Shown here: in pieces, positions 1-64,000 of the stretch
Layout of the letters: each line of letters opens with the position of its first letter
How positions within the stretch are numbered: position 1 is the first letter of the stretch
Assembly (NCBI GenBank): GCA_963842945.1
Contig: CAWJIM010000024.1
Location: forward strand, 384,001 to 448,000
Source: an uncultured Gemmatimonadales bacterium
GTDB taxonomy: Bacteria; Gemmatimonadota; Gemmatimonadetes; Gemmatimonadales; GWC2-71-9
Direction: 5' to 3'
DNA length: 64,000 nt
Translations under genes and position numbers: made by a program
The notes under the pieces: generated by a model
Database searches by the model: none
Told to the model about the DNA's origin: nothing
What the model saw: only the letters and a program-made list of their open reading frames with translations

Positions 1-949
1 GAGGCGCATGAGGGTTCGGAGGTCGTACAGAAGTCCGGGCTGGACCCACAAGCGCTACTGACGGCTCAGGAGCGGAAGAAGTTGCACGAGTCCTGTGGAA
101 ACTGTCATGACAACATTGAAGGCCACTTGGTCAGGCGGACAGCTTCACGACAGCGTTGTGATCGAGGGGTGGCTGATTGCTCCGCCGCCTATGCGCTGGA
201 CCGGAAAGGATGACGACAAGCTGTGCATGCTGATGAAGCGATTTGAACCAACCGGCGAGCAGTTCGTTGACCACCTCGAAACCGATCACAGGGAAATCCA
301 ATTCATCAAGGCGGCCTTCCACGGCGATCGAGCGTTGGGGGCTGCGCTCAAGGGCAAGCCCGAGCCGCCACCGGGCACCCAGGCGGACCTCGTGGAGAAG
401 GCTCGGAAGTGGACGAACCTTGTCGGTAAGGAGGGATATACGGCCTCCCCCGAGTGTGGCTGCGTCATGCCCAAGATCAAGCTCAAAATTCACCACACTT
501 GGCTTTTCGAGGTTCCCGGCGGGCTGCCCTCCAGGCAATCCTCGCAGGCCTTGTTTGAAGTGAGTCTCCAACCGGTGAAGGACCGGCCGGGTTACTCGGA
601 GGGACAGTTCTCGTTGAACCGGCGAATTGATATGACCTTGCCGCGGAACTGTAGCGGAAGCGGCAACGTCAAAGAACGCTGGCTGCTGAAGGCCCTTATG
701 GATCCCAAATCCGGATCCATAAGGGTATGGCATACTCAGCTCGATGAAGAGCCGACTGGCCAGATCGAGTGCCGGCAAGGAGGCGGGACGGGCAAGATGG
801 GCATCGACCCCGGGGTGCTGGCCGGCACCGTCGGCACCGGAGAGATGGTGATACCTGCGGATTCGACCAGCAAAAAGGTTGAGGCGTCGGAATTCGACAC
901 CAAGGAGTCACTCACCATCACCGTTCTGGAGGTGCCTAGCGCCCAATAA
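1..949 (+). CDS. Partial (5' outside window) putative c-type heme protein, frameshifted near 130-140
   Basis: Frame 1 from base 1 is open and reads ...KLHESCGNCHDNIEGH (CxxCH). It continues after a frame change in ORF 95..949 (WLIAPPPMRWTGK...LC...). Confidence 0.55.
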
Positions 950-970
950 AGCCGATGCTGCGTTGCTGTT

Positions 971-2413
971 TTACTGTTTCTTTTCGCCACCGGCTGCCGG
1001 CCAGCTGCCGCCCAGTGCCTTGTACAGAGCCGCGTAAGCAGTCGCCGCATCGGTCCGGCTCTGCGCCAGCTGATCCTGCGCCTCGAGCTGAGTCCGCTCG
1101 GCATCGAGCACCTGCAGGAAGTCGGCGACTCCGCCGGTAAAGCGCAATCTTGCCAGCTCCGCGGCGCGCGCGCTCGCGTCGGCCGCGTCCCGCAACCGGT
1201 CCAGCCGGCTGCGGGCGGTCCGATAGCGAACCAGCGAGGTCTCGACGTCCTGCAGAGCGCGGAGCACGGTAGCATCGTACTGCGCCTGAGCCTCGCTCTC
1301 CCGGGCGCGTGACTGGTCCACCCTGGCCTTGACCCTTCCCAGATTAAGCGCCGGCCACGAAATGATCGGACCGACCGCATACCGGAATGTCCCCTGGTCT
1401 CCCAGCGCGTCGAACTGGCTCGAGGCGTACCCCGCACTGCCACCAAGGCTGAGGCGCGGGAGGTAATCTGCCTTAGCAGCCCCCACCAGCGCTCGCTCCA
1501 CCGCAACCTGGCGTTCCGCGGCAGCCACATCGGGCCTGCGCCGGATCACCGTGTCCGGAGTAGAGATGCCGGTGAGATCAGGGAAGTCCGGCAGGGGCGC
1601 CGGTTTCTCCAGCTCCGCCGCAACCGCGGCGGGGGAGCGCCCCACCAGCACGCCGATCTGATACTGCGCCTCACGTACTCGCGATTCGAGATCCGGGATC
1701 GACGCCAGCGTGGTGCTGAGCTGCGCCTGCGCCCGCTCGGTATCGAACGCGGTGCCACGCCCGGCCTCAAGCCGCTCTCGGGTCAGGCCGAAGGTCCGGC
1801 GCTGATTCTCCGCGTTCCTGACCGCTACCGCGAGTTGCTCCTGCGCTCCCCGCAGATCAAAGTACGCTCGCGCCAGCTCGGCGGTGAGGGAGATCTGGAC
1901 GAACCGAAGGTCCTCCTGGTTCGCCTCGACCAACGCTCCCTGCGCCTGCACGTTGTGTCGCACCCTGCCGAAGAGATCCAGCTCCCATGACGCATCGAAT
2001 CCACCATCCCAGATGTTCTGATCGGGAAACCGCTGAGAGCCGATTGCGACGGGGAATTGGGCCCCCGACAGGCGCTGCCGGGTGTAGCTCGCGGCAAATG
2101 TCACCGTCGGAACGAAGTCCAGCTTCGCTTCCGTCCGCGCTGCCCGCGCACCGCGTACCCGCGCCTCGGCCGCCTGGACATCCAGGTTGGCGCGAGCCAG
2201 CTGATTGATCAGTCGAGTCAGCGTAGTGTCTCCCAGGTCCGGCCAGTTCAGCAGCACGGCACTGTCCGAGGGGGCCGCCGCGACGGCGATCGTGGTATCC
2301 CGGGTCTCCCGGAAAGCCGCCGGCGGCGGGACATCTGAGGCTCGATAGCCTGGCGCAGAGGCACAGCCCAGAGCCGGCAGAACCAGCGAGGAAAGCAATG
2401 CCGCCTTATGCAT
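971..2413 (-). CDS. Efflux outer membrane factor lipoprotein (NodT/OprM/OprN family)
   Basis: Lipobox LGC; motifs ASWELDLFGR, RRPDVAAAE, LYKALGGSW; ATG at 2413 overlaps the stop of the RND gene. Confidence 0.95.
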   Translation of the reverse strand: MHKAALLSSLVLPALGCASAPGYRASDVPPPAAFRETRDTTIAVAAAPSDSAVLLNWPDLGDTTLTRLINQLARANLDVQAAEARVRGARAARTEAKLDFVPTVTFAASYTRQRLSGAQFPVAIGSQRFPDQNIWDGGFDASWELDLFGRVRHNVQAQGALVEANQEDLRFVQISLTAELARAYFDLRGAQEQLAVAVRNAENQRRTFGLTRERLEAGRGTAFDTERAQAQLSTTLASIPDLESRVREAQYQIGVLVGRSPAAVAAELEKPAPLPDFPDLTGISTPDTVIRRRPDVAAAERQVAVERALVGAAKADYLPRLSLGGSAGYASSQFDALGDQGTFRYAVGPIISWPALNLGRVKARVDQSRARESEAQAQYDATVLRALQDVETSLVRYRTARSRLDRLRDAADASARAAELARLRFTGGVADFLQVLDAERTQLEAQDQLAQSRTDAATAYAALYKALGGSWPAAGGEKKQ

Positions 2414-5400
2414 GTTTCGACTCCTCATCGTGAGCCGGCTGCAGCGCGAACTGCTGAGCCCGCCGGGTGCGCCGCTCCAGCATTCCCTGGAGCACCACGT
2501 AGAACACGGGCGTGAGCACCAGACCGAAGAAGGTCACTCCCAGCATTCCCGAGAACACCGCCACGCCCATCGCGTGCCGCATCTCGGCCCCGGCCCCGCT
2601 GGAGAACACCAGTGGAAGCACACCCATGATGAAGGCGAAAGAGGTCATCAGGATCGGCCGCAGCCTGATGCGGGACGCCTCCAGGGCCGAGTCGATCACC
2701 GACCGTCCCTGCAGGTGGAGCTCGCGGGCGAACTCCACGATCAGGATCGCGTTCTTGCAGGCGAGCCCGATCAGCACCAGGAACCCGATCTGGGTGAAGA
2801 TGTTGTTGTCGCCCTTGGTGAGCCACACGCCACCGATGGCGCAGAGCAGCGACATCGGAACGATCAGGATCACCGCCAGCGGCAACGTCCAGCTCTCGTA
2901 CTGGGCCGCGAGGACCAGTAGCACGAGCAGTACGCAGAGCGGAAAGATGAATACCGCCGTGCTCCCGGCCAGCTTCTGCTGGTAGGTCAGGTCGGTCCAC
3001 TCGTAGCCGATGCCGTTGGGCAGCACCTCGTGCAAGATCCCTTCGATTGCGTCCTGCGCCTGGCCGGAGCTGAATCCGGGAGCCGGGCCGCCATTGATGT
3101 CAGCAGCGGGATAGCCGTTGTAGCGGGTGCTCTGATCGGGGCCGTGCGACTGCTTGACCTGCACCACGGAGCCGAGCGGTATCATCGCACCTGCTGCGTT
3201 GCGCACCTTGAGCTGCGCGATGTTGTCGGCGCTGGCGCGGAACGGCGCGTCCGCCTGCACCTTCACCTGATAGGTCCGGCCGAATTTGTTGAAGTCGTTG
3301 ACGTACACCGACCCGAGATACGCTTGCATGGTCTGGAACAGGTCGGTGAGTACGATGCCTTCGCGCTTGACCTTCTCCCGATCGACCTCGACCTCGAGCT
3401 GCGGCACGTTCACCCGGTAGCCGCTGAAGACACCGGCCAACGCAGGAGTCTGATATGCCTTCCCGATCACTGCCTGGGTGGCGTCGTTGAGCGCCGTCTC
3501 TCCCAGTCCGGCGCGATCCTCCAGCTCCAGCTTGAAGCCACCTACTGTTCCCAGCCCATTTACCGGCGGCGGCGGGAACACCGCCACGAATGCGTCCTGG
3601 ATTCCCGCAAACTTGCCCATCAGCGCCCCGGCGATGTTCAGCCCGTACTCGGCCTTCCCATGCCGCTCTTCGAACGGCTTGAGGGTGAAGAAGACGATGC
3701 CCGCGTTGGGGGCGTTGACGAAGCCGTTAATGGATAAGCCCGGGAACTGCACCGCATTCTCGACCCCCGGCTGCTTGCTCCCGATCTCCGACATCTGCCG
3801 GATGACTTTTTCGGTGCGGTCGAGCGTCGCCCCATCGGGGAGTTGGGCAAAGGCGACGAGATACTGTTTGTCTTGAGTTGGCACGAAACCCTTCGGCACC
3901 TTGGAGAAGCCGAAGACCGTGAGCGCGATCAGTCCGGCATAGACTGCGAGCACCAGTCCCTTCCGACCCAAGACCCGGCTCACCGCCGAGCTGTAGCTCG
4001 CGGAGCCTCGGCTGAATGCCCGGTTGAACGGCCGGAACAGCCAGCCGAAGGAGCGGTCCAGCACCCGGGTGAGACGGTCGGGCGGCGCGCCGTGCGGTTT
4101 CAGAAGAATCGCACTGAGCGCCGGTGACAAAGTGAGCGAATTGATCGCGGAGATAACGGTGGAGAACGCGATCGTGAGCGCGAACTGGCGGTAAAACTCG
4201 CCGGTTAAACCACTCAGGAATGCCACCGGCACGAATACGGCGCAGAGCACCAGCATGATCGCGATGATCGGCCGGCTCACCTCGTCCATCGCCTTGTGGG
4301 CGGCGTCCCGGGGCGAGAGGCCCGCTTCGATATTCCGCTCCACGTTCTCCACCACCACGATGGCATCGTCCACCACGATGCCGATGGCCAGCACCAGCCC
4401 GAACAGCGAGAGGGTGTTGATGGAGAAACCGAACATCAGCAGGATGGCGAACGTGCCGACGATGGAGACCGGCACCGCCACCAGCGGTATGACCGACGCC
4501 CGCCAGGTCTGGAGGAACAACACCACGACCAACACCACCAGCAGGATGGCCTCGAACAGCGTCTTCACCACCTCGCGGATGCCGTCGCGCACGTTGATCG
4601 TGGGATCGTAGACGATCCGATACTCCACGCCCTGGGGGAAGTTCTTCCTGAGCTCCTCCATGGTCGCGCGCACCGTGCTCGAGAGCTGAAGGGCATTGGA
4701 GCCCGGCGCCTGGAAGATTCCGATGCCGACCGCTTCCTTCCCATTCAGCAGTGAGCGAAGCGCGTAGTCGCCCGCCGCCAGCTCCAGCCGGGCCACGTCG
4801 CGGAGCCGGGTGATCTCGCCGTTGTCGCCGGTCTTGAGGATGATGTCGCCGAACTCCTCCTCGTTAGCGAGACGGCCCCGCGCGTTGATGCTGAGCTGGT
4901 AGTCCACCGGCGTCGGCATCGGAGGGGCGCCAACCACTCCGGCCGCCACCTGGACGTTCTGCTCCCGGATCGCGTTCACCACGTCGGTCGCGCTGAGACC
5001 CCGAGCGGCAACCTTGCCCGGATCGAGCCACACCCGCATGGCATAGTCCCCGCCGCCGAAGACCTGCACCTGTCCAATTCCGGGAATGCGGGCGAGGACA
5101 TCTTTCACCTGCAATAATCCGTAATTGCGGAGATAGGTCACATCATAGCGGTTGTCGGGCGAGAGCAGGTGCACCACCATGATGAAGTTGGGTGAGCTCT
5201 TCACCGTGGTGACGCCGAGCTGGCGAACCTCCTCCGGCAAACGCGGCAGCGCCTGGCTCACCCGGTTCTGCACCTGCACCTGCGCCAGATCGACATCGGT
5301 GCCGACCCGGAAGGTCACGGTGAGCGTGAGCACGCCGTCCGAGGTGGCCTGCGAATTCATGTACAGCATGTTCTCGACGCCGTTGATCTGCTCTTCCAGC

Positions 5401-5597
5401 GGGGTGGCCACCGCCTCCGAAATCACCCGAGGATTGGCGCCGGGATAGACCGCGCGCACCACTACGGATGGTGGCACCACCTCGGGGTACTCACTGATGG
5501 GCAAGCCGAACATCGCGATCAGGCCGGCGATGAAGATCACGATCGACACCACGGCCGCGAAGATCGGCCGGTCGATGAAGAAGCGGGAGAATCGCAT
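2406..5597 (-). CDS. Multidrug efflux RND permease (MexF/BpeF/OqxB-like)
   Basis: 1063 aa; MRFSRFFIDRPIFA start, GIVVDDAIVVVENVER, KNAILIVEFA, RLRPILMTS. Confidence 0.97.
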   Translation of the reverse strand: MRFSRFFIDRPIFAAVVSIVIFIAGLIAMFGLPISEYPEVVPPSVVVRAVYPGANPRVISEAVATPLEEQINGVENMLYMNSQATSDGVLTLTVTFRVGTDVDLAQVQVQNRVSQALPRLPEEVRQLGVTTVKSSPNFIMVVHLLSPDNRYDVTYLRNYGLLQVKDVLARIPGIGQVQVFGGGDYAMRVWLDPGKVAARGLSATDVVNAIREQNVQVAAGVVGAPPMPTPVDYQLSINARGRLANEEEFGDIILKTGDNGEITRLRDVARLELAAGDYALRSLLNGKEAVGIGIFQAPGSNALQLSSTVRATMEELRKNFPQGVEYRIVYDPTINVRDGIREVVKTLFEAILLVVLVVVLFLQTWRASVIPLVAVPVSIVGTFAILLMFGFSINTLSLFGLVLAIGIVVDDAIVVVENVERNIEAGLSPRDAAHKAMDEVSRPIIAIMLVLCAVFVPVAFLSGLTGEFYRQFALTIAFSTVISAINSLTLSPALSAILLKPHGAPPDRLTRVLDRSFGWLFRPFNRAFSRGSASYSSAVSRVLGRKGLVLAVYAGLIALTVFGFSKVPKGFVPTQDKQYLVAFAQLPDGATLDRTEKVIRQMSEIGSKQPGVENAVQFPGLSINGFVNAPNAGIVFFTLKPFEERHGKAEYGLNIAGALMGKFAGIQDAFVAVFPPPPVNGLGTVGGFKLELEDRAGLGETALNDATQAVIGKAYQTPALAGVFSGYRVNVPQLEVEVDREKVKREGIVLTDLFQTMQAYLGSVYVNDFNKFGRTYQVKVQADAPFRASADNIAQLKVRNAAGAMIPLGSVVQVKQSHGPDQSTRYNGYPAADINGGPAPGFSSGQAQDAIEGILHEVLPNGIGYEWTDLTYQQKLAGSTAVFIFPLCVLLVLLVLAAQYESWTLPLAVILIVPMSLLCAIGGVWLTKGDNNIFTQIGFLVLIGLACKNAILIVEFARELHLQGRSVIDSALEASRIRLRPILMTSFAFIMGVLPLVFSSGAGAEMRHAMGVAVFSGMLGVTFFGLVLTPVFYVVLQGMLERRTRRAQQFALQPAHDEESKHA

Positions 5598-5599
5598 GG

Positions 5600-6791
5600 C
5601 TACTTTCCTTGTCCCGCGGCCGGTGCTGCCGAATCAGCCGCCGTCATCTCGCTCAGTGTGGGAGCCACCTTCATCCCGGGCCGGACCCGCATCAGGCCAT
5701 TCACTACTACCTTCTCGTTGGGCTGCAACCCCGAGTCGATGATGCGGAGCCCGTCCACCAGCCGACCCGGCACCACCGGCCGATAGACCAGCGTGTCGCC
5801 CGGTCCAACCACCAGAACGAACTTCCGGTCCTGGTCGGTGCCGATAGCGGCGTCGCGGACCAGGAGCGCCTTCCGCTTGTGGTCGCCCACCAGCTTGACC
5901 CGGGCGAACAAGCCTGGAGTCAGCGCCCGGGACTTGTTGGAGAAGACCGCGCGGGTCCGGATGGTGCCGGTGTTGGGATCGATCTGATTGTCCACGAAGT
6001 CGAGCTGCCCCTCGTGGGGATAGCCGTCCTCGTTGGCCAGGCCCAGGTAGACCGGAAGCTTGGCCGTGCGCCAGTTGGCGCCGTTGCCGCGGGCCCGGCC
6101 GGCATAGCGTAGGTAGGTCTGCTCGTCGCTGTCGAAGTAGACATACATCGGGTCGAGCGACACGACGGTGGTGAGCAGCGTGCGTCGGTGAACCGGCCTG
6201 AACCAGGTTGCCCGGCGTCACCAGCGCGTTGCTCACCCGGCCGCTAATGGGTGAGCGAACCCGGGTCCACTCCAGGTTGAGCCGCGCAGTCTCAACCGCG
6301 GCTTCCGCTGCCCTCACGCTGGCACCGCCCTGCGCCTCGGCGCTGGTGCGACTGTCGTATTCCTCACGAGAAATGGCTTGGGCCTTCACCAGCGGGTCTG
6401 CCCGCCTGACGTCACTCGCCGCCAGCGCGGCGGCCGACCTGGCGCGCTCCAGCTCCGCCTGCGCCCGGTCCAGGTCAGCCTGGTAAGGCCGAGGATCGAT
6501 CTCGAAGAGCACCTCGCCTTTCCGAACCTCGCGGCCCTCGGTGAAGGCCACCCGCTGGATATAGCCGGAGACGCGAGGCCGGATGTCGACCTGATCCACC
6601 GCCTGGAGCCGGCCGGTGAACTCATCCCATTCAGAGATTTCCCGCTCCGGCACCGGAGCGACCGTGACCGGCCTGAAGCGGAGGGGCGGCGGGGGCTTTG
6701 TCCTCTGCCCGGCTGTTGAGGGTCAGCGCTGCCAGCGAGATAACGACCACTCCAAGCGCCGCCTGCTAAAAACGATTCGCCGAGTCCGCAT
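5600..6791 (-). CDS. RND periplasmic adaptor (MFP, MexE-like), split by several frameshifts
   Basis: ORF 5634..6653 (EWDEFTGRL..RPRVSG..IDPRPY) joins ORF 5600..6163 (DFVDNQIDPNTGTIRTRA) near 6185. ATG at 6791 follows GGAGG; further frame changes in the N-terminal segment. Confidence 0.88.
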
Positions 6792-6916
6792 GATTGGCCT
6801 TGCCTCCAGAAAGAAATTCGCGTCTTTGCTTCGCCCCATCTTCTCGTCGTTCGGGGCCAGCCCGGATTCGACCAACTTGGGCGGCCCAGCGCCTGCTGTT
6901 ACACGACCGGTACGAT

Positions 6917-6936
6917 AGTTCGATAATCATCGAACT
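6917..6936. promoter_or_regulatory. Perfect 8-4-8 palindrome AGTTCGAT-aatc-ATCGAACT, probable ArsR operator of the efflux operon
   Basis: Read directly from sequence; a second near-identical copy lies at 7306-7325. Confidence 0.75.
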
Positions 6937-6978
6937 CTATGCTACAAAAAAACTTCCGCGCCTTCGTCCACATGGATT

Positions 6979-7305
6979 TCAGGCGACGGAAGTCTTCAGT
7001 TTTCCGCCGGCCCGGCGCAGCAGCTCGGCGGCATAGGCTTCCAGCACGTCTCGGCGAACCTCGCAGCTCAGGAACTGTCCCTCACGGTGGGCCTCGACCA
7101 GGCCGGCACGGACCAACTCTTTGATGTGGTGCGAGATGGTGGCCTTGGAGACGGGAAATTCCTCCCGGAGCTTGGTGCAGGCGCACGCCCTCTCCCCGGC
7201 GATCACCTCGAGCACCTGCATTCGCCTGGGATCGGCGAGCGCTTTGGCGATCAGTTCGAACTGCTTCTCGGTCAGGCTCGACCGTCCGGCACCAGTGTTT
7301 TTCAC
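6979..7305 (-). CDS. ArsR/SmtB family transcriptional regulator
   Basis: KALADPRRMQVL...SKATISHHIKELVRAGLV...REGQ winged-helix pattern; CAC motif. Confidence 0.92.
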   Translation of the reverse strand: MKNTGAGRSSLTEKQFELIAKALADPRRMQVLEVIAGERACACTKLREEFPVSKATISHHIKELVRAGLVEAHREGQFLSCEVRRDVLEAYAAELLRRAGGKLKTSVA

Positions 7306-7325
7306 AGTTCAATGGTTATCGAACT
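7306..7325. promoter_or_regulatory. Palindrome AGTTCAAT-ggtt-ATCGAACT abutting the ArsR start codon (autoregulatory operator)
   Basis: One arm mismatch versus the 6917 site; minus-strand TTGACA at 7341-7336 lies just upstream. Confidence 0.72.
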
Positions 7326-7678
7326 GTCTTCCTGCTGTCAAGGGAGGTGAGAGCCTGCCCTACTTTTTGAGTATTGACAGCAGTTACCCCAACTCCCATC
7401 GTAGAAGTACGCCGCGAGCATACGAAGACGAGATGGCGTCGCAACGGCGTTCCATTCCTCGCGACCTGTAGTTTCCCCCGCAAACCGTTCAGCATCGCAA
7501 GACCGGCTCTTTCCATAGCGCTGGCTCTCTAGCGCGCAGCAGTCGTGACCTTCCCCGGTCACCGGCTCTGGCTCCGGCTTGGAGATTCTCGAAGCCGCGC
7601 GGCACGCGTGTCTCCTCGAGCGGCGATCGCCGCAGCGCCTGGCCGGGCATCCCTCTCACGCGAGCGGCAGGAGATATT

Positions 7679-9128
7679 ATGTCGCGGCTACACTATGCCA
7701 TCATACTGGCCGGCATTTTTGCCTGTACCGATCAAACCGAGCCTCCTCCGGCAGCGAGCCAGCCCGAGGATGTGGCACTGGACGACAATGTGTCGGGTGT
7801 CGAGCTGGAGCTCGATGCCGGGAGAATAGATCGGGAGGCTCACACCGCGCTGTCTGGCGGCGCGACCACCGTCTTCCGGGAAGACGACGAGGCCTTCGAG
7901 ACCGCGGCGCCGAATCTGGCTGGGCTGAACCTCGCAAAACATGAGGCGGGCGACGTGGCGTTCGAGCTGGAGCATGTCGCCGGGTCGGATCCAGCGAATG
8001 GAGGCCTGGGTCCCGTCTTCGACAACGTGTCCTGCGAGGGATGTCATCTGGGTGATGGACGCGGCCGTCCACCGGAAGACGGCCTCGAGTTTCTCCTCGA
8101 TGCTGTTTCGCTCCAGCATCACGGGCCAGGATGCGAACGGTGGTCCTCTGGGAATACCGGGAGGGTTCGGCGGCCAGTTGCAGACGCGGGGGATAGCCCC
8201 AGACCAGGCCGACATTCAGGCCTCGGTGTACTACACACCGACCGAAGGAAGCTTCGCTGACGGAACCAAGTTCCAGTTGCAGGTTCCGCAGTACACACTC
8301 ACCGGACTTTATCCCGGCCTGGCCGTTGGCTTCCTGTTCTCACCTCGAGTCGCACCCGTGGTGTTTGGTCTGGGACTGCTCGAGGCCGTCCCCGCTCTGG
8401 GCATACTCGCCCGCGCGGATCCCCGTGACTTCAATCGCGATGGGATCTCGGGTCGGGCAAACGTCGTCTTCGATGCGGTTCACCGGCGGCAGGCGGTCGG
8501 CCGGTTTGGCTGGAAGGCGAATACTCCGAACCTGCTGCAGCAGACCGCGGGCGCCTACAATGGCGACATGGGCGTGACCTCGGACCTGTTCCCGAGCGAG
8601 TCCTGCGCCGGCCGAACCGGGACGAGCTGTAACACCAGTCATGTCGAGGTGAGTGCGGATATCGTCGGGAATGTCGCGTTCTATACTCAGACGCTCGCCG
8701 TTCCGGCCCGACGTAACCTCAACGATCCAACCACCCGGAGGGGCGAGTACCTGTTCTATGCCTCCGGCTGCGATGGCTGCCACACTCCGACGCTGCGTAC
8801 TGGCCGATTGCAGGGCGTGCCGGAGGTTTCGGGCCAGGTCATCCATCCGTATACCGATCTTCTGGTCCATGACATGGGGCCCGATCTGGCCGACGGTCGT
8901 CCCGACTTCCAGGCATCAGGCAGCGAGTGGCGCACACCGCCGCTCTGGGGCATCGGCTTGGTGGAGACCGTCAACGGGCACAGCCGTTTTCTGCACGACG
9001 GGCGGGCCGGCTCGCTGATGGAAGCGATACTCTGGCATGGAGGAGAGGCCACCCGGGCGCGCGATCGGGTCAAGGCACTGAGCCAACCGGACCGAGACGC
9101 CCTGATCGCGTTCTTGAAATCGCTGTAG
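7679..9128 (+). CDS. Di-heme oxidoreductase family (DHOR/thiol oxidoreductase-like) lipoprotein, frameshift near 8090
   Basis: RBS GGAG; lipobox FAC; GLGPVFDNVSCEGCH, GRFGWKA, CDGCH, PYTDLLVHDMG, WRTPPLWGIG, LHDGRA, AILWHGGEA. Confidence 0.9.
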
Positions 9129-9130
9129 AA

Positions 9131-9631
9131 CTACTCGAGGCTGAGCACGACTGGCTCGTCGCTTCCGGGTTCTAGCTGCGGGTAGCGGTCAAGGATACGG
9201 GCACAGGTGTTCCAGCGGAGGATCGCTTCGTCGTTCCCCGCAGGGCGCTGGGACTCGGCCTTCTCGTACCAACTCATCGCATCCCGGAACCACTGATAGG
9301 CCATTTGCCCCGACCTTGGCATGCCGGATCGAAGCTGTGCCTTGGCGCAGCGCTCGCAGATGATGCCCGCGTAGTAGGCCCGCTTGTATTCGTCCTGCAG
9401 GCGGGGCAAGACCTCCCGTGCGCGGCGCACACCCTCGCTGGGCGCCGGCCCGAACTGGTCGGTGATCGCGAGGAGGAGAATAACGAGGGCCTGCTGGTTC
9501 TCCGGACTCACCGCCAGGATATCCAGGCAGATGCTCTCGGCCGAGCTGGGGTCGTTGATGATCCGGTAGCGCTCCGCCTTCTGCATTGCGGCGGGGATGC
9601 CTTCTTTGGAGATCGGCTTCGGTTCGAACAT
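9131..9631 (-). CDS. Helical hypothetical protein, last gene of the sdh operon
   Basis: Clean ORF starting about 20 nt after the FeS subunit stop; KAERYR..AESICLDIL, YYAGIICER, AILRWNTCAR. Confidence 0.75.
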   Translation of the reverse strand: MFEPKPISKEGIPAAMQKAERYRIINDPSSAESICLDILAVSPENQQALVILLLAITDQFGPAPSEGVRRAREVLPRLQDEYKRAYYAGIICERCAKAQLRSGMPRSGQMAYQWFRDAMSWYEKAESQRPAGNDEAILRWNTCARILDRYPQLEPGSDEPVVLSLE

Positions 9632-9651
9632 GGCTTCTCTCGAGTCGAGAG

Positions 9652-10501
9652 TCACGACTTCCTGCTGAAGATCTTCACCAGCTTCCCTAGCGGGTCGAAG
9701 AATTCATCGACCACCCGCTCCTTGAGCGGAATGATCGCGTTATCGGTGATGGTGATGTGCTCCGGGCAGACCTTGGTGCAGCACTTGGTGATATTGCAAT
9801 ACCCGATGCCGTGGGCCCGGCGAAGCTCCTCGATCCGGTCCTCCACATCGAGGGGATGCATTTCCAGCGCGGCGACGTGGACCAGGAATCGGGGACCGAT
9901 GAAATCGTCATGAAGGTGATGGTCCCGCAGCACGTGGCAGACGTCCTGGCAAAGAAAACATTCGATGCATTTCCGGAACTCCTGAACCCGGTCGACGTCC
10001 GACTGATCCATGCGCCAGGTGCCATCAGGGGCGTCCGCGGCGCGTGGTGTGAACGGCTTGATGCGCTGCTTCACCTTGAAGTTCCAGGAGACGTCGGTGA
10101 CCAGGTCCTTCACCGGAGGGAAGGCGCGCATCGGCTCGACCGTCACCGGCTTCGTCCAGCGGCAACTCGCTCAGCCGCGTCATGCACATGAGTTTGGGCG
10201 ACCCGTTCACCTCGGCCGAGCAGGAGCCGCATTTGCCGGCCTTACAATTCCAGCGCACCGCGAGATCGTTGGCCTGTTCGGCCTGGATCTGGTGAATGAC
10301 ATCGAGCACCACCATTCCCGGGGAAATCGTGGTGGTGTAGTCCACCAGCTTCCCTCCCTGCTGATCGCCGCGCCACACCCGGAACACGGCTCGACCGCTG
10401 GGCTCGGGCTTGGACTGGGGGGGCTGTTTCTCCTGAACCTCGCCGGTCTCGGCGAGGTCGGGCTGCATCGTTTCGCCGGTAACCACACCCGGACCAGTCA
10501 T
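9652..10501 (-). CDS. sdhB: Succinate dehydrogenase/fumarate reductase iron-sulfur subunit, frameshift near 10150
   Basis: RWNCKAGKCGSC..LMC (2Fe-2S), CIECFLCQDVC, CNITKCCTKVCP. Confidence 0.92.
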
Positions 10502-10518
10502 CGTTGCTCCAGAATGAG

Positions 10519-10544
10519 AGATCCTTCGCTGCGCTCAGGATGAC
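10519..10544 (-). repeat. REP-like element GTCATCCTGAGCGCAGCGAAGGATCT
   Basis: Intergenic between sdhA and sdhB; a related copy lies at 44142-44167. Confidence 0.6.
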
Positions 10545-10569
10545 ACCGCAGCGCCGAGAGCGCCGCGTG

Positions 10570-12391
10570 TCACTTCTGCTCCTGGACGATCCGCTTGAGC
10601 TCCGGAGGCATCTCGGACACCGGCTCGCGAGAGAGCCGCATCTGGGCATCCTCTCCCTGGCGGATCACGATGTTGTAGGTTGCTCCCGCCGGGTCTTTTT
10701 CCGGATAATCCTCCCGAAAATGGCCACCCCGGCTCTCTTTCCGCTCGATGGCGGCCCGAGTGATCGCCTCCGAGACAGTGAGCAGGTTCCCCAGGTCAAG
10801 CCCGGTGTGCCAGCCCGGATTGTACTCCCGGTTCCCGCTGACGCCCACCTGGGAGGCCCGTTGCTTCAATCGGTCGATCCCCTGCAGGGCGCGCTTCATC
10901 TCCGCCTCGGTCCGCACGATCCCGACCAGCGTCTGCATCATGGTCTGCAGCTCCTGCTGCACCTGATACGGTCCCGCGCCCTCGGAGCCACCACCGCGCT
11001 CGAAGGGGGCCAGGGCGGAGCGAATGACGTCGTCCACATCGGCGAGATCGACGTCTCCCAGCCGGTTTTCCCGGGCGAATCGCGGCCGCATGGTCGCCGG
11101 CACGTTTGCCGAACACCAGGAGATCCGACAACGAGTTGCCGCCCAGCCGGTTGGCACCGTGAAGGCCGGCGGCGCACTCTCCGGCGGCAAAGAGCCCAGG
11201 CAGGGTGGTGCTCTGGCTGTCGCCGTCCACCCGGATGCCGCCCATGATGTAGTGGGTGGTCGGACCGACTTCCATCGCCGTCGTGGTGATGTCGATGTCG
11301 GCCAGCTGTTTGAACTGGTGATACATGCTGGGGAGCTTCCGGATGATGTGCTTCCGGGCATCGGGCAGCTTGCGCTTGATCCAGGAGATGTCAAGGAAGA
11401 CTCCGCCGTGCGGACTGCCTCGTCCCTCCCGTACCTCGCGGAGAATACATCGGGCAACGTGGTCGCGGGTGAGCAGCTCGGGCGGCCTCCGGGCGGTCTT
11501 GTCACCCTGGGTGTAGCGCCACCCTTCTTCTTCGTTGTCCGCGGTCTGGCTCCGGTAGTTCTCCGGAATGTCAGCGAACATGAACCGCTTGCCCTCGCGG
11601 TTCAGCAGCACGCCACCCTCGCCCCGCACACCTTCGGTGACGAGGATGCCCCGCACGCTGGGAGGCCAGATCATTCCGGTGGGATGAAACTGAACGAATT
11701 CCATATCCTGGAGCGCGGCACCGGCGTGATACGCGAGCGCATGTCCGTCTCCAGTGTACTCCCAGCTGTTGCTGGTAATCGAGTAGGCCCTTCCAATACC
11801 GCCGGTGGCGAGGACCACCGCCTTGGCGCGATAGAGACGGAACCGTCCCCGCTCCCGGTCATACCCCACAGCAGCCGTCACTCGGGCGCCATCGGTGCAC
11901 AGCTGGAGCACCGTGCACTCCATGTGCACGTCGATACCCTGATGGATGCTGTGGTCCTGGAGCGTGCGGATCATCTCCAGGCCGGTCCGATCTCCCACGT
12001 GGGCCAGTCGGGGGTACTTATGTCCTCCGAAGTTGCGCTGGAGAATGCGGCCGTCTGCGGTGCGATCGAACAGGGCGCCCCACGCCTCCAGCTCCCTGAC
12101 CCGGTCGGGCGCCTCCTTGGCATGCAGCTCGGCCATACGCCAATTGTTCACGTACTGGCCGCCCCGCATGGTGTCGGCAAAGTGGACCTTCCAGTTATCC
12201 CGGTCGTCAACATTGGCCAGTGCGGCAGCGACGCCACCCTCTGCCATGACGGTGTGCGCCTTCCCCAGGAGTGACTTGCACACCAGTCCGACCTTGGCGC
12301 CCGCCACCGACGCCGCGATCGCTGCGCGGAGCCCGGCTCCGCCGGCACCGATCACCAGGACATCGTGCTCGAAGGTCTGGTATTCGGGCAT
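10570..12391 (-). CDS. sdhA: Succinate dehydrogenase/fumarate reductase flavoprotein subunit, frameshift near 11090
   Basis: GAGGAGLRAA, KAHTVMAEGG (FAD-linking His), QFHPTG, HYIMGG, HGANRLGGNSL, RKESRGGHFREDYP. Confidence 0.95.
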
Positions 12392-12392
12392 C

Positions 12393-12476
12393 AGTCGAGA
12401 GTCGCGCGTCGCGAGTCGCGAGAATAAGATCGGTTGCAATACAGCTCTCGAGTCTCATGACTCGTGACTCGTGACA
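12393..12476. repeat. Intergenic heptamer tandem repeats with inverted partner (gtcgcga)n / (ctcgtga)n
   Basis: Seen directly between the sdh anchor gene and sdhA. Confidence 0.7.
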
Positions 12477-13280
12477 TCACAGAATCCTCCAATCCGTCCA
12501 TATCCCCATCGAGCACAACCTGACATACAGATCGGCAAACGCCACCGCGAAGAGGCTGGTCCAGGCCCACCGCATATGGGCCCGATTGAAGCAGCTGGAG
12601 CAGTCGTATAGCCGGCGGCGCACCGGTCGTCGGGAGAGCTGATCCAGGTAGCCGCCGATCACGTGACGCAGGGAATGACAGCCAAGGGTATAGCCGCCGA
12701 GGAGGACCACATTGATGAGGAGCACCAGGGTTCCTACTCCGATGCCAAAGGACGTCTGTCCCGTTGCGGGATCGGTAAACCAGAGTGCCTTGTAGACGTC
12801 GGAGAGAAGCACCAACAGAAAGAGCAGGGCGATATAGAGGAAATAGCGGTGGATGTTCTGCACGATCAGGGGAAAGGCCGCCTCACCGCAGTACGTCTCT
12901 CGAGGTTCTCCCACCGCGCAGGCCGGCGGGTCGGCCCAGAACGCCTTGTAGTACGCACCTCGATAGTAGTAGCACGTCACCCGGAAAAGACCGGGGAACG
13001 GAAGAATCAGCAGCGCCGGCGAAAACACCAGCCAGCTGGGCCACCACGTGGGCCGGGGACCGAACCAGGCGTGGGGCGAGCCGCCGAACAACTCGGGTGA
13101 GTAGAACGGGGAAAGATAGGGTCCGTAACTGTAATGCTCACCTTGGAAGGCAGCCCAGGTGGAATAGCCAATGAAGGCCGAGAGCAGCAGGAAGACGGTG
13201 ACAGGTTGGAGCCACCACCAATCCTTGCGCATGGTCTCGCCGAAACGGCGGCGAACGATCGGGAGCTGCGCGTGCGCCAT
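12477..13280 (-). CDS. Succinate dehydrogenase membrane anchor, mycobacterial Sdh1 (Rv0249c)-like
   Basis: PYLSPFYSP, FRVTCYYYRGAYYKAFWADPPACAVGEP, QNIHRYF, GCHSLRH, RAHMRWAW; first gene of the sdh operon. Confidence 0.85.
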   Translation of the reverse strand: MAHAQLPIVRRRFGETMRKDWWWLQPVTVFLLLSAFIGYSTWAAFQGEHYSYGPYLSPFYSPELFGGSPHAWFGPRPTWWPSWLVFSPALLILPFPGLFRVTCYYYRGAYYKAFWADPPACAVGEPRETYCGEAAFPLIVQNIHRYFLYIALLFLLVLLSDVYKALWFTDPATGQTSFGIGVGTLVLLINVVLLGGYTLGCHSLRHVIGGYLDQLSRRPVRRRLYDCSSCFNRAHMRWAWTSLFAVAFADLYVRLCSMGIWTDWRIL

Positions 13281-13449
13281 GCCGGTACTCCCCTGGCTGT
13301 AATGGGTGCCCGCCGGAAGCTGGAACTGCGTGGCCGGCTCCAACGCCGGCCAGCCGGAGTATTCAAACCGCCAATGGCGCGCTGTCAATGCCGCGTCGTG
13401 GCCAGGCGGTCTCGAACGAAGGGGTGAGCTCGAAGAAGGGAGAAGGTCT

Positions 13450-14926
13450 TCAGGTGGGTCCCTGCTGACCCCAGCGTTGAGACGGTGGAGGCAAGTCCGG
13501 ATTGCGCAGCGGCGGAATCTTGCTGGTAAACGGCACGCCGGTGATTCGGTCGGTGTTGTCGTCTCGGACCCGATATGCGGCCGGAAAGTCGTCGGTCTGC
13601 TCCATCCAGTCCTGGAGCACGGCGGCCAGCCGGCGCACCTCTTCGGCGTAGCGAGGATCGTCGGCCACGTTCCGAAGCTCCCAGGGATCCGTTTTCAGGT
13701 CATACAGCTCGAGTCGCGCCCGGGGAACCTCGAAAAGCCGGCGCTGCGCCGAGGTGAGCCGGCCGGCTTTCGCTCGAGCCCGCAACGCAAGGAACGACGG
13801 ACTGGCCCCGATGTCGGCGGCGGTGCAGAGCGGTAGGTCGGTGTAGGCATCGGTTCGGATCAGCTTGAACCGGAGGGTGCGCACCGCGCGCTGATGCTCG
13901 TCGCAGTCGTGCCAGTTGCGTTCGCTGAACACGCGGGTGCGTCCGGTGAATTTCGTGGGCTGCGTGAGCAGCTCACTGAAGCTTTGGCCTTGCATCGAAT
14001 CGGGCCTGCCCGCACCCGCTACATCAAGCAGCGTGGGGGTCAGGTCCACGGTGCTCACCAGGCCGCGATCGTACACCGTTCCTGCCGGGATCACGTTTGG
14101 CCAGGAGAAGACGAGCGGTGTCCTGGTGCCGGAGTCGTACAGGGTGCCTTTCTCCCGGGGGAATGGTGCGCCATTGTCGCTCAGGAACAGCACCAGCGTC
14201 TTCTGCCGGAGCCCGCGCCGGTCGAGCTCCGCCAGCATCGTTCCGATGGCATCGTCCATGTGGGCGATGGTGTCGTAATAGTTCACCAGGTCGGCCCGGG
14301 TCTCGGGAGTGTCGGCGAGGTACGGGGTCAACACTACGCCGCCCGGCTTATGCCGGTGAGCTACACTCTCCGGATGATAGGGACGATGCGGCTCGTGAAA
14401 CGCTACCCAGAGAAAAAAGGGCCGGGTGCCGGTGGAATCGAGAAAGGCGGGAAAGACCGCGGCAGTCTGGGGCGAGTACCACTGGAACTGTTTCTCTCCG
14501 TTGGGACCGATATGGGTCTTGGCCATCATGCCGGTGAAGTAGCCCTGTGCCCTGCAAGTAGGCCGGAAGCAGGCGCACTCCGTCGGGCAGCGGAGTGTGC
14601 AAGTCTTCGGTGCGGGTGGCGTGGGAATACTTGCCGGAGAGAATGCTGATACGCGACGGGCTGCACTGCGGGCTGGTGCCGAACGCGTATTTCACCAGCA
14701 GTCCCGATCGAGCCAGGCGGTCGATGTTCGGGGTCCGGATGAGCCTGTTGCCATACACCCCGGTATCCCGCCAACCCAGGTCGTCGGCCACGAAAATGAG
14801 GATGCTGGGATGACTCTCCGAGACACCCTGGGCCCGGGAGGAGGCCGCAGGCAGCAGAAGAATGAGTCGGCGAATCGAGCTCAGCCATGAGCTTCGATTG
14901 GCGAAACTCAGGCCATGGCTTTTCAA
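13450..14926 (-). CDS. Formylglycine-dependent sulfatase, frameshift near 14545; start uncertain
   Basis: FVADDLG, RTPNIDRLA, CSPSRISILSG (CxPxR), SDNG.PFPREKGTLYDSG, ELYDLKTDPWE. Confidence 0.9.
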
Positions 14927-14991
14927 TTGCGCACTCGTTCCATGCTCTGGGGAGTGGGCGGTGACGGAAGTCAGGTACCCTGGCTTCCCTT

Positions 14992-15637
14992 ATGGCAACG
15001 CATTGTGCAAGCTGATGGAAGCGAAGACAAGCCCGACTGGAGTCCAACACCCAACGTATGCCGCCGAAACGAAGAGCCTCCCCAGTTAACCGGAACGCTG
15101 GACGCGATCCGCCGGATCATTCGGATACTGCGGCGCTCCTCCCGGCGGAGCGAGCAGCAGGTGGGCATTGGCGGCGCCCAGCTATTTGTGTTGCAGCAGC
15201 TCGCGGACGCGCCGGCGCGCTCCATCAACGATCTGGCCGCCCGCACTTACACCCATCAGAGCTCGGTCTCGGTGGTGGTTCGGCGGCTGGTCGAGCAGGG
15301 CCTGGTGGCTCGGCAGCCTTCCACCCGTGACCGGCGGCGGCGCGAGCTGAGGCTCACTTCAGCAGGAAAACGCCTGGTTTCCCGGGCGCCGGTACCGGGT
15401 CAGGTGCACCTGATCAATGCCCTGCTCAAGCTGCCCCGGACGGAGCTCAGGAATCTCGAGCGGGGGCTGGATCGGGTGGTGGCGGAAATGGGTGGCGAGG
15501 GTGAGCCGCCGGCGATGCTGTTTGCCGATGAGATGCCTTCAGCTCAGTCCGCCCCGAGGTCGAGCGGCCGCCGGCACTTGTCGCAGAAGACTTCCCGGGG
15601 CAAGCGGAAGACCCGGCCGGCCAGGCCGAGCCGCTGA
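14992..15637 (+). CDS. MarR family transcriptional regulator (start uncertain, probable 5' frameshift)
   Basis: AQLFVLQQL..SINDLAARTYTHQSSVSVVVRRLVEQGLV..DRRRRELRLT. Confidence 0.88.
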
Positions 15638-15921
15638 TGGGTGCCGCAATAGGGGCAGGCTCCTTCCGCAGAGCGGATCACCTGCCGCTGATTGAGCCGT
15701 ATGGTGGCGAAGATGAGGCCCAACAGCAACGCGCCCGGCACCAGGACGAAGTGGACCAGCGGAATGGGAAGCGCAATCAACGCCAGCGCGGCGCCCGCGG
15801 CGAGAGCAAGCCCCGCGCGGCGAACCCGCTCGCCGGCGGTGAGATCCTCTACCACCAGTTGGGCCTGGGTCGGGGTTGCCCCGAATCCCTTGAGCGGCAC
15901 CTCCAATGACTGGGTATTCAC
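15544..15921 (-). CDS. Small membrane protein with C-terminal Cys4 zinc ribbon
   Basis: Two hydrophobic helices then CPYC-x16-CDKC; convergent overlap with the MarR 3' end. Confidence 0.7.
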   Translation of the reverse strand: MNTQSLEVPLKGFGATPTQAQLVVEDLTAGERVRRAGLALAAGAALALIALPIPLVHFVLVPGALLLGLIFATIRLNQRQVIRSAEGACPYCGTHQRLGLAGRVFRLPREVFCDKCRRPLDLGAD

Positions 15922-15970
15922 CCCAACGTCCTTCTTGCAGCTCTGCGGGAGCGCCTCATGTCTCAATATA

Positions 15971-15984
15971 TATGGGATTCCATA
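15971..15984. promoter_or_regulatory. Palindrome TATGG-gatt-CCATA in an AT-rich divergent promoter region, possible MarR operator
   Basis: Seen directly; a degenerate copy TATGG-caac-GCATT lies at 14991-15004 at the marR start. Confidence 0.45.
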
Positions 15985-16087
15985 GAAACCATCACAACCC
16001 CGGCTGGGTCACTCTGGCCAGTTCGAGTTTGCTGAAACCCTGATCATACCGTACCTTACAGGAGACTCCCCGAACAACCGAGGTTTG

Positions 16088-17158
16088 ATGCTTCCCCACC
16101 GGCCGCATCTCGTCTCACGGGGCGGATTCGCCGTCCTGTCTGCAATTATCCTCCTCGGCCTGTCACCCAGGATTGCCTCCGGCCAGGGGTGAATGCCGGT
16201 CCGCTTTACGTCACCCAGTCTGGGTGGACATCGACAAGCCATTCTACCAGCCGGAAAATTCGAGCTCGGCCTCTCATATAGAAACCTCAAAGCCGATGAC
16301 TGGATCATTCTCGATACTCTGACCCCGTCAGATGGGTCCAGGGCGCCGGGAGGCGAGCCGAACGTCTTCAACATCAACTCAGTCGATTTCTCTCTCGCCT
16401 ATGGCTTAACCAATCGCGTAAGCTTCCAGCTGACGGTGCCCACCGCGAGCGGCAGCAATTCGCGAATCCATCCCGACGGCATTCGTCACGTCACCAATGG
16501 ATCCGGCATCGGCGACATCAACCTCGTCGGCACCATGTGGCTGCTGGACCCACTCACTCATGGAACTGGCAATGTCGCGGTCGGGCTCGGCGTGAAAGCT
16601 CCCACCGGGAGTAACACGATCACCGGAGATTTCGGCCTTCCCTCGGGAACCGTGCAACATACCGTCCACCCCGGCATCCAAATGGGGGACGGCGGCTGGG
16701 GTATCATCGTGCAGGCCCACGCCTTCAGCAGGCTGGTCGGGAGGCTGTCCGGGTACCTCTTCGGAGCCTACCAGCTGAACCCTCGGAACGTTAGCGAGGT
16801 GACCTTCACGCCGGCCTCGGTGAGTCCCTTATCGGTGCCCGATGTCTACCACGCCCGTTTCGGACTCGCCCTGGCGGTTCTGCCGAGACAGGGGTTGTCC
16901 GCCAGCCTGGGGCTTCGGGCCGACGGCATTCCAGTCCGAGACCTGATGGGAAGTAGCGACGGATTCCGCGCATCCGCTCGCTCCGTCTTCATCGATCCCG
17001 GCCTGTCATGGAGCATAGGCCAGAACGACTTCACGCTGAGTGTGCCGGTTCGGGTGCACGGAGAGTTCTTCCGGGGCCAGCCGCTCCCTGATGGTCAGAG
17101 CGACCGGGGTGACCTCGCCAAGAGGCTGATCTTCCTGGGTTACACCAGGCGACTATGA
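16088..17158 (+). CDS. Outer-membrane beta-barrel (MetA-pathway/phenol-degradation 'transporter'-like) with in-frame TGA at 16190-16192; candidate selenoprotein
   Basis: GAGG RBS; ATG 16088 is in frame with ORF 16193..17158 and gives MLPHRPHLVSRGGFAVLSAIILLGLSPRIASG-QG-TGA-MPVRF. Barrel motifs GIGDI, GLGVKAPTGS, QMGDGGWG; terminal amphipathic strand LIFLGYTRRL. Confidence 0.8.
16210..16229 (+). promoter_or_regulatory. SECIS-like hairpin GTCACCCA-GTC-TGGGTGGAC
   Basis: CACCCAG/CTGGGTG are exact reverse complements; the loop G at 16218 is 26 nt after the TGA and is followed by T. Confidence 0.65.
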
Positions 17159-17340
17159 CGTAAGGCGGCGCAACAAACCTATTGGAACGCAGCAGGCCCG
17201 GATTTATGCCTCGTTCCGGAAGGCCTCACACCGTGATCCATCGTCAGGAATCACTCGCAAGGCACTCGCCTGTCTGACACACATTCATCAAATCTCCGTC
17301 CGGTCGCGCCGGCTGGCTCGAACCAACACGGAGTCCACTC

Positions 17341-18381
17341 GTGAGTCTGGTCAATCGGTTGCAGGCCGGTTTGGGCCAACGTTACCGGGTCGAGCGCGAG
17401 CTCGGACGGGGCGGCATGGCCACGGTGTATCTCGCGGAGGATATTAAACACGGCTGCCGAGTCGCCCTCAAGGTGCTGCGGCCCGAGATTGGCGCCGCCC
17501 TCGGCGGGGACCGCTTCCTTCTGGAAATAAAGACGTCCGCCGCCTTGCAGCATCCCCACATACTCGGCTTGCTGGATTCCGGTGAAATACTGCCGGACCA
17601 TGGTTCCGGCCCCGGCCTGCTGTTCTACACCATGCCTTACGTCGAGGGGGAATCCCTTCGCGACCGGCTTGACCGCGAGCGCCAACTCCCGTTGGATCAG
17701 GCCATCACGATTGCGCGAGAAGTGGCCGATGCGCTGGGCTACGCCCACACCCACAATGTTGTGCACCGGGATATCAAGCCGGAGAACATCCTGTTGTCGG
17801 GCGGACACGCGATGGTGGCTGATTTCGGCATCGCGAGGGCGCTGAATACGGCGGGTGGTGAAAAGCTGACCGAAACTGGACTCGCGCTGGGCACACCGTA
17901 CTACATGAGTCCGGAGCAGGCCACCGGAGACTTCCTGGACGGCAGAGCTGATCAGTACGCCTTGGGCTGCGTGCTCTACGAGATGTTGGCCGGGACACCG
18001 CCCTTCCAAGGCTCGACCGGGCAATCGATTCTGGCCCGGCACGCCGTGGATCCGGTGCCGAGCCTTCGGACAGTGCGGGCGGCGATCCCGGCGGGGGTGG
18101 AACACGCCATCACCCGTGCCCTTGCCAAGTCGCCGGCCGACCGGTTTTCCACCACGGCCGAGTTTGCCCTTGCCCTGACGCAAGCTGGACAGGTGGGACC
18201 ACGGTAAGGACCAATACGGTCACCTCGCCTTCGTCGGGTGCGCATCGTCACTGGGGGGCACGCGTCGGATGGGCTTTCTTAGCTGCTGCGCTCATAGCAA
18301 TTGGGCTGATCACAACCGTCCGCGCCGTCAGTTCGAAGAAGAGCCCAGTAGTCTCGGCTGCGGAGGGATCCATGCGGTCGA
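17341..18381 (+). CDS. Hanks-type Ser/Thr protein kinase with TM helix (frameshift near 18195), C-terminal domain lost
   Basis: LGRGGMATVYLA, VALKVL, HRDIKPEN, DFGIA, GTPYYMSPEQ. An alternative frame continues RVGWAFLAAALIAIGLITTV..EGSMRS and then runs into the opposite-strand gene. Confidence 0.85.
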
Positions 18382-19460
18382 CTGAACGATCTCCGGGTGG
18401 GCGTGTCGTGCAGATAGATGGCGAACTGGTTTGGAAACATGAACTTCACCAGACCGAGCGGGTTCGTGGGACTTCCCCCTCTCTGTCGCATTCGAACTTT
18501 GGTCAGGTCTACCCGGGACCAATTGATCCGGCGGGGTCAAGACCCGTGACTGGTATTTGGCATCGACCACCTCAAAATGGTTGCGGACCAGGTAGGAGCG
18601 CTTTTTCCTTATTCTGGGGAGAATCTCGCGGACCAGGATCCGCTGCGGCACATATCAGTAGGGCCGGAAGACCACGAACGTCATCGAGTCGGCGAATACG
18701 GGAGTAGCGTTCTTGTACTCGTCCCCCACCACGACCCGCATGTTGAGCACCGGCTTGAGACGTCGTAGGCAGAAGCCTGTAATCGGGAATGTTTACTAGA
18801 CGTACTGGGGCCCAACTCCGAGGGCAGCCAGCGATAGCGCTCCAAATTGAGCTGCATCTGCCGAATCCGGACCTGCACCGGCACGTTGAGGGCGGCCAAC
18901 GTCGCGCCGCCCACAATCCCATTGCTCGGGATCCCGTGGCGCGACTGGAAATGCGCCACCGCTTTGGCCACCGCGCGGTTGTAGACTGGTTTGTTCCCCG
19001 TACCGGGTAGAGGTCGCCCGTTATCCTGAGCCGCCGACGCAGCACCGCTACACGGGCGCCGCGGGCGCCCCGCCGGAGACTTGCTACCGCCCGGCACCCT
19101 GGGCCAGCCGCCGTGCTCGAGGATTTCACTAACAGCAAGCCATTTCACCAGGTCGGCATACCCAGGTAGCTGTGGCCGGAGCGGAGCCACTATGCCCTGG
19201 AACTCTTCCGCCTGCACCGCCCCCCGCAGCGTCCCCTCGATGCTCGAGCGCCGCGCCTTGATGTACCACTCGCTCGCGACTGCCTTCGGGTCGAGCCGGC
19301 CCGCCAGCAAATCAGCTCCGTAGTCGAGGAACCGTCTGGTGAGCTCGAGGTCGAGCACGGCGAAGGCCTCGGGCCCTCTGGATCACGGGGCAGAACCACC
19401 AGCGTCTATCGGCTGGGTCTCGGCGCCGGACTCTAGCCCTCCTCGTCCCACGGAAGATAA
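18382..19460 (-). pseudogene. Fragmented murein L,D-transpeptidase (YcbB/LdtD-like)
   Basis: Pieces AVAHFQSRHGIPSNGIVG (PG-binding), NLERYRWLP, VNIPDYRL, NPLGLVKFMFPNQFAIYLHDTP. Many frame breaks, no intact start, catalytic SHGC missing. Confidence 0.75.
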
Positions 19461-19655
19461 CGTACCGGCGACCCCCGGCCCCAGCGTGCCCCAGGCCGGG
19501 CTTGCCAGCGCCCCTCCTTGGGGGGGTCTTCTTCTCCACGGCGATGTCTCCTTTCCGTTGCGGGCACAAGGCCCGTGGTGATTGCCTCACCCGGGAAGGC
19601 TGCATCGCCTTTCGTCTCTTACACACCTATTGAACCACCTCAGGAGGGTGCCAAG

Positions 19656-19997
19656 ATGCCGGAAGTTCGGATGAAGGTTGCGCCCGATACAGTAGCGTAT
19701 GCTGACGGGGAGAACCACAAGCTCATAGTGGAGTTCGCCATCCCAGGAGCGCCAGCGGATACCATCGATCTAAAGATCCTGGAAGACAGCGTCCACCTGA
19801 CAGCGCCAGCAAGGGACATTGAGTACGTTTCCGCGCTGGCTTTAGCATGGCAGGTAAAACCTCACAAGGCCGAAGCGACCTACGAGCACGGCCTGCTCCG
19901 AATCGAGGTGCCCTTCAAAGATCCGATGGAGGATGCCGTGCAGGTCGCCATCAAAACAGGTGTCGTGGAAAGCAAGGCCAAGAGACTTAAGACCTGA
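19656..19997 (+). CDS. Hsp20/alpha-crystallin small heat shock protein
   Basis: RBS CAGGAGG; EFAIPG..IDLKILEDSVHL..AEATYEHGLLRIEVP. Confidence 0.85.
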   Translation: MPEVRMKVAPDTVAYADGENHKLIVEFAIPGAPADTIDLKILEDSVHLTAPARDIEYVSALALAWQVKPHKAEATYEHGLLRIEVPFKDPMEDAVQVAIKTGVVESKAKRLKT

Positions 19998-20145
19998 TGA
20001 ACATGGCCTTTCCTCCGCCGACCTCTCCCTCGACCGTTCACGCGATCGCCGGCCTCCGTTGGCTCTTCGGCCATTGCTTAGTCCTCAGTTCCTTCACCCG
20101 AACACTTAGCTATACTCCAAGGTGTCCCTGTGCTCGAGTACACCG

Positions 20146-20376
20146 ATGGATCCTGTCTCCTATAAGGGCTTTGCCATCACGGCGCGCACGTTTCAGATCC
20201 ATGGCTCCGGACGCTGGACCCTGGATCTCCTAATTGGCCGGCGTAGGGGCTTACGGGCCTTCAGCGCTCCCACCACATACTCCACCGAAATGGCGGCCAT
20301 CGCGGGTTGTTGTGAGCGCGGACGGCGCATCATCGATGGGCTGGTGCAGGATTGCTCAGTCGATGATTTGTCGTGA
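20146..20376 (+). CDS. Small hypothetical protein
   Basis: Plausible globular 76-aa ORF (YKGFAITAR..GRW..GRRIIDG). Confidence 0.55.
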   Translation: MDPVSYKGFAITARTFQIHGSGRWTLDLLIGRRRGLRAFSAPTTYSTEMAAIAGCCERGRRIIDGLVQDCSVDDLS

Positions 20377-20526
20377 GACTGGGGCGTAACCCGCTCATCC
20401 AGCCGGCCTCCGCCATGCAGAGCTGCAGTCTGCCGGGCCCTGAATGTTATTCCCGGGGGCGGTCGTGTTCGCCCTGGCTACAGCGTTCGTGATGCGCGAC
20501 GAGGAGCCCACGGGAAGGAGCACGCC

Positions 20527-20880
20527 ATGGTTGAGCCGAGACCTCACCTGCCGAGGGAACTGCCGCCCGAGACCCGGGACTACTTGGCGCACCGGCTGGA
20601 CGGCGCGCGCGATCTCTATCTCCTGGCGCTGGCCTTGGGCGCACGCCCTGACGGGTCCGCGCTGTTCGGGCGGATGATCCGTGAGGCCCGCATCCACTTC
20701 GCGGCGGTGATCGAGGAAGCGCGGATCGCCGGGCTGGACACGGCGGCCATCGCCGTGATGCTGGGCAAGTTGAACATCGAGTTGGCCGACAGCATCCGCC
20801 CTGAGCTGTGGGCGCGCGTCGAGCAGCTCCTCGCCGAGCGAGCCGCCCGCAAACCAGCGGAGCGGCGGGGACTGCGCTGA
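20527..20880 (+). CDS. Hypothetical helical protein
   Basis: RBS AAGGAG before ATG; normal high-GC codon usage. Confidence 0.65.
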   Translation: MVEPRPHLPRELPPETRDYLAHRLDGARDLYLLALALGARPDGSALFGRMIREARIHFAAVIEEARIAGLDTAAIAVMLGKLNIELADSIRPELWARVEQLLAERAARKPAERRGLR

Positions 20881-20920
20881 AGGTTGCCTGCTCGCCCACG
20901 GGGCCCCAGAGGAGCAACCT

Positions 20921-21193
20921 GTGACGTACGTGATCGCCGAACCCTGTATTGGCGTCAAAGACCGGTCGTGTCTAGACGTGTGTCCGGTCGACTGCATCTA
21001 CGAGGGCGAAGATCAGCTCTACATCGAGCCCGACGAGTGCATCGACTGCGGGGCCTGCGTGCCCGCATGCCCGGTCACGGCGATCTTCACGGAGGAGGAG
21101 GTCCCGCCCAACTGGCAGTCGTACATCGCGAAAAACCGTGATGTGTTCAAGAGCGACCAGCCGCCAGCGAAGAAGACTCCTGAGAAGAAATAA
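20921..21193 (+). CDS. Ferredoxin (7Fe FdxA-type)
   Basis: RBS GAGGAG; MTYVIAEPCIGVKDRSCLDVCPVDCI..ECIDCGACVPACPV. Confidence 0.95.
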   Translation: MTYVIAEPCIGVKDRSCLDVCPVDCIYEGEDQLYIEPDECIDCGACVPACPVTAIFTEEEVPPNWQSYIAKNRDVFKSDQPPAKKTPEKK

Positions 21194-21368
21194 GAGCGGG
21201 TATTCAGTATACTGGAGGGCCGCATGGATCGAGTCCCACACGGGCCCAATCCGGATCTCTTATCCCCTCAAACAATTGACACGTGGTTGAAGGGTGAAAT
21301 CGGTATCCGAAATGTTACGCCGCCGGATGCATGCATCCGGCGGCGCCTTCCTACCCAGGCAACGGCGC

Positions 21369-22473
21369 TTATGGTATGTACTGCAGGTTGTCCGCGGCCA
21401 AGCCCCCGCCCCCGCCTACCACTTCGATCCGCGGCTTGCCATTGAGCAGGACCGTGGTTCCGGCCATCCACATGCGGGGGCTCGGCATAGAGGCGCGGAG
21501 GGTCCAGAGGTTGGTCACCGGGTCGTACACTATGGTTTTATCCAGGAACTGGTGCAGGTTTCGGATCGGATCGAATCGATGGCCGCCCATCACGTACAGC
21601 TTGTCACCCAGGACGGCCGTTGCCACGCCATCACGGGCCAGTCCCAGTGCATTCCTGGCCGTCCACCTGTTGGTGGCAGGATCATAGACGGACAAGTGTT
21701 CCGTTCCCGTAATAGTCTCCTCCCATTAGGTAGAACTTTTCCCCTATTACCCCACCCGCGACTGTATACACCGCCGGTTGTGCAGCGGGGAAACGGCGGA
21801 GCGAGAGTGACCCACCGATCGATTGCCGGGTTGTAGCGGAACAACCGTGGGCCGGTGAGGTCGCCTTCGCAGGAGCCACCCTCGGTGTAGCTGATCGAGT
21901 GGCAGAGGGTGACCACGTAGAGCTTGCCCTTGATCACGCCGGTCACGCCGCCATAACCCACCGTCCAGTCCTTACCTGGACCGTTGATCGCCGGAAGGTC
22001 GTGCTTCCGGGTCCAGGTATTGGCGCCGGGATCGTACATGTAAAGCGCCCGGATGGGGGAGCGTCTCCGACTACTGAGAACCCGCCGGAGACGTAGATCT
22101 TTCCGTTGATCACGCCGGCGCCGTTGGACAGGTACAGGGGAACGGGGAGCGGCCGCCGCTCGGTCCAGGTATTCGTGGCGGCATTGTAGGCCGAGACCTT
22201 CCTTAGCAGGGTCAATGGGGACACCACGGTCGCACCGCCGATCGCATAGACGATCGACTGCCCGGCTGCGTTCGTCACCGTAGCCACAGCAAGCCTATCT
22301 CGCATGCTCGGCAGGTTTTTCCGGGTGATCCAGCTGTTGCTGGCAACTGCCAACTCGGCCCCGCTCGGCGTGGGCTCCGCTGACTGGGTCGGCTCGGTTG
22401 AATTATCACCGCACGCCGCGACCCAGGCCATGCTGAGCGCCAGTGCGCCCGGTGCTAGTGAACGGTATCTCAT
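21369..22473 (-). CDS. Kelch-repeat lipoprotein, split by frameshifts near 22040, 21780 and 21700
   Basis: RBS AAGGAGG; lipobox AAC; repeated GVINGKIYVSGG / YDPATNRWT kelch motifs. Confidence 0.85.
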
Positions 22474-22859
22474 TGCGGTCTCTCCCTCCTTGGTGGGAGC
22501 GGCGCTCCCAGGAACCACTTCAAAGGCGAGCGACTCAAGCCCGCCGCAGCTTGATGTCACACATGAGCAATTGTGCATCGCAGGCTCGGAAACCATGGTG
22601 AGGTCCGGCTGAAGAATTCTTCATCCCTGCACCTTGCCCCCGGGTTCCTTAGAGCCACATTGACACATTGGGAGAGCTTTCTCCCGTAAGAGTCAGATAG
22701 CCCGCGTCTGCCTCGCGTATCTCACCATTGGATGTGGCCATTCTCCGGAGATTCTGACAGCAGTCTGCGCACCTCAGCCGCGATTGCCTCAAGCCGGGCC
22801 AGCACATCAACCCTCGTGTCGCCACTTTGCCCATTATCACCCACGCCAAAATGGCCACT

Positions 22860-22893
22860 AAAAAAGGCCACCGCCGCGTAAGGGCTGGTGGCC
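22860..22893 (-). terminator. Rho-independent terminator after the tRNA cluster
   Basis: Minus strand GGCCACCagcc..ggcGGTGGCC followed by TTTTTT. Confidence 0.7.
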
Positions 22894-22935
22894 ATTTGGT
22901 CGCTAACCGTCTCTAACGGTACGACTTTCAAAAGA

Positions 22936-23008
22936 TGCGCCGCGTAGGAATCGAACCTACAACCTAGTGATTAAGAGTCACTTGCTCTGCCAATTGAGCT
23001 AGCGGCGC
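22936..23008 (-). tRNA. tRNA-Lys(CTT)
   Basis: GCGCCGCTAGCTCAATTGGCAGAGC..CT-CTT-AA..GGTTCGATTCC; acceptor stem pairs; CCA not encoded. Confidence 0.97.
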
Positions 23009-23014
23009 GGGTAG

Positions 23015-23086
23015 TAGCCCCAAGGGGAGTCGAACCCCTCTCTCGACCTTGAAAGGGTCGCGTCCTAACCGATAGACGATGGGGCC
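23015..23086 (-). tRNA. tRNA-Glu(TTC)
   Basis: GGCCCCATCGTCTATCGGTTAGGAC..CT-TTC-AA..GGTTCGACTCC. Confidence 0.97.
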
Positions 23087-23099
23087 GTCTCACCTTTCA

Positions 23100-23172
23100 T
23101 AGCGCTAACGGGATTCGAACCCGTGTTTGGGCCTTGAGAGGGCCCCGTCCTAGTCCCCTAGACGATAGCGCC
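23100..23172 (-). tRNA. tRNA-Glu(CTC)
   Basis: GGCGCTATCGTCTAGGGGACTAGGAC..CT-CTC-AA..GGTTCGAATCC. Confidence 0.96.
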
Positions 23173-23179
23173 GTTTCAA

Positions 23180-23326
23180 TGAGCTGGGAGCTAGGAGTCG
23201 GGAGCTAGGAGCTCCGGCCGATCACCAATCTCGGCGCTCATCACAAACACCCACAGCGGTGGAACTGTTTCCGAACCCGGAGCCCAGTACTTATCGATCA
23301 GCTCCCAGCTCCTGGCTCCCAGCTCA
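23180..23326. repeat. Heptamer tandem repeats (gagctag/gagctgg)n with inverted partner (agctccc)n in the tRNA spacer
   Basis: Arrays at 23181-23217 and 23300-23326 are mutually complementary. Confidence 0.7.
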
Positions 23327-23332
23327 TCCGAA

Positions 23333-23405
23333 CAGGCCCGGCAGGACTCGAACCTGCAACCCCCGGTTTTGGAGACCGGTGCTCTACCACTTGAGCTACG
23401 GACCT
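23333..23405 (-). tRNA. tRNA-Trp(CCA)
   Basis: AGGTCCGTAGCTCAAGTGGTAGAGC..CT-CCA-AA..GGTTCGAGTCC. Confidence 0.97.
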
Positions 23406-23410
23406 TCGAG

Positions 23411-23485
23411 GGTGGCTGACGGGAATCGAACCCGCAACCTCCGGAGCCACAGTCCGGCGCTCTAACCGATTGAGCTACAACCACC
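23411..23485 (-). tRNA. tRNA-His(GTG)
   Basis: G-1:C73 pair present; CT-GTG-GC loop; GGTTCGATTCC. Confidence 0.97.
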
Positions 23486-23533
23486 ACGGGCCAGCGTCCC
23501 GAGCCGGGAAATATCGCCCGGAAGACCTCCGGG

Positions 23534-24175
23534 TCAAGGCCAAAAACGTGCAGCCAAATCGTCTGTCTGCTTGGCAGAAGGCACCGGATCGTCCTGCACC
23601 GCCGAAACTTTGGCCACGCCCCGGACCGCGTTCGCCAGGAAGAGTGGGAGACCTCTGACCTCACTCCAGGTCGCCCGCCTCTCCTCGATTTCGCCGGCCA
23701 GCTCCGAAATTCGGGCCCGCCCCACTCCAGGCAGGATCCCGAGTTCCAGGGCCGGGGCACAAAGCCTCCCCCCCTCCCACCAGAACACGCTCCAGATCGC
23801 GGTCTCCGCCAGATAGCCTCCGGGAGTCAGCAGCAGCGCGTCGTCGGCCTCCGCCCCGCGGGCCTTGTCCAGCGCCCGATCGAACTGAGCCCGCTCCGTG
23901 GTCTTGTGGGGATATGGATGATGGGCGATCCGGGAAATGATGAGCTTGACCCGCTCGACCGGCTCGACCAGCCGCTCGCTCTCCTGCACCCCACGCATTC
24001 CCACTTCCCAGCGCACCGTTCGATCGAGACCTCCCTCCGGCGGCGGCAGCTCGCCTGGAAGCGGGATGCCCAGCGCCTTGCAGCTGGTGGCCAGCCGGCG
24101 GATGTGGAGATACCAGAGCGGCGCGATACCGTTCCGGATCCGCATGGTCTCGATCAGCGCCGGAGCATGCCGCAT
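23534..24175 (-). CDS. Aminotransferase class IV (aminodeoxychorismate lyase-like)
   Basis: IETMR..HIRRL..HKTT..DDALL..E..ILPGVGR..LANAVRG. Confidence 0.85.
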   Translation of the reverse strand: MRHAPALIETMRIRNGIAPLWYLHIRRLATSCKALGIPLPGELPPPEGGLDRTVRWEVGMRGVQESERLVEPVERVKLIISRIAHHPYPHKTTERAQFDRALDKARGAEADDALLLTPGGYLAETAIWSVFWWEGGRLCAPALELGILPGVGRARISELAGEIEERRATWSEVRGLPLFLANAVRGVAKVSAVQDDPVPSAKQTDDLAARFWP

Positions 24176-25044
24176 CAGGTTACCGGAGCCGTCACCCGGC
24201 TCTCGCTCCAGCTCTTGTAGGTCGTGGCACCCAGAATGATTGCCCCTCCCAGGAGCGCCCAGGTGCCGGGCGTCTCCCGCTGAATGACCCAGGCCCAGAC
24301 CGGATTGAGGACCGGCTCCAGCAACAGAATCACCGAAGCCTCCAGGGCCGGAATGATGTGAATGGCGCTGGTCACGAACACGTAGGCCAGGGCGATCTGG
24401 AAGATGCCCAGGTAGCCAATGATCGCCCAGTCACCCTGGCCGTGGGAGCCGACCGGGAGCGCCATCGGCAGCGCCACCAGAAACGCGGTCAGATTTCCGG
24501 AGACCACCGCCGCAGCCGGCGACCCCCGTCCGGGCGCGGCGCTCAGCCAGCGGAGCCCGCCCACGGCAAGGGCCCAGCAGAGCCCGCTTCCCAGCGCCAG
24601 CAGGTTTCCCCGGTCGGGATCTGGTGCTGTCACGACCGGCTGCTCTACCCCCACAAAGAACAGCGCCAGCCCCGCCGCGACCGTCGCCATGAAGCCGAGA
24701 TCCTGGCGGCGTACCTGCTCCTTGAGCAACCAGGGAGCGAGGATGAGGAGGTAAAGCGGGGCCGTCGACTGAAGAAAGATGGTGTTGGCCGCGGTCGTGA
24801 GTCGGTTGGCCAGAACGAATAGAGTGAGGCATCCTGCGTACGCGACCCCGACCAGCGCGCTACCCCAGGTCCACCCCCGCCGTGCCGCCGGTGTCATCAG
24901 CCACAGGGCTACCGCCGCCACGCCGGACCGGAAGCTCGCGATCTGCCACCCGGTAAAGTCCGCGGCCTTGATGGCGGCACCGCCGGTGGAGAACAGCAGA
25001 GCAGCTCCTGCCAACTGCAACCGGGCGAGGGATTTTGGGGTCAT
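24175..25044 (-). CDS. DMT/EamA family transporter
   Basis: About 10 TM helices; LQSTAP, LLEPVLNPVW. Confidence 0.9.
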   Translation of the reverse strand: MTPKSLARLQLAGAALLFSTGGAAIKAADFTGWQIASFRSGVAAVALWLMTPAARRGWTWGSALVGVAYAGCLTLFVLANRLTTAANTIFLQSTAPLYLLILAPWLLKEQVRRQDLGFMATVAAGLALFFVGVEQPVVTAPDPDRGNLLALGSGLCWALAVGGLRWLSAAPGRGSPAAAVVSGNLTAFLVALPMALPVGSHGQGDWAIIGYLGIFQIALAYVFVTSAIHIIPALEASVILLLEPVLNPVWAWVIQRETPGTWALLGGAIILGATTYKSWSESRVTAPVT

Positions 25045-25053
25045 GGGGGGAAG

Positions 25054-25191
25054 GTAAGCGGAGAACCGGTAAGCGGTGAGCGGTAAGCGGTGAGCGGGTC
25101 AGTGACCCCGCCCACATTGATTTGGGCCCGAAAGTCGGCATCTTCATCGCCTCGAATTCGGACTTCACTCGCGACTCCTGACTCGCGACTC
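25054..25191. repeat. Intergenic heptamer tandem repeats (taagcgg/tgagcgg)n and (actcgcg)n
   Basis: Seen directly. Confidence 0.7.
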
Positions 25192-25210
25192 ATTCTACTA
25201 AGAGGTTCCC

Positions 25211-25800
25211 ATGTCCCTCCTCGAAATGCTGCAGCAACGACTCGGCGGCCAGGCGATCAACACGATCAGCCGTCAGCTCGGCGCCGACCCGGGCACCACC
25301 AGCAATGCCGTGGATGCCGCACTGCCACTCCTGCTGAGTGCGGTAGCGCGGAACGCCGGCAACCCCAATCAGGCACAATCACTCGACCGGGCGATTGCTC
25401 AGGACCACGATGGAAGCATCCTGGACGACATTCCGGGCTTCCTCAATCAGGGTGGCGGAGGCGCCGGCGCCGGAATTCTCAAGCACGTGCTCGGCGGCAG
25501 ACAGCAGAACGTTCAGAACGGGCTCAGTCAGGCCACCGGACTCGACGCCGGCAAGACCGCACAACTCCTCACCATGCTGGCGCCGCTCGTCCTGGGCGCC
25601 CTGGGCCGGGCCAAGCGGGAGAATCAGCTCGACAGCAACGGGCTCTCCACCATGCTCACCGGAGAACACGAGCGACTCAAGGAGTCGGCTCCCGGCGTCA
25701 TGGGGGCGTTGAGCCGTTTACTCGACCAGAACAACGATGGAAACGTGATGGACGATGTGAGTGGAATGCTGGGCAAGGCGTTTGGGAAGAGAGCACGGAG
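25211..25800 (+). CDS. DUF937-like protein; the real stop near 25790 is probably lost (ORF track runs on to 25945)
   Basis: ISRQLG..ALPLLL..DHDGSILD..GILKHVLG..LDQNNDGNVMDD; the tail beyond GKAFGK overlaps the convergent gene. Confidence 0.82.
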
Positions 25801-25827
25801 GCGGGAGGGGTGGAAGGACCGGGGTTG

Positions 25828-26163
25828 TCACAGCTCAGCCACGCGCTCCCTCCGACCTCCTTCCCGAGCTTGCCCTTCTCGAAAGCGGGGCCGTGCAGGA
25901 TCGGAGAAGTCCAGCCACTCCCAGGGAATGGCGCGGGTCCGATAGCGTCGCGCAAGGCCTAGACTCTTCAGGGTGGGGAGCTGTGCCGCCATGCTGAAGA
26001 GTCGGGCCCTGATTCCCAGTTCGCCCAAGACGACCTCCCGCACCAGATACTCATCCCCATCCGGCTCGGCTCGCACATCTTCGATTCGTCCCACCGGCCG
26101 GCCGGCGGCGGTTCGCACCACCCGCCCTAGCAGGTCCTCCAGATAGAGCTCCCGACTCACCAT
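25828..26163 (-). CDS. PRC-barrel-like small protein
   Basis: LEDLLGRVVRTAAGRPVGRIEDV..IPWEWLD. Confidence 0.72.
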   Translation of the reverse strand: MVSRELYLEDLLGRVVRTAAGRPVGRIEDVRAEPDGDEYLVREVVLGELGIRARLFSMAAQLPTLKSLGLARRYRTRAIPWEWLDFSDPARPRFREGQAREGGRRERVAEL

Positions 26164-26165
26164 GT

Positions 26166-26519
26166 TCAGGCCCCCGGAATCCGACGCACGACACGATCTC
26201 GGACCCAGTGCTCCCACGGCATCGCGTCGGCAGCCGCGAAATCGACCTTCACGTCCACTCCGATCTTCTTCACCTGCGGCCAGGGGATGCGGACCGGCTC
26301 GACCCGGGAGGGAGCCAGTCCGCGCGTCAGTTTTCGGACCCACTGTTCGATGCGAGGGTGCAGCCGACGGGACAGCAGGTGGCCGCCGGTGAGGACGGCC
26401 GCGACACGGGCCGGCTTGCCTTCGCGCAACTCCAGCGCGATGCCATCCACCTTGCCCATGTTCAGACCATTCCGGTCCACCAGCTGCTGGTCGAGTACCT
26501 GCCTGCCGAGGTCTATCAT
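26166..26519 (-). CDS. PRC-barrel-like small protein
   Basis: DLGRQVLDQQLVDRNGLNMGKVDGI..IPWPQV; ATG overlaps the NRAMP stop. Confidence 0.75.
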   Translation of the reverse strand: MIDLGRQVLDQQLVDRNGLNMGKVDGIALELREGKPARVAAVLTGGHLLSRRLHPRIEQWVRKLTRGLAPSRVEPVRIPWPQVKKIGVDVKVDFAAADAMPWEHWVRDRVVRRIPGA

Positions 26520-27733
26520 CACCCCCCCATCAGTTGAAGCGGGATGGCCACCAGCGCAATGAGCGACGCCAGGAGGCTGATCACGATCACCGCCGCATTG
26601 CCGATCCAGTGATTGCCCATCTCGCCACAGTAGTCGCGGTCGTTCATCAGGATGAGGAAGGGAAAGGTGACGATGGGAAGGGTCAACGAGGTCAACGCCA
26701 TAGAGAAGAGCGTCAGCTTCAACGGATCCAGGCCCAGCACGATCAACAGCGTGGCCACCGCGATCATGATAGTGTAGGTCAGGCTGAACCGGGCCGCATC
26801 CCGGGGGTGCACGCTCTCCCCCCAGTTCCACCCCAGCCCCTGCGCAAAGGAATAGGCGGTGGCAAGGCTCAGCTCCAGCGCGGCGCCAAGGCAGCTGACG
26901 AGAAGTGTCGCAGCGAAGAGATAGAAACCCCAGCGCCCCAGTGGCCCGGTGAGCAACAACCCCAACTGCTCGAAGCGGTCGGGCTGGATTCCGGCGGGCT
27001 GCAGCACCAGCGCGGCTACGATCATGACGGCGATACACAAGACACAGCCAAAGCTCATCCCCACCGTGGCGACCGCGCGGTTCACGCCGATCTCATCCAC
27101 TCCCCAGTGGTCCTCGATCGCTCCCGATGAATAGAAGTAGAAGAGATAGGGGCTGATCACCGCGCCCAGGATGCTCACGGCGGTGAACCAGTAGTGCACC
27201 GGTCGTTCCGCCGGCAGGGTGAGTGCCAGCCCGGCCACGACGTCGTGCCCAGCCGGATGGAGCTTCCAGGCGCCCACGAGAAACGCCAGCGCCACCATCC
27301 CCAGCAGCGACACCCCGTTTTCAATCAGCCCGAAGCTGCCCTTCCAGAGCAGGAGCCAGGTCAGAATACCGGTGGGGAGAGCCCACCAGCGGAAGCCAAT
27401 CCCGGTCACCAACTGAAGCGCCAGGCTCATCCCGCCGATTTCGGCCGCCAGCACGAGCACGTTGACCAGCACGTCGCTGACCAGCGTCAGCATGAACACT
27501 CGGGGGCCAAAGCGCTCCCGCATCGCGTCCTTGATCGTATGATGACTGAGGGCGGCCAGCCTGCCGGACATTTCCACCAGGAAGATCACGCAGATCGTCC
27601 CCAGCACCACGGCCCAGATGAGCTGGAACCGAAACGACGCGCCCGCCTCGGCCGCGGTGGCGATGGCACCGACCTCGAGAAAGCCGCCTATACTGGTGAA
27701 GATGCCGAGCGCGATCTTGAGCAGCTTGCTCAT
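26519..27733 (-). CDS. NRAMP/MntH-related divalent metal transporter
   Basis: About 11 TM helices; GGFLEVG (EVG in place of DPG), EMSGRLA, AEIGG, LGAVISPY. Confidence 0.85.
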   Translation of the reverse strand: MSKLLKIALGIFTSIGGFLEVGAIATAAEAGASFRFQLIWAVVLGTICVIFLVEMSGRLAALSHHTIKDAMRERFGPRVFMLTLVSDVLVNVLVLAAEIGGMSLALQLVTGIGFRWWALPTGILTWLLLWKGSFGLIENGVSLLGMVALAFLVGAWKLHPAGHDVVAGLALTLPAERPVHYWFTAVSILGAVISPYLFYFYSSGAIEDHWGVDEIGVNRAVATVGMSFGCVLCIAVMIVAALVLQPAGIQPDRFEQLGLLLTGPLGRWGFYLFAATLLVSCLGAALELSLATAYSFAQGLGWNWGESVHPRDAARFSLTYTIMIAVATLLIVLGLDPLKLTLFSMALTSLTLPIVTFPFLILMNDRDYCGEMGNHWIGNAAVIVISLLASLIALVAIPLQLMGG

Positions 27734-28080
27734 GAAGGGCCCGGATCGGGCAAGCCGAGCAACGCGGCCAGCCGGTGGATGGCCTGGTCCAGGGCTGCGC
27801 GCTCCTGGGCCGGCAGCCTCTGCCACTCCGGTGCACCAGCCTCGGTCTTTCTGCTCTCCATCGCCGCCGCAACGATCTGGCGGCCATACACCCGTGGAGC
27901 AGCACCCCGCTGGACCGCATCGGTGGTCTTCTCGACCGTCGCCGTCCAGGACCTCAGCTCCCGGTGCAGCTGCTCCTGCTTTTTCTCGGGAGAGCCGTGA
28001 CAGGCTGTAACAAGTAAGAGGTAAGCAGTAAGCGGTAAGCGGGAAGCAAGAGCAACAAAGGCGGGCCTCTTATCTCTCAT
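27730..28080 (-). CDS. Small putative lipoprotein
   Basis: Hydrophobic stretch with lipobox TAC; its stop overlaps the NRAMP ATG (ATGA); the N-terminus is encoded by heptamer repeats. Confidence 0.6.
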   Translation of the reverse strand: MRDKRPAFVALASRLPLTAYLLLVTACHGSPEKKQEQLHRELRSWTATVEKTTDAVQRGAAPRVYGRQIVAAAMESRKTEAGAPEWQRLPAQERAALDQAIHRLAALLGLPDPGPS

Positions 28081-28090
28081 CTCTCACCTC

Positions 28091-29328
28091 TCATTTTAAG
28101 GTGTAGAGATAACTCGCGATGTCCCGGGCGGCGGCCTCGGTGAGACCGACGTCGGGCATCGCTGTCAGGGGGTCGACCTGCTGCGGGTGGTGGATCCACC
28201 GAATCAGATTGGAAGGGGTGTTGGTCAGAACGCCGGCAATGTATGGCCGCCCGCTGAGCCCGGCGAGCGCTGGCCCCACGGTGCCTCGGGCGCCGGACAC
28301 GCCAGGAATCGTATGGCAGGTGCCGCAGCCGTATTGCCGGATGGCCAGGGCGCCGCGTTGCGGAATTCCCCCGGTGATCTGGGTGGCGTCAGCCGGCGTC
28401 ATGGCTGTGCTTCGTTCGCAACCTGCCAGCGTGAGCGCCACCAGCATCACCGTGACCACGCCCGCTGCTCCGGCTCTCGCCGGGACGGCTACGCCCTGTC
28501 CGGGTAGCCTGAGCCAGCTTGCAGCGACGGCCAGCGCTGCCACCAGGTACGCCACCCCGGCGGGAATCCACATGATCAACCCGGCCAGCTGCTGGTCTTC
28601 CAGCGGAGTCAGTCCCCATGGGGCCGTGCTCGGACTGGTACAACGGGTACCAGACGCGGTCGCTGAAGGTCAGCAAAACTCCGAGCAGGCTGGTGTGCAG
28701 CGCCGTTGTAAAGAGGTAAAGGATCGCGGCCGGACGCCCCAGGCGGCCCTCGCGCACCCGAAGCAGCGACCACCAGAACAGCAGGGCAGATCCCAGGAAG
28801 GTCAGATGTTGGGCCGTATGTATCAGATCGCTGTCCAGGGTGGCCTCGAAAGAGTGCGGGCACGTGCCAGAGCCAGATGGCAATCGCATGGACCGTCCAG
28901 GCCAACGCCGGAAGAGTCAGGAGATACCAGGTGCGCTGCACCGAGGACCGGGCTGAAATACCCCCTGCGATTCTGCGCCATGAGATCGGAACCGCCCACA
29001 GGAACGCAACGATGGGCCGGCCGAGCACCAGCAATGGTGCCGTGACTACCATGAGCAGCTCGTGCTGCGCCATGTGAGCGGAGAACAGCACCTGACCCAT
29101 CAGATGCAGCGGTGAGACCAGCGCAACCGCCAGCCCCGCCAAGCCCAGGCCAAAGAGCAGAGCCTCCCACCGGCGGATGCCGTGCCCCGATCCGGCGTTG
29201 TCCCACAGCCGCCATAATCCTCTCGAGTACAACCAGGCCGTGAGGCCAAGGCCGGCCACCACCCCCGGCTCCAAGCTCCAGGCGGTCCAGAAATTTTGCG
29301 GGCTAATCAGTTCGGTCGAATGAACCAT
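28091..29328 (-). CDS. caa3-type cytochrome c oxidase assembly factor (CtaG) fused to a C-terminal cytochrome c, frameshifts near 28860 and 28625
   Basis: FSAHMAQHELL..APLLVLGRP, WLWHVP, QHLTFL..FWW, DQQLAGLIMWIPAG, then CGTCH..GP..AMPDVG. Confidence 0.82.
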
Positions 29329-29365
29329 CTCCCGTCCTTCCCGTCTTTCCCGTCCTTCCCGCCCT

Positions 29366-29740
29366 TTATTGACACGGACTCAGCACCAAGCTTGGAATCC
29401 ACTGGGCCACGATCACCATCACGATGAAGAGACTCAGCAGAAGCCCCACGCCCGCCATGAACCGGCTCCGAGACAGCCGTCCCCCTGCTCCGCCGGGCCA
29501 GGTCTCCCCGGTGGATCTCCAGCTCCGCCACGCCGTCAGAGCACCGGCGGCGGCAAGCAGGAGGCAGACCAGGTGGACGACATGCATCAGCAGCCTGGTT
29601 CCATTCGAGCACGCAGTGGGAACCAGCGCGTACGCGACCTCGAGATTGAGCAGGAACGCAGCCGGCGCCAGCAGAAGTCCCGCCCACAGGGCCCTCAGCT
29701 CCCTGGCGTCGGGTATGTCGGTCCGCGAGTCTACGGTCAT
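29366..29740 (-). CDS. Small 3-TM membrane protein of the oxidase operon
   Basis: LWAGLLLAPAAF..YALVPTAC..RSRFMA..SPCQ. Confidence 0.72.
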   Translation of the reverse strand: MTVDSRTDIPDARELRALWAGLLLAPAAFLLNLEVAYALVPTACSNGTRLLMHVVHLVCLLLAAAGALTAWRSWRSTGETWPGGAGGRLSRSRFMAGVGLLLSLFIVMVIVAQWIPSLVLSPCQ

Positions 29741-29755
29741 GCTGCTTCTACCCGG

Positions 29756-30366
29756 TCACATGAAGTACGGTGAGAGGAACACCGCGATATAGAGCGGGAC
29801 CCACACGCCCGTCAGGAAGTACCAGTACAGTGCGTTGTCGCTCACTCCCGAGAGATCCCGCTCCTCCACCTGATCGCCAAACATGAGTCTCGTAATAGCG
29901 AGCGTCTCGGCCGCCTCCAGCACCAGCAGCGTGCTGTGGGAGAAGACCACGGCCCAGGCCGCCGAGCCGTAGGCGCTGGTGTCCCAGCGGACCTTGAGCG
30001 CTCGGAACTCGTAGACCCGGAGCACGCACATGAGCAGGATCAACAACGAGCAGATCAGGAGTCCGGTCCGCACCGTAGCGGAGGTCCATCCGGTGAGGTC
30101 GCCCGATCCACCCAGCGCATCGGGACTATGCTCAGCAGCATCACCAGGACCTGGATCGTCGGTATCACCAGCCCGGGCCGATAGATGTGCTGCGGCGGCC
30201 AGGTGGCGAAGTTCCGGCGGAGGTAGAAATACGTGACCGCGCAGATGAACAGCGTGGTGCCCTCGATGATGATGAACCCCATCGTGCCCCACCACATCAG
30301 GGCCCGGTTTCCGAACACGGTCCGGGGAAGATGCCGCACATCGGCGACGGCACGGGTGGCTCTCAT
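29756..30366 (-). CDS. Cytochrome c oxidase subunit III (short form), frameshift near 30100
   Basis: WWGTMGFIIIEGT..WPP, RWDTSAYGS..H, ALYWYF..W. Confidence 0.85.
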
Positions 30367-32302
30367 GCCTCACTCTCCACCAGTTGCTGCTCCCGCTTGT
30401 CCCGTCCCCTGGGCCAGCCCCACCCGAGCAGGGCCAGCAGGAACAGGGGCGTTCCTATTACGGCGCCCCAGGGCGTGAAGATCAGGGTCACGAAAAGAAT
30501 CGTGGTGGCGATCGCGGTCAGCAGCGGCCAGATGCTGGGGTTGGGGTGCCGGTGCTTGCTGTCCGGCTCCGCATCCAGCAGGGTGGTGACCAGCGTATCC
30601 CGCACATCGGTTCGCAGACCGGTGACCACCGGCATCTCCCCGGTGTTGTCCCACAGGGGGGAGCGGCTCTCCACCACCGGCGGATACTCGAAGTTGTAGT
30701 GCGGGGGCGGCGAGGTGGTGGCCCACTCCAGCGTCTCTCCGCCCCAGGGATCGTCGCCCGCCAGCAGTCCGCCGCGGTAACTCCGGATGACATTGATCAC
30801 GAAGATCAGCATGCTGATGGCGATCGTCACTGCGCCGATGGTGGCCAGCAGGTTCAGATCGCCCCAGCCGGTCTCCGGCAGATAGGTATAGACCCGGCGC
30901 GGCATGCCTTCGAACCCAAGCTGGTGCATGGGGAAGAAGGTGAGGTTCATGCCGATGAAGAACAGCCAGAAATTCCACCGGCCCAGCCGCTCGCTCAGCA
31001 TCCGGCCGGTCACTTTGGGGAACCAGTAGTAGAAGGCGCCGAACAGGGGGAAGACGGCGCCGCCGATCAGGACGTAGTGGAAGTGGGCCACGATGAAGTA
31101 GGAGTCATGCACCTGCTGGTCGAACGCCACCGAGGCGACCATCACCCCGGTGAACCCGCCGATGATGAAGAGCACGACGAATCCCAGCACGAACAGAAAC
31201 GGCACCGTGAACCGGGGCCGCCCCGACCAGATCGTGGCGATCCAGCAGAAGATCTGGATCCCGCTCGGGATGGCGATCATCATGCTGGCGCCGGTGAAGA
31301 AGCTCTCGCCCAGCTGGGGCAGCCCGGTGGCGAACATGTGGTGGACCCAGAGACCGAACCCGAGGAAGCCGGTCGCGATCATCGAGAGCACCATGACCGG
31401 ATAGCCGAACACCGGCCGGCGGGTGAACGTGGCGATGATCGACGACACGAAACCCAGCGCCGGAATGAAGATGATGTAGACCTCGGGATGGCCGAAGAAC
31501 CAGAACAGGTGCTGCCAGAGGATGGCGTCGCCACCTTCGGCCGGATTGAAGAAGTGGGTGCGCGATCAGGCGGTCCATCGCCAGGAACTGCGTCGCGGTG
31601 GCCACCCAGGGCATGGCGAACAGGATCATGAAGGCCTGCACCAGCATGGCCCAGACGAAGAGCGGCATCCGGTTGAGCGTCATGCCGGGCGCCCGGTTCT
31701 TGAAGATGGTGACGATCAGCTCGACCGAGCCGACCAGCGACGGCGATCTCGGTGAAGGTGATCGCCTGGGCATACACATCGGCCCGCTTGCCCGGGCTGA
31801 ACTCCGGTCCCGACAGGGGCACGTACCCGAACCAGCCCACGTCGGGACCGGTGTTCATGAAAAACATCAGGTAGAGGAAGATGCCGCCGCAGAGATAGAC
31901 CCAGTACCCGTAGGCGTTGAGCCTGGGGAAGGCCACGTTGCGGGCGCCGATCATCAGCGGAACGAAGTAGAGTCCCATTGCCTCCATGATCGGAACGGCA
32001 AAGAGGAACATCATCGTCAGCCCGTGCATGGTGAAGAACTGATTGTAGGCGTCCGGGCCCAGCACGGTGTTCTCCGGACGGGCCAGCTGGGCGCGCATGG
32101 TTGCGGCTTCCAGGCCGGCCAGCACGAAGAAGATGAAGGCGGTGACGATGTATCGCTTGGCGACGGACTTGTGATCGACGCTCCTCAGCCAGTGCCAGAG
32201 CCCGGGAGGCTGGGCCCAGGTCTGCTCCAGCTCGCGCCTGACGCGTTCCTGATCCTCGTACGGCGGTGGAGGCTGAGGAACCGGGGCGGCCGCGGCGCTC
32301 AT
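30363..32302 (-). CDS. ctaD: Cytochrome c oxidase subunit I (type A1), frameshifts near 31745 and 31560
   Basis: FTMHG, WQHLFWFFGHPEVY (read at 31460-31520), WVHHMF, AHFHYV, GMPRR. Confidence 0.95.
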
Positions 32303-33279
32303 TTCAGAGTCTCCAGATATGCCAGCAGAGCCTGCAGATCAGCCGGTTCGAGCTGGTTCGGCGGCATGCGGGTGCCCGGCTTGATGGTCTGCGGGTCCAG
32401 GATCCAGCCGGCCAAATTGCCCCGGGTATTGGGCAACGTTCCCGCGGCGATGGTCCGCCGGCTGGCCAGATGGGTGAGGTCGGGCCCGATGCGGCTTCCC
32501 GGCGGGAGTGCCCGCTATGGCGTGACACATGACGCAGCTCGAGGCCAGAAATACTTCCTGGCCCCGGATGGCGAGCGCAGTGGTTGGGGTGAGAGCGGTA
32601 TCCCGCTGTGCGGCAAGCCAGCTGGCAAAGCTGTCCGGGCGTTGGGCGATGACCAGGAAGCCCATCTTGGCATGCTGCTGCCCGCAATACTCGGCGCACT
32701 GGCCCCGGTACACTCCGGCGGTGTCGGCTTGAAGCCAAAGGCTGTTGTCCTTGCCCGGTATCAGGTCACGCTTATGGCTTATGGTCGGGCGGCCAGAAGC
32801 TGTGAATCACGTCAGTGGAGAGAAGCTCCAGCACAACGGGCCGGCCCGACCGGGATGTGCAGCTCATTGGCCGTGGTGAACCAGTTATGCGCCACCGAAT
32901 CGCGGTACTGCAGCTCCCACCACCATTGGTGGCCGGTCACCCGGACCTGCAGCGCCTCCTTGCCGAACCCGCGAGTGAGCTGCCGGCCCACCGCGACATC
33001 GTAGACCAGAAATCCGAACAGGATCAGCACGGTCAACGCCGTCGCGATGCTCACCGCCGTGGTGAGCGACCGCTCCCGGCCGGGATCGGTTTCCGGAGCT
33101 TCGGCGCCGCGTCTGCGGAGCGCACCCAGGAGCAGCGCCAGTACCACTAGGACGAATACGACGGCGGAGACGAGATACATGGCATCCCACAGCCGATCGA
33201 TCAGCCGGGTCTGCGGACTGCTGGGGTTCAGTACCGAGTGAGATTGCTGCAGCAGGCTGAGCATGGCCAGCTCCGTCAT
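32299..33279 (-). CDS. ctaC: Cytochrome c oxidase subunit II with fused cytochrome c (caa3-type), several frameshifts
   Basis: GHQWWW..NELHIPVG, CAEYCGQQHAKM (CuA), CVMCH..RMPP..LLAYLETLK; stop overlaps the ctaD ATG. Confidence 0.9.
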
Positions 33280-33822
33280 TGCCGCTCAGCCGAAGGGGGA
33301 ACAGCCGACTGCACCGGCTTGGCCTTATCGCTGGCCTGCTCCTGGCTCCGCACCTGCATATCGTCGTTGCGGCCGGTCGCCACGTCCTTCCGGAGCAGCC
33401 CGCTCATGGAGCGCACGTAGGCCACGATTTGCCAGATCTGGTCCGGATTGATCTTGCCGCCGAACGAAGGCATGCCGTTAGGCCTCCCTTCGGCGATGGT
33501 CTCGAAGATGTTCTCCGGCCTGCTGCCGTAGACCCACTCATCGTCCATCAGCGGTGGACCGATGCCACCACCGCCCTGAAAGTGACACCCGGAGCAGTTG
33601 AACAGATTGTACAGCGACTTTCCCTGAGCGACCCCGTACGCATTCTGCTCGTATGGCCCGTTGATCGATCCGCTTCGGACTGGCGGCCCGGGTTGCAGTC
33701 CGGTCTCGCGAGCGGCCGGCATGGTGGAGGTGGCGCTGGGCGGCATACCCTGAAAGTTCCGCTCCTCCCGCTGGCAGGCTGCCAGCGTCAGGCCGACCAG
33801 GCAGATGCCGGCTGCTTCTCAT
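33276..33822 (-). CDS. Class I cytochrome c lipoprotein (XoxG-like partner), frameshift near 33810
   Basis: CLVGLTLAAC lipobox; NCSGCH..GGGIGPPL..W.YG..GRPNGMPSF. Confidence 0.85.
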
Positions 33823-33829
33823 GACCCCA

Positions 33830-35704
33830 TTACGGAAGTGAGAACACATACAGCATCCCGCCTTTGGTCGTTGCCTGGGGAAGATCCTTCATCGCGTTGA
33901 CGAACCCGAGCGCCGCACTGGAGTCTCTGACATCCAGACCGCCGGCCACCACGGCACCGGCCCAGCCGCCCACCCCGGAGAGCACCGCCACGTACTCCTT
34001 GCCGTCGGGTCCCCGATAGACGATCGGCTGTCCGATGATGCCCGAGCCCACCTTGAACTTCCACAGCTCGGTGCCGTCTCGCGCGTTCAGTGCCTTGAAC
34101 CAGCCGTCCATCGTACCGTAGAACACGACGTCTCCGGCGGTCACCACCGTCCCGCTCCAGACCGGGAACTTCTCCTTCACTTTCCAGACAGCCCTCCGCT
34201 CCACTGGATTCCAGGCGGTGACTTCACCCCGGTGACCGCCCGGTCCGGCGTACATCTTCACGATGGCCGCCACGTAGGGCGTGCCCGAGATGTAGTTGGC
34301 CTCGACTGCTTCTTCGTCCTGGCAGAGGTTCTGGTGCGGGATGTACAGCAATCGGGTGCGGGGTGAGTATGACGACGGCTGCCAGTCCTTGGTCCCCGGA
34401 GCCGCAGGACAGATTCCCCGCACCACCTTGCCGGTCTGCGGGGCCTTCTCCGGTACCTCGATCGGCCGGCCGGTCGTGAGGTCGACGCCCTTAGTGGTGG
34501 TGATGTAACCGTACGGATCGGCGGAGAGGACTTCACCAGTCGTGCGGTCGAGCACGTAGATGTATCCGTCCCGCTCCGGCCGGATCAGCACTTTCCGCAT
34601 TCGACCCTTGATCGCCAGATCCAGCAGGACCAGCTCGTTGACGCCATCGTAGTCGAATAGGTCGTGCGGGCTCCACTGGTAGCTCCAGACCGCCTGTCCG
34701 TCATCGGGATCGCGGGCGAACATGGCGGCGGTCCACTTGTTGTCGCCCGGTCTCACATCCGGGTTCCAGGGACCGGGGTTCGCGGTGCCGTAGTAGATCA
34801 GGTCGAGGTCGCGGTCGTAGGAGATCCAACCCCACACGCCGCCGCCGCCAATCTTCCAGGCATCGCCGGGCCAGGTGGAAACACCGAGGTCCTTGCCTTT
34901 GTCATGTGAGTAAAACGGCTTGAACCGGGAGCCGATCAGTACGTCCTTGTCGGGGCCGGTGTGGTAGGCTCTCCAGGCGAGCTTCCCGGTCTTGGCGTCG
35001 AGGGCGGTAAGCCAGCCGCGGACTCCGAATTCTCCGCCACTGTTTCCCACCAGGACTTTGCCCTTGACCACCAGCGGGGCCATGGTAGTGGTCTCGCCCT
35101 TGTTAATGTCCCCGACCCGGGTGCTCCAGACCTCTTTTCCGGTTTTGGCGTCCACCGCATGCGTCGTGGCGTCGAGACTGTTGAAGTAAATCTTTCCGTC
35201 GTAATACGCCGCGCCCCGGTTCACCAGGTCGCAACAGGCCACGCCCTGTGCCGCAAGGGCAGGGCTCGGCTTGTACGTCCACTTGGCCGGTGCGCCCGGC
35301 TGGGTGAGATCCAGCGCATACAGATAATTCGGAAACGGCGTCACGATGTACATCGTGTTGTCGACCACCAACGGCGCCGCCTCGTGGCCCCGAGTCACCC
35401 CGGTGGAGAAGGTCCATGCCAGCCGCAGCTGGCCCGCGTTCTGGGCCGTGATCTGAGTGAGTGAGCTGTACCGAGTCGATGCGTAATTCCGGGCGGGCAT
35501 GGTCCACTGCCCATCATCCGCACTGGAATCCGAGGTGGCCGTCGCTGGAACTCGGGAGGGGAGACTGGTGGCATTCTGGCCGCGATCCGGGCGATCGGGT
35601 GAACGCGAGCACCCAACCAGAACGAGGAGGGCGCCACCGATCCGGATACACCTGCCAGGCTGCGAGCTCACGCTCATCCTGCCGGTACGAGGGACGGCAA
35701 TCAT
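33830..35704 (-). CDS. xoxF: PQQ-dependent methanol/ethanol family dehydrogenase, XoxF-like with lanthanide-type DxD motif
   Basis: WTFSTG..RGHEAAP, ACCDLVNRG, GNSGGEFGVRG, RPGDNKW, PHDLFDYDGVNE, SGVGGWAG. Confidence 0.9.
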   Translation of the reverse strand: MIAVPRTGRMSVSSQPGRCIRIGGALLVLVGCSRSPDRPDRGQNATSLPSRVPATATSDSSADDGQWTMPARNYASTRYSSLTQITAQNAGQLRLAWTFSTGVTRGHEAAPLVVDNTMYIVTPFPNYLYALDLTQPGAPAKWTYKPSPALAAQGVACCDLVNRGAAYYDGKIYFNSLDATTHAVDAKTGKEVWSTRVGDINKGETTTMAPLVVKGKVLVGNSGGEFGVRGWLTALDAKTGKLAWRAYHTGPDKDVLIGSRFKPFYSHDKGKDLGVSTWPGDAWKIGGGGVWGWISYDRDLDLIYYGTANPGPWNPDVRPGDNKWTAAMFARDPDDGQAVWSYQWSPHDLFDYDGVNELVLLDLAIKGRMRKVLIRPERDGYIYVLDRTTGEVLSADPYGYITTTKGVDLTTGRPIEVPEKAPQTGKVVRGICPAAPGTKDWQPSSYSPRTRLLYIPHQNLCQDEEAVEANYISGTPYVAAIVKMYAGPGGHRGEVTAWNPVERRAVWKVKEKFPVWSGTVVTAGDVVFYGTMDGWFKALNARDGTELWKFKVGSGIIGQPIVYRGPDGKEYVAVLSGVGGWAGAVVAGGLDVRDSSAALGFVNAMKDLPQATTKGGMLYVFSLP

Positions 35705-35772
35705 GGCCAGCGGAGGGCAACGCTGCTGTGACCCACGCTACAATGGCATCGGCTGTTTATACTATTCAGCCC

Positions 35773-37146
35773 ATGCGGACCATTATAGAGCCGTTCAAGA
35801 TCAAGGCCGTCGAGCCGATTCGGATGACGACGGCTGAAGAACGGGATCGCAAGCTGCGCGCTGCCGGCTTTAATGTCTTTCTGCTCCCCGCCGAGGACGT
35901 GCTCATCGACCTGCTGACCGACAGCGGCACGGCAGCCATGAGCTCGGAGCAATGGGCCGCCGTCATGCGGGGCGACGAGTCGTACGCCGGAAGCCGTTCC
36001 TGGTACCGCTTCGAGGCGGCAGTGCACGAGATCTTCGGCTTTCGCCACATCCTGCCCACGCACCAGGGTCGGGCCGCGGAACGGATTCTGTTCTCGGTGC
36101 TCTGCCAGCCGGGCCACGTGGTCCCCAACAACACCCACTTCGACACCACCCGCGCCAACATCGAATTCACCGGGGCAGAGGCACGCGATCTGGTGATCCC
36201 GGAAGGCCTGATCCCCTCCGCCCGTCATCCATTCAAGGGCAACATGGATGTTGACGCGCTGCGCCGGCTGATCGCCGACGTGGGTGCCGAGCGGGTCCCG
36301 CTCTGCATGCTCACCGTCACCAACAACTCCGGCGGGGGGCAGCCGGTCTCGATGGCCAATGTACGGGCCGTCTCCGGAATCTGTAAAGAATATGGGATCC
36401 CATTGTATATCGATGCCTGCCGGTTCGCCGAAAACGCCTACTTCATCAAGCTCCGGGAAGACGGCTACGCCGGCCGGCGGCCGATCGAGATTGCCCGGGA
36501 GCTGTTCTCCTACGCCGACGGCTGCACCATGTCGGCCAAGAAGGATGGTCTGGCCAACATCGGCGGACTGCTGGCCACCAACGACGAGCGTTTGGCCTCG
36601 AAGGAGCGGAACCTGCTCATTCTCACCGAAGGGTTTCCCACTTACGGGGGGATGGCCGGCCGCGACCTGGATGCGATCGCGGTTGGGCTCCACGAGGCTC
36701 TGGACGAGGACTACCTCCTCTACCGGATCCGCTCGACCACTTACCTGGGGGAGCACATTGCGCAGGCCGGTGTGCCCATCGTGCAGCCGCCCGGGGGTCA
36801 CGCGATCTATCTGGACGCGGCGGCCTTTTTTCCCCAGATCCCGCCGCTCGAGCTTCCCGGCCAGGCGCTGGTGGTGGAGCTGTATCGGGAGGCGGGCATC
36901 CGGGGAGTCGAGATCGGCACCGTCATGTTCGGCAAGAGGGATCCGGAAAGCGGGCAGGAGACCGCGGCACCAATGGAGCTGGTGCGGCTCGCGATTCCGC
37001 GCCGGGTCTATACCCAGAGCCACATCGACTATGTGGTTGAGGCCATTCTCCAGGTCTGGGAACGCCGGGCAGAGGTGCGCGGATACCGCTTTGCCGAACA
37101 GGCTCCCTGGCTGCGCCATTTCACCGCACGCTTCGAGGAGGTGTGA
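35773..37146 (+). CDS. tnaA: Tryptophanase
   Basis: IEPFKIKAVE, DLLTDSGT, GDESYAGS, MSAKKD (PLP Lys). VEIG and LRHFTARF are the tryptophanase rather than tyrosine phenol-lyase (MERG, LRFF) variants. Confidence 0.92.
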   Translation: MRTIIEPFKIKAVEPIRMTTAEERDRKLRAAGFNVFLLPAEDVLIDLLTDSGTAAMSSEQWAAVMRGDESYAGSRSWYRFEAAVHEIFGFRHILPTHQGRAAERILFSVLCQPGHVVPNNTHFDTTRANIEFTGAEARDLVIPEGLIPSARHPFKGNMDVDALRRLIADVGAERVPLCMLTVTNNSGGGQPVSMANVRAVSGICKEYGIPLYIDACRFAENAYFIKLREDGYAGRRPIEIARELFSYADGCTMSAKKDGLANIGGLLATNDERLASKERNLLILTEGFPTYGGMAGRDLDAIAVGLHEALDEDYLLYRIRSTTYLGEHIAQAGVPIVQPPGGHAIYLDAAAFFPQIPPLELPGQALVVELYREAGIRGVEIGTVMFGKRDPESGQETAAPMELVRLAIPRRVYTQSHIDYVVEAILQVWERRAEVRGYRFAEQAPWLRHFTARFEEV

Positions 37147-38210
37147 TCCGGTTGATTGCAGTGGGTGCGGGGCGGGTGTTCGAGCGATTCCACCTGCCCG
37201 CGCTCCGGACTCTGCCACAGTGGTCGCTTGCCGGGGTGGTGGACTCCAGTCCCGGTCGCCTGGCCTGGGCCGCCGCGCAGATACCAGGGATACTCACCGA
37301 GCACACGCTGGAGCGGCTGCTCTCCCGAATACGCCCGGACGCGGTACTGATCTCATCATCCCCTGAGACCCACTGTGCGCTGGCCTTCGAAGCGATGGGG
37401 GCCGGCGCCAACGTGTTGATCGAAAAGCCTATGGTGCTCCGGGTGGCGGAGGCGGAGCAGCTGCTCAACGCCTCCCGCAGCCTGCGCCGCCAGGTTTGGG
37501 TGGGCTTCAATCGCCGGTTTCGCCCCGCGTATATCAAGCTCCGAACTCGGCTCGCATCCTCCGCGGGTGGTCCGGTTCGGTTCGCCCGGTTCGAGCTAAG
37601 GTCTGACCCGCTCGGCTGGGGCTCGGTGTCAACCCACGCGGCTCGGAACGACCGGGCGGCGGCGGTGCTCCAGGATATTGCCAGCCACCAGCTCGATCTG
37701 GTCCCCTGGCTCCTGGGGTGGGACCCCACTCGAGTGCAGGCGCGCTTCCTTCAGCAAGACGACCGGGGAACCAGGATCCAGGTGAATCTCCAATTTCCCG
37801 ACGGGACGGTGGCGTCGTGTCTGGCGGGGCACGTGCCGGGGTACGTGGAGCGGCTGGAGGTCGAATCCAATAGCGGCCGCTGGATGGCCGGCCCCGGCGG
37901 GCTCATGCGACAGCGGGTGTTGCCCCGCACCGCGCTGGAGATCTGGAGCGGGGCCCGCACCCGGGGCCGCGCACTGGCCCATAAATTGATGAGGCGTCCC
38001 GGGGACACCCTGGAGACCTTCCGACGACAGTACCTGGCCTGGGCGGATGCGCTGACGGCCCCGGCGGAGACCAGCGCCACCGAGTCGGCGCCGGCAGCCG
38101 ATGGACGGGCCGGAGCCCGGTCGGTTGTCCTGGTGGATGCGTCGCGCCGGAGCCTGGCGCTAGAAGGTGACTGGGTCGACGTCACCTACCCTCATACCAT
38201 GACCAGATGA
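37143..38210 (+). CDS. Gfo/Idh/MocA family NAD(P)-dependent oxidoreductase
   Basis: VGAG..HLP, IEKPM, GFNRRF, DIASHQLD; GTGA overlap with tnaA. Confidence 0.88.
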   Translation: MIRLIAVGAGRVFERFHLPALRTLPQWSLAGVVDSSPGRLAWAAAQIPGILTEHTLERLLSRIRPDAVLISSSPETHCALAFEAMGAGANVLIEKPMVLRVAEAEQLLNASRSLRRQVWVGFNRRFRPAYIKLRTRLASSAGGPVRFARFELRSDPLGWGSVSTHAARNDRAAAVLQDIASHQLDLVPWLLGWDPTRVQARFLQQDDRGTRIQVNLQFPDGTVASCLAGHVPGYVERLEVESNSGRWMAGPGGLMRQRVLPRTALEIWSGARTRGRALAHKLMRRPGDTLETFRRQYLAWADALTAPAETSATESAPAADGRAGARSVVLVDASRRSLALEGDWVDVTYPHTMTR

Positions 38211-39745
38211 ACTCACGCCCACCGGTGGTGATGATCGGACTGGACGCCGCGGATCACGACCTGATCGAGCGGCTCTGCCAGGCGGGAGAGATGCCGACGC
38301 TTGCAGCGCTCCGCGGCCGCGGTGCGTACGGCGGGTTGGAGGGCTGCGCCGCACGCTTCGCAGGGGGGGTGTGGCCCAGCTTCTATACCGGCAGCGACGT
38401 CGCCTGGCACGGCCTCTATCACAACAAAATCTGGCGGCAGGAGCGGATGTGCGTGGAGGTGGCGGACGAGAGCTGGTTTCCGCAGCCGCCGTTCTGGGAG
38501 CTGCTCGACCGGGAGCGGTTTCGGATCGCCGTACTCGACGTTCCGATGACGGTGTCGCTGCCCAAGCCGCTCAATGGCTTTCATCTGGCCGGCTGGGGCA
38601 CCCACGACGTCATCGCCCGCGGTTCCTGGCCCGCCGAGCTGTGGAACCAGCTGGGCAAGGAGTTCGGCCCGCCGTACATGCCGGCGGAATTGTTCGGCGC
38701 GCAATCGGCGGGAAGCCTGCAGCGGTTGACCAAACAACTGATCGACTCCACCGAGCAGATGGCCGCGATCGGTGAGTCGCTGCTGACGCGGGAGCAGTGG
38801 GACCTCTTCCTGCTGGTGTTCGGCGCCAGCCATCGCGGTGGACACTATCTCTGGGACCTCTCCCAGATCGATCGCTCACGGCTTGCAGACGGCGAACGCA
38901 CCGCACTGGAGGGAGCCCTGATCGACGTGTACCGAGCCTTAGACCGGGCCCTAGCCCGGGTTCTGAGCCGGGCTCCGGCGGACGCCCGCATCGTCGTGTT
39001 CGCGGTACACGGGATGGGGCCGAACACCACCTGGGCGGACCGGGTGCCGGACATGCTGCAGCGCATGCTGACCGGTACCACGGCTCAGTCACCTAAGAAA
39101 GGGGCGCTGTATCGCCTGAAGCAGATGCTGCCCTGGCCGCTGGCTCGCGAGATCACCAGCCGTCTTCCGCACAGCGTCCAGAGCCGATTGGTAAAACTCT
39201 GGTCCAAGCGGATGTTCGACTGGGCCACCACCCGCGCCTTTCCGGTTCCCATGGATCACGCGGGGTACATCCGGGTAAACCTTCGGGGCCGTGAGCCGCA
39301 GGGCATCGTCTCGCCCGGTCAGGAGTACGATGCAATCTGCGCGGAACTGGCGGCCGGGTTCATGAGCTTTCGCGACCTCAAGACCGGATCGCCCATAGTC
39401 CGGTGCGTGTACCGCCAGCACGAGCTCGCTCCAGCCGATGCGCCCGCCCGCGACCGCCTCCCGGACCTGGTGATTGAATGGAACGGCGTTTCGCCGATCG
39501 AGTCGCCGGGGATCACCTCCAACCGCTATGGCGAGCTCCGCTGGGCCCCGGCTGGACGAATCCCCTCGGGACGAGCGGGAAACCATCGGGCTCACGGCTG
39601 GTTCGTGGCTGCGGGGGACGGCATAAAACGGGGGCAGGTAGACGGTCACAACATTCTGGACCTGGTGCCAACCGTGTGCGCGTGGCTCGGTGCGGATCTT
39701 GGTGACCGGCTGCAAGGCCGACCCATGCGCCTGTCAGGGCAGTGA
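38207..39745 (+). CDS. Alkaline phosphatase superfamily (type I phosphodiesterase/NPP-like) protein
   Basis: IGLDAAD, WPSFYTG..HG, IRVNLRGREPQGIV, PDLVIEW, GNHRAHG, ILDLVPT. Confidence 0.85.
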   Translation: MNSRPPVVMIGLDAADHDLIERLCQAGEMPTLAALRGRGAYGGLEGCAARFAGGVWPSFYTGSDVAWHGLYHNKIWRQERMCVEVADESWFPQPPFWELLDRERFRIAVLDVPMTVSLPKPLNGFHLAGWGTHDVIARGSWPAELWNQLGKEFGPPYMPAELFGAQSAGSLQRLTKQLIDSTEQMAAIGESLLTREQWDLFLLVFGASHRGGHYLWDLSQIDRSRLADGERTALEGALIDVYRALDRALARVLSRAPADARIVVFAVHGMGPNTTWADRVPDMLQRMLTGTTAQSPKKGALYRLKQMLPWPLAREITSRLPHSVQSRLVKLWSKRMFDWATTRAFPVPMDHAGYIRVNLRGREPQGIVSPGQEYDAICAELAAGFMSFRDLKTGSPIVRCVYRQHELAPADAPARDRLPDLVIEWNGVSPIESPGITSNRYGELRWAPAGRIPSGRAGNHRAHGWFVAAGDGIKRGQVDGHNILDLVPTVCAWLGADLGDRLQGRPMRLSGQ

Positions 39746-40827
39746 CCGGCACTCATCAGACGGCCGGTCGCCCGATCAGCCTCTGTCTGATCAACTACAA
39801 CGGGGCCTCCCACCTCAATCCATCACTCGGCGCCGTGCGCCGATCCCATCTTCGTTTTGCCGAGGTGATGCTGGTAGACAATGGATCTACCGACGAAAGC
39901 CTGGCTCTGGTGGAGCATTGTTATCCCGAGGTCCAGGTGCTGAGGCTGGCCCGGAATGACGGCCCGGCAGCGGCCCGCAATGCCGGTTTTCGGTCGGCCC
40001 GGCACGATCTGATTCTGTTCGTGGACAATGATGTCGCCATTGGGCCCGACTGTGCCTTCCAGCTGCAAGCGGCACTCGGCAAGCGCGCCGGCGTCGTGGC
40101 CGCCATGCCGAGGATGCTCCACGCCGGCCGCCGACACATCATCCAGTACGAAGGAGCGGATTGCCATTTCCTGGGTCACATGATTCCGCGGTGCTGCGAG
40201 CTGCCGCAGGACAGTGCTCCCATGGAAGTAGTGGAAGTGAGCTCCATGGTCACCGCCTGCTTCCTGCTCGACCGGGCCGTGTGGGGCGGAGATCCACCCT
40301 TCGACCCCAGCTTCGTCTTCAACTACGAGGATCACGATCTGGGAGTCCGCAGCCGGGTGCGGGGGCATCGGTTGCTGGCCGTACCCTCGGCCATCTGTCT
40401 TCACGGAACCGGAACACCCGGGCTGTCACACCGTCCGGGGGGGCGGCAGCAATCGGAGCTCCGAGTGTACTGCCTGATGCGCAACCGGTGGCGAATCATG
40501 CTGCACTGTTTCGCTGCACGCACGCTGCTCCTGCTTGCGCCGGTGATCATGCTGTTTGAGCTCTTTCAGCTGGCCGGATGTCTCCGGCGCGGTTGGCTGG
40601 GGATCTGGCTTCGGGCGGTGGGCTGGATGATGTCGCATCCCGGAATCACCCTGCGGCGCCGGCGGCAGGTTCAGCAGGCGCGCCGCACCGCTGACCGGGC
40701 CATTCTGCAAGGGGGAGACGTTCCGTTCTCTCGAGGTCTGGCTCAGGGTTGGGTGGAACGGGCCGCATGCCGAAGCCTGAATCGCCTCAGCCGGGGATAC
40801 TGGCGAGTGATTCAGGGCTGGCTTTAA
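39742..40827 (+). CDS. Glycosyltransferase family 2
   Basis: INYNG, LVDNGSTD, AARNAG, FVDND, YEDHDLG. Confidence 0.9.
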   Translation: MTGTHQTAGRPISLCLINYNGASHLNPSLGAVRRSHLRFAEVMLVDNGSTDESLALVEHCYPEVQVLRLARNDGPAAARNAGFRSARHDLILFVDNDVAIGPDCAFQLQAALGKRAGVVAAMPRMLHAGRRHIIQYEGADCHFLGHMIPRCCELPQDSAPMEVVEVSSMVTACFLLDRAVWGGDPPFDPSFVFNYEDHDLGVRSRVRGHRLLAVPSAICLHGTGTPGLSHRPGGRQQSELRVYCLMRNRWRIMLHCFAARTLLLLAPVIMLFELFQLAGCLRRGWLGIWLRAVGWMMSHPGITLRRRRQVQQARRTADRAILQGGDVPFSRGLAQGWVERAACRSLNRLSRGYWRVIQGWL

Positions 40828-40859
40828 GCGGCTCAGCTGGCCGCCGATTCTCCCGCCCG

Positions 40860-41405
40860 TTACGCTTTTACTTCCCCGCTTTCCCCCTTCCCCTCTTCCC
40901 CGCTGACTTCATACACCTCTTCTCGGGTGGGCCGGAAGCCTCTATTCAGGTAGTTGGGAAGCGCAGCGGGGTGATCCAGGGTGCAGGTGTGAAGCCACAC
41001 TCGGGTGGGACGGAGCTGCCATGCCGCCTGCGCCGCCTGGGTAAGTAGAAACTTTCCCCAGCCCCGGCCGATGAAATCAGGGAGTAACCCGAAGTACGCG
41101 ATCTCGGCCGAACGATCTTCGTGCTCCCGCAGCTCGAAGTACCCCGCGGGAGCTCCCTCCCAGGACATTACCCAGAGCGACACGCCCGGCGTCGCCAGGT
41201 GGGCCCGGATCCTCTCATCGCTCCAACGCAGGCGGTCGGTCCAGTGGTAGGCTTCGCCGACCTGCCGGTAGAGAAAACGAAAAAATTCGACGCTGCAGTG
41301 CTTCATCCGCTCGATGCGTGGTGCCGGCTCGGCCAGAGTTGCCGGTCGCAGCTCGGCGGGCGAAAGCATCTCGAGATAGGTTCGGGTAACGAGCACCGGA
41401 CTCAT
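40860..41405 (-). CDS. GNAT family N-acetyltransferase
   Basis: TRTYLEM, AGYFEL, YFGLLPDFIGRGWGK, WLHTCTLDHPAALPNY..RGF. Confidence 0.9.
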   Translation of the reverse strand: MSPVLVTRTYLEMLSPAELRPATLAEPAPRIERMKHCSVEFFRFLYRQVGEAYHWTDRLRWSDERIRAHLATPGVSLWVMSWEGAPAGYFELREHEDRSAEIAYFGLLPDFIGRGWGKFLLTQAAQAAWQLRPTRVWLHTCTLDHPAALPNYLNRGFRPTREEVYEVSGEEGKGESGEVKA

Positions 41406-41440
41406 GGAGCGAAAGTTACTGCGGAGCGCTGCGGCCTGAT

Positions 41441-41474
41441 AAAAACCGGGCTCCGGAGAATTTCCCGGAGCCCG
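41441..41474 (-). terminator. Second rho-independent terminator-like hairpin
   Basis: Minus strand CGGGCTCCGG-gaaattct-CCGGAGCCCG then GTTTTT. Confidence 0.65.
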
Positions 41475-41501
41475 CCCACGTCTCTCCTGAGGATCTCCCG
41501 C

Positions 41502-41534
41502 AAAAAAAAAAGCGGCCCCAGAAACTGGGGCCGC
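41502..41534 (-). terminator. Rho-independent terminator of the lipoprotein gene
   Basis: Minus strand GCGGCCCCAG-ttt-CTGGGGCCGC followed by T10. Confidence 0.9.
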
Positions 41535-41556
41535 GGTAAAGCAAGTGTGATTCGGA

Positions 41557-41919
41557 CTACTGCTTCGTGCTGTCCGCGGGCGCGGCCATGTTGCTGCTGT
41601 CCTGGCCCATGTCACCCATGCTCGAGCTGTCGCTCGGCGTGGCAGACGTGCTGCTGTCGGTAGGCGTATAACCCGTGGTGTCACCGGTCGGCGCAGCCGT
41701 GGTGTCTACGGTCGTGGGCGCCGCAGTGCTGTCCTGCTGAACGAAGCTGGTGTCCGCTGGTGCCTGACCCATGGTGCTGTCAGTGGGCACGGCGGTGGTG
41801 TCCGTTGCGGTGACGGCAGTGGTGTCGCCGCGATCCGGCGCCGCACCAGTCTCGTCCTCGCCACGGTTGTGGCAGGCTGCCAAAGTCGCCGCGGCAGCCA
41901 GCATCAGAAGGTAACGCAT
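41557..41919 (-). CDS. Small acidic Thr/Asp/Ser-rich disordered lipoprotein
   Basis: RBS GAGGAG; MRYLLMLAAAATLAAC lipobox; repeated DTT/DST motifs. Confidence 0.8.
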   Translation of the reverse strand: MRYLLMLAAAATLAACHNRGEDETGAAPDRGDTTAVTATDTTAVPTDSTMGQAPADTSFVQQDSTAAPTTVDTTAAPTGDTTGYTPTDSSTSATPSDSSSMGDMGQDSSNMAAPADSTKQ

Positions 41920-42115
41920 GGGGGTGTGCTCCTCTGGGCTAAGGGACCCTGCCCGCCTGAGGGTCTCAGCCGCTGTTGTCGTGTACCGCGGGCTCAACAT
42001 GGAAAACACCGCGCTATTCAAGCCGCGTGGCGAGAATGTACTCCGACATTTTCAATCCCGATAGGGTCTAAATCACACAAAACAGCGGGGGACTGGGGGC
42101 AGCAGGGGGGTGGAG

Positions 42116-44116
<2,001 letters not shown>

Positions 44117-44141
44117 TCAGATCATCCTAACGAGGAGCATT

Positions 44142-44167
44142 GGCCCCTTCGCAATGCTCAGGGTGAC
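44142..44167 (-). repeat. REP-like element GTCACCCTGAGCATTGCGAAGGGGCC
   Basis: Related to 10519-10544; part of an intergenic hairpin GAGCATTG..CAATGCTC. Confidence 0.55.
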
Positions 44168-44210
44168 AACGGGTTCTGCCCCGCTGCCCCGCCGCCCCAC
44201 CGTCCCGCGT

Positions 44211-45404
44211 TCACGAAGTAGGCGGATTGAACTGCGCGTGCTGCGCATCGAGCCACGACTTGTGGTATTCCGGGTCTTCAATCGAGAGGGCAGGCTTAGC
44301 CACCTTGAGCGGGCGGAAAGTGTCCATCATGACCGCCAGCTCCTCGGTGTATTTGGCCCCGATGCTCGCCTCAGCCCGACCGGGGTGGGGCCCATGGGGA
44401 ATACCGTCGGGGTGATGGGTGATGCTGCCGAACTCGATGCCCTTCCGGCTCATGAACTCGCTCGAGGCGTAGTAGAGCACTTCGTCCGAGTCGACGTTGC
44501 TGTGGTTGTATGGAGCCGGCACCGCCTCGGGGTGGAAGTCGTAGGGTCGGGGGCAGAAGCTGCACACCACGAACCCATCGCCCTGGAACGTCTGGTGGAC
44601 CGGCGGCGGCTGGTGCACCCGCCCCACGATCGGCTCGAAGTCGTGGATGTTGAAGGCCCAGGGATAGAAGTAGCCGTCCCAGCCCACCACGTCGAACGGA
44701 TGATGATCCAGGATGATCTCGTTCAGACCGTCGTACTGCTTCACCAGGATGCGGAAGTCGCCGCGCTCGTCGTGGGTGCGGAGCTGCGTGGGCCGGCGGA
44801 TATCGCGCTCGCTGTAGGGCGCTCCCTCGATCAACTGGCCGAACTCGTTGCGGTAGCGCTTGGGCCACCGGACGTGCCCCCGGCTTTCCATGATCAGCAG
44901 CTTGGTCGGATCGCTGCTCAGGTCCAGCCGGTAGCGATGCATGATGCCGCGGTGGATGACGAGGTAGTCGCCCTCATGGTATGGGAGATCGCCGTACATC
45001 GTCTCCAGGGTTCCGCTGCCCTTGCTGACGTACACCAGCTCGTCGGCCTGCGCGTTACGGTAAAAGTGGGCGTCGTTCTCGTCCGGCTCTACGTAGAGCA
45101 TGGCAACTTCGTTGTTGAACAGGAGCGGAGTGCGGTCGAGCGTGGGACTGCCCCCCGCCTTGATCTTGGAGGTGCGGAAATGCCGATGCCGGAGCGTATT
45201 GTCCGGGTCCGCCTCGTATTTCGCCTCCCGAAGCCGCTTGGCCGATTTCACCGTCGTGGGCGGATAGGTGTGATACAGGAGCGACGAGGTTCCGGTGAAG
45301 CCCTCGTGCCCCATCAGCTCCTCGGCATAAATCCCGCCATCCGGCTTCCGGAACGCGATGTGGCGCTTCCGGGGAATTTGACCCATCGTGTGGTAGATCG
45401 GCAT
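44211..45404 (-). CDS. hmgA: Homogentisate 1,2-dioxygenase
   Basis: HPFDVVGWDG, HQPPPVHQTF, PYNHSNVDSDEV, HPDGIPHGPHPG, ELAVMMDTF. Confidence 0.95.
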   Translation of the reverse strand: MPIYHTMGQIPRKRHIAFRKPDGGIYAEELMGHEGFTGTSSLLYHTYPPTTVKSAKRLREAKYEADPDNTLRHRHFRTSKIKAGGSPTLDRTPLLFNNEVAMLYVEPDENDAHFYRNAQADELVYVSKGSGTLETMYGDLPYHEGDYLVIHRGIMHRYRLDLSSDPTKLLIMESRGHVRWPKRYRNEFGQLIEGAPYSERDIRRPTQLRTHDERGDFRILVKQYDGLNEIILDHHPFDVVGWDGYFYPWAFNIHDFEPIVGRVHQPPPVHQTFQGDGFVVCSFCPRPYDFHPEAVPAPYNHSNVDSDEVLYYASSEFMSRKGIEFGSITHHPDGIPHGPHPGRAEASIGAKYTEELAVMMDTFRPLKVAKPALSIEDPEYHKSWLDAQHAQFNPPTS

Positions 45405-45420
45405 CTCGACCTCCAAAAAG

Positions 45421-45512
45421 CGTAAGCGGTGAGCGGTGAGCGGTGAGCGGGTTACCTACGAGATGCTCTTCTGCAGCCCGCTTACCGCTCACCTCTTACC
45501 GCTCACGCTCTT
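45421..45512. repeat. Heptamer tandem repeats (gtgagcg)n with inverted partner (ccgctca)n
   Basis: Seen directly between hppD and hmgA; same unit family as 25054-25100 and 28014-28053. Confidence 0.75.
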
Positions 45513-45514
45513 GC

Positions 45515-46640
<1,126 letters not shown>

Positions 46641-46737
46641 GCTGCCCCCTAAGCTGGCGTTGCTACCCGAGATGTGAGCCTGAGCCAGAGCGACGAACTC
46701 ACGCCTAAATGGAATATAAACATGTAGTTACTCCCCA

Positions 46738-48849
46738 CTACGTGCCGCCGGCGACACCCTCCATCTGCTGGCAGACCAGCTGGTTTAGCTCGGCCGCCGT
46801 AAACGGCTTCTGTAGGAAAGAGACTCGGGATCGACCAAGCCGCGCTCCACCACGTCCACATGGGAATAACCCGACATATAAAGGATAGGGAGATCGGCCC
46901 GAACGTCGCGGATCTTCTGCGCCAGCTCGATGGTCCCGATGTTCGGAACAATGACATCCGCAACCACCAAATCCAATGTAGCGCCGAACTCCTCGAGCCG
47001 GGCGAGAGTCTCATCACCATCGCGAGCTTCATAAACCCGATGACCCTGCTGCTCCAGTACCCGAACGGCCAGCTCGCGGACCCCTTCTTCGTCCTCGATT
47101 ACCAGCACGGTGCCGGTCCTGCATTCTGCCGGGAACGAACCGGACGATCTCGTGCGCTCCACCGGGGCTTCGGCTCGAACCTGGGGCAGACATACGGTTA
47201 CCGTAGTTCCCGTACCCGGCGCGCTTTCGACCCAAACGTATCCCCCGCTCTGCTTCACGATACCGTAGACGGTGGCCAGGCCTAATCCAGTGCCGGATCC
47301 CGCCGGTTTCGTGGTGAAGAAGGGCTCGAAAACCTGCTGCAAGATCCCGGCATCCATGCCGTGCCCGGTATCGATCACTGAGACGAGGGCGTATTCCCCG
47401 GGAACAATGGAATGCCGATGAGCTGCAGGCCGTCTTGCTCGTCCAACCGGCGTGATTCGGTGACCAGGCGTAGGGTCCCGCCTCCGGGCATGGCATCGCG
47501 GGCATTGAATGCCAGGTTGATAATCACCTGGTCCAGTTGCGCGCGGTCGGCTCGCACCAGGGGGCGCAGAGGAGCGAGCGACGCTTCCAGCACGACATTG
47601 GCGGGGAGGAGCAGCTTCAGCACCGACACCAGCTCCTGCACCACGTCGTTCAGCTGGAGATCCGTTGGCTGGAGGATCTGTTGCCGGCTGAAGGCGAGCA
47701 GCTGCTGGGTGATCTTGCCCGCTCGTGTGGCCGCCTTTCGGATCTCCTCGATATCGCGGTGGCGCTCCGCTGCGACCGCCCCACTTCGGGCCAGCAGGTC
47801 GCTGAATCCGAGGATGATGGTCATCATGTTGTTCACTTCGTGAGCTACGCCGCCGGCCAGCCGGCCCACGGCCTCCAGCCGCTGGGCGCGGCGAAGCCTC
47901 TCCTCTGCCCGCTTGAGCTCGGTGAGATCCTGAACGGTGATGACGTAGGAGCTGCCACCCGGACCTGCGGCCAGCGAGGTCACATTGGTCAGCACCGGAA
48001 ACAGAGAGCCATCGGCCCGGAGGTGAAGCGACTCATACACGGGAGGACTCGACTCGCTTCGCCACCCGGCCGGTTCGTGGGCCCGATCGGCGGGGAGCAG
48101 ATCGGTAAACAATCTTCCACTCAGGCTACCGGAGGTCGGATGGCCGTGCAGCGCCGCGAATGCGGGGTTTACCGCCTCGATCCGTTGATCCTCCGCATCC
48201 ACGATGGCGGCACCCCAGCCGGCCCGGTCGAACACCCGGATCCATTTCTGCAGGGTGTCTTCCAGTCGGTAACGGCGGGCCTCCTCATTGCCCAGCCGGT
48301 CGTTCAGGTCCGAGCCCTGAATCGCGACGGCTGAGCGCCGGGCAATAACCTGAGCCGCTGAAAGATCCAGGGCGTGGTACGGCTCGCTCGGCTGAACGCG
48401 CAGCAGTGCCATGGCTCCGAAAATCGTGCCTCCGGAGCGGAAAGGAACCACGATCAACGACTGAACGTGCAGACGCTGTAATAGGGTATCGACCGCGGTA
48501 TCCCGCCGGAGGAAACGGCCGCGGCAGGGGTGAGCTGCGGAATCCAACGGAACTCGCGTCCCCGCTCCGCGTCCGCTTTGGCCAGCCGTCGCAGCGCGGG
48601 CAGCAGGGGGCGGAGTGCCTCCGCGATGTCCGCTTCCTCCCGGGGATTGGAGTGGACAACCTCGATCCAATCCTCCTGTTCCTCACGTTGAACGATCAGA
48701 ACGACGGCGTCTGCAAACCCGGGCACCAGGCACTCGCCGGTCGCTCGAATGGTCCGCTCGAAGCCCGATGCGTGATGCAAAGCGCGGGCGACTCGTTCCA
48801 ACAGATGCAGTCTCTCACCGCCAATGGGACCGGCGGCACCTGAAGTCAA
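46738..48849 (-). CDS. Hybrid sensor histidine kinase/response regulator (GAF-PAS-HisKA-HATPase-REC), frameshifted
   Basis: GRLAGGVAHEVNN, NARDAM, FEPFFTTK..GTGLGL, VIEDE, YMSGY, FLQKPFT; frame changes near 48500, 47390 and 46820. Confidence 0.88.
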
Positions 48850-49013
48850 GCCAGCCTCCGCGGAGCCCCGCGCAACCCTATGTGTCTGCTCAGCATCAGC
48901 TCAACCTGTGGCCGAAGCGGGCCGGAAGCCGTGATCCCGGTTACGCACACTGCGAGCACGTTTGCCCTTCCCTCCAAAGTGGGCTAGCTTCACTACTCAG
49001 CATCGGAGCGCAA

Positions 49014-50030
49014 ATGGCAGGGCGGGACATCGTGGTCATCGGCGGCTCCGCCGGCAGCATCGAAGCGGTCGCCGAGTTTGTGAAGGGCCTCCCTCCGGAT
49101 TTTCCCGGTTCCGTGTTCGTAGTGATCCACTTCCCCGGGTCGGTCACCAGCACCTTGCCGCGAATCCTGAGCCGGGCCGGACCCCTCCCGGCCCGCCATG
49201 CCGTGCATGGCCAAGCGATCGAGCCCGGCCGCATTTACGTTGCCCCTCCTGATTGTCACCTGCACCTCATCGACGGCCAGACCCGGTTGACCCGCGGCCC
49301 CAAGGAAAATGGTCACCGCCCCGCCATCGATCCGCTCTTTCGCACGGCCGCCCACAGCTACGGGCCCCGGGTCGTCGGAGTAGTTCTATCGGGAAACCTC
49401 AACGACGGCACCGCCGGGCTTCTCGCCGTCAAGCAGCGCGGAGGCATCGCTATCGCTCAGTCTTTGGAGTCCGCGCTCTATCAGGGTATGCCCCGGAGCG
49501 CCATCGAACACGTGGAGATTGATCACGTGCTCGCGCCATCCGAGATCCCCCTGCTGCTCACCGAGCTTGCCCTGGAGCCGGTACAGCGCCCCGAGGTGGT
49601 ACCTATGCCTGATATTTCCCCTGACGACCAGCATGCCGACGACTTTGCCGTTGCCGACCGGCATACCCAGCCGGGAGTTCCGTCCACCATGACCTGTCCC
49701 GAATGCCACGGCACACTCTGGGAGGTCAAGGACGACGAGCTGGTCCGCTTCCGGTGCCGCGTGGGCCACGCGTACAGCGATGAGGCGCTGCTGGTGCATC
49801 AATCGGAGCAGCTCGAGGCGGCACTGTGGACCGCCCTCCGGGCGCTCGAAGAGCACTGGGCCCTGGCCCGGCGGCTGGCGGCACGCGCCAGCAGCCGCGG
49901 TCACTCCCACAGCGCCTCTTCCTTCACCGAGCAGGCTATGGACGCCGAGCACCACGCCTCAGTCATCCGAACCGTTCTGAACCGGGGGGTCCGGACCGGT
50001 GATGCGGCCGAAGCGCTGGTAGTGGGATGA
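49014..50030 (+). CDS. CheB-type methylesterase with C-terminal Cys-containing domain, no receiver domain
   Basis: IGGSAG, VVIH, RPAIDPLFRTAA, LSGNLNDGTAG, TCPECHG..FRCRVGH. Confidence 0.92.
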   Translation: MAGRDIVVIGGSAGSIEAVAEFVKGLPPDFPGSVFVVIHFPGSVTSTLPRILSRAGPLPARHAVHGQAIEPGRIYVAPPDCHLHLIDGQTRLTRGPKENGHRPAIDPLFRTAAHSYGPRVVGVVLSGNLNDGTAGLLAVKQRGGIAIAQSLESALYQGMPRSAIEHVEIDHVLAPSEIPLLLTELALEPVQRPEVVPMPDISPDDQHADDFAVADRHTQPGVPSTMTCPECHGTLWEVKDDELVRFRCRVGHAYSDEALLVHQSEQLEAALWTALRALEEHWALARRLAARASSRGHSHSASSFTEQAMDAEHHASVIRTVLNRGVRTGDAAEALVVG

Positions 50031-51952
50031 GCGAGCGATACTCGGATTCGGCAGAAGAGGCCCTCACCGAGACTGGTGACGGCACTCCGGAGGAAGCGGC
50101 GCTCTCCCAACCGCCGCCGGAGTCCGATCCTGAATGGTCCGGGCTGCTGGAGAACCTCCTCACCTCGCGCGGTTTCGATTTTCACGGATACAAGGCGGCG
50201 TCGCTGGCGCGGCGCATCCGCAAGCGCATGGAGTCGGTCGGGGTGGAGAGCTTTGCGGCATACCAGGAGTATCTCGAGGTCCACCCGAACGAGTTTGCCA
50301 CGCTGTTCAATACCATCCTCATCAACGTCACCAGCTTCTTCCGCGACCCGGCCGCGTGGGAGGTGGTACGTACGGTGGCTGTTCCTGAAGTCCTGGCCGC
50401 CAAGGCTCCCGGTGAGCCGCTCCGGGCCTGGAGCGTCGGCTGTGCTACGGGAGAGGAGGCCTACACCCTCGCCATGATCCTGGCAGAGGAGCTGGGGCTG
50501 GACGAGTTCCGGGATCGGGTAAAGATCTACGCCACCGATGTGGACGAGGACGCGCTCAACACCGCTCGGCATGCCGCCTACAGCGATCGCCAGGTGGAAG
50601 GCGTCCCGCCGGAGCTGCTGACCAAGTACTTCGAGAAGGTGGACGGGCTCAATCTCTTTCGGAAGGACCTCCGGCGGCAGGTCATCTTCGGCCGTCACGA
50701 CTTGATCAACGACGCGCCCATCTCGCGCATCGACCTGCTCACCTGCCGTAACACGCTGATGTACCTGAATGGAGAAACCCAGGCCCGGGTGCTTTCCCGC
50801 CTGCACTTTGCCTTGAACGACGGAGGATTTCTCCTCCTGGGCCGGGCCGAGACGCTGATGGCTCATGGTCACAGCTTCGTGTCGGTAGACCTGAAGCGGC
50901 GGCTGAGCCGGAAAGGCGCCCGTCGAACCCAGGCCGATCCGGGTTTTCCGGAACGGGAGCGCAGGAGCGGAGCACCGGAAAGCATGGACAGTCATCTGCA
51001 GATGGCGGCGTTGGAGGCAAGCCCGGTGGCTCAGATCGTGGTGGATGCTGCCGGGCAGGTGGTGATCGCCAACGATCGCGCGCGGGAGCTCTTCGCTCTC
51101 CGGCAATCGGACGTCGGCCGGCCCCTCCGGGATCTTCCCCTGTCCTACCGTCCGCTGGAGCTGCGCTCCCTGATCGAGCGGGCGGAGGCCGAGAGGCGCA
51201 ACGTCGGCATCAAGGATGTCGAGTGGCGCACGCCCTCAGGCGACTCGCGCTGGCTCGACCTCCAGATCGCTCCGCTCACCGACGGACCGGGTAGCCTGCT
51301 GGGCACCATTCTCACCTTTTCCGATACCACTGCCTATCGCCGGCTGCAGCGAGAGCTGGAGCAATCCCATCAGGAGCTGGAAACGGCCTACGAGGAGCTC
51401 CAGTCTACCAACGAGGAGCTGGAGACCACCAACGAGGAGCTCCAGTCTACGGTGGAGGAACTGGAGACCACCAACGAGGAGCTCCAGTCGACCAATGAAG
51501 AGCTGGAGACCATGAACGAGGAGCTCCAGTCCACCAATGAAGAGCTCCAGACCATGAACGACGAGCTCCGGCAGCGGGGCGAGGACCTGAACACCTCCAA
51601 CGCCCTTCTCCAATCCGTGCTGGCCAGTCTGCGAGGTGGAGTGGCCGTGGTGGACCCCGAGCTCAGGGTGCTGGCCTGGAACCCTCAAGCCGAGGAGCTC
51701 TGGGGACTCCGAGAGGAGGAGGTCGAGGGCAAGCATCTGCTCAATCTGGACATCGGTCTGCCGCTCGAACGGCTGCGGCCCCTGCTCCGAAGCTGTCTGG
51801 GGGGAGAAGGTGGAAACCAGATGCTTGACGCGGTCAATCGGCGGGGCAAGACCATCCGCTGCCAGGTGACCTGCACTCCGCTCCGGGCCGACGGCAAAGG
51901 GGTTGGTGGAGCAATTCTGTTGATGGAGCACTCCGCCGATGGCAGCGCCTGA
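50027..51952 (+). CDS. CheR-type methyltransferase with PAS domains and coiled coil
   Basis: INVTSFFRD, WSVGCATGEEAY, YATDVD, CRNTLMY, LGRAE, (EELQSTN/EELETTN)n. Confidence 0.93.
   Translation: MSERYSDSAEEALTETGDGTPEEAALSQPPPESDPEWSGLLENLLTSRGFDFHGYKAASLARRIRKRMESVGVESFAAYQEYLEVHPNEFATLFNTILINVTSFFRDPAAWEVVRTVAVPEVLAAKAPGEPLRAWSVGCATGEEAYTLAMILAEELGLDEFRDRVKIYATDVDEDALNTARHAAYSDRQVEGVPPELLTKYFEKVDGLNLFRKDLRRQVIFGRHDLINDAPISRIDLLTCRNTLMYLNGETQARVLSRLHFALNDGGFLLLGRAETLMAHGHSFVSVDLKRRLSRKGARRTQADPGFPERERRSGAPESMDSHLQMAALEASPVAQIVVDAAGQVVIANDRARELFALRQSDVGRPLRDLPLSYRPLELRSLIERAEAERRNVGIKDVEWRTPSGDSRWLDLQIAPLTDGPGSLLGTILTFSDTTAYRRLQRELEQSHQELETAYEELQSTNEELETTNEELQSTVEELETTNEELQSTNEELETMNEELQSTNEELQTMNDELRQRGEDLNTSNALLQSVLASLRGGVAVVDPELRVLAWNPQAEELWGLREEEVEGKHLLNLDIGLPLERLRPLLRSCLGGEGGNQMLDAVNRRGKTIRCQVTCTPLRADGKGVGGAILLMEHSADGSA
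51380..51570 (+). repeat. Coding 21-nt tandem repeat (EELQSTN/EELETTN heptads)
   Basis: gaggagctccagtc(t/g/c)accaa(c/t) alternating with gaggagctggagacc. Confidence 0.85.
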
Positions 51953-54248
51953 CCTCAGCCCGGACCGGGTGGACCAAGACCCGGAACAGCTAGCGGTCAC
52001 CGAAGAGATCCGGGAAAGCGCCGAGCTTGCCCGCCAGGCTCGTGAACGAGAGCGGCAGGGGGCCGAGGATCTACGGGAGGATCAGGAACGAGCCCGCCAA
52101 GCCGGAGAGGAGCAGCGCAGCTGGACCGAAGCGGCCCGAGCGATGGCCGATGAGTTCCGGACAGCAAAGGAGCAGCTGCGAGCCGCAGCGGAGGACGCCC
52201 GATCCTCGGCGGAAGACGCCCGTCAGGCTGCCGAGGAGCTTCGCCGCTCCACCGAGGTTGCCCTCAAGGCCGCATACGATCAGCTCGCCATTCTGCAGGA
52301 GGCCAGGGAGACCTTGGCGCGCTACTGGGAGGAGCCGCGCGCCTCAGGGACACTGCGGGCGGAGGACATGAGTCCCGAGGAATTGGGGAACCGGCTCCGC
52401 CTCGCGCACGATCGCATCGCCTCTCTCACGCAACGCGAAGATGTGGACGCCGAGCAGGCGGCCGACGATCTACGCTCGGCCCTGGAGGAGCTGCGGGTAG
52501 CGGACGAGGAGCTCCGGACCCAGAACGAAGAGCTGGCTACCGCCCAGCTGGACGTCGAGGCCGGGCGCGGTCGCTACTATGAGCTCTTCGACCTGGCGCC
52601 AGACGCCTACTTGGTGACAAACCTGGCGGGCATCATCGACGAAGCGAATCTGTCGGCCACGAAGCTGCTGGGTATTGCGCGGGAGTTTCTGGTCGGGAAA
52701 GCTCTCGCGTCCTATATCGCCACGGACGATCGGGTCCGGTTCCGGTCGTTGCTGAGCGCCCGCGACCGCGGCGGCAGCAGTCGTCCCCTGGCCTTCAGGA
52801 TCAGGGGTCGGGGTGGAACCAACCTGCACGTGGAGCTGACCTACTCGATCATCGACGACGAGCGGGGCAATCCGACCGGGTTCCGCTGGATCGTCCGGGA
52901 CGTCACCGAGCAGGAGCGCATGGCCCGGCAGATCCGGTCGCTCAATTCCGAGCTGGAGTTTCGCGTGGCCGAGCGCACCGGCGCTCTCGAGGCAGCGCAA
53001 GAGTTGTCCGAGGAACTGTTGCAGCGGGAGCAGACCGCGCGCCGCGCCGCCGAGGCCAGCGAGGCCCAGTCCCGGCACGTGCAGAAGCTGGAGAGCATCG
53101 GAGTGCTGGCCGGAGGCATTGCCCACGATTTCAATAATCTGCTTCATGTCATCCTGGGGAATGCGGACATCGCGCTGAGTCGCCTTGCCGGGCGCTCTCC
53201 CGCCCGCGAGCCGCTGGAAGAAGTGATTCGGGCCACGATCCGCGCCGCCGACCTCACCCGGCAGATGCTCGCCTACTCGGGTAAGGGCGCCTTCGTCGTT
53301 CGCAACCTGGATCTCTCCAGTGAAGTGAGAGAGATGGCGACCCTGCTGCGCACCGCCATCAGCAAGCAGGCCACGCTGGTGTGGGAACTGGCCACCGATC
53401 TCCCTGCGGTAAAGGCCGACGCCACCCAGATCCGGCAGATCGTGATGAATCTGATCACCAACGCCTCCGACGCCCTGCAGAACGCCGGCGGCACCATCAC
53501 GCTTCGAACCGGCGTGCTCGACCGAAGCCAGCTCGACGATCCCGCCTTCGGACCGCCGATCGGCGAGGTCGAGCCGGCAGCCGACTACCACGAGGAAATG
53601 GTCTACCTCGAGGTCCACGATACCGGAGCCGGAATGACACCGGATACTCTCCGCCGCATCTTCGACCCTTTCTTCTCCACCAAGTTCTCCGGCCGGGGGC
53701 TCGGACTGGCGGCGGTGATGGGCATCGTCCGGAGCCACCAGGGACTGATTCGTATCCGCACCGAGCCGGATCGAGGCACCAGTTTTCAGGTCCTCTTCCC
53801 GTCCGTGACCGGGAAGGTGATGAAACAGGGGAAGCCATCCGCGGCCCGGAGCGAGTGGCGGGGTGAGGGAACGATCCTCGTGGTAGAAGACGAGGCAGAC
53901 GTACGGGAAGTGGCCGAGCGCATCCTTCAGGATTTCGGCTTCGAAACGATCCCGGCGGGCGACGGACGGGATGCCCTCGACCTCATGGAGAGCAGAGGCA
54001 GCGAGGTTACAGCGATCCTGATGGACCTTTCGATGCCGAGAATGGGAGGTCAGGAGGCCCTGCGCCAGCTACGAGATAGCTGGCCCGACCTGCCCGTCAT
54101 CATGATGAGCGGGTACACCGAGGAGTCCGTCGCGCCGCAGTTCAGTGATGCCGGCCCCGGCGTCACCGCGTTCCTGCAGAAGCCCTTCTTCGCGGAAGAC
54201 CTCATTGGGGTCCTTCGTCGCGTTCTGGTCACCGCCGGACTCAGTTAG
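51939..54248 (+). CDS. Hybrid histidine kinase/response regulator with long N-terminal coiled coil and PAS
   Basis: EELRVADEELRTQNEEL, GVLAGGIAHDFNN, FDPFFSTK..GRGLGL, VVEDE..MDLSMP..MMSGY..QKPF. Confidence 0.93.
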   Translation: MAAPDLSPDRVDQDPEQLAVTEEIRESAELARQARERERQGAEDLREDQERARQAGEEQRSWTEAARAMADEFRTAKEQLRAAAEDARSSAEDARQAAEELRRSTEVALKAAYDQLAILQEARETLARYWEEPRASGTLRAEDMSPEELGNRLRLAHDRIASLTQREDVDAEQAADDLRSALEELRVADEELRTQNEELATAQLDVEAGRGRYYELFDLAPDAYLVTNLAGIIDEANLSATKLLGIAREFLVGKALASYIATDDRVRFRSLLSARDRGGSSRPLAFRIRGRGGTNLHVELTYSIIDDERGNPTGFRWIVRDVTEQERMARQIRSLNSELEFRVAERTGALEAAQELSEELLQREQTARRAAEASEAQSRHVQKLESIGVLAGGIAHDFNNLLHVILGNADIALSRLAGRSPAREPLEEVIRATIRAADLTRQMLAYSGKGAFVVRNLDLSSEVREMATLLRTAISKQATLVWELATDLPAVKADATQIRQIVMNLITNASDALQNAGGTITLRTGVLDRSQLDDPAFGPPIGEVEPAADYHEEMVYLEVHDTGAGMTPDTLRRIFDPFFSTKFSGRGLGLAAVMGIVRSHQGLIRIRTEPDRGTSFQVLFPSVTGKVMKQGKPSAARSEWRGEGTILVVEDEADVREVAERILQDFGFETIPAGDGRDALDLMESRGSEVTAILMDLSMPRMGGQEALRQLRDSWPDLPVIMMSGYTEESVAPQFSDAGPGVTAFLQKPFFAEDLIGVLRRVLVTAGLS

Positions 54249-54565
54249 CCGGTCCCAGTGCAATTTCGCCGCTGAGGCGCATCTCCCCTTCCTTGAGCCG
54301 GAGCGGGAGGGGGCCCGGGCTGGGGAGAGTTGTCGTTTCTCTCGACCCAGCATGCGGTTACACTCAGAGTCTCGAGCTGCTGCCAATCTCCAGATTCGGG
54401 TCCTCCGAGCAGGATGGGCGTCACCGCTCCACCCGCGCCGGCGGAGGCATATTATTGGTGGTACGACTGTTGCCGGGGCTGGAGCATCTTGAGCCTTCGG
54501 GATCCGTCTCGGCCGCGAGCGGAGGTGCCCGGAAGCGGTAATGCGTGGGTTCACTGAAGAGGTAC

Positions 54566-55063
54566 ATGACGGCCGATCTCACCCAGCTCTTCGAGCAATA
54601 CTACGGCTCGCTCGTCCGGATGCTGTACCGCCGAACGGGAGACCGGGATCGCGCCGAGGATCTGGCTCAGGAAACCTTTGCCCGCGCGGTGGCCGCACCG
54701 CCCAACAACCCTCGGCCGTGGCTGTTCGCCGTCGCCCTGAACCTGGTCCGGGAAGATGGCCGGAGGAACGTGCGCCAGGGCCGGCGGCTCGAGTTGCTTC
54801 GGGCCGACGCCGCGCCGGCCCAGGGGCCGGACGAAGAGTTCGACCGGAACGAGCGTAGCGCCGGGGTGCGGGCCGCGCTGGCTACGCTGACCGAACGCGA
54901 TCGGGAGGCATTGCTGCTGAAGGCCGAGGGGTTCAATTACGGAGAGATCGCTGCCACCTTGGGACTCTCCAAAGGCGCCGTGGGCACCACGCTGGCCCGG
55001 GCCCGGCGCCGGCTGGTGGATGCATATAGAGCGGAAGGACGGGGCAAGAATGTCGCATCTTGA
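54566..55063 (+). CDS. ECF RNA polymerase sigma factor
   Basis: RBS GAGG; AEDLAQETF, WLFAVALN, LTERDREALLL..YGEIAATLG..LARARRRL. Confidence 0.92.
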   Translation: MTADLTQLFEQYYGSLVRMLYRRTGDRDRAEDLAQETFARAVAAPPNNPRPWLFAVALNLVREDGRRNVRQGRRLELLRADAAPAQGPDEEFDRNERSAGVRAALATLTERDREALLLKAEGFNYGEIAATLGLSKGAVGTTLARARRRLVDAYRAEGRGKNVAS

Positions 55064-56331
55064 TGAAGGCACGCTGCACGCGCTCCTCGACGGTGAGCTG
55101 GATCTGGCGGAAGTCAGCGAGATCCAGAAGCACCTCGGGAGCTGTGTGGCCTGCGGCTCCCGTCTCCAGGAAGTTAAGCAGGTGCTGGCCGAGGCCGACC
55201 GGCTGGTTGGCGCCATGGAGGTTCCGGCCGGCGCCTCACGGCCTCGCTCGGAGGCCCCCCGCCCCGAGCCTCAGCCACTCCCATCCCGGCCGGCGTATGA
55301 GCCGCTGGCGTGGGACGAGCCACCCGTGCTCCTGGTGCCCGATCCGATCGATGCGCATGCCAAGCGCCGGCGACATCGATTCGGGGGCTGGCTGTGGCGG
55401 CAACCCTGGCCGGAATCGTCACCGGAGGCAAGCTCATCGGCCGAGCGTTCGAGCCGAGCCATCCGATGCTTTCGGACCGGGATCTCACTTCGGTCTCACA
55501 GCAAACCGCTCAACCGGCGGTGGTCAGCCCTGAGGAGAGCCGGAAACCCGAGTCTACACTGGCTACTCGGGAGAACAAGTCGAACCGCATCCAGCCGCAG
55601 CGAGCCCCAGCGGCCAGCGCCCACGCCCCCTCCAGCCCGGGCCAAGGTGGCAGTAGACACGTCCACTCTTCCGGCCGACCCGGAGGATTCCGCCGTCTCG
55701 GATTCAGCTGCAGCGGACTCCATGGCATTGGCTGAGGCGGCGGCTGACAGCCTTGCCCAAATCGACGCCGCCGCCGGGGTGGCCGCCACCGCGTCGGCGC
55801 GCCCACAGGATGGCCAGTCGGAGACCGAGCCTTCGTCGAGCGATGCTCTGGCCACCCGCCGGGCCGCCGCCGCGGCTCTGGCCGAGCTGGATCGGGAGAG
55901 ACAGCGCCAGCGGGCCAACGCCGCCACCGCCGCGCTGCCGCCGGCTCGGGTTGAGGCAGAGGCGGAGCCGGCTCCCCGGCCACCTACTCTGGAACAGCGG
56001 TCCCAGGTCTATCTCCGAATCGGGCTGGATGAGGCAGTGAAGCAGCTGGGTGGCCCCGTGCACGTGATCGAGGGGATGACGCCGGAGCTCATCGGCTTGA
56101 CCCGAACCCAGCTGATCCCGGGCACCACGCTCGACCCGTCCGGTGGTACGAGTGGTGTATCTCGATAATAGAGGCCGGCTCATTCTGCTGGATCAGCAGC
56201 GAATGGCCTCGGGGCAGGCACTCAGCACTCCCGCGGGAAGCCTTCGCTGGGCGATCGGAGACGTGATGCTATATCTGCGGGGCGAGCCGAGTCCCGACGT
56301 GCTCAGGAGCTTGCAGGCGCGGGTGAGGTAA
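55050..56331 (+). CDS. zf-HC2 (ZAS) transmembrane anti-sigma factor, frameshifted
   Basis: HLDEGTLHALLDGEL..HLGSCVAC; TM segment LAVAATLAGIVTGG in an alternative frame; C-terminal VRVVYLD..LILLDQQ. Confidence 0.8.
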
Positions 56332-56467
56332 AGAGGGGAAGGAATACGGGAGGGTCGGGCAAGACGGGAAGGTATGCGGAAACGGAGACAGGCGGTGAGG
56401 TGAGAGAATCAAGAGACACGTGCTTGAGGAGCATCACATTCTTGCAAGAAACCACATCCCTGGCAGC

Positions 56468-58996
56468 CTATCCGTCCTGACCATCCACCTTCCCGTCCTT
56501 CACGTCCTTCCCGTCGTTCCCGTCCTTATCCAACACCTCCCGCACCTTTCGCATCAAATCGTCTGGCGTAAACGGCTTCTGGATGAACGCGGCCTCCTGC
56601 TGGCTGATGCCGCGGCGAACCACCTCATCGCTGGTATATCCCGAGATATAGATGACCCTCAGCCCCGGCCGCTCGGCCAGGAGTTGATCGGCCAGCTCGC
56701 TGGCGCCCATCTCGGGCATTACCACATCGGACAACAGAAGCTCGATCGGATGCTTGTAGTCGGCCGCAATCCCCAGAGCGTCCCGCCCGTGTCGCGCTTC
56801 CAGGACGGTGTGGCCATGGTCGGTAAGGATTTTCCAGATCAGCTCCCGCACGCCATCTTCGTCTTCCACCAGCAGCACCGTCTCGTCCCCCCGCAGTGAA
56901 GCAGGCGTTTCGGAAACGTTCGGTTCGTCTCCTTCCGCCAGGGGGAAGAAGATCTTCACCGTGGTACCCAGTCCCGGCTCGCTGGAAACCCGGACCACGC
57001 CTCCGTTCTGCTTCACGATGCCGTACACGATGGATAGGCCGAGACCGGTGCGACTCCCCGGCGCTTGGGAGGTGTAGAATGGCTCGAACATGTGGGACAT
57101 GGTATCGCTGTCCATCCCGCTGCCGGTATCGCTGACCGCCAGCACCACGTACCGGCCAGGCTTCACCGAACGGCCGCGGGACGACCCGCTGATCTGCCGC
57201 TCTCCCGTCTCGATGGTCAGGGTTCCGCCGGACAACATGGCATCTCGGGCATTGAGAACCAGATTGACCAGCACCTGCTCCAGCTGAGCCGGGTCCATTT
57301 TGATGTCGCCCAGACCAGAACGCAGCTCCGTGACCAGATTGATGTCAGCGCCGATGAGACGCTGAATGAGACCCTGCATGCCGGTGACGACCGCATTGAG
57401 CTGGAGGGGCCGAGGGTCCTGAGTCTGCTGTCGCCCAAAGGTCAGCAGCTGCCGGGTGAGAATGGCTCCCCGGTCGGCCGCCTTTCGGATCTGCTCGACG
57501 TCTTTCCGCCTCCGGTCGCTCGCCGGGATGTCGCGCAACAGAAGGTCGCTGAAGCCGCGAATGGTGGTCAGCAGGTTATTGAAGTCGTGCGCTACTCCCC
57601 CCGCGAGCCGGCCGGCCGCATCCATCCGCTGAACCTGGCGCAACTGTTCCTCACTCTGGTGCAATGCCGCGCGGGTTCGGGTGCGCTCGCTGATATCGGT
57701 GGCCAGCACCAGGCGAGCCCGGCGCCCATCCCAATCCATTTCATGGGACACCAGCTCCATGTCGACGATGTTTCCGTCCTTGCGCTGGTGCTGGATCAGA
57801 GCCACGTCGGTCCGGGCAGTGCCGGTGCGCTCCAGGCCGTGGTGGACACCGGGAGCATCCTCGGGGGGCAGAATGTCCATGATCGTCATGGAAAGAAATT
57901 CGTCCCGGCTGTAGCCGTAGTGGCGAATGGCTGCCTCGTTCACGTCGAGGAAGGCCAGAGTGTCGCTGTCGAACACCCACATGGGCTGAGGATTGCTGCC
58001 GAAGAGCATTCCGTAGCGCTCGTTGGCTTCCTGGGAATCCCGCTGCAGCCGGCCGTTCTCCACCGACAACGAGGCGCGGCCCGCCAGCTCCTGCGCAAAA
58101 CTCAGGTCGTCCGGTCCATAGACCCGGCCCGACTCCGGTCCGGCTACCAGCGTCAGCATTCCCGCCGTGTGGCCGCGGGCCAGCAGCGGCACCCGGATGA
58201 ACGACCCCGGAGCCAGGACACGAAACAGCTTGAGCTGCTCGGCATCCTCCGTGTTGGCCCGAAGCACGTCATCCGTCACCCCGCCATAACTCCCCCCGTC
58301 TGAACGCCCGAAAGGGGGACGCTGCGAGCCGGACTCACACAGCGCCCGAACCAGCAGATCCTTGGCCGGATCGCGATGCGCGGCGGTTACGAACTGAAGC
58401 TGGCCGTGTTCGTTGGCGACGTGGATTGCACACCAGTCGGCGAGGGTGGGCACGCTCAGCCGAGCGAGATTCCGCAGCGTCGCCTCGTGATCGAGCGAGG
58501 CGGCCAGGATCAGATTTGCCTCGGCAAAAAAGGAGAGCCGGCGATCCAGCCGCTCGGCCTCTGCCCGGGAAAGCTCGACGCCACGCGCTCGCTCGGCGGC
58601 GTCTCTCATCCGGCCGACCAGCAGAACCGTCAAAGGAAAAACCAGGAGAAAGCCGAGGAGGGTATAGGCGTTTTCAGGGGTGTAACGGAGAATGAATCCC
58701 GGTTCCGCCAGGTAATGCCGGGCATACAGGAGGGAGACAACGGCACTCGCGATCCCTGATCGGAGGCCGCCACGATAGGTCGAGTAGACGACTGTGAGCA
58801 GCAGAAACGCGAAGGGGTGGACGATCGGCATGCCGTGCCGGGCCAGCTGATCGAACACAATCGCGGTGGCCAGGGTGAGGAGAAAACCCCTGGCGCCGAC
58901 GCCTAATCGGCTCCAATCCATCCGGGCACGCGCCCGCGCCGCGCGAGCCAGAATGTCTGATCCGGTAATCCGGTGTGCGGCCCCGCTGTCAGTCAT
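56468..58996 (-). CDS. Membrane-bound hybrid histidine kinase (TM-GAF-PAS-HisKA-HATPase-REC)
   Basis: About 4 TM helices; LADWCAI, NPQPMWVFD, AHDFNN, GLGLSIVYGIV, LVEDE..SDVVMP..QKPF. Confidence 0.93.
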   Translation of the reverse strand: MTDSGAAHRITGSDILARAARARARMDWSRLGVGARGFLLTLATAIVFDQLARHGMPIVHPFAFLLLTVVYSTYRGGLRSGIASAVVSLLYARHYLAEPGFILRYTPENAYTLLGFLLVFPLTVLLVGRMRDAAERARGVELSRAEAERLDRRLSFFAEANLILAASLDHEATLRNLARLSVPTLADWCAIHVANEHGQLQFVTAAHRDPAKDLLVRALCESGSQRPPFGRSDGGSYGGVTDDVLRANTEDAEQLKLFRVLAPGSFIRVPLLARGHTAGMLTLVAGPESGRVYGPDDLSFAQELAGRASLSVENGRLQRDSQEANERYGMLFGSNPQPMWVFDSDTLAFLDVNEAAIRHYGYSRDEFLSMTIMDILPPEDAPGVHHGLERTGTARTDVALIQHQRKDGNIVDMELVSHEMDWDGRRARLVLATDISERTRTRAALHQSEEQLRQVQRMDAAGRLAGGVAHDFNNLLTTIRGFSDLLLRDIPASDRRRKDVEQIRKAADRGAILTRQLLTFGRQQTQDPRPLQLNAVVTGMQGLIQRLIGADINLVTELRSGLGDIKMDPAQLEQVLVNLVLNARDAMLSGGTLTIETGERQISGSSRGRSVKPGRYVVLAVSDTGSGMDSDTMSHMFEPFYTSQAPGSRTGLGLSIVYGIVKQNGGVVRVSSEPGLGTTVKIFFPLAEGDEPNVSETPASLRGDETVLLVEDEDGVRELIWKILTDHGHTVLEARHGRDALGIAADYKHPIELLLSDVVMPEMGASELADQLLAERPGLRVIYISGYTSDEVVRRGISQQEAAFIQKPFTPDDLMRKVREVLDKDGNDGKDVKDGKVDGQDG

Positions 58997-59193
58997 TGTG
59001 GCTCCGAAGCCCGGCGGATAAGCCAGAGGGTGTGCCGGAACAACCCAAGCTCAATGTAAAATTATCCCCAGTCTGTGACCCGCCACACACCCGACTCCTT
59101 GCGACCATCGGCAGGGCGCGGTAAGCTATGCGCCGTTCTCCCATATCGCGGCACGCCCCATTGCCTCCCGGTTCTCGAAAGGGATCTCGCGCC

Positions 59194-62100
59194 ATGGACC
59201 CACGCCGACGTCTTGTCCTCTCCGCCCTCCCCATCGTCGCCTGTCTGCTGGCGGCGCCATCCCTCGCAACAGCGCAGGTTCAGGCCACCACTGGTGTGAT
59301 CAGAGGCACCGTGAGCGATTCAACCGGCCACCCGCTGGCTGATGCCCACGTGTCGTTGCGCCACTTGGCCACCAACGCGGAGCGGACCCTCACCACCAAT
59401 GCCAGCGGCGTCTACATCGCGACGTTGCTTCGGGTAGGTACCTACGACGTTGCGGCCAGAGCGGTAGGGTTCCAGGAGGACCGGCGGGACAGCGTACAGG
59501 TGCGGCTGGGCGAAACGGTGGAGATCAACTTCATGCTCGCGCCGCAGGTGGTGCAACTGCAGGAGCTGACGGTGGCGGCACCGGAGCGGGGGATAGATCC
59601 TACCGCCTCGGAGTCGGCCACCCGAATGGGCGCGGAGGCGGTGCAGGGGCTGCCCAACAACGGCCGCAACATCTTCAACTACACCACGCTGACCCCGAAC
59701 GTCGCGACGGTGCAGGGCCCCGATGGAGACGAGATCAGCATCGGGGGCCAGCGCGGCATTCACAACAACGTTTCAGTGGATGGAGCGGACTTCAACAATC
59801 CATTCTTCGGGGAGCAGCGTGGTGGGCAGCGTCCGGCTTTCACCTTCAACCTGGACGCAGTCCAGGATTTTGTCGTGGTATCTGACGGGGCCAACGCCGA
59901 GTTCGGACGCTCCGGCGGCGGGTTCGTCAACATCATCACCAAGTCAGGCACCAACCAATTCCACGGCTCGGCCCACTACTTCGGGAAGTACGACGCGCTC
60001 TCGGCCGACTTCACCCACACCTTCCCCGCCGGCGGCACAACCGGCTTCACGCCTGATTTTCAGCAACACCAGTTTGGCGCCACGTTCGGCGGCCCCATAG
60101 CCCGGGACAAGGTGTTCTTCTTCCTGGCTTACGATCAGCAGGTGTACGACGAGACCAAGCAGACCGACCGCCTGGGGGCGATCGACCCCGCCCTGCTCGC
60201 CTTCGTGGACACCGCGTTCAGCGGAGCCCTGCAGGGAGATTTCGGCCCGATCAGCCGGACCAACGATGCGAACGCCTTCCTGGCCAAGCTCGACTTCAAG
60301 CTGGGTGCGAAGAGCAACGCATCGCTCAAATACAACTACACCAATTCCCGCCAGGAGAACGGTACGTTCGATGTGGACTTCTGGGGCCGCAGCGCCAACG
60401 CGTCTCGAGCGGGACTTCTCCCACGCCGTAAACGGCAGCCTGACCTCACTCTTCTCCTCGGCTCTCTCCAACGAGTTCCGTTTCCAGTGGGCCCGGGAGG
60501 ATCGGCCGCGACCCTATGAGGGGGCAACCAACCCGACCGTCGGCCGGCCCTTTCCGGACACCGACATCGGGTTCCTGGCCCCGGACAACTCGTTCCAGGG
60601 CTATCGGGTGGGCATGCCGTTCTTCATTCCAGTAGATGCGCACGATTACCGCTTCCAGGTGCTGGACAACGTCTCGGTGGTCAGCGGCAACCATCTGTTC
60701 AAGTTCGGCGGAGAGTGGAACCGGACCGGGGTTGATCAGACGTTCAGAGGTTTCGGCAACGGGCGAATCGGATTTACCTCCGTCCCCGGATTCCTGAGCT
60801 ACGTCGCGAACCCCGGGTACGTCGAGTGCGCCGTGGACGTCACCAACACGCCAACTCTACCCCAGACTACGGGCGCCTGCCCAGTGGGCCAGCACATCAC
60901 CGGGCCGATTGCCCTTTACCTGCAGCAGGCAGGGCTCAACGGACTTACCGTGGATGAGGCAGGCACCCAGACCATCATCCAGAACGAGCTGGCGCTCTTC
61001 CTCCAGGACAACTGGAAGCCGCAGTCCAACCTGACGGTTAACTACGGCCTGCGCTGGGAGGCGCAGATCGAGCCGAGTCTGATCACGCCGATCCCCGACC
61101 TGTTCTATCAGCCGCTGATCGGGACTACCTCCGTCACGCCGAAAGGCAGCTTCGAATTTCCGGGCGACGGGACCATCCCGTCCGACTACAACATGTTCCA
61201 GCCCCGGCTGGGCATAGCCTACGACATCAATGGCGACGCCAAGCAGGTAATCCGCGCCAACGCCGGCATCTACTACGCGCGGATTCCGGGACTGAACCTG
61301 GCCAGCAGCCGGAGCACCGACGGCTCGCGGGGTCAGAGCATCTTCCGTAACAGCGCGCTTACCCCGATCCTGGGGGCGCCGCCCGCGTACGGGGAGTTGC
61401 TGCCCACGCCGCCGGGTGCGCCGTTCGAGCCGGGTATTTTCGTGTTCGACAAGGATTTCGTGAACCCGCGTACCTTCACCGCGACGGTTGGGTACGAGCG
61501 GGAGATTGGGCGCGGGATAGCGGCCGGCCTGAGCTACACCCATGCCCGGACCGATAACCTGACCCGCTTTATCAACGGCAACGACCCGGTGTTCGGCAAT
61601 GACACCGTCGGTCCCTGGTCTACCGCCTTTGCGCCGGGAGGCGCCCCCGGCCTGGGATCGCTGACCGTGGTCCAGAGCTCGGCCAGGTCCCGCTTTAACG
61701 GAATAACCGCCGAGCTCCGGCGCGCGCTAAACCCCAAGCTCGAGTTCCAGGTGAACTACACCCTGAGCTGGGATAAGGCTGACGACGACAACGAGCGCGA
61801 TCCGTTCACCTTCCGCTATGCCCGGGCCGACTCACTGGAGAAGGAATACAACTGGAGCGACCGGGACCAGCGCCACCGCTTCAACGCCTGGATCCTGGCG
61901 GTACTCCCCGGCGATGTCTTCCTGAACAATCGTCTGAGCGCCTACTCGGCCCAGCCAACCTCGGAGGTCTGCGGCGCCGCGAATGTGGGCACCGGGGTAC
62001 GGGCCTCACAGCCGTCGCAGCGCATCTGCCCCGATGGACACGTGCTCCAGCGCAACACGATCCGCCGAGACAATGCCTATTTCTCCTGGGACATCCGGAT

Positions 62101-62287
62101 CTCGAAGCCAGTCTATTTTGCCCGCGACCGTGCCCTGGAGCTGATCTTCGAGGGGTTCAACCTCACCAACCACGACAATTTCAAGGATCCGTCCACGGCG
62201 GGCACGTTCCTGGTCTTCGACGGAACCATCAGAAGCGGGCTGGGAGAGCCGCGGCAGTTCCAGGCAGGGGTGCGCTACATCTTCTGA
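59194..62287 (+). CDS. TonB-dependent receptor (Oar-like, carboxypeptidase-regulatory N-domain), frameshift near 60400
   Basis: Signal peptide AQ; GVIRGTVSD, LPNNGRN, AEFGRSGGG..ITKSGTN..HGS, QDNWK..YGLRWE, PRLG.AY, terminal PRQFQAGVRYIF. Confidence 0.92.
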
Positions 62288-62361
62288 GCCGACCGAGGAA
62301 CCGGACGGGCGAACTCGCTCTTGAACTTGCGGGATCGCCCTTCCTTCTCCGTGACGGGACC

Positions 62362-64000
62362 TCACGCAACCGGTGAGAGCACATCCCGCACCTTGGCGGC
62401 AAGCTCTTCCGGCGTAAACGGCTTGGGCAGAAACTCGTCCACGCCGGCCTCGCTGAAGCGCTGCAGCACCTCTATGTCGCCATAGCCACTCATCGCCACA
62501 ATCGGCGTGTTCGGCTGCAGCCGGCGTAGCTCGGTGGCCGCTTCCGCTCCTCCCAGCTCGGGCATCGTCAGGTCCAGGAGAATCAGCCGCACGTCGTCTC
62601 CCAGGTCGCGCAGCCGCTCCACTGCCTGCTGGCCATCCTCCGCCAGCTCGACGGTGTAACCCGCTTCCTCGAGGACACTCGACACCAGCGCGCGGATGCC
62701 CTCTTCGTCGTCGGCCACCAGGATGGTTCCCGCCCCCTGGAACCCGGTTTCCACACTGAAACGCCCGCTCACCCGGTCGGGAACATGTGAATCACGCGGC
62801 ACCGGCAAGAGAACAGTGAAGGTGGTGCCCCGGCCCGGCTCACTCCGGACGCTGATGGCCCCCCGGTGTCCCCGGACGATGCCCAAGGCTGCTGAGAGAC
62901 CAAGGCCCCGTCCTAAAAACTTGGTGGTGAAGAAGGGCTCGAAAATCCGGTTGCGGGTCTCCGGGTCCATGCCGGCTCCCGTGTCGGTCACATCGATCCG
63001 CACGTATTCACCGGTCACTATGGGGAACCCTTCGGTCCGGGGCTGCTCCCGCCGTTCGGTGAAGTGCTCGGTTCGAACTCGCACCGTCAAGGTTCCGGGT
63101 TCGTCTCCAATGGCTTCGCCGCCATTGATCACGAGGTTCATCACCAGCTGCTGCAGTTGAGCCTTGTCGGCCTCGACCAGCGGGCAATCCTCCGGCACAT
63201 CGATCACCAGGCTGATCTTCTTGGAGATGGAAGCCCTGATCAGCGAGCTCACTTCACTCACGAGCTTGCCCAGGTCCACCGAAGCGATGACGAACCGGCC
63301 CTTCCCGGCGTAGGCCAGAAGCTGCCGGGTAAGGTCCGCCGCTTTTTGGCTGGCCGAGAGCACATCGTGAAGCAGTGAAGCAGCCTGGTCGGTCTTCCCG
63401 GTGTTGAGGGCCCGGCGCGCCAGTCCGGCGTTCCCCATGATTCCAGTCAGCAGATTATTGAAGTCGTGGGCTATTCCGCCGGCGAGGACCCCGATGCTTT
63501 CCAGCTTCTGCGCCTGCTGCAACGCCTCCTCGTTCTCTCGCTGAGCGGCTTCGCTCGACTTCTGCTGCGTCAGGTCTCGGATCACCAGGACAGCACCCCC
63601 AATGGTGCTGTCGGAGGGAATGGGCGCGATGGAGGAGCTGATCGGGATGAGCCTGCCGTCCTTGTGCAGGAAAAAGTCTTCTTCACTGCGCAGAGTCTCT
63701 CCCGTGATCAGCACCTTCATGTGGGGGCACTCTTCACTGGAATACCAGCTGCCGTCAGCCGCACGGCATCGGAGCCTGTCGTGCAGCAGCTCGCCGACGA
63801 GCTCCTCTCGCGACCAGCCGAACATGCTTTGGGCACTGGGATTGATGAACGTCAGCCGACCCTCTTTGTCCACCAGTATCATCGCTTCGGCGGCATTACT
63901 GGCGATGGCATCGGCCAGATTGAGCTGGTACTGGAGCAGCTCCTCGGCGCGCTTCAGCTCGGTGTCGTCGCGGATGATCTTGGCTACTCCAGTTACCGTG
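62362..64000 (-). CDS. PAS hybrid histidine kinase/response regulator, 5' partial
   Basis: Frame open to the window end; GVLAGGIAHDFNN, FEPFFTTK..GRGLGL, VADDE..LDLTMP..KPF. Confidence 0.93.
   Translation of the reverse strand, partial: TVTGVAKIIRDDTELKRAEELLQYQLNLADAIASNAAEAMILVDKEGRLTFINPSAQSMFGWSREELVGELLHDRLRCRAADGSWYSSEECPHMKVLITGETLRSEEDFFLHKDGRLIPISSSIAPIPSDSTIGGAVLVIRDLTQQKSSEAAQRENEEALQQAQKLESIGVLAGGIAHDFNNLLTGIMGNAGLARRALNTGKTDQAASLLHDVLSASQKAADLTRQLLAYAGKGRFVIASVDLGKLVSEVSSLIRASISKKISLVIDVPEDCPLVEADKAQLQQLVMNLVINGGEAIGDEPGTLTVRVRTEHFTERREQPRTEGFPIVTGEYVRIDVTDTGAGMDPETRNRIFEPFFTTKFLGRGLGLSAALGIVRGHRGAISVRSEPGRGTTFTVLLPVPRDSHVPDRVSGRFSVETGFQGAGTILVADDEEGIRALVSSVLEEAGYTVELAEDGQQAVERLRDLGDDVRLILLDLTMPELGGAEAATELRRLQPNTPIVAMSGYGDIEVLQRFSEAGVDEFLPKPFTPEELAAKVRDVLSPVA

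Follow-up and report, generated by a model that had tools for sequence, protein, structure and literature searches.

The window analysed here is a 64,000-nt stretch of DNA from an uncultured Gemmatimonadales bacterium, and positions 16088..17158 of its forward strand hold one gene that encodes a signal peptide, a Gln-Gly dipeptide, an in-frame TGA and a 12-stranded outer-membrane barrel. Direct reading of the sequence places a GAGG, a possible ribosome-binding site, at 16080..16083 (+), 4 nt 5' of an ATG at 16088-16090, from which 34 open codons (MLPHRPHLVSRGGFAVLSAIILLGLSPRIASG-QG) lead to a TGA at 16190-16192. Another ATG (16193) immediately follows, and the frame is open from there up to a TGA at 17156..17158 (+), the true stop codon, which is without SECIS context and marks the end shared by homologues. 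When the internal TGA is translated as U, the whole gene (16088..17158, +) comprises about 355-356 codons plus the stop, with the putative selenocysteine (Sec) as codon 35. In the ORF list (table 11) the barrel starts at 16193 and has 321 aa and no leader. This arrangement had been proposed in a first-pass annotation of the DNA, and every feature of it, from the GAGG and the upstream ATG to the leaderless ORF, was found to be present. To judge from the sequences, the layout exceeds chance, given that a start codon, a hydrophobic leader, Q-G and a TGA or TGY recur in 77 of 78 readable sequences. The spacing between GAGG and ATG is short, and a TTG at 16085 constitutes an alternative in-frame start.

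Relatives were retrieved in a genome scan that matched 245 stretches, 169 of them encoding relatives, and the best 80 were kept for a codon tally. Among these best 80 of 169 related loci, the column of the window TGA was occupied by TGA in 48 and by TGC or TGT in 29, was unreadable in three (L073, L090 and L092), and held TAA or TAG in none, which is the mixture that the first-pass annotation had anticipated for a selenocysteine codon. The 77 readable loci and the window together provided 78 sequences, namely 49 TGA forms (48 loci plus the window) and 29 Cys forms, all of which carry an in-frame leader and Q-G before the Sec/Cys codon. Homologues are alignable on both sides of the TGA, with full-length relatives reading ...AAQG-C-EPIRFT where the window reads ...SGQG-TGA-MPVRFT, and the 'AQGC' N-terminus that had been suggested for related barrels is real, occurring in P0105 and P0118 and, among the best 150 cluster representatives, in 54. 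TGA is also found in the closest relatives, L015 (92% identity, 314 aligned columns) and L017, and a second Sec-barrel paralogue in the same genome has a like leader, QG-TGA and hairpin. A sample of Acidobacteriota, representing a sister subfamily, contributed a further 15 TGA and 10 TGC loci, and the TGA forms amount to 62 distinct species-level loci in all. On a quick IQ-TREE phylogeny, from which L030 and L082 were omitted as too short, at least four switches between Sec and Cys are needed and eight are most parsimonious. The mix of TGA, TGC and TGT at this column in related loci strongly indicates that the UGA at 16190..16192 (+) is read as selenocysteine, which would be residue 35 of the precursor and residue 3 of the mature protein. 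It is the sole Cys-type residue of the mature protein, which has no resolving Cys.

The signal peptide (residues 1-32, MLPHRPHLVSRGGFAVLSAIILLGLSPRIASG; 16088..16183, +) has a hydrophobic core and is probably cut by signal peptidase I after A-S-G, leaving the Gln-Gly dipeptide (16184..16189, +), invariant in 78/78 sequences, as the predicted mature residues 1-2. A start codon 18-55 codons upstream and a hydrophobic leader are present in 77/78 sequences; the residue at -1 is A, G or S in 77/78 and that at -3 is S, A, L, I, V or G in 78/78, and a Pro lies upstream of the cleavage site in 65/78 leaders. A mature N-terminus of Q-G-U, as had been suggested initially, agrees with a leader that fits signal peptidase I cleavage just before these residues.

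Beyond the UGA, a candidate SECIS hairpin, UCACCCA-GUC-UGGGUGG (16211..16227, +), lies within the coding sequence, inside the codons for S-P-S-L-G-G and about 19-25 nt 3' of the UGA. The bSECIS model, as set out in PMC13188914, comprises a loop of 3-9 nt with a G in its first two positions, a stem of at least 4 bp, a location 16-37 nt after the UGA and an energy of -7.5 kcal/mol or lower. The window hairpin satisfies all four published constraints, with a 3-nt GUC loop, a 7-bp stem, a 25-nt spacing and -8.1 kcal/mol. A strict test of these constraints with ungapped stems was passed by 32/49 Sec forms, 3/29 Cys forms and 67/980 codon-shuffled controls, the 17 Sec forms that failed having a mismatch or bulge. 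A looser script, which allowed bulges, accepted 42/49 Sec forms, but also 9/29 Cys forms and 23/196 shuffles; it was less specific and its trimming of terminal pairs made it miss the window hairpin, and the strict test was relied on.

The helix is conserved, its cells being paired at 89.1% in an alignment of the 49 sequences (A2) as against 60% or less with the partners slid, and in the apical loop GUC (16218..16220, +) the G never varies and the U hardly ever does across the same 49. Pair 24-36 occurs as five standard pair types (CG 14, GC 12, AU 4, GU 3, UA 2), and compensatory changes are seen at the pair formed by two third-codon positions, where they are synonymous. The covariation score was 0.248 versus 0.138 for shuffles, none of 500 of which reached it, and slid controls gave 0.104 or less. 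In Cys forms the segment after the column is longer by one codon and the hairpin is absent. The sister subfamily has a different hairpin (CGCGCC, 7-nt loop, GGCGCG), which is situated at an equal distance from the codon and also covaries. The SECIS-like hairpin reported in the first-pass annotation is real at this position as a 7-bp stem with its GUC loop, but the 86 nt after the UGA fold no better than shuffles (z = +0.41), and it is conservation and covariation, rather than folding energy, that give the hairpin its weight. An Rfam scan of 16100-16350 at E <= 10 retrieved chance matches to unrelated families only.

The genes for selenocysteine synthesis and insertion, which had been named as a check on this reading, are all present in the source genome, namely selA, selB, selD and two genes for tRNA-Sec (selC). 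The selA match scored 286.9 bits, above the cut-off, though split by frameshifts, whilst selB scored 235 bits in pieces, just below its cut-off. The selD gene (366 bits) itself has one in-frame TGA, reading GAG-TGA-ACK, and the loop of its SECIS is likewise GUC. Across the relatives, selA was detected in 47/48 TGA genomes versus 20/29 Cys genomes (Fisher p = 4.6e-4), and was not found in one TGA genome (G035) and in 9/29 Cys genomes.

Several other accounts of the internal TGA were weighed. Had TGC been misread as TGA, or recently mutated to this nonsense codon, the gene would be an artefact or a pseudogene; the window assembly does have indel errors, selA and selB being split across frames, and the window alone is compatible with a base error. 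Read support at the TGA is also weak. One 151-nt contig (run X1), which may come from the source sample, is identical over 16054-16204 and so continues unchanged across the codon, but only 12 nt reach beyond it; of the other runs compared, X3 supplied a 50-nt piece at 90-95% identity, X15 (RNA) covers 16358-16497 only and X2 had no match to the locus, and none of the four runs bridges the TGA. Against this stand the occurrence of TGA at this alignment position in a further 48 species-level genomes, L015 and L017 among them, and in the same-genome paralogue, the lack of TAA or TAG, and a conserved, covarying hairpin that follows TGA forms only, which leave an error or pseudogene with almost no probability. 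The earlier argument, by which indels predominate among the errors of the window, is dispensable, because conservation across species decides the matter. The TGA might alternatively separate two products, one from a short upstream ORF that it terminates and the other a leaderless barrel from ATG 16193, as would accord with an ATG right after the TGA in the window and in 34/49 TGA forms, a GTG there in 2 more, and the annotation of 102/120 best database matches as starting at this point. However, the next codon is a non-start codon (GTC, CCC, GAG, GCN, GTA or CAG) in 13/49 TGA forms, the Cys forms are continuous across the column, the upstream ORF is signal-peptide-like in 77/78 sequences, and no ribosome-binding site precedes 16193 except a coding GGGG. 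A barrel without a signal peptide is moreover unable to reach the outer membrane, and two separate products appear extremely improbable.

Read-through of the UGA as an amino acid other than selenocysteine, whether by a near-cognate Trp or Cys tRNA or under a reassigned code, would account for the TGA genome in which selA was not detected, and bacteria do read through UGA at low levels. Reassignment of the code is contradicted by the gene's own stop, a TGA, and by the ordinary ORFs that table 11 yields in the window, and the association of TGA forms with selA, together with a hairpin bearing a SelB-type G-U loop at the standard distance, makes non-Sec read-through very improbable. A further possibility accepts selenocysteine but takes the leader to be that of a lipoprotein, such that signal peptidase II would cut before the Sec/Cys and this residue would become a lipid-modified residue 1. 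The sequence A-Q-G-C is loosely lipobox-like and 13/78 leaders fit a PROSITE-style lipobox rule, but 65/78 fail it, the window among them and in most cases through a charged residue near -7. A Q at lipobox position -2 is unusual and the signal peptidase I pattern fits well, so that a lipoprotein is improbable. Taking the sequence evidence together, we are highly confident that UGA 16190-16192 is decoded as selenocysteine, and it is very probable that this decoding takes place in a secreted barrel protein.

AlphaFold2, Foldseek and profile comparisons assigned residues about 58-356 (16259..17155, +) to a 12-stranded beta-barrel domain of FapF/COG4313-like type. The AlphaFold2 model had a pLDDT of 81 and a pTM of 0.80, with the barrel at pLDDT 81-88 over two models and the N-terminus (residues 1-49 or 1-20, depending on the model) below about 50. 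The top Foldseek match was FapF (5o65, E 3.6e-12), which was also the only PDB match of the sequence profile (E 5e-8), whilst the COG4313 channel 4rl8 gave the best barrel superposition (target-normalised TM 0.80, rmsd 3.6 A). No Pfam family matches the window protein, nor does any NCBIfam family at E <= 0.01, including NF041027 and NF049945. Weak matches to PF13557 were obtained for 16/81 family members (best E 9.5e-5), and a few distant relatives exceed 22 bits on this model (P0257 30.2, P0163 26.3); on the NCBIfam FapF model NF058560, which has a cut-off of 700, relatives reach 18-32 bits. The profile of the barrel superfamily matches 1317 clusters at 50% identity, and no description of the barrel family was found in NCBIfam, Pfam or the published selenoprotein inventories searched.

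A TlpA-like redoxin was located within 3 kb of 42/78 barrel loci, comprising 20/49 Sec-form and 22/29 Cys-form loci; in the Sec forms it precedes the barrel gene, and in a large clade of Cys forms it follows immediately after it. These neighbourhoods were examined using the nearest non-overlapping ORFs with Pfam, and tblastn; an all-against-all clustering of flanking ORFs was replaced, having been swamped by spurious overlapping frames in the GC-rich DNA. Around the window gene itself no redoxin is present within 12000-21000, and the best-matching redoxins in the rest of the source genome reach only 33-37% identity. Fusions were also encountered, in which the barrel is joined to an AhpC/TSA domain (P0247, P0252), to a thioredoxin (P0170) or to two HMA domains (P0229), none of the four with an intervening signal peptide. 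Amongst the 120 closest relatives of P0229, HMA (CopZ-like) domains occur in 21 and a redoxin domain in 2. The HMA fusions belong to the sister subfamily, outside the clade of the window. A complex prediction for the mature Cys-form barrel L067 with its adjacent TlpA-like redoxin, run with alignment inputs, returned a score of 0.00 and a mark of 0.32, a result that bears on binding in neither direction.

The recoding signature, the fold class and the Sec machinery are observations of this analysis, and a sequence of events may be proposed that joins them. The ribosome would start at ATG 16088 and produce a Sec-pathway signal peptide; at the UGA, SelB with Sec-tRNA(Sec), recruited by the hairpin at 16211-16227, would insert selenocysteine instead of stopping. 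Signal peptidase I would then cut before Gln33, the predicted site, so that the mature protein starts Gln-Gly-Sec and continues with a flexible segment of ~20 residues (MPVRFTSPSLGG...) and the 12-stranded FapF/COG4313-type barrel. FapF itself, according to PMC5557850, is a 12-stranded barrel whose N-terminal segment serves as a plug and whose N-terminus is periplasmic, and both termini of the present barrel are likely to be periplasmic also. The N-terminal selenol could accordingly be envisaged at the periplasmic mouth of the channel, where it would act, as ligand or as nucleophile, on a thiophilic metal, of which copper would be the likeliest, or on another soft electrophile, and a TlpA-like partner could keep it reduced. 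Such a role is proposed because a lone Sec/Cys coincides with pairing or fusion to TlpA-like CxxC proteins and with HMA fusions in the sister subfamily. The soft-metal or redox function guessed at in the first-pass annotation is thereby indirectly supported, through the thioredoxin-fold neighbours and the thioredoxin-fold and HMA fusions, and we infer that some role with metals or in redox chemistry is rather more probable than none, though copper specifically is a tentative and somewhat doubtful assignment.

The Sec/Cys may instead be a redox nucleophile without a metal role, acting in a peroxidase-like manner, in a disulfide or selenylsulfide relay or as a redox gate of the plug, and recycled by the TlpA-like protein. 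Thioredoxin-fold partners are indeed the commonest link, with 42/78 loci and three kinds of fusion; published work adds that Sec typically serves redox catalysis (PMC13188914) and that plug movement opens the pore in FapF-type barrels (PMC5557850). HMA fusions in 21/120 sister-subfamily relatives point to metals, however, and the mature protein is without a resolving Cys. A lone Cys separated from the cleavage site by an unvarying two residues is, to our knowledge, no known peroxidatic motif. A purely redox function is consequently possible, but appears the less favoured reading.

The metal reading can be taken further, in what is a speculative and on balance unlikely model drawn by analogy. 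The ATCUN motif is NH2-X-X-His, and the invariant NH2-Gln-Gly-Sec/Cys tip left by signal-peptide cleavage might form a similar metal hook, capturing copper or another soft metal with its free N-terminal amine, with two amides of the backbone and, at position 3, with the selenolate or thiolate. The TlpA-like reductase would keep this tip reduced and, in some lineages, the HMA domains would receive the metal. The hook would sit at the periplasmic mouth of an unrecognised class of outer-membrane metal channel. If true, outer-membrane transport would gain its first metal ligand based on selenium, and the Gemmatimonadota and Acidobacteriota a new route for copper.

With the UGA almost certainly read as selenocysteine, the barrels make up a large, hitherto unannotated outer-membrane channel family of soil bacteria with a single selenium or sulfur at the tip. 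Of the 120 closest database entries, 102 begin right after the UGA, and such source names as were noted read 'hypothetical protein' only; gene callers cut at the UGA, and therefore hundreds of outer-membrane proteins of abundant soil phyla are recorded without their signal peptide and reactive residue. Recognition of the UGA as a selenocysteine codon would add a sizeable family of selenoproteins and enlarge the selenoproteomes of the Gemmatimonadota and Acidobacteriota, neither of which was found mentioned in the selenoprotein literature searched. It would also place selenocysteine in an uncommon location, as the third residue of an outer-membrane channel in its mature form, and provides a lead for an uncharacterised barrel superfamily, in the form of a thiophilic-metal or redox function tied to TlpA-like and HMA domains.

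Amongst characterised proteins, the COG4313 channel of Pseudomonas putida F1 (4rl8; PF13557 Phenol_MetA_deg) is alike in fold, at a sequence identity of ~15%. A link of COG4313 proteins to the uptake of hydrophobic or aromatic compounds has been proposed, and we know of no Sec/Cys N-terminal motif in them. The Pseudomonas amyloid secretion channel FapF (5o65) has the fold in common but is without a Sec or Cys tip; no coiled-coil domain was seen in the window protein, and no fap operon genes were found among its neighbours. The Cys-form 'QGC' barrels (P0105, P0118 and loci L031-L091, the hosts of the latter being Gemmatimonadaceae, Verrucomicrobiota and Bacteroidota) share the leader, Q-G, x-P-[VI]-R-F and the barrel with the window protein at 36-60% identity, but have TGC or TGT rather than UGA, and many adjoin a TlpA-like redoxin. 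TlpA reduces copper-binding cysteines ahead of metal insertion, according to PMC7558416. The periplasmic CxxC thioredoxin of the TlpA-ScoI/CoxB system and the soft-metal-binding HMA domain of CopZ-type copper chaperones are the same two domain types that adjoin or fuse to these barrels. An outer-membrane barrel with a single N-terminal Sec/Cys was not found as a TlpA target in the literature searched, and the substrates of the TlpA/ScoI/CoxB system are inner-membrane or periplasmic copper proteins, not an outer-membrane barrel. Outer-membrane selenoproteins have been predicted before, those listed in PMC13188914 including the GSU2204 family of MtrB/PioB-like proteins (NF041027) and an FCYXU-type TonB-dependent receptor (NF049945). 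These likewise have Sec in outer-membrane barrels, but the barrels are unrelated to those described here and larger, and the Sec is at another position.

The barrel gene lies on the forward strand of the window, where a GAGG sequence (16080-16083) precedes an ATG start at 16088 that opens 34 codons, MLPHRPHLVSRGGFAVLSAIILLGLSPRIASG-QG, followed by an in-frame TGA (16190-16192), an adjoining ATG at 16193 and a frame that stays open up to the terminal stop TGA (17156-17158). This is the layout that the first-pass annotation had described. The table 11 ORF list gives the barrel protein from 16193, as 321 aa without a leader, and read-through translation gives a 355-residue product in which the recoded codon corresponds to residue 35.

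A search over 5.8 billion proteins returned 788 matches among 8000 candidates scored, and the best 120 were examined. A total of 102 of these start M-P-x-R, one residue past the window's TGA, the clustering of annotated starts at a single column that a conserved in-frame stop produces; 16 are truncated elsewhere, and two (P0105 and P0118) are longer, reading ...AAQG-C-EPIRFT..., a signal peptide and then Cys at the TGA column, which bears out the AQGC start that the first-pass annotation gave for related barrels. In a DNA scan that took a single genome for each species, 245 stretches matched; 169 of them encode relatives, and the best 80 (L015-L094) were kept. Among these best 80 of 169, the column codon was TGA in 48, TGC or TGT in 29 and unreadable in three (L073, broken upstream; L090, partial; L092, frameshifted), with no instance of TAA or TAG. 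One TGA locus (L020, genome G006) is flagged unpublished, and the count without it is 47. Such a mixture of TGA and Cys codons had been put forward as a check on selenocysteine (Sec) at this site, and it was found.

The adjoining ATG in the window raises the alternative that the barrel is a separate leaderless ORF, and the codon after TGA is indeed ATG or GTG in 36 of the 49 TGA forms. In the other 13, it is a non-start codon (GTC 4, CCC 3, GAG, GCC, GCA, GCG, GTA, CAG); furthermore, Q-G precedes the column codon in all 78 readable sequences (window and relatives), and 77 of them have a start codon 18-55 codons upstream together with a hydrophobic 10-mer. The separate leaderless ORF is therefore ruled out. 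As to how the co-translated leader is processed, the residue at -1 before Q-G is A (54), G (21), S (2) or P (1) in the 78 leaders, and that at -3 is S (33), A (31), L (8), I (3), V (2) or G (1), so that the leaders suit signal peptidase I cleavage immediately ahead of Q-G-U/C. A lipoprotein-type leader was also considered and rejected, since a PROSITE-style lipobox rule fits only 13/78. Because of both observations the mature protein most likely starts Gln-Gly-Sec, as first proposed. No Cys-type residue besides the Sec/Cys was present in the mature sequences inspected.

Downstream of the TGA is a hairpin, UCACCCA-GUC-UGGGUGG (16211-16227, forward strand), with a 7-bp stem and a 3-nt loop. The bSECIS model, as given in PMC13188914, requires a loop of 3-9 nt that has G within its first two positions, mostly with G or U next, a stem of at least 4 bp, a distance of 16-37 nt from the UGA and a free energy not above -7.5 kcal/mol; the window hairpin lies within all four constraints, at a spacing of 25 nt and -8.1 kcal/mol. 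With ungapped stems, 32/49 Sec forms passed this test, compared with 3/29 Cys forms and 67/980 codon-shuffled Sec sequences, and in the Sec forms that fail, a single pair is mismatched or bulged. Across the 49 aligned TGA forms the loop G never varies and the loop U hardly does, and the helix is 89.1% paired, against at most 60% if the 3' partners are shifted by 1-3 columns. Pair 24-36, which joins the third position of a Ser/Thr codon with the third position of a Gly codon, occurs as CG (14), GC (12), AU (4), GU (3) and UA (2) and is unpaired in 11; this variation is compensatory and falls at synonymous sites. In the hairpin region the Cys forms are longer by one codon (P-V-N-L-G-G vs P-S-L-G-G), and a conserved hairpin at this place was not found in them. 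Counting against the element, the 86-nt stretch as a whole folded no better than shuffles and the hairpin region had no match in Rfam. A few Cys forms retain a SECIS-like hairpin at the same place (L070:3037-3084, L066:172-219 and L083:3046-3093), that of L070, GUCGCCGAGUCUGGCGGC, passing the bSECIS test; these forms seem to have converted from Sec to Cys recently.

The genome of the window (24 contigs, 4.3 Mb, 87% complete) was searched for the Sec machinery, another check named in the first-pass annotation, and selA, selB, selD and tRNA-Sec were recovered. The selA match exceeds its cut-off and is split over three frames (C2:138515-139839), and selB is fragmented (C2:8832-10665), its 235 bits falling below the cut-off of 242; these splits point to indel errors in the assembly. 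The selD gene (366 bits) itself has one in-frame TGA (SHGAG-TGA-ACKLGP) and a downstream hairpin, GGCGCAG-GUC-CUGCGCC, whose GUC loop is common to the barrel hairpin. Two tRNA-Sec genes were identified (C1:150247-150344 and C15:14374-14471), the pair possibly reflecting a duplicate contig or contamination (6% in the genome table). Amongst the relatives, selA was found in 47/48 TGA-form genomes vs 20/29 Cys-form genomes (Fisher p = 4.6e-4), these being incomplete MAGs in which a selA miss is not proof of absence. The codon mixture, hairpin, leader conservation and sel machinery support the original interpretation, and on this comparative sequence evidence it is very probable that TGA 16190-16192 is decoded as Sec.

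The same genome harbours a second Sec-barrel paralogue (contig C23, ~138335-139524), ~40% identical to the window protein, which reads ...AAAGQG-TGA-MPFRTASSVGVQG and has a hairpin of its own; a frameshift occurs near 139204-139209. A profile search of 1.84 billion cluster representatives retrieved 1317 clusters at E <= 0.001 (722 at <= 1e-10 and 322 at <= 1e-30), and among the best 150 of the 1317, 54 have a leader then Q-G-C and 22 begin right past the column. When P0229, from a sister subfamily, served as query, 101 of the best 120 matches begin right past the column and none of the 120 has leader-QGC. Sampling of 301 Acidobacteriota genomes gave 24 with a match and 26 loci, with TGA in 15, TGC in 10 and the motif not found in one; one of the TGA loci is the same place as L026, and another (L110, genome G126) is flagged unpublished. 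The sister-subfamily hairpin (CGCGCC, 7-nt loop CGUGUUY, GGCGCG) is at the same distance as in the window's family, with a different sequence, and covaries within the sample (CGCACC/GGUGCG, CUCACC/GGUGGG, CCCGCC/GGCGGG). On a quick maximum-likelihood tree, built from 76 rows after omission of the overly short L030 and L082, 8 Sec/Cys switches are required, and well-supported branches force at least 4 of these. Gemmatimonadota, Acidobacteriota, Verrucomicrobiota and Spirochaetota all include Sec forms, and a single clade holds 20 Cys forms.

A Pfam comparison of neighbouring ORFs, together with a tblastn scan of all loci with 21 redoxin sequences, revealed a recurrent partner, a TlpA-like protein of the AhpC/TSA-Redoxin type that has a signal peptide and the motif W-x-x-W-C-x-P-C. 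It is present in the 3-kb flanks of 20/49 Sec-form loci, mostly immediately upstream and on the barrel's strand, and of 22/29 Cys-form loci, usually directly downstream, where in several its gene overlaps the barrel stop codon; none was detected at the window's own locus. That the pair persists in either of two orders speaks for a functional link. Of 24 loci in the Acidobacteriota sample, 4 have a thioredoxin-fold gene directly downstream on the same strand. Fusions also occur, of the barrel with an AhpC/TSA domain (P0247, P0252), a thioredoxin domain with WCGPC (P0170) or two HMA domains with GMTCxxC (P0229), and their linkers contain no second signal peptide. HMA domains, which bind copper or soft metals, occur in 21 of the 120 relatives closest to P0229, at identities as low as 54%, and a redoxin domain in 2. 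Sister-subfamily barrels including P0229, P0271-P0278 and P0283 carry one or two CopZ-like HMA domains as a C-terminal fusion, metagenome proteins P0332 and P0373 are further AhpC/TSA or thioredoxin fusions, and almost all fusion entries begin right past the Sec column.

TlpA reduces copper-binding cysteines ahead of metal insertion, according to PMC7558416. Given this chemistry, the thioredoxin-fold neighbours and fusions, and the HMA fusions, the Sec/Cys tip may face the periplasm and act as ligand or nucleophile towards a thiophilic metal or other soft electrophile, and the thioredoxin partner would keep the tip reduced. A purely redox role of the tip is a serious rival to metal binding. 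The invariant position of Sec/Cys two residues from the cleavage site suggests, by chemical reasoning alone, that the free amino terminus could join the tip in an ATCUN-like hook.

Other neighbours were surveyed by comparing the nearest non-overlapping ORF on each side (77 loci, 145 ORFs) with Pfam. A Ser/Thr protein kinase gene (17341-18207, +) is directly downstream of the barrel in the window, and 16/77 related loci have as nearest neighbour a kinase that often carries TPR repeats; an OmpR-type winged-helix and TPR protein adjoins 6 Acidobacteriota loci. On raw counts, kinase/TPR neighbours may be commoner than chance would give. A large PAP2-superfamily protein (426-547 aa) is nearest in L035, L038, L054, L070, L086 and L089, and raw-ORF clustering suggested one in 13 loci. 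Upstream in the window are a 240-aa ORF resembling a MarR-type regulator (14915-15637, +) and a 140-aa ORF with hydrophobic segments and two zinc-ribbon-like CxxC pairs (15544-15966, -); the closest relatives, L015 and L017, have a TlpA-like redoxin here. Overlapping ORFs of 359 aa and 192 aa in different frames (13450-14926, -) resemble halves of one sulfatase, the N-terminal half having a C-x-P-x-R motif that we take to indicate this family, and an indel error has probably split the gene.

In the accessible parts of a 2026 prokaryotic selenoprotein inventory (PMC13188914), a 2022 review (PMC9312934) and the BSepDB paper (PMC13326102), the outer-membrane selenoprotein families on record are the MtrB/PioB-like GSU2204 family (NF041027) and the FCYXU-type TonB-dependent receptor (NF049945), with no other outer-membrane or barrel selenoprotein. 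Nothing similar to the window's family appears in the accessible portions of their tables, and it could be listed in BSepDB online or a groundwater MAG study. Full-text searching on outer-membrane beta-barrel selenoproteins led only to the reviews already cited, no paper among the full-text matches paired selenocysteine with COG4313, Phenol_MetA_deg or FapF, and those on selenocysteine in Gemmatimonadota were confined to incidental mentions. We rate this as a putative new family of bacterial Sec/Cys selenoprotein with a coding-region SECIS, unusual in its Sec position and cellular location.

The window protein matched no Pfam or NCBIfam model, and PF13557 matched weakly in 16/81 family members; the family profile had FapF as its sole sequence match in the PDB (E 5e-8). 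AlphaFold2 predicted a confident beta-barrel for the window protein (pLDDT 81, pTM 0.80) and for a mature Cys form (pLDDT 88), the N-terminal tip being unconfident in both. Foldseek placed the model close to FapF (5o65, E 3.6e-12) and the COG4313 channel (4rl8, TM 0.80 normalised to target, rmsd 3.6 A), with FadL-type channels farther away. The window protein is predicted to have a barrel fold like that of the COG4313 channel and of FapF, the latter described in PMC5557850 as a 12-stranded barrel with its N-terminal segment as plug and its N-terminus periplasmic.

Follow-up and report, generated by a model that had tools for sequence, protein, structure and literature searches.

A probable SECIS element of the ordinary bacterial type in the gene for a predicted outer-membrane channel of an uncultured Gemmatimonadales bacterium

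Background

In Escherichia coli fdhF the SECIS element is described, in the part of the source available to us, as a 17-nt upper stem-loop that lies 11 nt from the UGA and has a bulged U17 and a loop containing G23 and U24, the loop G-U being the contact for SelB (PMC8659212). In the genome record (NC_000913.3) this UGA is codon 140 and the apex of the hairpin reads GCA-GGUC-UGC, with G23 U24. The consensus model of bacterial SECIS elements, as set out in the accessible text of a review (PMC13188914), is more general. It has a loop of 3-9 nt on a stem of 4-16 bp, a G at one of the first two loop positions with a G or U after it, a distance of 16-37 nt between UGA and loop, and a minimum free energy (MFE) of -7.5 kcal/mol or lower. 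Among bacterial selenoproteins, the same text lists the GSU2204 (MtrB/PioB) family, NF041027, as a predicted outer-membrane barrel, and a TonB-dependent receptor selenoprotein is reported in the available portion of the deep-Sep work.

Here we analyse a hairpin that follows an in-frame UGA in an uncultured Gemmatimonadales bacterium (assembly GCA_963842945.1). All positions refer to the window, that is, the whole 64,000-nt stretch of contig CAWJIM010000024.1 that was analysed. Comparison of sequences leads us to read the hairpin at 16211-16227 as a bacterial SECIS element that lies within a coding region and starts 18 nt past the UGA at 16190, and we give this reading a probability of about 93%.

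Results

The hairpin compared with known SECIS elements

The core hairpin, defined by its fold, conservation and covariation, occupies 16211-16227 of the forward (+) strand. U16211-A16217 pairs with U16221-G16227 in seven contiguous pairs, including one U-G wobble, and the triloop is G16218 U16219 C16220. The fold of 16205-16235 adds an optional pair, G16210-C16229, with A16228 bulged; the segment 16210-16229 (+) reads GTCACCCAGTCTGGGTGGAC. An earlier note on this DNA had described an 8-bp stem with one bulge, and this is what the seven pairs and the additional pair amount to. It had placed the hairpin at 16193-16232, an interval that does contain the structure but whose end overshoots it by 3 nt. 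The 17-nt hairpin begins 18 nt downstream of the in-frame UGA (16190-16192), which leaves a gap of 25 nt (16193-16217) between UGA and loop. The apical G16218, followed by U and 26 nt past the A of the UGA, can be read directly in the sequence as the earlier note had it; counted with the U of the UGA as 1, it is +29, and the GU is +29/+30. The MFE fold of 16190-16250 (-15.1 kcal/mol) contains the hairpin, and the isolated hairpin (16210-16229) has -8.9 kcal/mol.

Set against the consensus model used in bSECISearch, as given in the accessible text of PMC13188914, the hairpin falls within all four of the listed constraints and is structurally no different; like the elements of the model, it also lies inside the coding region and just after an in-frame UGA. 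With E. coli fdhF it shares a coding-region hairpin after a Sec UGA, and in both cases the stem-loop is 17 nt long, taking the fdhF figure from the available part of its source. The apex, CCA-GUC-UGG here and GCA-GGUC-UGC in fdhF (NC_000913.3), has the same A-U closing pair and a G(G)UC loop in the two genes, which bears out the earlier description of the two apices as very similar. There are also differences. The loop has 3 nt rather than 4, the GU lies at +29/+30 rather than +23/+24, and the hairpin starts 18 nt from the UGA, compared with the 11 nt stated for fdhF in the text available to us. The bulged U17 described there has no counterpart in the uninterrupted 7-bp stem, nor is any bulge conserved in the family, and, unlike in E. 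coli fdhF, no conserved lower stem reaching the UGA is predicted for the family. The hairpin had been called fdhF-like at canonical spacing. The design is indeed fdhF-like and the spacing lies within the 16-37 nt of the general model as we have it, but it is not the +23/+24 of fdhF itself. In its design the element is an ordinary bacterial SECIS.

The same genome holds two further hairpins of this kind. In its selD gene (contig 19, UGA at 381810) the sequence GGCGCAG-GUC-CUGCGCC follows the UGA with the loop at +37, and in an fdhA-like gene (contig 5, UGA at 153550) GUCCCCG-GUC-UGGGGAC follows with G23 U24. All three genes thus have the same GUC triloop on GC-rich stems of 6-7 bp after an in-frame UGA. 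They differ in where the loop starts (+37 in selD, +23 in the fdhA-like gene, +29 in the channel gene) and in the closing pair, which is G-C or G-U in the selD and fdhA-like hairpins and A-U in the channel gene. The shared triloop fits a single SelB that recognises all three, and the sequences are consistent with this.

The genome also encodes the machinery for selenocysteine: two tRNA-Sec genes that score 70 and 63 bits and share the anticodon TCA, a SelB wing-3 domain on contig 2, around 8835-8963, and SelD, with one in-frame TGA in its gene. SelA is also present; in the assembly it is split over three frames and may not be intact. Among 21 other genomes with a TGA form of the channel gene (for one of them the TGA was taken from the search table and its position at the site assumed), SelA was found in 19, and the two genomes in which it was missed are 91% and 56% complete. 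Six of nine genomes with a Cys form have SelA, and the three without it are 96-100% complete.

What the single sequence can tell

The single sequence proves little beyond chance. Compared with shuffled sequences, the 61-nt fold has a z-score of -0.65, with 48 of 200 shuffles equal or better, and of the 109,343 TGA triplets of the genome 510, or 0.47%, have a G[G/U]N triloop hairpin after them, with a stem of 7 bp or more and a loop that begins 19-40 nt from the T. From these two figures it follows that the homologue comparison has to carry the evidence. A whole-genome scan for TGA with a hairpin of at least 6 bp and open, high-GC3 frames on both sides gave 118 candidates, most of them implausible, and did not return the site at 16190 itself; a hairpin with open frames is therefore weak evidence in a GC-rich genome. 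Rfam models at the gathering score matched only tRNAs and no SECIS family, and at E up to 10 in 16100-16350 there were chance matches only, again with no SECIS family.

Selenocysteine and cysteine alternate at the site

Homologues were collected by six-frame searches, which gave matches in 14 of 103 genomes of the genus and in 33 of 401 genomes drawn from the phylum, and 308 relatives in a species-representative collection, of which 80 loci were taken. The site was placed by tblastn in 110 of 126 loci, one of the 110 being too near the end of its locus, and removal of identical sequences left 84 distinct 63-nt sequences. The codon at the site is TGA in 52 of these, TGC in 25 and TGT in 5; in the other two it is misplaced. 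In one of the two (L115) the C-run after the TGA lacks one C, which shifts the TGA by one base, and in the other (L127) the Cys comes one residue earlier. The TGA and Cys forms have one frame in common, ...[A/G]-Q-G-[U/C]-x-P-[IV]-R-F-[TS]-x-P.... The TGA forms come from Gemmatimonadota, Acidobacteriota, Verrucomicrobiota and one Spirochaetales MAG, with a further MAG labelled Chloroflexi.

This distribution bears on the reading of the TGA as a nonsense mutation, a pseudogene lesion, an assembly error or a standard amino-acid codon. Broken reading frames do occur in the assembly (SelA, the fdhA-like gene and a paralogue on contig 23), which would favour a lesion or an error, but 52 distinct sequences, drawn from many assemblies and from four phyla, have this TGA at the corresponding codon, which argues against it. 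An alternative code is at odds with the gene itself, which terminates with TGA, and with a tRNA-Trp within the window whose anticodon is CCA. We regard readings of this kind as having a negligible chance of being correct.

The hairpin is conserved only after TGA

A G[U/G]N triloop hairpin is found at the site in all 52 distinct TGA-bearing sequences, from four phyla, and in none of the 30 Cys-bearing (TGC/TGT) homologues. The loop G lies at +29 in 47 of the TGA sequences and at +26 in the other five, which form a subfamily one codon shorter. The loops are GUU (32), GUC (18), GUG (1) and GGU (1), on uninterrupted stems of 3-9 bp. RNAalifold predicts a 6-bp consensus hairpin of -8.75 kcal/mol for the TGA set and no consensus pair for the 30 Cys sequences.

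Covariation was tested for an 8-pair structure on the alignment of the 52 TGA sequences (A2) with 500 shuffles. Paired cells make up 83.5%, compared with 75.7% in the shuffles, and the covariation score is 0.246, compared with 0.132; neither value is reached in any of the 500, though these shuffle statistics overstate independence since the homologues are related. When the 3' partner is slid by 1-3 columns, pairing drops to 32-58% and the covariation score to 0.103 or less. Both members of the pair 24-36 are third codon positions, one in a Ser/Thr codon and the other in a Gly codon, and so changes in it are synonymous. In the TGA set it is CG in 16 sequences, GC in 12, AU in 7, GU in 3 and UA in 2, with C-C or C-U mismatches in the remaining 12 of the 52. 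The outermost pair, 21-39, is a standard pair in only 13 of the 47 sequences that have letters there, which means that the eighth pair, G16210-C16229, is not a feature of the family. Comparison of stem covariation between TGA and Cys homologues had been put forward in the earlier note, and it comes out in favour of a SECIS: the TGA set shows covariation at synonymous sites and a consensus structure, the Cys set neither. The same note had held that the SECIS interpretation would suffer if the hairpin were equally conserved in Cys homologues, absent from TGA homologues or not the favoured fold. The hairpin is part of the favoured fold, and its presence in 52 of 52 TGA sequences and 0 of 30 Cys sequences leaves the interpretation standing.

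Another explanation of the hairpin is that it is a by-product of coding the conserved P-S-L-G-G, with the UGA decoded through another element or by near-cognate read-through. Pro codons (CCN) can pair with Gly codons (GGN), so that the peptide by itself produces some hairpin, and its sequence around the hairpin is conserved. The weak single-sequence z of -0.65 would also fit, as would the fact that Cys forms too fold local hairpins here. Several of these have 6-nt loops, and in one Cys form (L037) the sequence can be read as a GU that opens an 8-nt loop. The choice of codons separates the two explanations. The codon that holds the loop G in the TGA set is AGU in 45 sequences, GGU in 5, and GUG and AGG in one each, and in 40 of the 47 +29-type sequences it is preceded by CCC. 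AGU is thus near-invariant although, by the usage in 512 long ORFs of the genome, it is a rare codon (AGT, 7.2% of Ser codons). Cys homologues whose peptide is identical or similar choose codons that break the stem: CCG AGC in L046 and L117, which encode TTPSLGG, CUG AGC in L112 and CCG AGU in L110. Sec forms with G where the others have S close the loop with G-U instead of A-U and retain GUC. Together with covariation at synonymous third positions, a consensus structure confined to the TGA set and the recurrence of the GUC triloop after the UGA of the genome's own selD and fdhA-like genes, this makes a by-product of coding very improbable.

The earlier note had regarded the codons of the hairpin region, TCA CCC AGT CTG GGT GGA, as AT-ending and atypical for the genome. 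This applies to four of the six, which are rare and end in A or T (TCA, 6.1% of Ser codons, and AGT; GGT, 14%, and GGA, 18% of Gly codons), but not to CCC (35% of Pro codons) and CTG (49% of Leu codons), which are common and G/C-ending. For comparison, UUG makes up 6.7% of the Leu codons of the genome.

The UGA probably lies within a single gene

If the hairpin is a SECIS and the UGA at 16190 is decoded as Sec, the gene is one ORF, and we therefore read 16088-17158 (+) as a single ORF that encodes a signal peptide, the motif Q-G-U-M-P-V-R-F-T-S-P-S-L-G-G and an outer-membrane beta-barrel like those of FapF and the COG4313 channel. A putative Shine-Dalgarno-like GAGG at 16080-16083 (+) lies 4 nt 5' of the ATG at 16088. 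The first 34 codons (16088-16189, +) translate into a signal-peptide-like N-terminus, MLPHRPHLVSRGGFAVLSAIILLGLSPRIASGQG, that ends in the conserved [A/G]-Q-G. A start 18-60 codons upstream together with a hydrophobic core was found, by a crude test, in 49 of the 52 TGA homologues and in 28 of the 30 Cys homologues. The in-frame UGA (16190-16192, +) would specify selenocysteine as residue 35 of the precursor and aligns with TGA and TGC/TGT in the homologues. The rest of the coding sequence (16193-17155, +) holds, by translation, alignment, AlphaFold2 and Foldseek, the conserved N-terminal motif MPVRFTSPSLGG and then the beta-barrel, and a terminating TGA (17156-17158, +) is given by both the ORF list and the translation. 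The UGA at 16190 thus links the signal-peptide ORF that starts at ATG 16088 with a 321-codon ORF, 16193-17158, and the read-through product has 356 residues.

The same arrangement could be two genes, a short ORF ending at the TGA of 16190 and a translationally coupled ORF starting from ATG 16193, since the ATG directly follows the TGA (16190-16192) as TGAATG and the ORF list begins the gene there (321 aa). Public gene calls begin at this point too. Among the best 120 of 795 database relatives most are about 320 aa long, with 90% query cover, and those that are named are called 'hypothetical protein'. Among the 52 homologues the TGA is followed by ATG in 35, by GTG in 3 and by TTG in 1, as coupling would have it, but in the other 13 by GCG, GCC, GAG, GTC, CCC, GTA or ATC, none of which is one of the common starts ATG, GTG and TTG. 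This excludes a stop-start gene pair in those sequences. Moreover, the 30 Cys homologues are continuous ORFs, and division into two genes would leave the barrel without a signal peptide and the signal peptide without a cargo. Two coupled genes are thus scarcely credible here. On the evidence of homologues, ORFs and tRNA we reject stop-start coupling of genes, the pseudogene and the alternative code alike. A single read-through gene is the reading that we retain, and it implies that the relatives called from just after the UGA have lost the signal peptide and the most conserved motif.

The encoded protein resembles FapF and COG4313 channels

An AlphaFold2 model built from an alignment of 22 homologues (A1) is an all-beta barrel (pLDDT 80.9, pTM 0.81) in which residues 1-18 of the model, among them the Sec and conserved motif, reach a pLDDT of less than 50. 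In Foldseek the model matches FapF (5o67/5o65, E 6.9e-12 to 5.5e-10) and the COG4313 channel (4rl8, E 8.9e-10), with TM values of 0.60-0.75 across these matches, while FadL and TodX are weaker matches. The profile of A1 also matches FapF chains (E 7.6e-8). The predicted beta-barrel fold thus matches that of FapF (5o65/5o67) and of the COG4313 channel (4rl8), but identity to either is only about 14-15%, and the conserved N-terminal motif Q-G-[U/C]-x-P-x-R-F is a feature of this family and not of FapF or 4rl8.

The read-through protein has no match in Pfam at E up to 0.01, and the NCBIfam FapF model gives 11.3 bits where the cut-off is 700. FapF matches below threshold were found in 8 of the 22 aligned members, with weak FilC matches as well, and the NCBIfam selenoprotein models, NF041027 among them, gave no matches in the 22 members at E up to 1. 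Outer-membrane barrels usually end in an aromatic residue, the C-terminal beta-signal. The last residues are ...RF or ...SF in 15 of the 22 aligned members, and ...GYTRRL in the protein in the window.

Just before the site, AQG or GQG is found in 51 of the 52 TGA sequences. On inspection the residue at -1 is always G, with Q at -2 and A or G at -3, and between these and the hydrophobic core lies a polar stretch containing P, R or E. The Sec would lie at, or at most two residues from, the predicted signal-peptidase cleavage site, and so it is probably at the N-terminal tip of the mature protein, within the segment that in the FapF and COG4313 structures forms a plug. A different idea is that the invariant [A/G]-Q-G-[U/C] is a lipobox-like site and that the Sec itself is lipid-modified. 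The lipobox consensus, [LVI]-[ASTVI]-[GAS]-C with the Cys as +1, immediately follows the hydrophobic core. The residue pattern before the Sec appears to suit signal peptidase I better than this consensus, and we consider lipid modification of the Sec unlikely.

In the window the gene is preceded by a MarR-type regulator (14915-15637) and followed by a Ser/Thr kinase (17341-18207). Neighbours were also collected from the 80 loci, a set that includes duplicates, with at least three places represented twice, and 150 of 151 flanking ORFs were scanned. Flanking the gene are TPR proteins (38 loci), kinases (9), AhpC/TSA-type redoxins (7), RadC (5) and PAP2 (4). TPR proteins and AhpC/TSA-type redoxins are recurrent neighbours, and we take the types of neighbouring gene as no more than hints to function.

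Discussion

On the model of the established SelB pathway we infer that SelB binds the hairpin and that selenocysteine is inserted at the UGA of 16190. The C-terminal winged-helix domain of a SelB carrying GTP and Sec-tRNA(Sec) would bind the apical G-U of the triloop, and the complex would thereby be kept at the approaching ribosome. The UGA would then be read as selenocysteine and not by release factor 2.

The selenoprotein family appears to be undescribed, a provisional statement because it may be contained in Haft and Tolstoy 2025 or in the supplementary tables of deep-Sep/BSepDB. A full-text search of the literature gave no paper in which selenocysteine is linked to FapF or to COG4313 and no statement that either solved protein contains Sec, and a search for Gemmatimonadetes with selenoprotein gave nothing relevant as judged by titles and the openings of abstracts. 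In the accessible text of the review PMC13188914, outer-membrane or beta-barrel occurs only in the row for GSU2204 (MtrB/PioB), and FapF, COG4313 and phenol do not occur. The main texts of deep-Sep and BSepDB do not contain 'Membrane' or 'Gemmatimon'. Like the channel family, GSU2204 (NF041027) and the TonB-dependent receptor are predicted, in the parts of these sources available to us, to have Sec in an exported outer-membrane barrel, but they have other folds and belong to other families. The channel family has its Sec right after the signal peptide, a feature that those same parts do not mention for GSU2204 or the TonB-dependent receptor.

The host gene is a member of a widespread, mis-annotated family of outer-membrane channels with a putative Sec beside the predicted signal-peptide cleavage site. 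We lean, if only narrowly, towards a more specific proposal. According to this, soil Gemmatimonadota, Acidobacteriota, Verrucomicrobiota and others would have an unlisted family of FapF/COG4313-like selenoprotein channels in which Sec is residue 1, or at most residue 3, of the mature protein, the SECIS forces the sequence P-S-L-G and the selenol is the working group of the channel plug. If this is true, the N-terminal selenol could capture a metal or chalcogen substrate, or could be tethered reversibly to a periplasmic partner by a selenylsulfide. More generally, the selenol might serve in redox chemistry, bind a metal or link to a partner through a selenylsulfide.

A textbook RNA signal here exposes a systematic annotation error in public databases. 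The 52 Sec and 30 Cys forms are a natural experiment on how a SECIS constrains codons and peptide, and the occurrence of GUC triloops at +23, +29 and +37 in one genome bears on the spacing tolerance of a single SelB. With this family the bacterial selenoproteome gains an outer-membrane channel. Its recognition puts Sec at the extreme N-terminus of an exported protein, as far as the predicted cleavage site indicates, and widens the use of selenium in abundant, little-cultured soil phyla.

Homologues with unusual sites and neighbouring genes

In the Acidobacteriota homologue L115 (1504-1566) the TGA is out of register by one base, and the run of C that follows it has one C fewer than in L079, its nearest relative. 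The hairpin of L115 is intact (7 bp, GUU). At the site of the hairpin, L037 (2407-2469, minus strand) and other Cys forms with the motif P-[VI]-[ND]-L-G-G have an insertion of one codon. These Cys forms have a different Pro/Gly hairpin instead, with a 6-nt loop; in L037, read by eye, the loop is 8 nt long and starts with GU. This alternative hairpin could be a remnant of a SECIS or a by-product of coding.

In the flanks of L036 and L061-L133, the channel gene is adjoined by a gene for a TPR-repeat protein in 38 of the 80 loci and by an AhpC/TSA-type redoxin in seven of the 80. Both are possible functional partners of the channel's N-terminal Cys/Sec.

A paralogue in the same genome

The channel gene has a paralogue, with 43-49% identity to it, on contig 23 (138425-139430; loci L019/L020) of the assembly that contains the window. 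The two genes have the GQG-TGA-ATG junction in common, and the hairpin of the paralogue has GUG as its loop, at +26, counting the U of UGA as 1. Two frames share the match to this paralogue, which has either a frameshift or an indel introduced in assembly.

Other features of the window

Five tRNA genes are clustered on the minus strand at 22936-23484: Lys(CTT), Glu(TTC), Glu(CTC), Trp(CCA) and His(GTG). The ORF at 13450-14529, also on the minus strand, matches SGSH_C and, of the Sulfatase profile, the second half alone (positions 151-301). A different frame upstream may hold the first half, in which case this would be another possible frame break.

Selenocysteine machinery of the genome

Two tRNA-Sec genes with the anticodon TCA are present, on contig 15 (14378-14471) and contig 1 (150251-150344). 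The assembly is rated as 6% contaminated, and the pair could be a true duplication or could reflect a second organism within the bin. After the in-frame UGAs of selD (contig 19, 381810) and of an fdhA-like gene (contig 5, 153550) there is in each case a GC-rich hairpin whose triloop is GUC, the loop being at +37 and +23, respectively. The matches to the fdhA-like gene (contig 5, 150846-154123) are in many pieces across frames, with a second TGA inside the last matching piece. SelA is matched in three successive frames (contig 2, 138716-139800). Either indel errors in the assembly or gene decay would explain these split matches, which bear on whether Sec insertion works in the source organism.
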